This document shows positions 1-64,000 of a DNA stretch of 64,000 nucleotides, one piece after another; within the stretch, counting starts at the first letter, position 1; the number at the start of each line of letters is the position of its first letter. Both the position numbers and the translations under genes were made by a program. This stretch comes from Eledone cirrhosa (Eukaryota): the NCBI GenBank assembly GCA_964016885.1, contig OZ024766.1, forward strand, positions 20,584,001 through 20,648,000, written 5' to 3'. The notes under the pieces were generated by a model. The model did no database searches. It was given only the letters and a program-made list of their open reading frames with translations, and was not told where the DNA came from.

Positions 1-446
1 CGCTTCATCGCCGCCTCGCACGCCTTCCGTCGCACCCTGTGGCGCCGATACCACCTCTGGATGCTGCGTGCGGCGATGCGCTCCTCCAAGTCGGTCGTCG
101 GGGGGCGGCGGCGGCACTTCGTCCGAGGAGCCACCGCCGCCGGCAAGCCTCCTCCGCCGAGCGTCGGACTTTCGCCGTCACCCCCGGGGTGCGTGGGCAC
201 GCCGCGCGTCCCCCGGGCCGCCGACGACGACGGCGGGCAGTTGTTTGCGCCGCTGCTCACGAGCGATTTGGGGTCGTCGTGGTTTAAGCACTGGTTCGTC
301 GTCTCCCCCTTGCTCAGTCTATGCCCCGGGGGGCTGGCCTTGGGGGTGGCAGGTTTCCCACTGCTGACTGGGTTACACAGCGTAAAGATGGAATCAATGA
401 AAGTGTTCGATATTTCCGATTGGTTGGAGTTGGAGCCTTTTCTCAC
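1..446 (-). CDS. CEP131: CEP131 coding exon 7 (IQ motif), truncated by window edge
   Basis: Acceptor ctgtctattcag|GTG; open frame VRKGSNSNQSE...AARSIQRWYRRHRVRRKACEAAMK; GC-rich. Confidence 0.85.
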   Translation of the reverse strand, partial: MRKGSNSNQSEISNTFIDSIFTLCNPVSSGKPATPKASPPGHRLSKGETTNQCLNHDDPKSLVSSGANNCPPSSSAARGTRGVPTHPGGDGESPTLGGGGLPAAVAPRTKCRRRPPTTDLEERIAARSIQRWYRRHRVRRKACEAAMK

Positions 447-963
447 CTGAATAGACAGAAAAAATAAACATACAGGTGTGTGTATATATATATATATATA
501 TATACATATATATATAGTTATACTTTGGGAGGGTCATGTTGCCAATAAGAAACACACACACCAGTTGCTTTCACTTCAATTTATTATAATAAATTTATAA
601 ATTTCTGGTTGGTTGGTTGGTTCCACAACCAGATAGTTGTTTATACCTAGTCATAGTTCTTTCGTCACACACTCTGTGACCTCTTCAGAACAAAGAAAGG
701 AATCCCCAGTCACTGAAGAGGTCACAGAGTGTATGACGAAAGAACTATGACTATGTATAAACAACTATCTGGTTGTGGAACCAACCAACCAACCAGAAAT
801 TTATAGATTTATTCCTAAATTTATAAATTTATTATAATAAATTGAAGTGAAAGCAACTGGTGCGTGTGTTTCTTATTGGCAACATGACCCTCCCAAAGTA
901 TAACAATATCGGTTTCAACACACGCTTTCAGATAAAGAATCTTGCTAAACAAATTCAGAAACG

Positions 964-1004
<41 letters not shown>

Positions 1005-1419
1005 TATATATGACTTTAATCTTTGTATGTAAATTACAAAGTATATATATATATTAGAAAGTGCGGCTTTTTTACAAAATGTAAAATAACCGAGGTGTCC
1101 TACACGAGTGGAAGTATAAAGAAAAAAAGATGAAATCGAAAATGCAACTGGAGTCTTATTTAAAAAAATATATATATTTATTTGGTTCCTTTACCGGTTT
1201 CGCAGTTCTTCTGCTTTTCAAAAGGTGAGTTGAGATGGAGGGTCTGTGGTTTTTCTCACATCTGAGAAAAACCACAGTGAGAAAAACCACAGACCCTCCA
1301 TCTCAACTCACCTTTTGAAAAGCAGAAGAACTGCGAAACCGGTAAAGGTACCAAATAAATATATATATTTTAAAAAAAAAAATAAGACTCCAGTTGCATT
1401 TTCGATTTCACCTCTTTTT

Positions 1420-1453
<34 letters not shown>

Positions 1454-1629
1454 GTTATTCCGGGTTGAATCGGAGGTAACCACAGTAAGTAAGGCACTCA
1501 ATACATAGCAGAGTATAAAAGTTTTAATATAGATGAGATTCTACAGGACTAGAACTATCATTCTTTAGAATTCCTGATGATTTCTAAAGAATGAAACAGT
1601 TCTAGTCCTGTAGAATCTCATCTACATTA

Positions 1630-1664
<35 letters not shown>

Positions 1665-1707
1665 CTTTAATCTTTGTATGTAAATTATATATATATATAT
1701 AACATGA

Positions 1708-1738
<31 letters not shown>

Positions 1739-3280
1739 AACGTTTGTATTTGTAAAGCCAAAACAATGCAGGTATGGACATAGAATATAAATGCAAATGC
1801 AAAAGATATTGTTGACAATTAGTCTTTTACCTTAAATTTATTTAAATATCCTTAATTTTCGAGATAATATCTCTTCTTCGGAGGGAAGTAAAGTGGTTAA
1901 ACCACCGTTCTAAATAGCTTGCCAAGTCATAAAAGAGTCTAACTGCGGCGTTCGAAGAAACCAGATGGTCAATAGATACACTCTGGTGATTAACCACGTG
2001 ATGGGATCCCCACCATGGGACCTTCACGTGCAAATCAGTTCAGTCCATTCTTTGGGACATTAAACATCCAGGTACGACCTAACTCTTCTGCACACACCAC
2101 TCCATCAATAAAATATTTGTTACGTTAATAACCATGGGTTGACATTACTCTCATACCAATAACTTGTGCAGCCGTTATCATGATAAACCAAATAATAATT
2201 GTTTCTACCATTGACACAAGGCCAGCAATTACCCAGTACATTACTGGTACTTTATTTTATCGACCCCGTAAGGATGAAAGGCAAAGTTAACCTCGACGGG
2301 ATTTGAACGAGATAAACCAAATAATAACGAGGGTTATTATAATAATTAATTGTTTCTACTTTAGGCACAAGGCCAGCAATTACCCAGTGCATTACTGGTA
2401 CTTTATTTTATCGACCCCGTAAGGATGAAAGGCAAAGTTAACCTCGGCGGGATTTGAACTCAGAATGGCAAGGGCCGTAACTCTATACGTCAAAGATTAA
2501 TGGTTTTACATCAAGTCAGAATACCACGTATCGTATATCCCGTTATTATTTGCTGCCCATGTCTCACTACCATGCAACATCGTGCTCCTCACACAGGCAT
2601 CATATAACCGGCCTTTCGTATTTGTTTAAGAGGGGCCTACTGACTGTAGGTTTCGCTTTGTGTGACCCCTTTATGAAATAAATCTGGTAAACTCTGCCCT
2701 TATGTGTTTCTGGTTGAAGGTACAACATAGAGCTGAAGAAGTTTAGAGAAATCTCAGTCACATCTGAGAAACTTCGACGTGAGAGATGGATTGAGGACAA
2801 AACTAAGATAATTAAGGTGAGTTCTACGCTTTGGGGGTTTCAGAGTGGGGGGGGGGGGGGGGGGTTCGGGGTTTCTGGGATTTCAGGGTGTCTTGCTCAT
2901 ATATATATATATATACACACATATATATACACACACACCTATATATATATATGCATACACATATATACACACATATATATATACACACACATATATACAC
3001 ACACACATATACACACCTATACACAGACACTCACATATACACACACACACACACCTACATATATACACACACATATATACACACCTATATATATACAAGA
3101 AACTTCGACGTGAGAGATGGATTGAGGACAAAACTAAGATAATTAAGGTGAGTTTCTGGGCTTTGGGGGTTTCAGAGTGGGGGGGGGGGTTTCGGGGTTT
3201 CGGGGGTGTCTTGCTCGTATATATATATATATATACACACATATATATACACACACACCTATATATATATATGCATACAC

Positions 3281-3312
<32 letters not shown>

Positions 3313-3316
3313 CTAT

Positions 3317-3348
<32 letters not shown>

Positions 3349-3962
3349 CTACATATATACACACAGACATATACACACACACACACACCTATATACACAC
3401 ACCTATACACACACACACACCTACATATATACACACACATATATACACACCTATATATACAAGAAACTTCAACGTGAGAGATGGATTGAGGACAAAACTA
3501 AGATAATTAAGGTGAGTTTCTGGGCTTTGGGGGTTTCAGAGTGTGTGTGTGGGGGGGGGGGGGTTCGGGGTTTCGGGGTTTCTAAGGCTTCTGGGGTTTC
3601 AGGGTGTCTTGCTCGTATATATATATACACACACACCTATATATATATATGCATACACATATATACACATATATATATACACACACACACATATACACAC
3701 CTATATATATACACACACATATATACACACCTATATATATATATGCATACACATATATACACACATATATATATTCACACACACACATATACACACCTAT
3801 ATATATACACACACATATATACACACCTATATATATATATATATATGCATACACACATATATATATACACACACATATATACACACCTATATATATATAT
3901 ATATGCATACACACATATATATATACACACACATATATACACACACACATATACACACCTAT

Positions 3963-4000
<38 letters not shown>

Positions 4001-7000
4001 CTACATATATACACACACATATATACACACCTATATATACACACCTATATATACAAGAAACTTCAACGTGAGAGATGGATTGAGGACAAAACTAAGATAA
4101 TTAAGGTGAGTTTCTGGGCTTTGGGGGTTTCAGAGTGGGGGGGGGGGGTTCGGGGTTTCGGGGTGTCTTGCTCGTATATATATATACACACACATATATA
4201 CACACCTATATATATATATATATGCATACACATATATACACACATATATATATACACACACACACATATACACACCTATATATATACACACACATATATA
4301 TACACACACATATATACACACCTATATATATATATATATATATGCATACACACATATATATATACACACACATATATACACACACACATACACACACCTA
4401 CATATACACACACATATACACACACACACACACCTACATATATACACACACATATATACACACCTATATATACAAGAAACTTCGACGTGAGAGATGGATT
4501 GAGGACAAAACTAAAATAATTAAGGTGAGTTTCTGGGCTTTTGGGGTTTAGGGGTTGAAAAAAAGGTGTTTCTGTCTCAGGAAATTAGCTGAAAAAAAAA
4601 AAAAAAATGTCAAGAAATCTGAAGGGCTCACTCACCTGGTTTACTGGGGCTTTGGGTTTAAAATTCCGACAGGAGTTCTCAATGTTGGACAGAGAAGCTT
4701 TCGTCTGAGGTGTCATAGCTTGGGAAGTCTTGTTGTTGGCAATGTGGTTGAGAGTGTGCGGCGTGGTAGCAAGGCTGGTGGCCGACAGGGGGCGCTGGCT
4801 GTTGAGAGTGTGCGGCGTGGTAGCAGGACTGGTGGCCACCAGGGGGCGCTGGCTGTTGAGAGTGTGTGGTGTCGTAGCAAGGCTGGTGGCCGACAGGGGG
4901 CGCTGGCTGTTGACAGTGTGTGGCGTGGTAGCAAGGCTGGTGGCCGACAGGGGGCGCTGGCTGTTGAGAGTGTGTGGTGTGGTAGCTGGACTGGTGGCCA
5001 CCAGGTGGCGCTGGCTGTTGAGAGTGTGTGGTGTGGTAGCTGGACTGGTGGCCACCAGGTGGCGCTGGCTGTTGAGAGTGTGTGGTGTGGTAGCAGGACT
5101 GGTGGCCACCAGGGGGCGCTGGCTGTTGACATTGTGTGGTGTAGTGCACAGACTGGCCACCTGGGGGTGCTGGCTGTTGACATTGTGTGGTGTAGTGCAC
5201 AGACTGGCCACCTGGGGGTGCTGGCTGTTGACACTGTGTGGCATAGTACACGGACTGGCCACCTGGGGGTGCTGGGTGTTGACACTGTGTGGCGTAGTGC
5301 ACAGACTGGCCACCTGGGGGTGCTGGGTGTTGATACTGTGTGGCATAGTACACGGACTGGCCAACAGGTTGCGCTGATTATGGCTTCTGTGAACCGTAGT
5401 AGAGGAAGTGTTGGCCACCAGGGTGCGCTGACTACTGTCGCTGTCAACCATAGCACACGGACTGCTCACCAGGTGGCGCTGGGTGTTGTCGCTGCGAGCT
5501 GTAGTACCAGGACTGCTCACCAGGTGGCGCTGGGTGTTGTCGCTGCGAGCTGTAGTACCAGGACTGCTCACCAGGTGGCGCTGGGCGTTGTCGCTGCGAG
5601 GTGTAGTACCAGGACTGCTCACCAGGTGGCGTTGGGTGTTGTCGCTGCGAGGTGTCGTACCAGGACTGCTCACCAGGTGGCGCTGGGTGTTGTCGCTGCG
5701 AGCTGTAGTACCAGGACTGCTCACCAGGTGGCGCTGGGTGTTGTCGCTGCGAGCTGTAGTACCAGGACTGCTCACCAGGTGGCGCTGGGCGTTGTCGCTG
5801 CGAGGTGTAGTACCAGGACTGCTCACCAGGTGGCGTTGGGTGTTGTCGCTGCGAGGTGTAGTACAAGAACTACTCACTAGGTGGTGCTGGGTGTTGCCCG
5901 CGGTGTTCAGTATTGCGTCCATGCTAAACACAGCAGTTCTCTGGCTTTCAAAAAAGCTGCAATAGAAATATATATATATATGTACATATAAAACCTCCAT
6001 GGAACAAACTCCCTGCATCAGTTGTTAGCTGTCGAGACACTGCATCCTTTAAAACCTCCATGGAACAAACTCCCTGCATCAGTTGTTAGCTGTCGAGACA
6101 CAGCATCCTTTAAAACCTCCATGGAACAAACTCCCTGCATCAGTTGTTAGCTGTCGAGACACTGCATCCTTTAAAACCTCCATGGAACAAACTCCCTGCA
6201 TCAGTTGTTAGCTGTCGAGACACTGCATCCTTTAAAACCTCCATGGAACAAACTCCCTGCATCAGTTGTTAGCTGTCGAGACACAGCATCCTTTAAAACC
6301 TCCATGGAACAAACTCCCTGCATCAGTTGTTAGCTGTCGAGACACTGCATCCTTTAAAACCTCCATGGAACAAACTCCCTGCATCAGTTGTTAGCTGTCG
6401 AGACACTGCATCCTTTAAAACCTCCATGGAACAAACTACCTGCATCAGTTGTTAGCTGTCGAGACACTGCATCCTTTAAAACCTTCATGGAACAAACTCC
6501 CTGCATCAGTTGTTAGCTGTTGAGACACTGCATCCTTTAAAACCTCCATGGAACAAACTACCTGCATCAGTTGTTAGCTGTTGAGACACTGCATCCTTTA
6601 AAACCTCCATGGAACAAACTGCCTGCATCAGTTGTTAGGTGTCGAGACACTGCATCCTTTAAAACCTCCATGGAACAAACTACCTGCATCAGTTGTTAGC
6701 TGTCGAGACACTGCATCCTTTAAAACCTCCATCGAACAAACTACCTGCATCAGTTGTTAGCTGTCGAGACACTGCATCCTTTAAAACCGCCATGGAACAA
6801 ACTACCTGCATCATTTTAACAACCGATGCAGGTAGTTTGTTCCATGGAGGTTTTAAAGGATGCAGTGTCTCGACAGCTAACAACTGATGCATCCTTTAAA
6901 ACCTCCATGTTTCCTGAGATTCGCCAACACTACACCTAATGTTCCCCCTCCACACACATACACACATGTATATCATGACTCATACACTGTTCACTTCCCT

Positions 7001-10000
7001 GACATTTCTACATTATTCTATGTACTACACATGCACCTTTGATGAGTTGTAGTGCACCTGAGCACTGTACACACAATAATTTCATTATATTATATATTAT
7101 ATAGAGACATATATACTCACCTATTTCTCGAGCTGTTCAATTTGTCAGTCTTGCTTATGTAATGCGACAGAATATCCCCCATCTTCAAATCCACAACAGA
7201 TTCGTCTGAGCTAAAACTGACACCATTCAGAAAGTGCTTGTCTTCAGTTACCTCCCCTTTGCTGCACTTCCGTCGGGACATGTTCTTGACACTTGCCCCT
7301 GAGGTGGACACCGCGCCTGGTGGCAACTCCTGACAATTATAATAATAATAATTCTTTGTACTTTTTGGCACAAGGCCAGCAATTACCCAGTAAATTACTG
7401 GTACTTTTATTTAATAATAATAATAATTTACTGTGACAATACAATAGTATATATAGAGTAATGTAAATGTTATGTGAGATATTATGTGAGGTAAAGCCTT
7501 TACTGTGACAATACAATAGTATATATAGAGTAATGTAAATGTTATGTGAGGTATTATGTGAGGTAAAGCCTTTACTGTGACAATACAATAGTATATATAG
7601 AGTAATGTAAATGTTATGTGAGATATTATGTGAGGTAAAGCCTTTACTGTGACAATACAATAGTATATATAGAGTAATGTAAATGCTATGTGAGATATTA
7701 TGTGAGGTAAAGCCTTTACTGTGACAATACAATAGTATATATAGAGTAATGTAAATGTTATGTGAGATATTATGTGAGGTAAAGCCTTTACTGTGACAAT
7801 ACAATAGTATATATAGAGTAATGTAAATGTTATGTGAGGTATTATGTGAGGTAAAGCCTTTACTGTGACAATACAATAGTATATATAGAGTAATGTAAAT
7901 GTTATGTGAGATATTATGTGAGGTAAAGCCTTTACTGTAACAATACAGTAGTATATATAGAGTAATGTAAATGTTATGTGAGATATTATGTGAGGTAAAG
8001 CCTTTACTGTGACAATACAATAGTATATATAGAGTAATGTAAATGTTATGTGAGGTATTATGTGAGGTAAAGACTTTACTGTGACAATACAATAGTATAT
8101 ATAGAGTAATGTAAATGTTATGTGAGATATTATGTGAGGTAAAGCCTTTACTGTGACAATACAATAGTATATATAGAGTAATGTAAATGTTATGTGAGAT
8201 ATTATGTGAGGTAAAGCCTTTACTGTGACAATACAATAGTATATATAGAGTAATGTAAATGTTATGTGAGATATTATGTGAGGTAAAGCCTTTACTGTGA
8301 CAATACAATAGTATATATAGAGTAATGTAAATGTTATGTGAGATATTATGTGAGGTAAAGCCTTTACTGTGACAATACAATAGTATATATAGAGTAATGT
8401 AAATGTTATGTGAGGTAAAGCCTTTACTGTGACAATACAATAGTATATATAGAGTAATGTAAATGTTATGTGAGATATTATGTGAGGTAAAGCTTTTACT
8501 GTGACAATACAATAGTATATATAGAGTAATGTAAATGTTATGTGAGGTATTATGTGAGGTAAAGCCTTTACTGTGACAATACAATAGTATATATAGAGTA
8601 ATGTAAATGTTATGTGAGGTAAAGCCTTTACTGTGACAATACAATAGTATATATAGAGTAATGTAAATGCTATGTGAGGTATTATGTGAGGTAAAGCCTT
8701 TACTGTGACAATACAATAGTATATATAGAGTAATGTAAATGTTATGTGAGATATTATGTGAGGTAAAGCCTTTACTGTGACAATACAATAGTATATATAG
8801 AGTAATGTAAATGTTATGTGAGATATTATGTGAGGTAAAGCCTTTACTGTGACAATACAATAGTATATATAGAGTAATGTAAATGTTATGTGAGATATTA
8901 TGTGAGGTAAAGCCTTTACTGTGACAATACAATAGTATATATAGAGTAATGTAAATGTTATGTGAGATATTATGTGAGGTAAAGCCTTTACTGTGACAAT
9001 ACAATAGTATATATAGAGTAATGTAAATGTTATGTGAGGTATTATGTGAGGTAAAGCCTTTACTGTGACAATACAATAGTATATATAGAATAATGTAAAT
9101 GTTATGTGAGATATTATGTGAGGTAAAGCCTTTACTGTGACAATACAATAGTATATATAGAGTAATGTAAATGTTATGTGAGATATTATGTGAGGTAAAG
9201 CCTTTACTGTGACAATACAATAGTATATATAGAGTAATGTAAATGTTATGTGAGATATTATGTGAGGTAAAGCCTTTACTGTGACAATACAATAGTATAT
9301 ATAGAGTAATGTAAATGTTATGTGAGATATTATGTGAGGTAAAGCCTTTACTGTGACAATACAATAGTATATATAGAGTAATGTAAATGTTATGTGAGGT
9401 ATTATGTGAGGTAAAGCCTTTACTGTGACAATACAATAGTATATATAGAGTAATGTAAATGTTATGTGAGATATTATGTGAGGTAAAGCCTTTACTGTGA
9501 CAATACAATAGTATATATAGAGTAATGTAAATAAAAAAGGGTTAAGGGACAGACTGACAGACAGTAGTAAACTCACCGAATTGCAGCATTGGTGTGATTT
9601 TTTTGACAGCCTGTCTGAATTAGTCCTTAGCTTCTGTTTGGTGGTGTTGTTGTTGTTGTTTTTGTTGGTGTTGTTGTCACCAAACAATAACGTGAAGACA
9701 TCACTGTAAAAGACAGAAGAAAGGCATGGTGCATCTAGGACCACATTATCTTTAACCCTTTCATTACATATTTTTAATGGAGCATAACTGAACAAAGGTT
9801 CTTACATAAAATTATGATGGAAATATTTTTAGATAAATATAAACACTTTAAAATAAACAGTTTAGTATCATAGAACATGGAGGCACATGGCTTAGTGGTT
9901 AGAGCATTACCCTTGCAATCGAAAGGTTGTGAGTTTAATTCTCAGACTGGGTGATGTGTTGTTTCCTTGAGCAAGACACTTTATTTCACATTGCTCCAGT

Positions 10001-13000
10001 TTACTCAGCTGTAGAAATGAGATGATAGGGACTGGGGTCCCTATCATTCCACTGTAAAGTGGTCGTGGAAGTGCCACTGCAAAAAAGCACCCAGCACTCA
10101 CTGTAGAGTGATCGTGGAGGTGCCACGGCAAAAAAAGCACCCAGCACTCACTGTAAAGTGGTCGTGGAGGTGCCACAGCAAAAAAGCACCCAGCACTCAC
10201 TGTAAAGTGGTTGTGGAGGTGCCACGGCAAAAAAGCACCCAGCACTCACTGTAAAGTGGTCGTGGAGGTACCACAGCAAAAAAGCACCCAGCACTCACTG
10301 TAGAGTGGTCGTGGAGGTGCCACAGCAAAAAAGCACCCAGCACTCACTGTAGAGTGGTCGTGGAGGTGCCACGGCAAAAAAGCACCCAGCACTCACTGTA
10401 AAGTGGTTGTGGAGGTGCCACGGCAAAAAAGCACCCAGCACTCACTGTAGAGTGGTCGTGGAGGTGCCACAGCAAAAAAGCACCCAGCACTCACTGTAAA
10501 TGAGGTTGGTGTTAGGAAGGGCATCCAGCTGTAGAAATCAAGCCAGAATCAGTTCCCGTCCCACCCTTGCAAGCAGGGAAAAGCAGACGTAAAATGATGA
10601 TGATGATGTATCGTATCTTCATGTATATATACTTGCGTATAATATCAATATACACACTACACATGCTAGCAGGAAAACCACCTGAGGGCGGTTTTCCTGC
10701 TAGTTATTATTAATACGGGTAGTTTCCGTACAAAAAAGGTTAATGAACAGGAGGGGTTTATGGCAATAGAATACATACCTTCTGGGTTGAAATTTAGAGG
10801 GTTTCTCCATGCCTCTACCTGTTTTGGTGCTGACATCTGACCGAGGCGCAGAACTGTGAAGGAGGAGGTTACTGGGAGAGATATTGGAATCTGTAAGAAG
10901 AAATGACAGAAAATGTAGGGGTTTACTGTGAGGTGTGGGCCCTAACATGTAGGGAGCAGTGGTGTTTGTAATGAGAAAATTTATAGAAATTTAGGGGTTT
11001 ACTGTGAGGTGAGAGCCCTAACATGTAGGGAACAGTGGTGTTTGTAATGAGAAAATTTATAGAAATTTTGGGGTTTACTGTGAGGTGTGGGCCCTAACAT
11101 GTAGGGAGCAGTGGTGTTTGTAATGAGAAAATTTATAGAAATTTAGGGGTTTACTGTGAGGTGAGAGCCCTAACATGTAGGGAGCAGTGGTGTTTGTAAT
11201 GAGAAAATTTATAGAAATTTTGGGGTTTACTGTGAGGTGTGGGCCCTAACATGTAGGGAGCAGTGGTGTTTGTAATGAGAAAATTTATAGAAATTTAGGG
11301 GTTTACTGTGAGGTGTGGGCCCTAACATGTAAGGAGCAGTGGTGTTTGTAATGAGAAAATTTATAGAAATTTAGGGGTTTACTGTGAGGTGAGAGCCCTA
11401 ACATGTAGGGAACAGTGGTGTTTGTAATGAGAAAATTTATAGAAATTTAGGGGTTTACTGTGAGGTGTGGGCACTGGTAACTGGCCCTTAATATGTAGGG
11501 AACATTTGTGTCTGAAATAAGAAAACGCAGGGGTTTATTTAGGTTCACTCCCAGTCCTCTTGCTCCTCTACTGATTCTGCTATAAGAACCAGATCTTCAG
11601 CACAGAGAAGTTCCCATGGACAGCCAGTCTTAAACTCCTCTGTTAGGGCTCCAAGAACAGAAGTGGGCTGAGGACCAAACCTTTTGTCTCAGCTAGGTTC
11701 ACTCTCAGTCCTCTTAATTCCAACTGCTGTTTCCATAGCCAGAGTTTATTCTCTAGCTCCTCTACTGATTCTGCTATAAGAACCGGATCTTCAGCATAGA
11801 GAAGTTCCCATGGACAGCCAGTCTTAAACTCCTCTGTTAGGGCTCCAAGAACAGAAGTGGGCTGAGGACCAAACCTTTTGTCTCAGCTAGGTTCACTCTC
11901 AGTCCTCTTAATTCCAACTGCTGTTTCCATAGCCAGAGTTTATTCTCTAGCTCCTCTACTGATTCTGCTATAAGAACCAGATCTTCAGCACAGAGAAGTT
12001 CCCATGGACAGCCAGTCTTAAACTCCTCTGTTAGGGCTCCAAGAACAGAAGTGGGCTGAGGACCAAACCTTTTGTCTCAGCTAGGTTCACTCTCAGTCCT
12101 CTTGCTTCCAACTGCTGTTTCCATAGCCAGAGTTTATTCTCTAGCTCCTCTACTGATTCTGCTATAAGAACCAGATCTTCAGCACAGAGAAGTTCCCATG
12201 GACAGCCAGTTAAACTCCTCTGTTAGAGCCCCAAGAACAGAAGTGGGCTGAGGACCAAACCTTTTGTCTCAGCTAGGTTCACTCTCAGTCCTCTTAATTC
12301 CAACTGCTGTTTCCATAGCCAGAGTTTATTCTCTAGCTCCTCTACTGATTCTGAGATAAGAACCACCGTCAAATTTCCCCCTATATCTACTGCATACGTA
12401 TCATCATCATCATCATCATCATCATTATCATTTTACGTCCGCTTTTCCCTGCTTGCAAGGGTGGGACGGGAACTGATTCTGGCTTGATTTCTACAGCTGG
12501 ATGCCCTTCCTAACACCAACCTCATTTACAGTGTGGGCTGGGTGCTTTTTTTGCCGTGGCACCTCCACGACCACTTTACAGTGAGTGCTGGGTGCTTTTT
12601 AGCCGTGGCACCTCCACGTCCACTTTACAGTGAGTGCTGGGTGCTTTTTTTGCCGTGGCATCTTCACGACCACTTTACAGTGAGGGCTGGGTGCTTTTTT
12701 GCTGTGGCACCTCCACGACCACTTTACAGTGAGGGCTGGGTGCTTTTTTGCCGTGGCACCTTCACGACCACTTTACAGTGAGGGCTGGGTGCTTTTTTGC
12801 TGTGGTACCTCCACGACCACTTTACAGTGAGTGCTGGGTGCTTTTTTGCTGTGGCATCTCCACGACCACTTTACAGTGAGTGCTGGGTGCTTTTTTTGCC
12901 GTGGCACCTCCACGTCCACTTTACAGTGAGTGCTGGGTGCTTTTTTGCTGTGGCACCTCCACGACCACTTTACAGTGAGTGCTGGGTGCTTTTTTGCCGT

Positions 13001-14475
13001 GGCACCTCCACGACCACTTTACAGTATGGGCTGGGTGCTTTTTTGCTGTGGCACCTCCATGACCACTTTACAGTGAGTGCTGGGTGCTTTTTTGCCGTGG
13101 CACCTCCACGACCACTCTACAGTGAGTGCTGGGTGCTTTTTTTGCCGTGGCACCTCCACGTCCACTTTACAGTGAGTGCTGGGTGCTTTTTTTGCCGTGG
13201 CACCTCCACGTCCACTTTACAGTGAGTGCTGGGTGCTTTTTTTTGCCGTGGCACCTCCACGTCCACTTTACAGTGAGTGCTGGGTGCTTTTTTTGCCGTG
13301 GCACCTCCATGACCACTTTACAGTGAGTGCTGGGTGCTTTTTTTGCCGTGGCACCTCCATGACCACTTTACAGTGAGTGCTGGGTGCTTTTTTGCCGTGG
13401 CACCTCCACAACCACTTTACAGTGGAACGATAGGGACCCCAGTCCCTATCATCTCATTTCTACAGCTGAGTAAACTGGAGCAATGTGAAATAAAGTGTCT
13501 TGCTCAAGGAAACAACACATCACCCAGTCTGAGAATTGAACTCACAACCTTTCGATTGCAAGGCCAATGCTCTAACCACTAAGCCATATGCCTCCACATA
13601 TATATCTGCATATATCCAATATACACACTACATATACTAGCAAAAAAAAAAACCGCCCGGTGGCTGATAACGATTAAAGGGAGATAAACATGTCTGCCAG
13701 TCGTACCTGCTCTTCTTCTTGATGTGTCTGAAATTACCGAATAATTACTTTTGGCAGACAGCGATCGTTTCTATGGAAACAAAAGATGTTTGACCATTAT
13801 TAACATTTAATAAAGATTTCATTAGAAACATGGAATGAAAGGGTTAACGTGTTTATATTTATGCAGGAACCTTTGTTAAGCTATGTCCCACTAGAAATAT
13901 GGCAATGAAAGGATTAAAGTGTTTATATTTATCTAAACACCTTCCATGATAATTTTATGTAAGAACCTTTGTTAAGTTATGTCCCATTAGAAATATGGTA
14001 ATGAAAGGGTTAAAGTGTTTATATTTATGTAAGAATCTTTGTTAAGCTATGTTCCATTAGAAATATGGCAATGAAAGGGTTAAAGTGTTTATATTTATGT
14101 AAGAACCTTTGTTAAGCTATGTCCCATTAGAAATATGGAAATGAAAGGGTTAAAGTGTTTATATTTATCTAAAAACCTTCCATCATAATTTTACTGCAGC
14201 TGATATGGTTGACTAAATGAAGGCAGTGCCCCAGCCTGGGCACAGTCTAGTGACTGAAAACAATATATATATATATATATAAAAGAATATCTAAAAGAAA
14301 CATAACAAACCAGCTTTTTGTCCATCTCGTTGACGGAGCTGTGGCTTCTGAGTTGCTTAGCAACCGGTGTGCGGCAGGGAGACGAGAGCACTGTCATCTG
14401 AGAGCCGGACACTCGCAGCTTAACGCTGCCATCTTCGTTGTGGTGGTTGTTGTTGTTGTTCTTGTGGCTGGACAT
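1..14475 (-). CDS. CEP131: CEP131/AZI1 centriolar-satellite protein, 5' part (7 coding exons in window: 14475-14311, 13770-13707, 10890-10779, 9703-9577, 7329-7121, 5956-4636, 446-<1); continues past the left edge
   Basis: All six junctions are GT-AG and phase-consistent (0,1,2,0,2,0) with no stop. The last exon encodes DLEERIAARSIQRWYRRHRVRRKA, matching the CEP131 IQ motif (human AAVTIQRWYRHQ, from memory). SDVFTLLFG resembles CEP131 TDFLMLFEG. Confidence 0.85.
517..904. mobile_element. Palindromic element, probable inverted Penelope-like pLTR remnant (family A)
   Basis: ~170-bp near-perfect inverted arms set in (TA)n; hammerhead-like motif in each arm; second copy at 56184-56550. Confidence 0.6.
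708..752 (+). ncRNA. Minimal type-I hammerhead ribozyme motif
   Basis: AGUCA-CUGAAGA-G-GUCACA gagug UAUGAC-GAAA-GAAC-UA/UGACU; stem I AGUCA:UGACU. Confidence 0.55.
1188..1226 (-). ncRNA. Mirror hammerhead motif (sense to the CEP131 pre-mRNA)
   Basis: Reverse complement reads CCUU-UUGAAAA-GCAGaagaaCUGC-GAAA-CCGG-UA/AAGG. Confidence 0.6.
1310..1349 (+). ncRNA. Minimal type-I hammerhead ribozyme motif, U3-A8 core variant
   Basis: ACCUU-UUGAAAA-GCAG aagaa CUGC-GAAA-CCGG-UA/AAGGU; stems I and II fully paired, palindromic helix III. Confidence 0.65.
1453..1630. mobile_element. Small palindrome (1524-1630) with degenerate CUGAUGA...GAAAC motif and a one-sided extension
   Basis: tagatgagattctacaggactagaact / agttctagtcctgtagaatctcatcta arms; CTGATGA at 1574; flanked by (TA)n. 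Confidence 0.5.
2200..2482 (-). mobile_element. Two tandem fragments of a tRNA-derived SINE (family with gccgaggttaactttgcctttcatcc...gataaaataaagtaccag...ggccttgtg)
   Basis: Same sequence recurs at 7350-7412, 15485-15780, 23583-23680, 30790-30900, 33258-33920. Confidence 0.7.
2720..2816 (+). other. CEP131: Intact CEP131 coiled-coil exon in inverted orientation inside a CEP131 intron
   Basis: ttctggttgaag|G...AAG|gtgagt; encodes YNIELKKFREISVTSEKLRRERWIEDKTKIIK versus human CEP131 HELEIKKLKELMSATEKARREKWISEKTKKIK (from memory). Confidence 0.75.
2767..4550 (+). repeat. Five tandem copies of the 3' half of the inverted exon plus donor, separated by (CA/TA)n tracts
   Basis: agaaacttc(g/a)acgtgagagatggattgaggacaaaactaagataattaag|gtgagt with GT at 2817, 3148, 3512, 4106, 4525. 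Confidence 0.9.
4636..5956 (-). CDS. CEP131: CEP131 coding exon 6, containing 22 tandem 17/18-aa S/T/P-rich repeats
   Basis: Acceptor tattgcag|C (phase 2), donor CAG|gtgagt (phase 0); 1321 nt, open throughout (ORF 4585..6018). Confidence 0.75.
5990..7090 (+). repeat. 61-bp tandem array (~13 copies) derived from a CR1/L2-type LINE ORF2 end, followed by a LINE-like 3' tail
   Basis: Unit translates as PWNKLPASVVSCRDTASFKTS (WNxLPxxVV...FK motif); one inverted unit at 6825-6891. Confidence 0.7.
7121..7329 (-). CDS. CEP131: CEP131 coding exon 5
   Basis: ttgtcag|GAG...AG|gtgagt; ELPPGAVSTSG...KLNSSRN; phases 0/2. Confidence 0.75.
7427..9545. repeat. 72-bp (variant 60-bp) tandem array, ~30 copies
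   Basis: tttactgtgacaatacaatagtatatatagagtaatgtaaatgttatgtgagatattatgtgaggtaaagcc; ends in aaagggttaa; same unit at 25530-26057. Confidence 0.95.
9577..9703 (-). CDS. CEP131: CEP131 coding exon 4
   Basis: ttttacag|T...TCG|gtgagt; SDVFTLLFGDNN...HQCCNS; phases 2/0. Confidence 0.75.
9879..10608 (+). mobile_element. tRNA-derived SINE with internal 49-50-bp VNTR (~9 units) and (ATG)n tail
   Basis: A-box tggcttagtgg, B-box-like gagtttaattc, ccttgagcaagacactt core, ggaagggcatccagctgtagaaa tail. Confidence 0.85.
10779..10890 (-). CDS. CEP131: CEP131 coding exon 3
   Basis: ttcttacag|AT...AG|gtatgt; DSNISPSNLLLHSS...KFQPR; phases 1/2. Confidence 0.75.
10913..11505. repeat. 73-bp tandem repeat, ~8 copies
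   Basis: ggggtttactgtgaggtgtgggccctaacatgtagggagcagtggtgtttgtaatgagaaaatttatagaaattt. Confidence 0.9.
11540..12365. repeat. 194-bp tandem repeat, ~4 copies
   Basis: ataagaacc recurs with 192-194-bp spacing. Confidence 0.9.
12400..13595 (-). mobile_element. Same VNTR-SINE, full length, ~18 internal units
   Basis: Near-exact reverse complement of 9879-10608. Confidence 0.85.
13707..13770 (-). CDS. CEP131: CEP131 coding exon 2
   Basis: tttccatag|AAA...G|gtacga; KRSLSAKSNYSVISDTSRRRA; phases 0/1. Confidence 0.7.
13838..14190 (-). repeat. ~68-bp tandem repeat from a TTAACCCTT-ended MITE family
   Basis: Reverse complement of the unit at 42180-43110. Confidence 0.75.
14311..14475 (-). CDS. CEP131: CEP131 coding exon 1 (exon starts at 14486; ATG at 14475)
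   Basis: ctcttgcag| acceptor; MSSHKNNNNNHHNEDGSVKLRVSGSQ...EMDKKL|gtttgt. Confidence 0.75.
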
Positions 14476-14524
14476 TTTAGTGGGGACTGCAAGAGAGAGA
14501 CACAGAGGGCATAGAATATTCGTT

Positions 14525-15485
14525 ATTTCATTTTTTTTTTCTTTTACGTCTGCTTTTCCCTGCTTGCAAGGGTGGGACGGGAACTGGTTCTGGCTTGATT
14601 TCTACAGCTGGATGCCCTTCCTAACACCAACCTCATTTACAGTGAGTGCTGGGTGCTTTTATTTGCCGTGGCACCTCCACGACCACTTTACAGTGAGTGA
14701 TGGGTGCTTTTTTGCCTTGGCACCTCCACGACCACTTTACAGTGAGTGCTGGGTGCTTTTTTGCCGTGGCACCTCCACGACCACTTTACAGAGAGGGCTG
14801 GGTGCTTTTTTGCCCTGGCACCTCCACGACCACTTTACAGTGAGTGCTGGGTGTTTTTTTGCCGTGGCACCTCCAAGACCACTTTACAGTGAGTGCTGGG
14901 TGCTTTTTTACCGTGGCACCTCCACAACCACTTTACAGTGGGTGCTGGGTGCTTTTTTGCCGTGGCACCTCCACGACCACTTTACAGTGAGGGCTGGGTG
15001 CTTTTTTGCCCTGGCACCTCCACGACCACTTTACAGTGAGTGCTGGGTGCTTTTTTGCCGTGGCACCTCCAAGACCACTTTACAGTGAGTGCTGGGTGCT
15101 TTTTTGCCGTGGCACCTCCAAGACCACTTTACAGTGAGTGCTGGGTGCTTTTTTACCGTGGCACCTCCACAACCACTTTACAGTGGGTGCTGGGTGCTTT
15201 TTTACCGTGGCACCTCCACAACCACTTTACAGTGAGTGGTGGGTGCTTTTTTGCTGTGGCACCTCCACGACCACTTTACAGTGAGTGCTGGGTGCTTTTT
15301 TGCCGTGGCACCTCCACGACCACTTTACAGTGGGTGCTGGGTGCTTTTTTACCGTGGCACCTCCACAACCACTTTACAGTGAGTGGTGGGTGCTTTTTTG
15401 CTGTGGCACCTCCACGACCACTTTACAGTGAGTGCTGGGTGCTTTTTTGCCGTGGCACCTCCACGACCACTTTACAGTGTGGGCT
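14525..15485 (-). mobile_element. VNTR-SINE lacking the tRNA head, ~17 units
   Basis: Tail and VNTR match 12400-13595. Confidence 0.8.
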
Positions 15486-15849
15486 GTATTACTGGTACTT
15501 TATTTTACTGACCCCGTAATAACTGTTTCTACTGGGGGGGGGGGGGGGGGGGGGGCACAAGGCCAGCAATTACTCCAGTGTATTACTGGTACCTTATTTT
15601 ACCGACCCCGTATTAAATGTTTCTAATGTTGGGGGCACAAGGCCAGCAATTACCCCAGTGTATTACTGGTACTTTATTTTACTGACCCTGTAATAAACGT
15701 TTCTACTTTTTTTGGGGGGGGGGGCACAAGGCCAGCAATTACCCTAGTGTATTACTGGTACTTTATTTTACCGACCCCCCCGCAAGGAAGAAAGGCAAGG
15801 CGAAGGCGAAGCGGAAGAAGGAGGAGCAACAGCAGGCAAAGGTACTCAC

Positions 15850-16080
15850 CTGTGGAGGAGAAAGAGGGGGTCACCACTGAAGGGCGGAGTCTGCTGCAGC
15901 TGGGCCGGGTTTAATTACAACTGACAGGTGTAACAGGTAAGTAACAGAAACAGAACAGCCGGAGGTAAAATGTTGCGTCGACATTACCTCAATTCCACAG
16001 ACAGAACAACAACGGACAGAGTTGTCGGTGTTTGCTAGCAACCAGATGGTCACATGACATCGTCCACTTCCGCTTCCGTT
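15850..16080 (-). other. CEP131: Probable non-coding first exon / TSS region of CEP131
   Basis: Strong donor CAG|gtgagt at 15850; CpG-rich unique sequence; the 5' boundary is only approximate. Confidence 0.55.
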
Positions 16081-16090
16081 TCCGCCATCG
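16031..16090. promoter_or_regulatory. CEP131 promoter motifs: X-box-like TTTGCTAGCAAC (16031-42), E/M-box GTCACATGAC (16049-58), tandem ETS ACTTCCGCTTCCG (16066-78)
   Basis: Motifs read directly from the sequence at the 5' end of the putative first exon; function is inferred. Confidence 0.45.
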
Positions 16091-16099
16091 CCGCCGCTG

Positions 16100-19000
16100 C
16101 CACCTTCGACACCTTCTTCCGCTCTTAAGGCACCTCTCTTTCTACTTCTCCGTCGCTTTTATTACCTCTTCCTTCCACTCTTGCTACTCCCTCTCTTTTA
16201 TAATACCTCTTGTTACTCCTCTATTTGTTTTTTAAAAAAAATCATCATCTCTTCCTACGCCTCCCGTTGCTCCTTTCTCTTTATTTCACATCTTCCTTCC
16301 CCCCCCCCCACACTCTCTCTCTGATTATTAACACTTTCCTTCTCCTTCTTCTGTGTATATACCTCTTCCTTCATCTCTTGCCTCTCCCTCTATTAGTTAA
16401 CCTCTTTCTTTACCTCTCGCTTCTCCTTCCTTACTCAATCAACCTGTCTCTTCTCCTTCGTCCATTAATGCACCTCTTCCTTCACCTCCAATTGTTAATG
16501 TACCTCTTCCTTCCCCTCCCTGTTTATTAACCCTTTCCTATTCCTTCATCTCTTGCCTCTCCGTCTATTAGTTAACCTCTTCCTTTACCTCTCGCTTCTC
16601 CTTCCTTACTCAATCAACCTGTCTCTTCTCCTTCGTCTATTAATGCACCTCTTCCTTCCTCTCCCTCTATTAGTTAATCTCTCGCTCCTCCTTCCTTTCT
16701 CAATCAACTTGTTTCTTTCTCCTTCGTCGTTTAATGTACCTCTTCCTTCTCCTCCAATTGTTAATGTACCTCTTCCTTCTTATTTATTAACCCTTTCCAC
16801 TCTTGCCTCTCCGTCATTTAGCTAACCTCTTCCTTTACCTCTCGCTTCTCCTTCCTTACTCAATCAACCTGTCTCTTCTCCTTCTTCTTTTAACGTACTT
16901 CTTCCTTCTCCTCCAATTGTTAACGTACCTCTTCCTTCTCCTCCAATTGTTAATATACCTCTTCCTTCTACTCCTACTGTTTTCTTTTCTTTTTTCTTCT
17001 TTTTCTCCTTCCTTTATACAATTTACCTCCTCCTTCCTCATTTAGTTTATACCTTTCTCTTCTCTCTCCTCTCTTTCATTAGTTCTTTCTTATTCCTTTG
17101 ATTTACTTCCTCCTCCGCCTACACCTCCCTGTTAATGTGATGGTGGCAGCGGTGGTGGTCGAGGCACCTATCATTCATTTATGCTCCTCCTACTATTACT
17201 TCAGCTTCCTTATTGTTATGTGTGTACTACGTCACCGGATTGTGGGTTATATGTAAGACATTAGTGTGTGTTTCTACCGTTTTTATAAACAAACCTAAAT
17301 ACATGCTTATATATGTTTATATATATATTTCAGACGTCATTAAATTTATTCATACGTGTCGCACGTTTCGCGATGGTGCAGCTCAAGGTATAATCGACAG
17401 TGAACGGGCTCGTTTGGGTAGACTGACAAACTGTACTGGGTTACCTGCTACCTGTAGCGTTCGAAAGTGATCTGACCTCGTCACGACAATGCTACAATAA
17501 TAATAATATATAATGTTAGTCCCGCACACAACTTCCGGTAGCGCTGTCTGTCTATAAATGTTTACACTTATATATTTTGTTAGATTTATTTAAAACACAA
17601 GCAATTTTTTCCTATATTTTCCTAATAATAACTTAAATATAAATATAAACATAATATAAATATTTTTTGTGGTTTGTGATGTGAATTTTCGTACCCCCCC
17701 CCCTCTGTAAAACATAAACATCTTTATTTGTGTGTATTTTCGTATTAAAAAAACCCATTTAACACAGAAAAAAAAATTTTTTTTTTTTCAATTTTGTATA
17801 AAGAAACCCCAACCAATTTTTCTATGCATTTTTCTTTTAAGAAATCCCTTTAAAATATAAATATATATTTTGTATTTTCGTATAAAAAAAAAGTTTAAAA
17901 AAATAGATATTTATATTTTTCATATTTTTTCATAAATAATCACCTTTTAAAACGTAAATATTTTTTTCAGTATCTTTATATTAATAAAAAATAACATATT
18001 AAAATATAAGAATTTTTGGTTGTATTTTCGTATTGAAATCAGAAAAACCTTTCTTTACAAATAAACAAATATTTCAGCCATTAAAAAAATATTTTAAAAA
18101 GTATTTTAAAAAATGGAGAGAAAATATTTAAAATTAATTTAATTTAAATCCCTAAAAATTCAAAAAAATTCAATATGTATGTATATATATATATATGTAT
18201 GTGTGTGCGCTTTTATGTATGCATACATGTATGTGTATATGTTTGCGTGTATGTATGTGTGTACCTCTATGTAGTTTTGTATGTATGAATATGTATCTAT
18301 GTTTTTGTTTATATATGTATATATGTACGTGTGTGTATGTATGTATGGATGTGTATATATATGTGTATTTATTTATGTATATGTATCTATGTCTCTGTTT
18401 ATATATGTATATATGTACGTGTATGTATGTATGTATGGATGTGTATATATATGTGTATTTATTTATGTATATGTATCTATGTATCTGTTTATATATGTAT
18501 ATATGTGTACGTATAAATATGTGTATGTATATATATATATATATATATATTTGTATGTATATGTGTATATAAATGTTTATGTATATATGTACATCTCTTT
18601 TCATTCTCTCTCTCTCTTTCTATATTTTTTACTCTTTCTTTTTCACTCTCTCTCTTCGTCTGTTTTTGTATATCTTTCTCTTTTTCTATCTCTTTTTCCT
18701 TCTTTCTTTCTCTCTTTTTCCCCTCTCTTTGTCTTTTTATGTTGCTTTCTTACTCTTTCCTCCTCACTCATCTCCCCTTCCCCCTCTCTTTGTGTTACCC
18801 TTCAGCCCTCCTCCTTTTTCTCTGTGTATTAGCTTAACCCTCTTCCTTCTCCTTTATTCTCCTCTTTCTCTATGTATTTCTCTTTCCCCCCTCTCTTTAT
18901 GTTTAACATTCTCTCTCTCTTCTGTTTTCGTTCTCCGTCTTTTACGTTGCTTTATCACCCTTTCCTCCTCTCTTCTCTCCCCTTCCACCTTTCTCTGTAT

Positions 19001-20800
19001 TACACTTTAACCCTTTCCCTATCTCTTTTGTCTGCCCCTCTCTCTGTATTACTTCTAACCCTCTTCTTTCTCCTCTTGTCTACCCCTCTCTCAGTATAAC
19101 ACTTTAACCCTCTCCCTTCTCCTCTTGTCTGCCCCTCTGTCTGTTAGTATAACACTTTAACCCTCCACTCCCCATCTTCCTTTGTCTATATAACACCCTC
19201 TTCCTCTCTCTATTTATATTACACAATCTCTTTCTCTTTTTCTATCCCTTAATTTCTATATCTTTCTCTCTCTGTTCGCCTATACTACTCTCACCCTCTC
19301 TATATTTTGTAAACAAACTCTTTTCCCTCTCTCTTTGTATATCGCTTTTACTCTCGCTGTCTCTCCCTTTACGTATTACACTTTCTCCCTCTCTCATTTT
19401 CTTTACTATTCCACTTTTTCTCCTTTTCTCTCTCCCTTTAAGTATTTGTATTACACTTTCACCCTCTCACTCTGTTTTCCCTCTCTATGTAACTTAATCT
19501 TACTCTCTACCCCTCTCTTTGTATCTATGTATAATTCTCTTACTCTCTTTTCCCTCTCTATGTAACTTAATATTACTCTCTACCTCTCTCTCTGTATCTA
19601 TGTATAATTCTCTTACTCTCTTTTCCCTCTCTATGTAACTTAATCTTACTCTCTACTTCTCTCTGTATCTATGTATAATTATCTTACTCTCTGTTCCCTC
19701 TCTATGTAATCCAATTTCACTCTCTACCCCTCTCTCTGTGTCTGTGTATAACTTTCTCACTCTCTTTTCCCTCTCTATTTAACCTAACCCTACTCTTTAC
19801 CCCTCTTTCTCTGTCCGCGTATAACTCTCTCACTCGCTTTTCCCTCTCTCTGTAAGTTTATCTTACTCTCTACCCCTCTCTCTGTATCTGTGTATAACTC
19901 TCTCACTCGCTTTTCCCTCTCTGTGTAACCAAATCTTACTTTCTACCCCTCTCTCTTTGTCTGTGTTTACCTTTCTCACTCTCTTTTTCCTCTGTATAAC
20001 TTAATCTCACTCTCTACCCCTCTCTTTGTGTCTTTATATCACTCTTTCCCTCTCTGTATAACACAATCTCACTCTCTACCCCTCTCTCTGTGTCTGTACA
20101 CCACTCTTTCCCTCTCATTGTTTCCCCCTTTCTTTGTCTGTATATCACCCTCTCACTTTCTTTCACCCCTCTCTATGTATAACAATCTTACTCTCTACCC
20201 CTCTCTTGCTAATAGAATCTCATTCTCTGCCTCTCTCTCTTTGTCCGTATACCACCCTCGTACTCCCTTTGCTAGCCAACTTTACTCTCTTTCACCCCTC
20301 TCTGTGTATATCAATCTTACTCTCTACCCTCTCTATGTAACACAATCTCATTCTCTTTTCCTCTCTCTTTGTCCGTATACCACCCTCGTACTCCCTTTGC
20401 TAGCCAACTTTACTCTCTTTCACCCCTCTCTGTGTATATCAATCTTACTCTCTACCCTCTCTATGTAACACAATCTCATTCTCTTTTCCTCTCTCTTTGT
20501 CCATATACCACCCTCGTACTCCCTTTGCTAGCCATCTTTACTCTCTTTCACCCCTCTCTAGGTAACACAATCTCATTCTCTTTTCCTCTCTCTTTGTTCG
20601 TATACCACCCTCGTACTCCCTTTGCTAGCCATCTTTACTCTCTTTCACCGCCCTCTCTACGTAACACAATCTCATTCTCATTCTCTTTTCACTCTCTCTC
20701 TTTGTCCTATACACCCACCCTCTCACTTCGTTTCATAAGCCAACCTCACTCTCTTTCACCCCACCCCCCACCCTTCCTCCCTCTGCATCACCGTTTTCAC
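16100..20800. repeat. Intergenic low-complexity pyrimidine-rich, AT-rich and (TG/TA)n tracts with degenerate tandem duplications
   Basis: Strong CT strand bias at 16100-17130 and 18595-20800; microsatellite at 18170-18595. Confidence 0.8.
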
Positions 20801-20809
20801 TCTCTACCC

Positions 20810-64000: not shown

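What the first reader, a model, noticed from the sequence alone, without database searches (positions are those of the whole stretch)
2720..2816. Intact downstream CEP131 exon inverted inside an upstream intron of the same gene
Seen: a 97-nt + strand exon with acceptor, GTGAGT donor and an open frame encoding YNIELKKFREISVTSEKLRRERWIEDKTKIIK. It lies between minus-strand CEP131 exons at 4636 and 446. Established (from memory): this peptide belongs to the CEP131 coiled coil far C-terminal of the IQ motif, so it should be left of this window on the minus strand. Inference, three options: (a) an inverted duplicate that could pair with the real exon in the pre-mRNA, acting as an editing-complementary sequence for ADAR (recoding is extensive in coleoids) or as a splicing/circRNA modulator; (b) the only copy, which would need trans-splicing from an antisense transcript; (c) a local assembly inversion.
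Basis: partly seen in the sequence, partly recalled or inferred. Interest (0 to 1): 0.72.

Follow-up and report, generated by a model that had tools for sequence, protein, structure and literature searches.

The report
Inverted exon copy inside CEP131 intron
A centrosome gene (CEP131) in a likely octopus genome carries a back-to-front copy of one of its own later exons inside an earlier intron, while the real exon sits in its normal place 16 kb away, so the copy is likely a recent, harmless DNA-copying accident rather than a working part of the gene.

Summary
In detail: 2720-2816 (+) is a CEP131 exon copy with AG/GT ends, in the minus-strand intron 447-4636. The native exon lies in correct order 16 kb from the copy, left of the window. 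A transcript-like contig carries the native allele, joins it to the next exon and shows no A>G change; a second contig splices the host intron out. Trans-splicing is refuted.

The copy is a 2-kb block (2550-4549): LINE stub, intron, full exon, then four tandem half-exon+donor units. It differs from the native locus at 6 of 294 bases, and the four LINE-part changes split 2/2 between the loci.

Best reading (0.75): a young, neutral, locally templated inverted duplication, later expanded in tandem. Intact splice sites and frame are expected at this age (72-89%). A near-perfect RNA duplex is possible on paper, but spans 15.8 kb and six or seven exons, and human Alu editing decays over about 800 bp. 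No read spans either junction, so misassembly is not excluded (0.10). The scan's index showed no look-alike stretch.

The parts
447..4636 (-). Host intron of CEP131
   Evidence: GT at 4636 and AG at 447-448; X1 contig joins the flanking exons
2550..4549 (+). Whole inverted duplicated block (2,000 nt). Its donor locus lies outside the window: native exon at G000:C27:20570448-20570544 (minus strand), with one native half-exon+donor tandem copy 444 nt downstream of it
   Evidence: Left end from alignment to the native locus; right end; native locus
2550..2621 (+). 72-nt stub of an RTE-like LINE, copied together with its junction from the native upstream intron; the left breakpoint cuts this LINE
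   Evidence: Many genomic copies; same LINE/intron junction in the native locus; the native continuation translates to an RT-tail-like peptide (family label recalled, no Pfam hit)
2622..2719 (+). Copied native intron with acceptor AG; 1 difference (2629)
2720..2816 (+). Full 97-nt exon copy; one synonymous difference (2759: C here, T in the native exon)
3098..3185 (+). Half-exon + donor unit 1 (3' 50 nt of the exon, then donor and G-rich tail, embedded in CA/TA microsatellite)
   Evidence: carries a donor-side variant absent from the native locus
3462..3583 (+). Half-exon + donor unit 2
4056..4168 (+). Half-exon + donor unit 3
4475..4549 (+). Half-exon + donor unit 4; right breakpoint at 4549, 87 nt inside the intron from the donor at 4636
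2496..2550 (+). Left flank: low-copy repeat cut off at the junction, with 1-3 nt of microhomology to the copied block
   Evidence: Two other genomic copies continue differently past this point

Best explanation
The block at 2550-4549 is an inverted copy of a later CEP131 exon and its flanking intron, likely made by a DNA repair or template-switch event that copied about 1 kb from 16 kb away into an earlier intron, and it is likely neutral because it is removed with that intron. Inferred order of events: (1) at the native locus the 3' half of the exon, its donor and the adjoining microsatellite were duplicated in tandem; (2) a break or stalled fork in the earlier intron copied LINE stub, intron, exon and at least one half unit in the opposite orientation, joining at 1-3 nt of microhomology; (3) the half unit in the copy picked up its own changes and expanded to four units. 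In the pre-mRNA the block reads antisense, so its splice sites cannot be used. The host intron likely leaves the transcript before or independently of the native exon 13.9 kb further on, so pairing is likely rare. Shown: both loci, the breakpoints, the differences, and normal exon joins in one transcript-like run. Inferred: mechanism, order, age and neutrality.
For: The native exon is in correct order. The copy includes intron and a LINE/intron junction, and its left end cuts a LINE in the donor and a low-copy repeat in the host site. No target-site duplication or clear poly(A) was found. There are 6 differences in 294 nt. Polarised against 13 other local LINE copies (9 aligned at each site), 2 arose in the native locus and 2 in the copy; reads of run X6 agree for the two copy-derived sites. 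All four half units share a donor-side variant found nowhere else in 924 kb, and a contig of run X2 carries that variant. All 7 of 7 genomic matches lie at these two loci, so this is not a spreading transposon capture. Random substitution keeps AG, GT and the open frame in 89%, 80% and 72% of trials for 1, 2 and 3 changes, so intactness is no sign of selection. Exon-end+donor tandem copies recur nearby, in a second CEP131 exon and in another gene 227 kb left. Five loci with low-copy inverted pairs more than 1 kb apart occur in 924 kb. The X1 contig has the native T and no other difference over 2720-2817, and the host intron is spliced out. Human Alu editing falls off over about 800 bp (PMC4066801, passages).
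Against: No read or contig spans either junction. The non-LINE part is more similar (2 of 222) than the LINE part (4 of 72), Fisher p=0.033 (post hoc, small numbers), which could reflect homogenisation or constraint. This is the longest non-local inverted pair in the CEP131 pre-mRNA, 295 nt at 98% with a predicted duplex of -569 kcal/mol against -80 and -66 for local folds, and the only one in 924 kb that I could show to hold an exon. Base pairing over 30 kb is documented in human ATE1 (PMC7797038, abstract). Contigs drop minority variants, the tissue of X1 is unknown, and its individual may lack the copy.
Confidence: 0.75

Rival explanations
1. The copy works in cis as an RNA partner. The antisense block pairs with the native exon and both its splice sites, or with its flanking introns, and drives ADAR editing, skipping of the 97-nt exon (a frameshift) or back-splicing of the six or seven exons in between, at a level that matters.
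For: 295 nt at 98% complementarity covering acceptor, exon and donor; predicted duplex -569 kcal/mol. The exon has 40 A in 97 nt. Lower divergence outside the LINE stub, p=0.033. Coleoid editing is extensive, with recoding mostly neural (PMC9068888, passages). 30-kb pairing in ATE1 (PMC7797038, abstract). Reverse complementary matches promote back-splicing and skipping in C. elegans (PMC8330042, abstract).
Against: The partners are 15.8 kb apart, and the host intron ends 13.9 kb before the exon. Editing decays over about 800 bp in human Alu data (PMC4066801). The one transcript-like contig (2,611 nt) passes through the exon with the genomic letters and includes it. Two strong local hairpins lie in the same intron (517-904 and 1119-1422; predicted -257 and -216 kcal/mol). 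The copy is young and shows no compensatory change.
Confidence: 0.08
2. The block is an assembly artefact: the other haplotype of the native locus, or a chimeric read, placed inverted in this intron.
For: No contig or read bridges either junction. The region is 64% tandem repeat. Two alleles would also differ symmetrically. The X2 contig with the variant half unit shows that it exists in DNA, not where.
Against: There is no N gap in or near the block; the only gaps in 924 kb are at +143 kb and +366 kb. The junctions share only 1-3 nt with the flanks, too little for an overlap misjoin. The left junction cuts a pre-existing repeat. The copy has five exon-end units against two, with private variants.
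Confidence: 0.1
3. The copy is used as an exon of an antisense (+ strand) transcript.
For: The splice sites and frame are intact on the + strand.
Against: No X1 contig carries the copy's C allele at 2759 (contigs show presence, not absence). Intactness is expected by chance. I found no other + strand CEP131 exons.
Confidence: 0.03
4. The copy is the only version of the exon and is used through trans-splicing.
For: None found.
Against: The native exon is present in order, and the transcript-like contig carries its allele joined to the next exon.
Confidence: 0.01

Closest known systems
Locally templated insertions / local n-jumps by template switching (PMC7025897, passages read; MMBIR and alt-EJ papers seen as search listing only)
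   Same: A short genomic segment copied from nearby, inserted in inverted orientation, with little or no junction homology; such events are reported to duplicate internal exons.
   Different: That paper describes somatic events in human cancer. This one is in a reference genome, has diverged 2%, and carries a later tandem expansion.
Inverted-repeat dsRNA substrates of ADAR (inverted Alu pairs, PMC4066801, passages) and intronic editing-complementary sequences such as that of GluA2 Q/R (PMC7045468, listing only)
   Same: A long intronic sequence complementary to another part of the same pre-mRNA, here to a coding exon.
   Different: The partner is an exon-derived copy in an upstream intron 15.8 kb away, beyond the 2-3.5 kb cut-offs that PMC4066801 cites. 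It is not shown to be conserved, and no editing was seen.
Long-range splicing structures (ATE1 R2R5, PMC7797038, abstract) and reverse complementary matches flanking circRNAs (PMC8330042, abstract)
   Same: Complementary sequence in two introns of one gene that brackets several exons.
   Different: Those are conserved and shown by mutation to alter splicing. Here neither conservation nor an effect on splicing is shown.

Membership tests
CEP131/AZI1 exon | Peptide homologous to CEP131 at the expected position | tested here: met
   105 of 120 listed homologues match; aa 971-1002 of P0004
Locally templated inverted duplication | Donor locus nearby, retained, in opposite orientation | tested here: met
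Locally templated inverted duplication | DNA-level copy (introns kept) with blunt or microhomology junctions and no target-site duplication | tested here: met
   Intron and LINE stub included; 1-3 nt microhomology at the left end; no TSD
Locally templated inverted duplication | Junctions supported by reads | tested here: inconclusive
   No contig or read spans either junction in the 6 of 8 listed runs that I laid
Retrocopy / processed pseudo-exon | Intron loss, poly(A) tail, target-site duplication | tested here: not met
   Introns kept; no TSD; only an A7 run at the right end
Transposon-captured exon (Pack-TIR type) | Dispersed copies flanked by terminal inverted repeats | tested here: not met
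   7 of 7 genomic matches are at the two loci
Editing-complementary sequence | Complementary to the exon within the same pre-mRNA | tested here: met
   98% over 295 nt, both inside the CEP131 span
Editing-complementary sequence | A-to-I editing of the partner exon that depends on the element | tested here: inconclusive
   No A>G in the single X1 contig; contigs drop minority variants; no raw RNA reads were offered
Editing-complementary sequence | Conservation across species with compensatory changes | not testable with these tools
   No related genome is held
circRNA-promoting reverse complementary match | Back-splice junction between the bracketed exons | not tested
   Both read-laying runs were used on the junction regions; only contigs were available for the transcript-like run
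Trans-spliced exon | No cis copy in the correct orientation | tested here: not met
   Native exon present and used

The most novel reading that the evidence does not exclude
A gene has written its own antisense guide. A fresh inverted copy of an exon with both splice sites, parked in an upstream intron, pairs with the native exon over 16 kb and makes CEP131 hyper-edited, exon-skipped or circularised in neurons. This would catch an editing-complementary sequence at the moment of birth and offer a one-step route to clusters of recoding sites in coleoids.
Probability: 0.08. Interest if true: 0.62.

Novelty: new member of a known kind. Interest (0 to 1): 0.2.

Why it matters
As a neutral duplication it matters little. 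It is a clear example of how exon pieces are copied locally in a microsatellite-rich cephalopod chromosome, and a trap for gene prediction and read mapping, since exon reads fit seven places. Its one real use is as a natural test: a 295-nt, 98% complementary partner for a coding exon at 16 kb, with a marker base that tells the copies apart, would show whether very long-range cis pairing can trigger ADAR editing or back-splicing in a coleoid. If it did, inverted exon duplication would be a simple way to create clustered recoding.

Tried and rejected
Trans-splicing: rejected. Retrocopy and transposon capture: rejected.

Run search: no RNA holder listed; five runs with small word shares and three RAD-seq runs by species label. 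One search was swamped by SINE and LINE reads. No piece spanned the left junction, and 4558-4627 had no cover in any run; these holes prove nothing. X2's depth of 10.5 on the variant half unit, against 2.4-2.7 on flanking contigs, fits several copies, but the tool warns that it is no copy number, and the flanking contigs are allele-specific at 4687, so I do not use it to decide zygosity.

Pfam gave 0 families for the peptide, the LINE peptide and P0004, although the homologue table lists precomputed PF27681 and PF27695. The LINE allele count had an off-by-one anchor and was discarded; one search is the corrected count.

Literature: 0 papers held all of 'inverted duplication', 'editing complementary sequence', 'exon', 'intron'. 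3 irrelevant papers held 3 of 4 terms on inverted duplicated exons. The coleoid ECS search listed no such case among the 10 shown of 54. These searches do not show that the phenomenon is unreported. No supplements were opened.

No fold or complex prediction was run, as it would not bear on the question.

Full report
Observation. The + strand at 2720-2816 has AG before and GTGAGT after and encodes YNIELKKFREISVTSEKLRRERWIEDKTKIIK from 2721. A homologue search with a neighbouring exon returned 445 proteins, of which 120 were listed. Apart from one record flagged by its source as unverified contamination, the best were octopus CEP131 at 89-90% identity, so the genome is likely an octopod but neither of those species. 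The peptide matches 105 of these 120 proteins and lies at aa 971-1002 of the 1398-aa O. sinensis protein. CEP131 runs on the minus strand from about 14,475 to -28,049 on the window ruler; negative numbers continue the ruler leftwards out of the window. The copy sits in the intron 447-4636.

The native exon. A genome search found a minus-strand match of 98% over 281 nt at G000:C27:20570434-20570714. The exon there (-13552 to -13456) lies between the exons for aa 935-969 and aa 1001-1075, in phase. Run X1 has no library record. I take it to be RNA because its contigs jump from exon to exon. One 2,611-nt contig covers 2720-2817 with a single difference, T at 2759, which is the native allele, and continues into the next exon. 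A second contig joins the exon at 4637 to the exon at 446. So the native exon is used, the host intron is removed, and no A>G change is dominant in that run. Contigs drop minority variants, so low editing would be invisible.

Anatomy of the block. Alignment to the native locus starts at 2550, inside a 72-nt stub of a high-copy repeat. In the native intron that repeat continues as a LINE fragment whose translation resembles the C-terminal end of an RTE-type reverse transcriptase (family label recalled, no Pfam hit). The LINE/intron junction is the same in both loci, so the block was copied from the native intron. Then come 98 nt of intron, the full exon, the donor, a G-rich tail and CA/TA microsatellite, and four half-exon+donor units spaced 331-594 nt apart. 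The block ends at 4549. The native locus has the full exon and one half unit 444 nt on. The half-unit junction is shared, so one half unit was copied along. The four units in the block share a donor-side variant found nowhere else in 924 kb, so they expanded afterwards. All 7 of 7 genomic matches of the exon lie at these two loci.

Divergence and junctions. Over 2550-2843 there are six differences: four in the LINE stub, one in the intron and one synonymous in the exon. Against 13 other local LINE copies (9 aligned at each site), two of the four arose in the native locus and two in the copy. The left flank (2496-2550) is a low-copy repeat whose two other genomic copies continue differently, so the junction cuts it, with 1-3 nt of microhomology. 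No target-site duplication was found. This fits a DNA-level template switch or repair event like the local templated insertions of PMC7025897 (passages read); the mechanism is inferred.

Is it real? No N gap lies near the block, the flanks share almost nothing with the donor, and the copy has private variants. A contig of run X2, which I take to be DNA, carries the variant half unit. X2-X4 may be the assembly's own sample. No read or contig spans either junction, so a misplaced haplotype keeps about 0.10.

Is it under selection? With one, two or three random substitutions the exon keeps AG, GT and its frame in 89%, 80% and 72% of 20,000 trials each, so intactness says nothing. Against my reading, the part outside the LINE stub is less diverged (2 of 222) than the stub (4 of 72), p=0.033 in a post hoc test.

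Background. In 924 kb around the window (64% tandem-masked), 54 low-copy pairs of at least 60 nt and 90% identity lie within 100 kb of each other: 39 direct and 15 inverted. The 13 inverted pairs more than 1 kb apart fall at five loci, and 8 of them are this block. Of 20 CEP131 exon blocks tested, two have tandem exon-end+donor copies and one has an inverted copy. A third such case lies in another gene 227 kb left. Local copying of exon ends is therefore recurrent here. An inverted copy of a whole exon is uncommon: I saw one in this sample, without gene annotation for most of it.

Could it act on RNA? On paper yes. The predicted duplex is -569 kcal/mol against -80 and -66 for the separate folds, and it is the longest non-local inverted pair among 40 in the CEP131 span. 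It would cover acceptor, exon and donor. But the partners are 15,836 nt apart, the host intron's acceptor lies 13,903 nt before the native exon, and six or seven exons intervene. In human Alu data editability follows 2.9*exp(-d/800)+0.25 percent (PMC4066801, passages), which is baseline at this distance; applying this to an octopod is inference. Pairing over 30 kb exists in human ATE1 (PMC7797038, abstract), and reverse complementary matches promote back-splicing and skipping in C. elegans (PMC8330042, abstract). In squid, robust recoding is mostly neural (PMC9068888, passages), and the tissue of X1 is unknown. PMC8891338 (passages) concerns clusters of edits over short distances and did not bear on this case. 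I give a functional RNA role 0.08.

Comparison and verdict. The block is built like, and meets the tested sequence features of, a locally templated inverted duplication; read support for the junctions is inconclusive. It meets only the complementarity criterion of an editing-complementary sequence. Four kinds of paper search showed no report of an inverted exon copy serving as such a partner, which is weak evidence of absence. The scan's index held no look-alike stretch. Verdict: most likely a real, young, neutral duplication, with a small chance of an RNA-level role that one RNA-seq experiment could settle. Interest 0.2.

Noticed in passing
L014 3700-3500 (window ruler about -6308 to -6529, minus strand): A second CEP131 exon also has its 3' end and donor duplicated in tandem about 150 nt downstream, inside GT-rich microsatellite (88% over 78 nt).
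   Followed up: partly
about G000:C27:20,356,900-20,358,100 (window ruler -227,100 to -225,900), minus strand: An exon ending ...QHDAQEFMAFLLDMLHE (looks like a ubiquitin-specific protease; label recalled) has two tandem copies of its last bases plus donor, each flanked by microsatellite. Spare donors downstream of exons may be a general by-product in this genome.
   Followed up: partly
native locus, L013 about position 6004 (window ruler -13996): Use of the spare donor of the native half unit would extend the exon to 541 nt through microsatellite, with the same phase as the 97-nt exon and no stop in the first 120 codons printed. No evidence of use.
   Followed up: partly
window 517-904 and 1119-1422: Two long near-perfect palindromes (MITE-like foldbacks) in the same intron, predicted -257 and -216 kcal/mol as RNA hairpins; likelier ADAR substrates than the distant pair.
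   Followed up: partly
window 2154-2199: 46 nt at 87% match, in reverse, the continuation of the repeat that is cut at the left junction (2550), which hints that the host site was itself rearranged.
   Followed up: partly
window 2191-2308 and 2341-2459: Two tandem SINE-like copies (94% over 119 nt) just left of the junction.
   Followed up: no
window 4687: Coding G/C variant in the minus-strand exon: C in X1 and X2, G in X4 and the assembly; a heterozygous site.
   Followed up: no
about G000:C27:20,346,745-20,347,455 (window ruler -237,255 to -236,545): A low-copy inverted pair of 290 nt at 99% with a 133-nt spacer; another possible foldback element.
   Followed up: no

Follow-up and report, generated by a model that had tools for sequence, protein, structure and literature searches.

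The locus described here raises the question of whether a protein-coding exon, in which a short segment has been multiplied in tandem, may at the same time act as a one-directional array of sites for the CTCF protein. The array occupies 1.14 kb (positions 4747-5889) of a 64-kb stretch of genomic DNA from the octopus Eledone cirrhosa, referred to below as the window, and it comprises 22 tandem units of 51 and 54 bp. Among cephalopods, CTCF and cohesin have been reported for Euprymna, together with a CCCTC-like motif at domain boundaries (PMC9023564), and CTCF-like motifs have been described at loop anchors in three coleoids (PMC13652810); motif direction in cephalopods is left unresolved in the available text of PMC10658182. 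The available text of PMC13317027 describes no CTCF orientation pattern in echinoderms, that of PMC12221973 places CTCF-dependent extrusion, so far, in vertebrates only and, as far as these excerpts extend, direction-dependent CTCF anchoring is not established beyond vertebrates (PMC13317027, PMC12221973, PMC10658182).

The initial annotation had assigned the array to exon 6 of CEP131, and splice phases, homology and domain names all bear this out. The coding exons listed in Table 1 form a minus-strand chain with continuous splice phases and no stop codons. For the first coding exon one protein was matched among four candidates, P0004 of Octopus sinensis, with 70% identity. This match, together with the presence in P0004 of PF27681 and PF27695, named CEP131_CC and CEP131_C, upholds the CEP131 label, and the exons match P0004 collinearly, as is expected of an ortholog. 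In the sources, P0004 carries the misleading automatic name "serine-rich adhesin for platelets". Sequence searches with the IQ exon or the array exon yielded no homologs of either, and a search of 1.84 billion representatives returned just two unrelated repeat proteins. A Pfam-A profile search gave no family for P0004 and no significant family for three peptides of the window, the leads from an Atlas look-up of the IQ exon were all below 0.9, and the matches in a PDB search were IQ peptides only.

Evidence that the exon is spliced in, as had been supposed, differs for its two ends. Run X1 yielded a contig of 1031 nt that aligns with 5842-5958 and continues, at its loose end, as the window from 7123 onward, which marks the junction 7121|5956; the RNA origin is deduced from the contig being spliced, and the result derives from one run of one study and concerns the 5' edge of the exon. 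Five upstream exons account for 688 nt of the contig, leaving 228 nt for the first exon that ends at 15850. At 5878 the contig meets a phase-0 donor-like site and extends beyond it by 37 nt, to 5842, with neither a joint nor a loose end, and because it passes this site unspliced the start of the array is present in spliced RNA. On the 3' side the case is made by homology: similarity to P0004 extends through the tail of the exon as far as the next exon, an argument for the array being contained in a single coding exon. A reading of the array as an intron is disfavoured by the contig running beyond 5878; minor short isoforms are possible, as contigs drop rare forms. Nine phase-0 donor-like sites lie on the minus strand at 5470-5878, the first at 5878, each overlapping a core, and splicing at any of them would delete, without a frameshift, the conserved tail and whatever repeats come after the site.

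The supposition that the repeat had expanded in frame also proved correct, with an open frame across the whole exon. Stop codons are absent from the array in the coding frame and number 1-34 in each of the other five frames. As proof of coding the stop-free frame was rejected as uninformative (P 0.40).

Table 1. Exons of the CEP131 gene and subdivisions of the repeat array in the 64-kb window
Feature	Position	Strand	Details
Inferred 5' UTR exon and promoter region	15850..16077	-	Donor at 15850; upstream end inferred; about 10 kb from array
Four further coding exons	14486-14311 (ATG at 14475), 13770-13707, 10890-10779, 9703-9577	-	Three of the four match P0004 by tblastn
Coding exon preceding the array exon	7121..7329	-	Spliced to array exon (X1 contig); tblastn match to P0004
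Array exon, CEP131 coding exon 6 (seventh counting the 5' UTR exon)	4636..5956	-	1321 nt, phase 2 to phase 0, no stop; spliced 7121|5956 junction; both ends match P0004
Following coding exon, with IQ-like motif	1..446	-	Extends beyond the window; GC3 0.80
Seven 54-bp units	4747..5121	+	Cores at 4833, 4995, 5049, 5103 score 24.9-25.5 bits; those at 4779, 4887, 4941 score 18.3 bits
Four 51-bp units	5122..5325	+	Cores of 16.5 bits, altered at two high-information columns
Diverged middle	5326..5481	+	Cores at 5358 (14.5 bits), 5412 (18.8 bits), 5463 (17.3 bits), split by the two most diverged spacers
Eight 51-bp units	5482..5889	+	Cores of 12.1-17.3 bits; in six units a 10-mer resembling the upstream module (2-3 mismatches) precedes the core by 5 nt

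A scan of the 64-kb window with a loose core pattern gave 22 matches on the plus strand, at positions 4779-5871, and none on the minus strand. Thus a CTCF-like core is present in every unit and always on the same strand, as the initial annotation had stated, and each example that it quoted was found in its place. The uniform direction and the spacing of 54 or 51 bp were likewise borne out, successive core-to-core distances being 54 bp (six times), 51 bp (five times), 54 bp and 51 bp (nine times). Such a cluster of co-oriented sites is a trait of tandem CTCF insulators or anchors, and the head-to-tail arrangement of units of only 51 and 54 bp in an open frame is a trait of coding minisatellites. 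Within 5482..5889, the cores of the eight units coincide in part with donor-like sites that are in frame on the coding strand. Two other explanations of the repeated unit were discarded: a Chi-like minisatellite core was seen in just three of 22 units, and a cyclin-docking RxL peptide is kept neither in O. sinensis nor in five of the units.

The cores were scored with a reconstruction of the CTCF counts of JASPAR MA0139.1, a vertebrate matrix; the column sums of the reconstruction are consistent, and all bit values given here and in Table 1 are subject to that qualification. A 15-bp core consensus is also taken as given in the available text of PMC12885311. Scores for the 22 units range from 12.1 to 25.5 bits, the maximum possible being 26.1, and the per-site p values range from 4.5e-5 to 1.1e-10 against the GC content of the array itself (62%); four units reach at least 24.9 bits, with p of about 1e-10 to 7e-10 on the same background. 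All 22 units carry a match to the core that is read by fingers 3-7. Elsewhere in the window only four sites exceed 8 bits, the best scoring 12.2 bits, and the best score within the 25 other tandem arrays is 5.4 bits. When three units were doublet-shuffled (20,000 times each), 16.5 bits or more was attained in 0.05-0.17% of shuffles and 22.6 bits was never exceeded. Synonymous recoding, which had been proposed as a check, was performed at GC3 0.66 for eight of the nine distinct cores, and the actual codons scored above the recoded ones with P 0.0008-0.01 for seven of the eight core peptides and 0.06 for the eighth, the units being non-independent. Given the common origin of the units, the core matches amount to approximately one event rather than 22, and that one event is far beyond chance within the 64-kb window.

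The claim that most 51-bp units also carry an upstream motif was confirmed in part. The quoted 10-mers are placed 5 nt upstream of the core in eight of the 14 units of 51 bp, but good matches to the published 10-bp module (PMC12885311, available text) are confined to four of the 22 units with two mismatches and two more with three, and none of the four best cores has one. Chance expectations for one unit at two spacings are 0.0008 for two mismatches and 0.007 for three. The four best cores have 6-7 mismatches to the module, the 54-bp units at 4747..5121 lack it at 5-6 nt, and across the array it varies like spacer, with 17 changes in nine columns. In the available portions of the sources, the module has been shown in vertebrates as far as lamprey (PMC5504073) and was not found in Drosophila (PMC12885311); our literature search found nothing on such a module in molluscs.

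Comparison with O. sinensis bears on the age of the array. P0004 has, at the equivalent place and between homologous flanks, a single copy of the 17-residue segment that is present in 22 copies in the window. With the best synonymous coding, the P0004 residues would reach 5.5 bits in the homologous register, and 11.8 bits anywhere in the 45 surrounding residues; the low ceiling arises because the residues force disfavoured bases at two of the most informative columns. Conservation of the site in a related species, which is typical of architectural sites, was not found in this one outgroup, compared at the protein level. Neither the array nor a strong site is common to Eledone and O. sinensis, and either gain in Eledone or loss in O. 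sinensis would fit. The weaker, 17-bit type of core has serine and cysteine residues in common with O. sinensis, which suggests that it may represent the older state and that the near-perfect cores are derived. The next exon (1-446) is strongly diverged, with 31% identity to O. sinensis over the alignment, and this divergence, together with a GC3 of 0.80 and a CpG observed/expected ratio of 1.13, points to strong GC-biased change in the lineage.

The initial annotation had also suggested that the core is better conserved than its flanks, and as counted this stands. On a tree of the 16 distinct units, 18 changes fall in the 19 core columns and 56 in the 32 others (p 0.013), and the core is the least variable 19-bp window, ranking first of 51 circular windows. 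Three phasings that include all units agree, with binomial p values of 0.013, 0.0015 and 0.0024 and, when stratified by base class and CpG, 0.02, 0.006 and 0.011. The result is fragile, however, once the diverged middle units are removed, when the binomial p values become 0.094 and 0.028, the stratified values 0.19 and 0.11 and the ranks 5 and 7 of 51, and also at non-CpG third positions, where core and spacer alike show three changes in five columns. Much of the signal was traced to the two most diverged, and old, spacers in 5326..5481 and to CpG decay. The repeats evolve by exchange, such that tree-based counts are approximate, and the array was itself selected for study because the motif was visible in every unit. 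Control arrays, of which 20 of 25 were used, five being dropped as too uniform, were cut into units by crude ungapped tracking; the same test rated 131 of their 1149 windows (11%) no more variable than the core, which indicates that the binomial test is too liberal.

Several further measures were obtained for the cores. The core at 5412 departs from its nearest unit at one of 19 positions, compared with 14 and 10 of 32 positions in the spacers on its two sides (P 0.0016). Core codons have a synonymous divergence (pS) of 0.078, compared with 0.487 in the other codons, whereas the respective pN values, 0.237 and 0.255, are about equal. In neutral simulations starting from an existing unit, the mean score was kept with P 0.0014 at the spacer rate and 0.014 at the whole-unit rate, and the minimum score in none of 5000 simulations and with P 0.0018, respectively; at the core's own rate the mean behaved as neutral (P 0.26) and the minimum was somewhat high (P 0.035). 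No unit falls below 12 bits. Key positions of the motif were not spared: changes within the core are unrelated to column information (eight in the eight high-information columns and ten in the eleven low ones; Spearman 0.02), and they are on average as costly as random changes (-3.3 bits; P 0.21-0.38). Both diverged-middle cores lack the consensus base at column 13, which is among the most informative, and cores lying 7-9 bits below the best have been amplified as whole subfamilies of three, four and nine copies. Taken together, these sequence comparisons are suggestive of a core kept by constraint.

What is observed is an array that is spliced, in frame, tandem, motif-bearing and lineage-specific. 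We favour, with roughly even confidence, the reading that the array is a minisatellite within a coding exon of an octopod CEP131 gene, whose expansion multiplied a single CTCF-like site along with it, as a passenger, the site being likely bindable and at most weakly constrained. One 17-codon segment of the low-complexity N-terminus of CEP131, already CTCF-like, would have been multiplied with the expanding repeat, the copies arising by slippage or unequal crossover, while selection may have confined the units to lengths of 51 or 54 bp and allowed the low-complexity N-terminus to lengthen. The motif would then have drifted up and down among the subfamilies under little or weak constraint. Tandem repeats constitute 58% of the window, so that the expansion requires no special cause. 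Favouring the passenger reading are the single copy in P0004 and its 5.5-bit ceiling, core changes that do not spare key columns, the amplification of weak cores, the variable upstream module and the equally quiet control windows; counted against it are the rank of the core among the 51 windows, the rarity with which simulations keep the scores, the core at 5412, the low pS in core codons and the co-occurrence in one array of a core close to perfect with a separate match to the upstream module, which would be hard to put down to luck. If the units are unmethylated, CTCF would be predicted to bind chiefly at the four near-consensus units, giving at most an incidental peak and no selected boundary, and at a spacing of 51-54 bp, given the size of a CTCF footprint, neighbouring sites may crowd each other.

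The initial annotation had envisaged a dual-function exon, a strong unidirectional insulator or loop anchor that expanded with its frame kept open. In the version considered here, selection would maintain a CTCF site in each unit, and the array would serve to insulate through many sites or to anchor in one direction, toward the CEP131 promoter, or else would act as a polymerase brake that helps to define the 1.3-kb exon with its nine in-frame donor-like sites. The motifs do point toward the inferred promoter some 10 kb away, and a vertebrate site in this orientation would hold a loop from the promoter side (PMC12885311, available text). A quiet core with no unit below 12 bits, the core at 5412 kept between diverged spacers and the low pS of core codons would all fit such a role, as would, post hoc, the presence of the best upstream module in the weaker-core subfamily; moreover, tandem sites are described as adding insulation in vertebrates (PMC12885311, PMC11828424), and in cephalopods CTCF-like motifs are reported where domains meet and where loops are anchored (PMC9023564, PMC13652810). 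We nevertheless consider dual function rather unlikely, in view of the fall of the conservation signal to binomial p 0.03-0.09 and stratified p 0.11-0.19 without the diverged units, the failure to avoid changes at key columns, including column 13 in the diverged-middle cores, the lack of a common site in O. sinensis and, as far as the available texts go, the lack of an orientation pattern in echinoderms (PMC13317027) and of the upstream module in Drosophila (PMC12885311). The more specific proposal, that a recently expanded coding minisatellite has been recruited to serve as a CTCF array of 22 sites in one direction, with selection keeping the motif within the reading frame and yielding a lineage-specific super-anchor or splicing brake, would likewise appear unlikely.

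A different possibility is that GC-biased change built a GC-rich, partly palindromic look-alike of the vertebrate motif which octopus CTCF does not bind, owing to gene-body methylation, nucleosomes or a different preference. The GC3 values of 0.80 in the next exon and 0.66 in the array exon are in line with this, as is the use of a reconstructed vertebrate matrix, and CpG observed/expected ratios of 0.51 in the array and 1.13 in the next exon would fit germline methylation, although CG columns show no excess of transition partners (eight of nine, against 14 of 16 GC columns). Mere resemblance is improbable in our estimation, however, since the best core has p of about 1e-10 even at the GC content of the array, the shuffles never reach it and the codons outscore their synonymous recodings. 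Equally, CTCF might have no part in keeping the core, which could owe its persistence to short gene-conversion or crossover tracts with the core at their centre, to a different C2H2 protein or to selection for the peptide Q-R-x-L-V. Unit 5463, with a common core joined to a diverged spacer, is a sign of exchange, and five of the 18 core changes fall in core columns 12-13, where the variable residue x is encoded; against such a cause, pN is equal in core codons and elsewhere, and the O. sinensis copy retains just the arginine of the peptide, and we judge it very doubtful.

The components of the array are known separately, as tandem CTCF arrays, site-per-unit repeats and exonic sites, and their combination is new. 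Macrosatellites such as DXZ4 and D4Z4 bear CTCF sites, coding minisatellites (VNTRs) are a known class in disordered protein regions, and exonic CTCF sites, or "duons", occur in CD45 exon 5 and in Pcdh-alpha. Like the latter, the octopus motif overlaps coding sequence, but those exonic sites are single and of shown occupancy, whereas the array presents predicted sites 22-fold. With coding minisatellites it shares units that are multiples of three, an open frame, subfamily structure and, to judge from the 22 copies against one in O. sinensis, a lineage-specific copy number, and it differs in that its unit bears a near-consensus, long transcription-factor motif. A literature search, mostly of open-access coverage, found no coding minisatellite with a full CTCF core in each unit and nothing on octopus CEP131. 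As a putative insulator, the array resembles the tandem co-oriented CTCF arrays described in part in PMC7087399, PMC12885311 and PMC11828424 (the Pcdh super-enhancer CBS array, Igh and synthetic tandem insulators) in having many same-direction cores within 1-2 kb, some with an upstream-module-like 10-mer; those arrays are non-coding, bound, functionally tested and vertebrate, with a modelled spacing of 180 bp, whereas in the putative octopus array the spacing is 51-54 bp, within an open reading frame. The reiterated CTCF motif clusters of HSV-1, such as CTRL2 (PMC5580483, available text), also consist of short tandem repeats with a motif in each unit, but they are viral, ChIP-supported and based on a CCCTC pentamer, in contrast to the full 19-bp core in a cellular coding exon. 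The 1q23.3 tRNA VNTR (PMC4041453) and DXZ4-type macrosatellites (PMC8662614), in the accounts available, similarly have CTCF sites in each unit, together with a copy-number variability of their own; their units are of kilobase size with shown binding, while the octopus unit of 17-18 codons is barely longer than one CTCF footprint.

Since it is absent in O. sinensis, the array constitutes a natural gain-of-site experiment for direction-dependent blocking of extrusion outside vertebrates, and a stripe or boundary at this locus, but not at that of O. sinensis, would answer the question of extrusion direction for cephalopods. With its graded series of cores, some preceded by an upstream-module-like 10-mer and others not, it would lend itself to testing whether octopus fingers 9-11 recognize the module. 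If the motif is only a passenger, the array shows that strong architectural motifs can arise in large numbers when repeats expand within coding DNA, with no evident cost; if it was co-opted, a super-anchor or splicing brake would be encoded in codons in a spiralian.

Other features of the window were recorded. In the intron after the array exon, on the strand opposite to the CEP131 gene, lies a CEP131 coiled-coil exon (2718-2816, plus strand) that is 76% identical to P0004 residues 970-1002 and has an open frame and a good donor; its 3' half, with the donor, is present in four further partial copies in tandem, which end at 3147, 3511, 4105 and 4524. It represents either an inverted duplication or a local misassembly. 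The same intron contains two near-perfect fold-back palindromes, at 512-909 and 1115-1426, with arms of about 100 nt that are 95-98% complementary, and a short inverted copy of a 61-bp repeat is found near 6820-6890. A 49-bp minisatellite family occurs in several introns in both orientations (10050-10500, 12525-13424, 14636-15486, 44005-44752 and 45595-45750), with diverged relatives of 48-49 bp at 24591, 36766, 39467 and 46984, and a 477-codon open frame at 46959-48392 (plus strand) spans a 48-bp array related to this family. Finally, a 99-bp tandem array at 27609-28699, the unit of which includes a minus-strand donor-like site, is possibly a duplicated exon-intron border of another gene.
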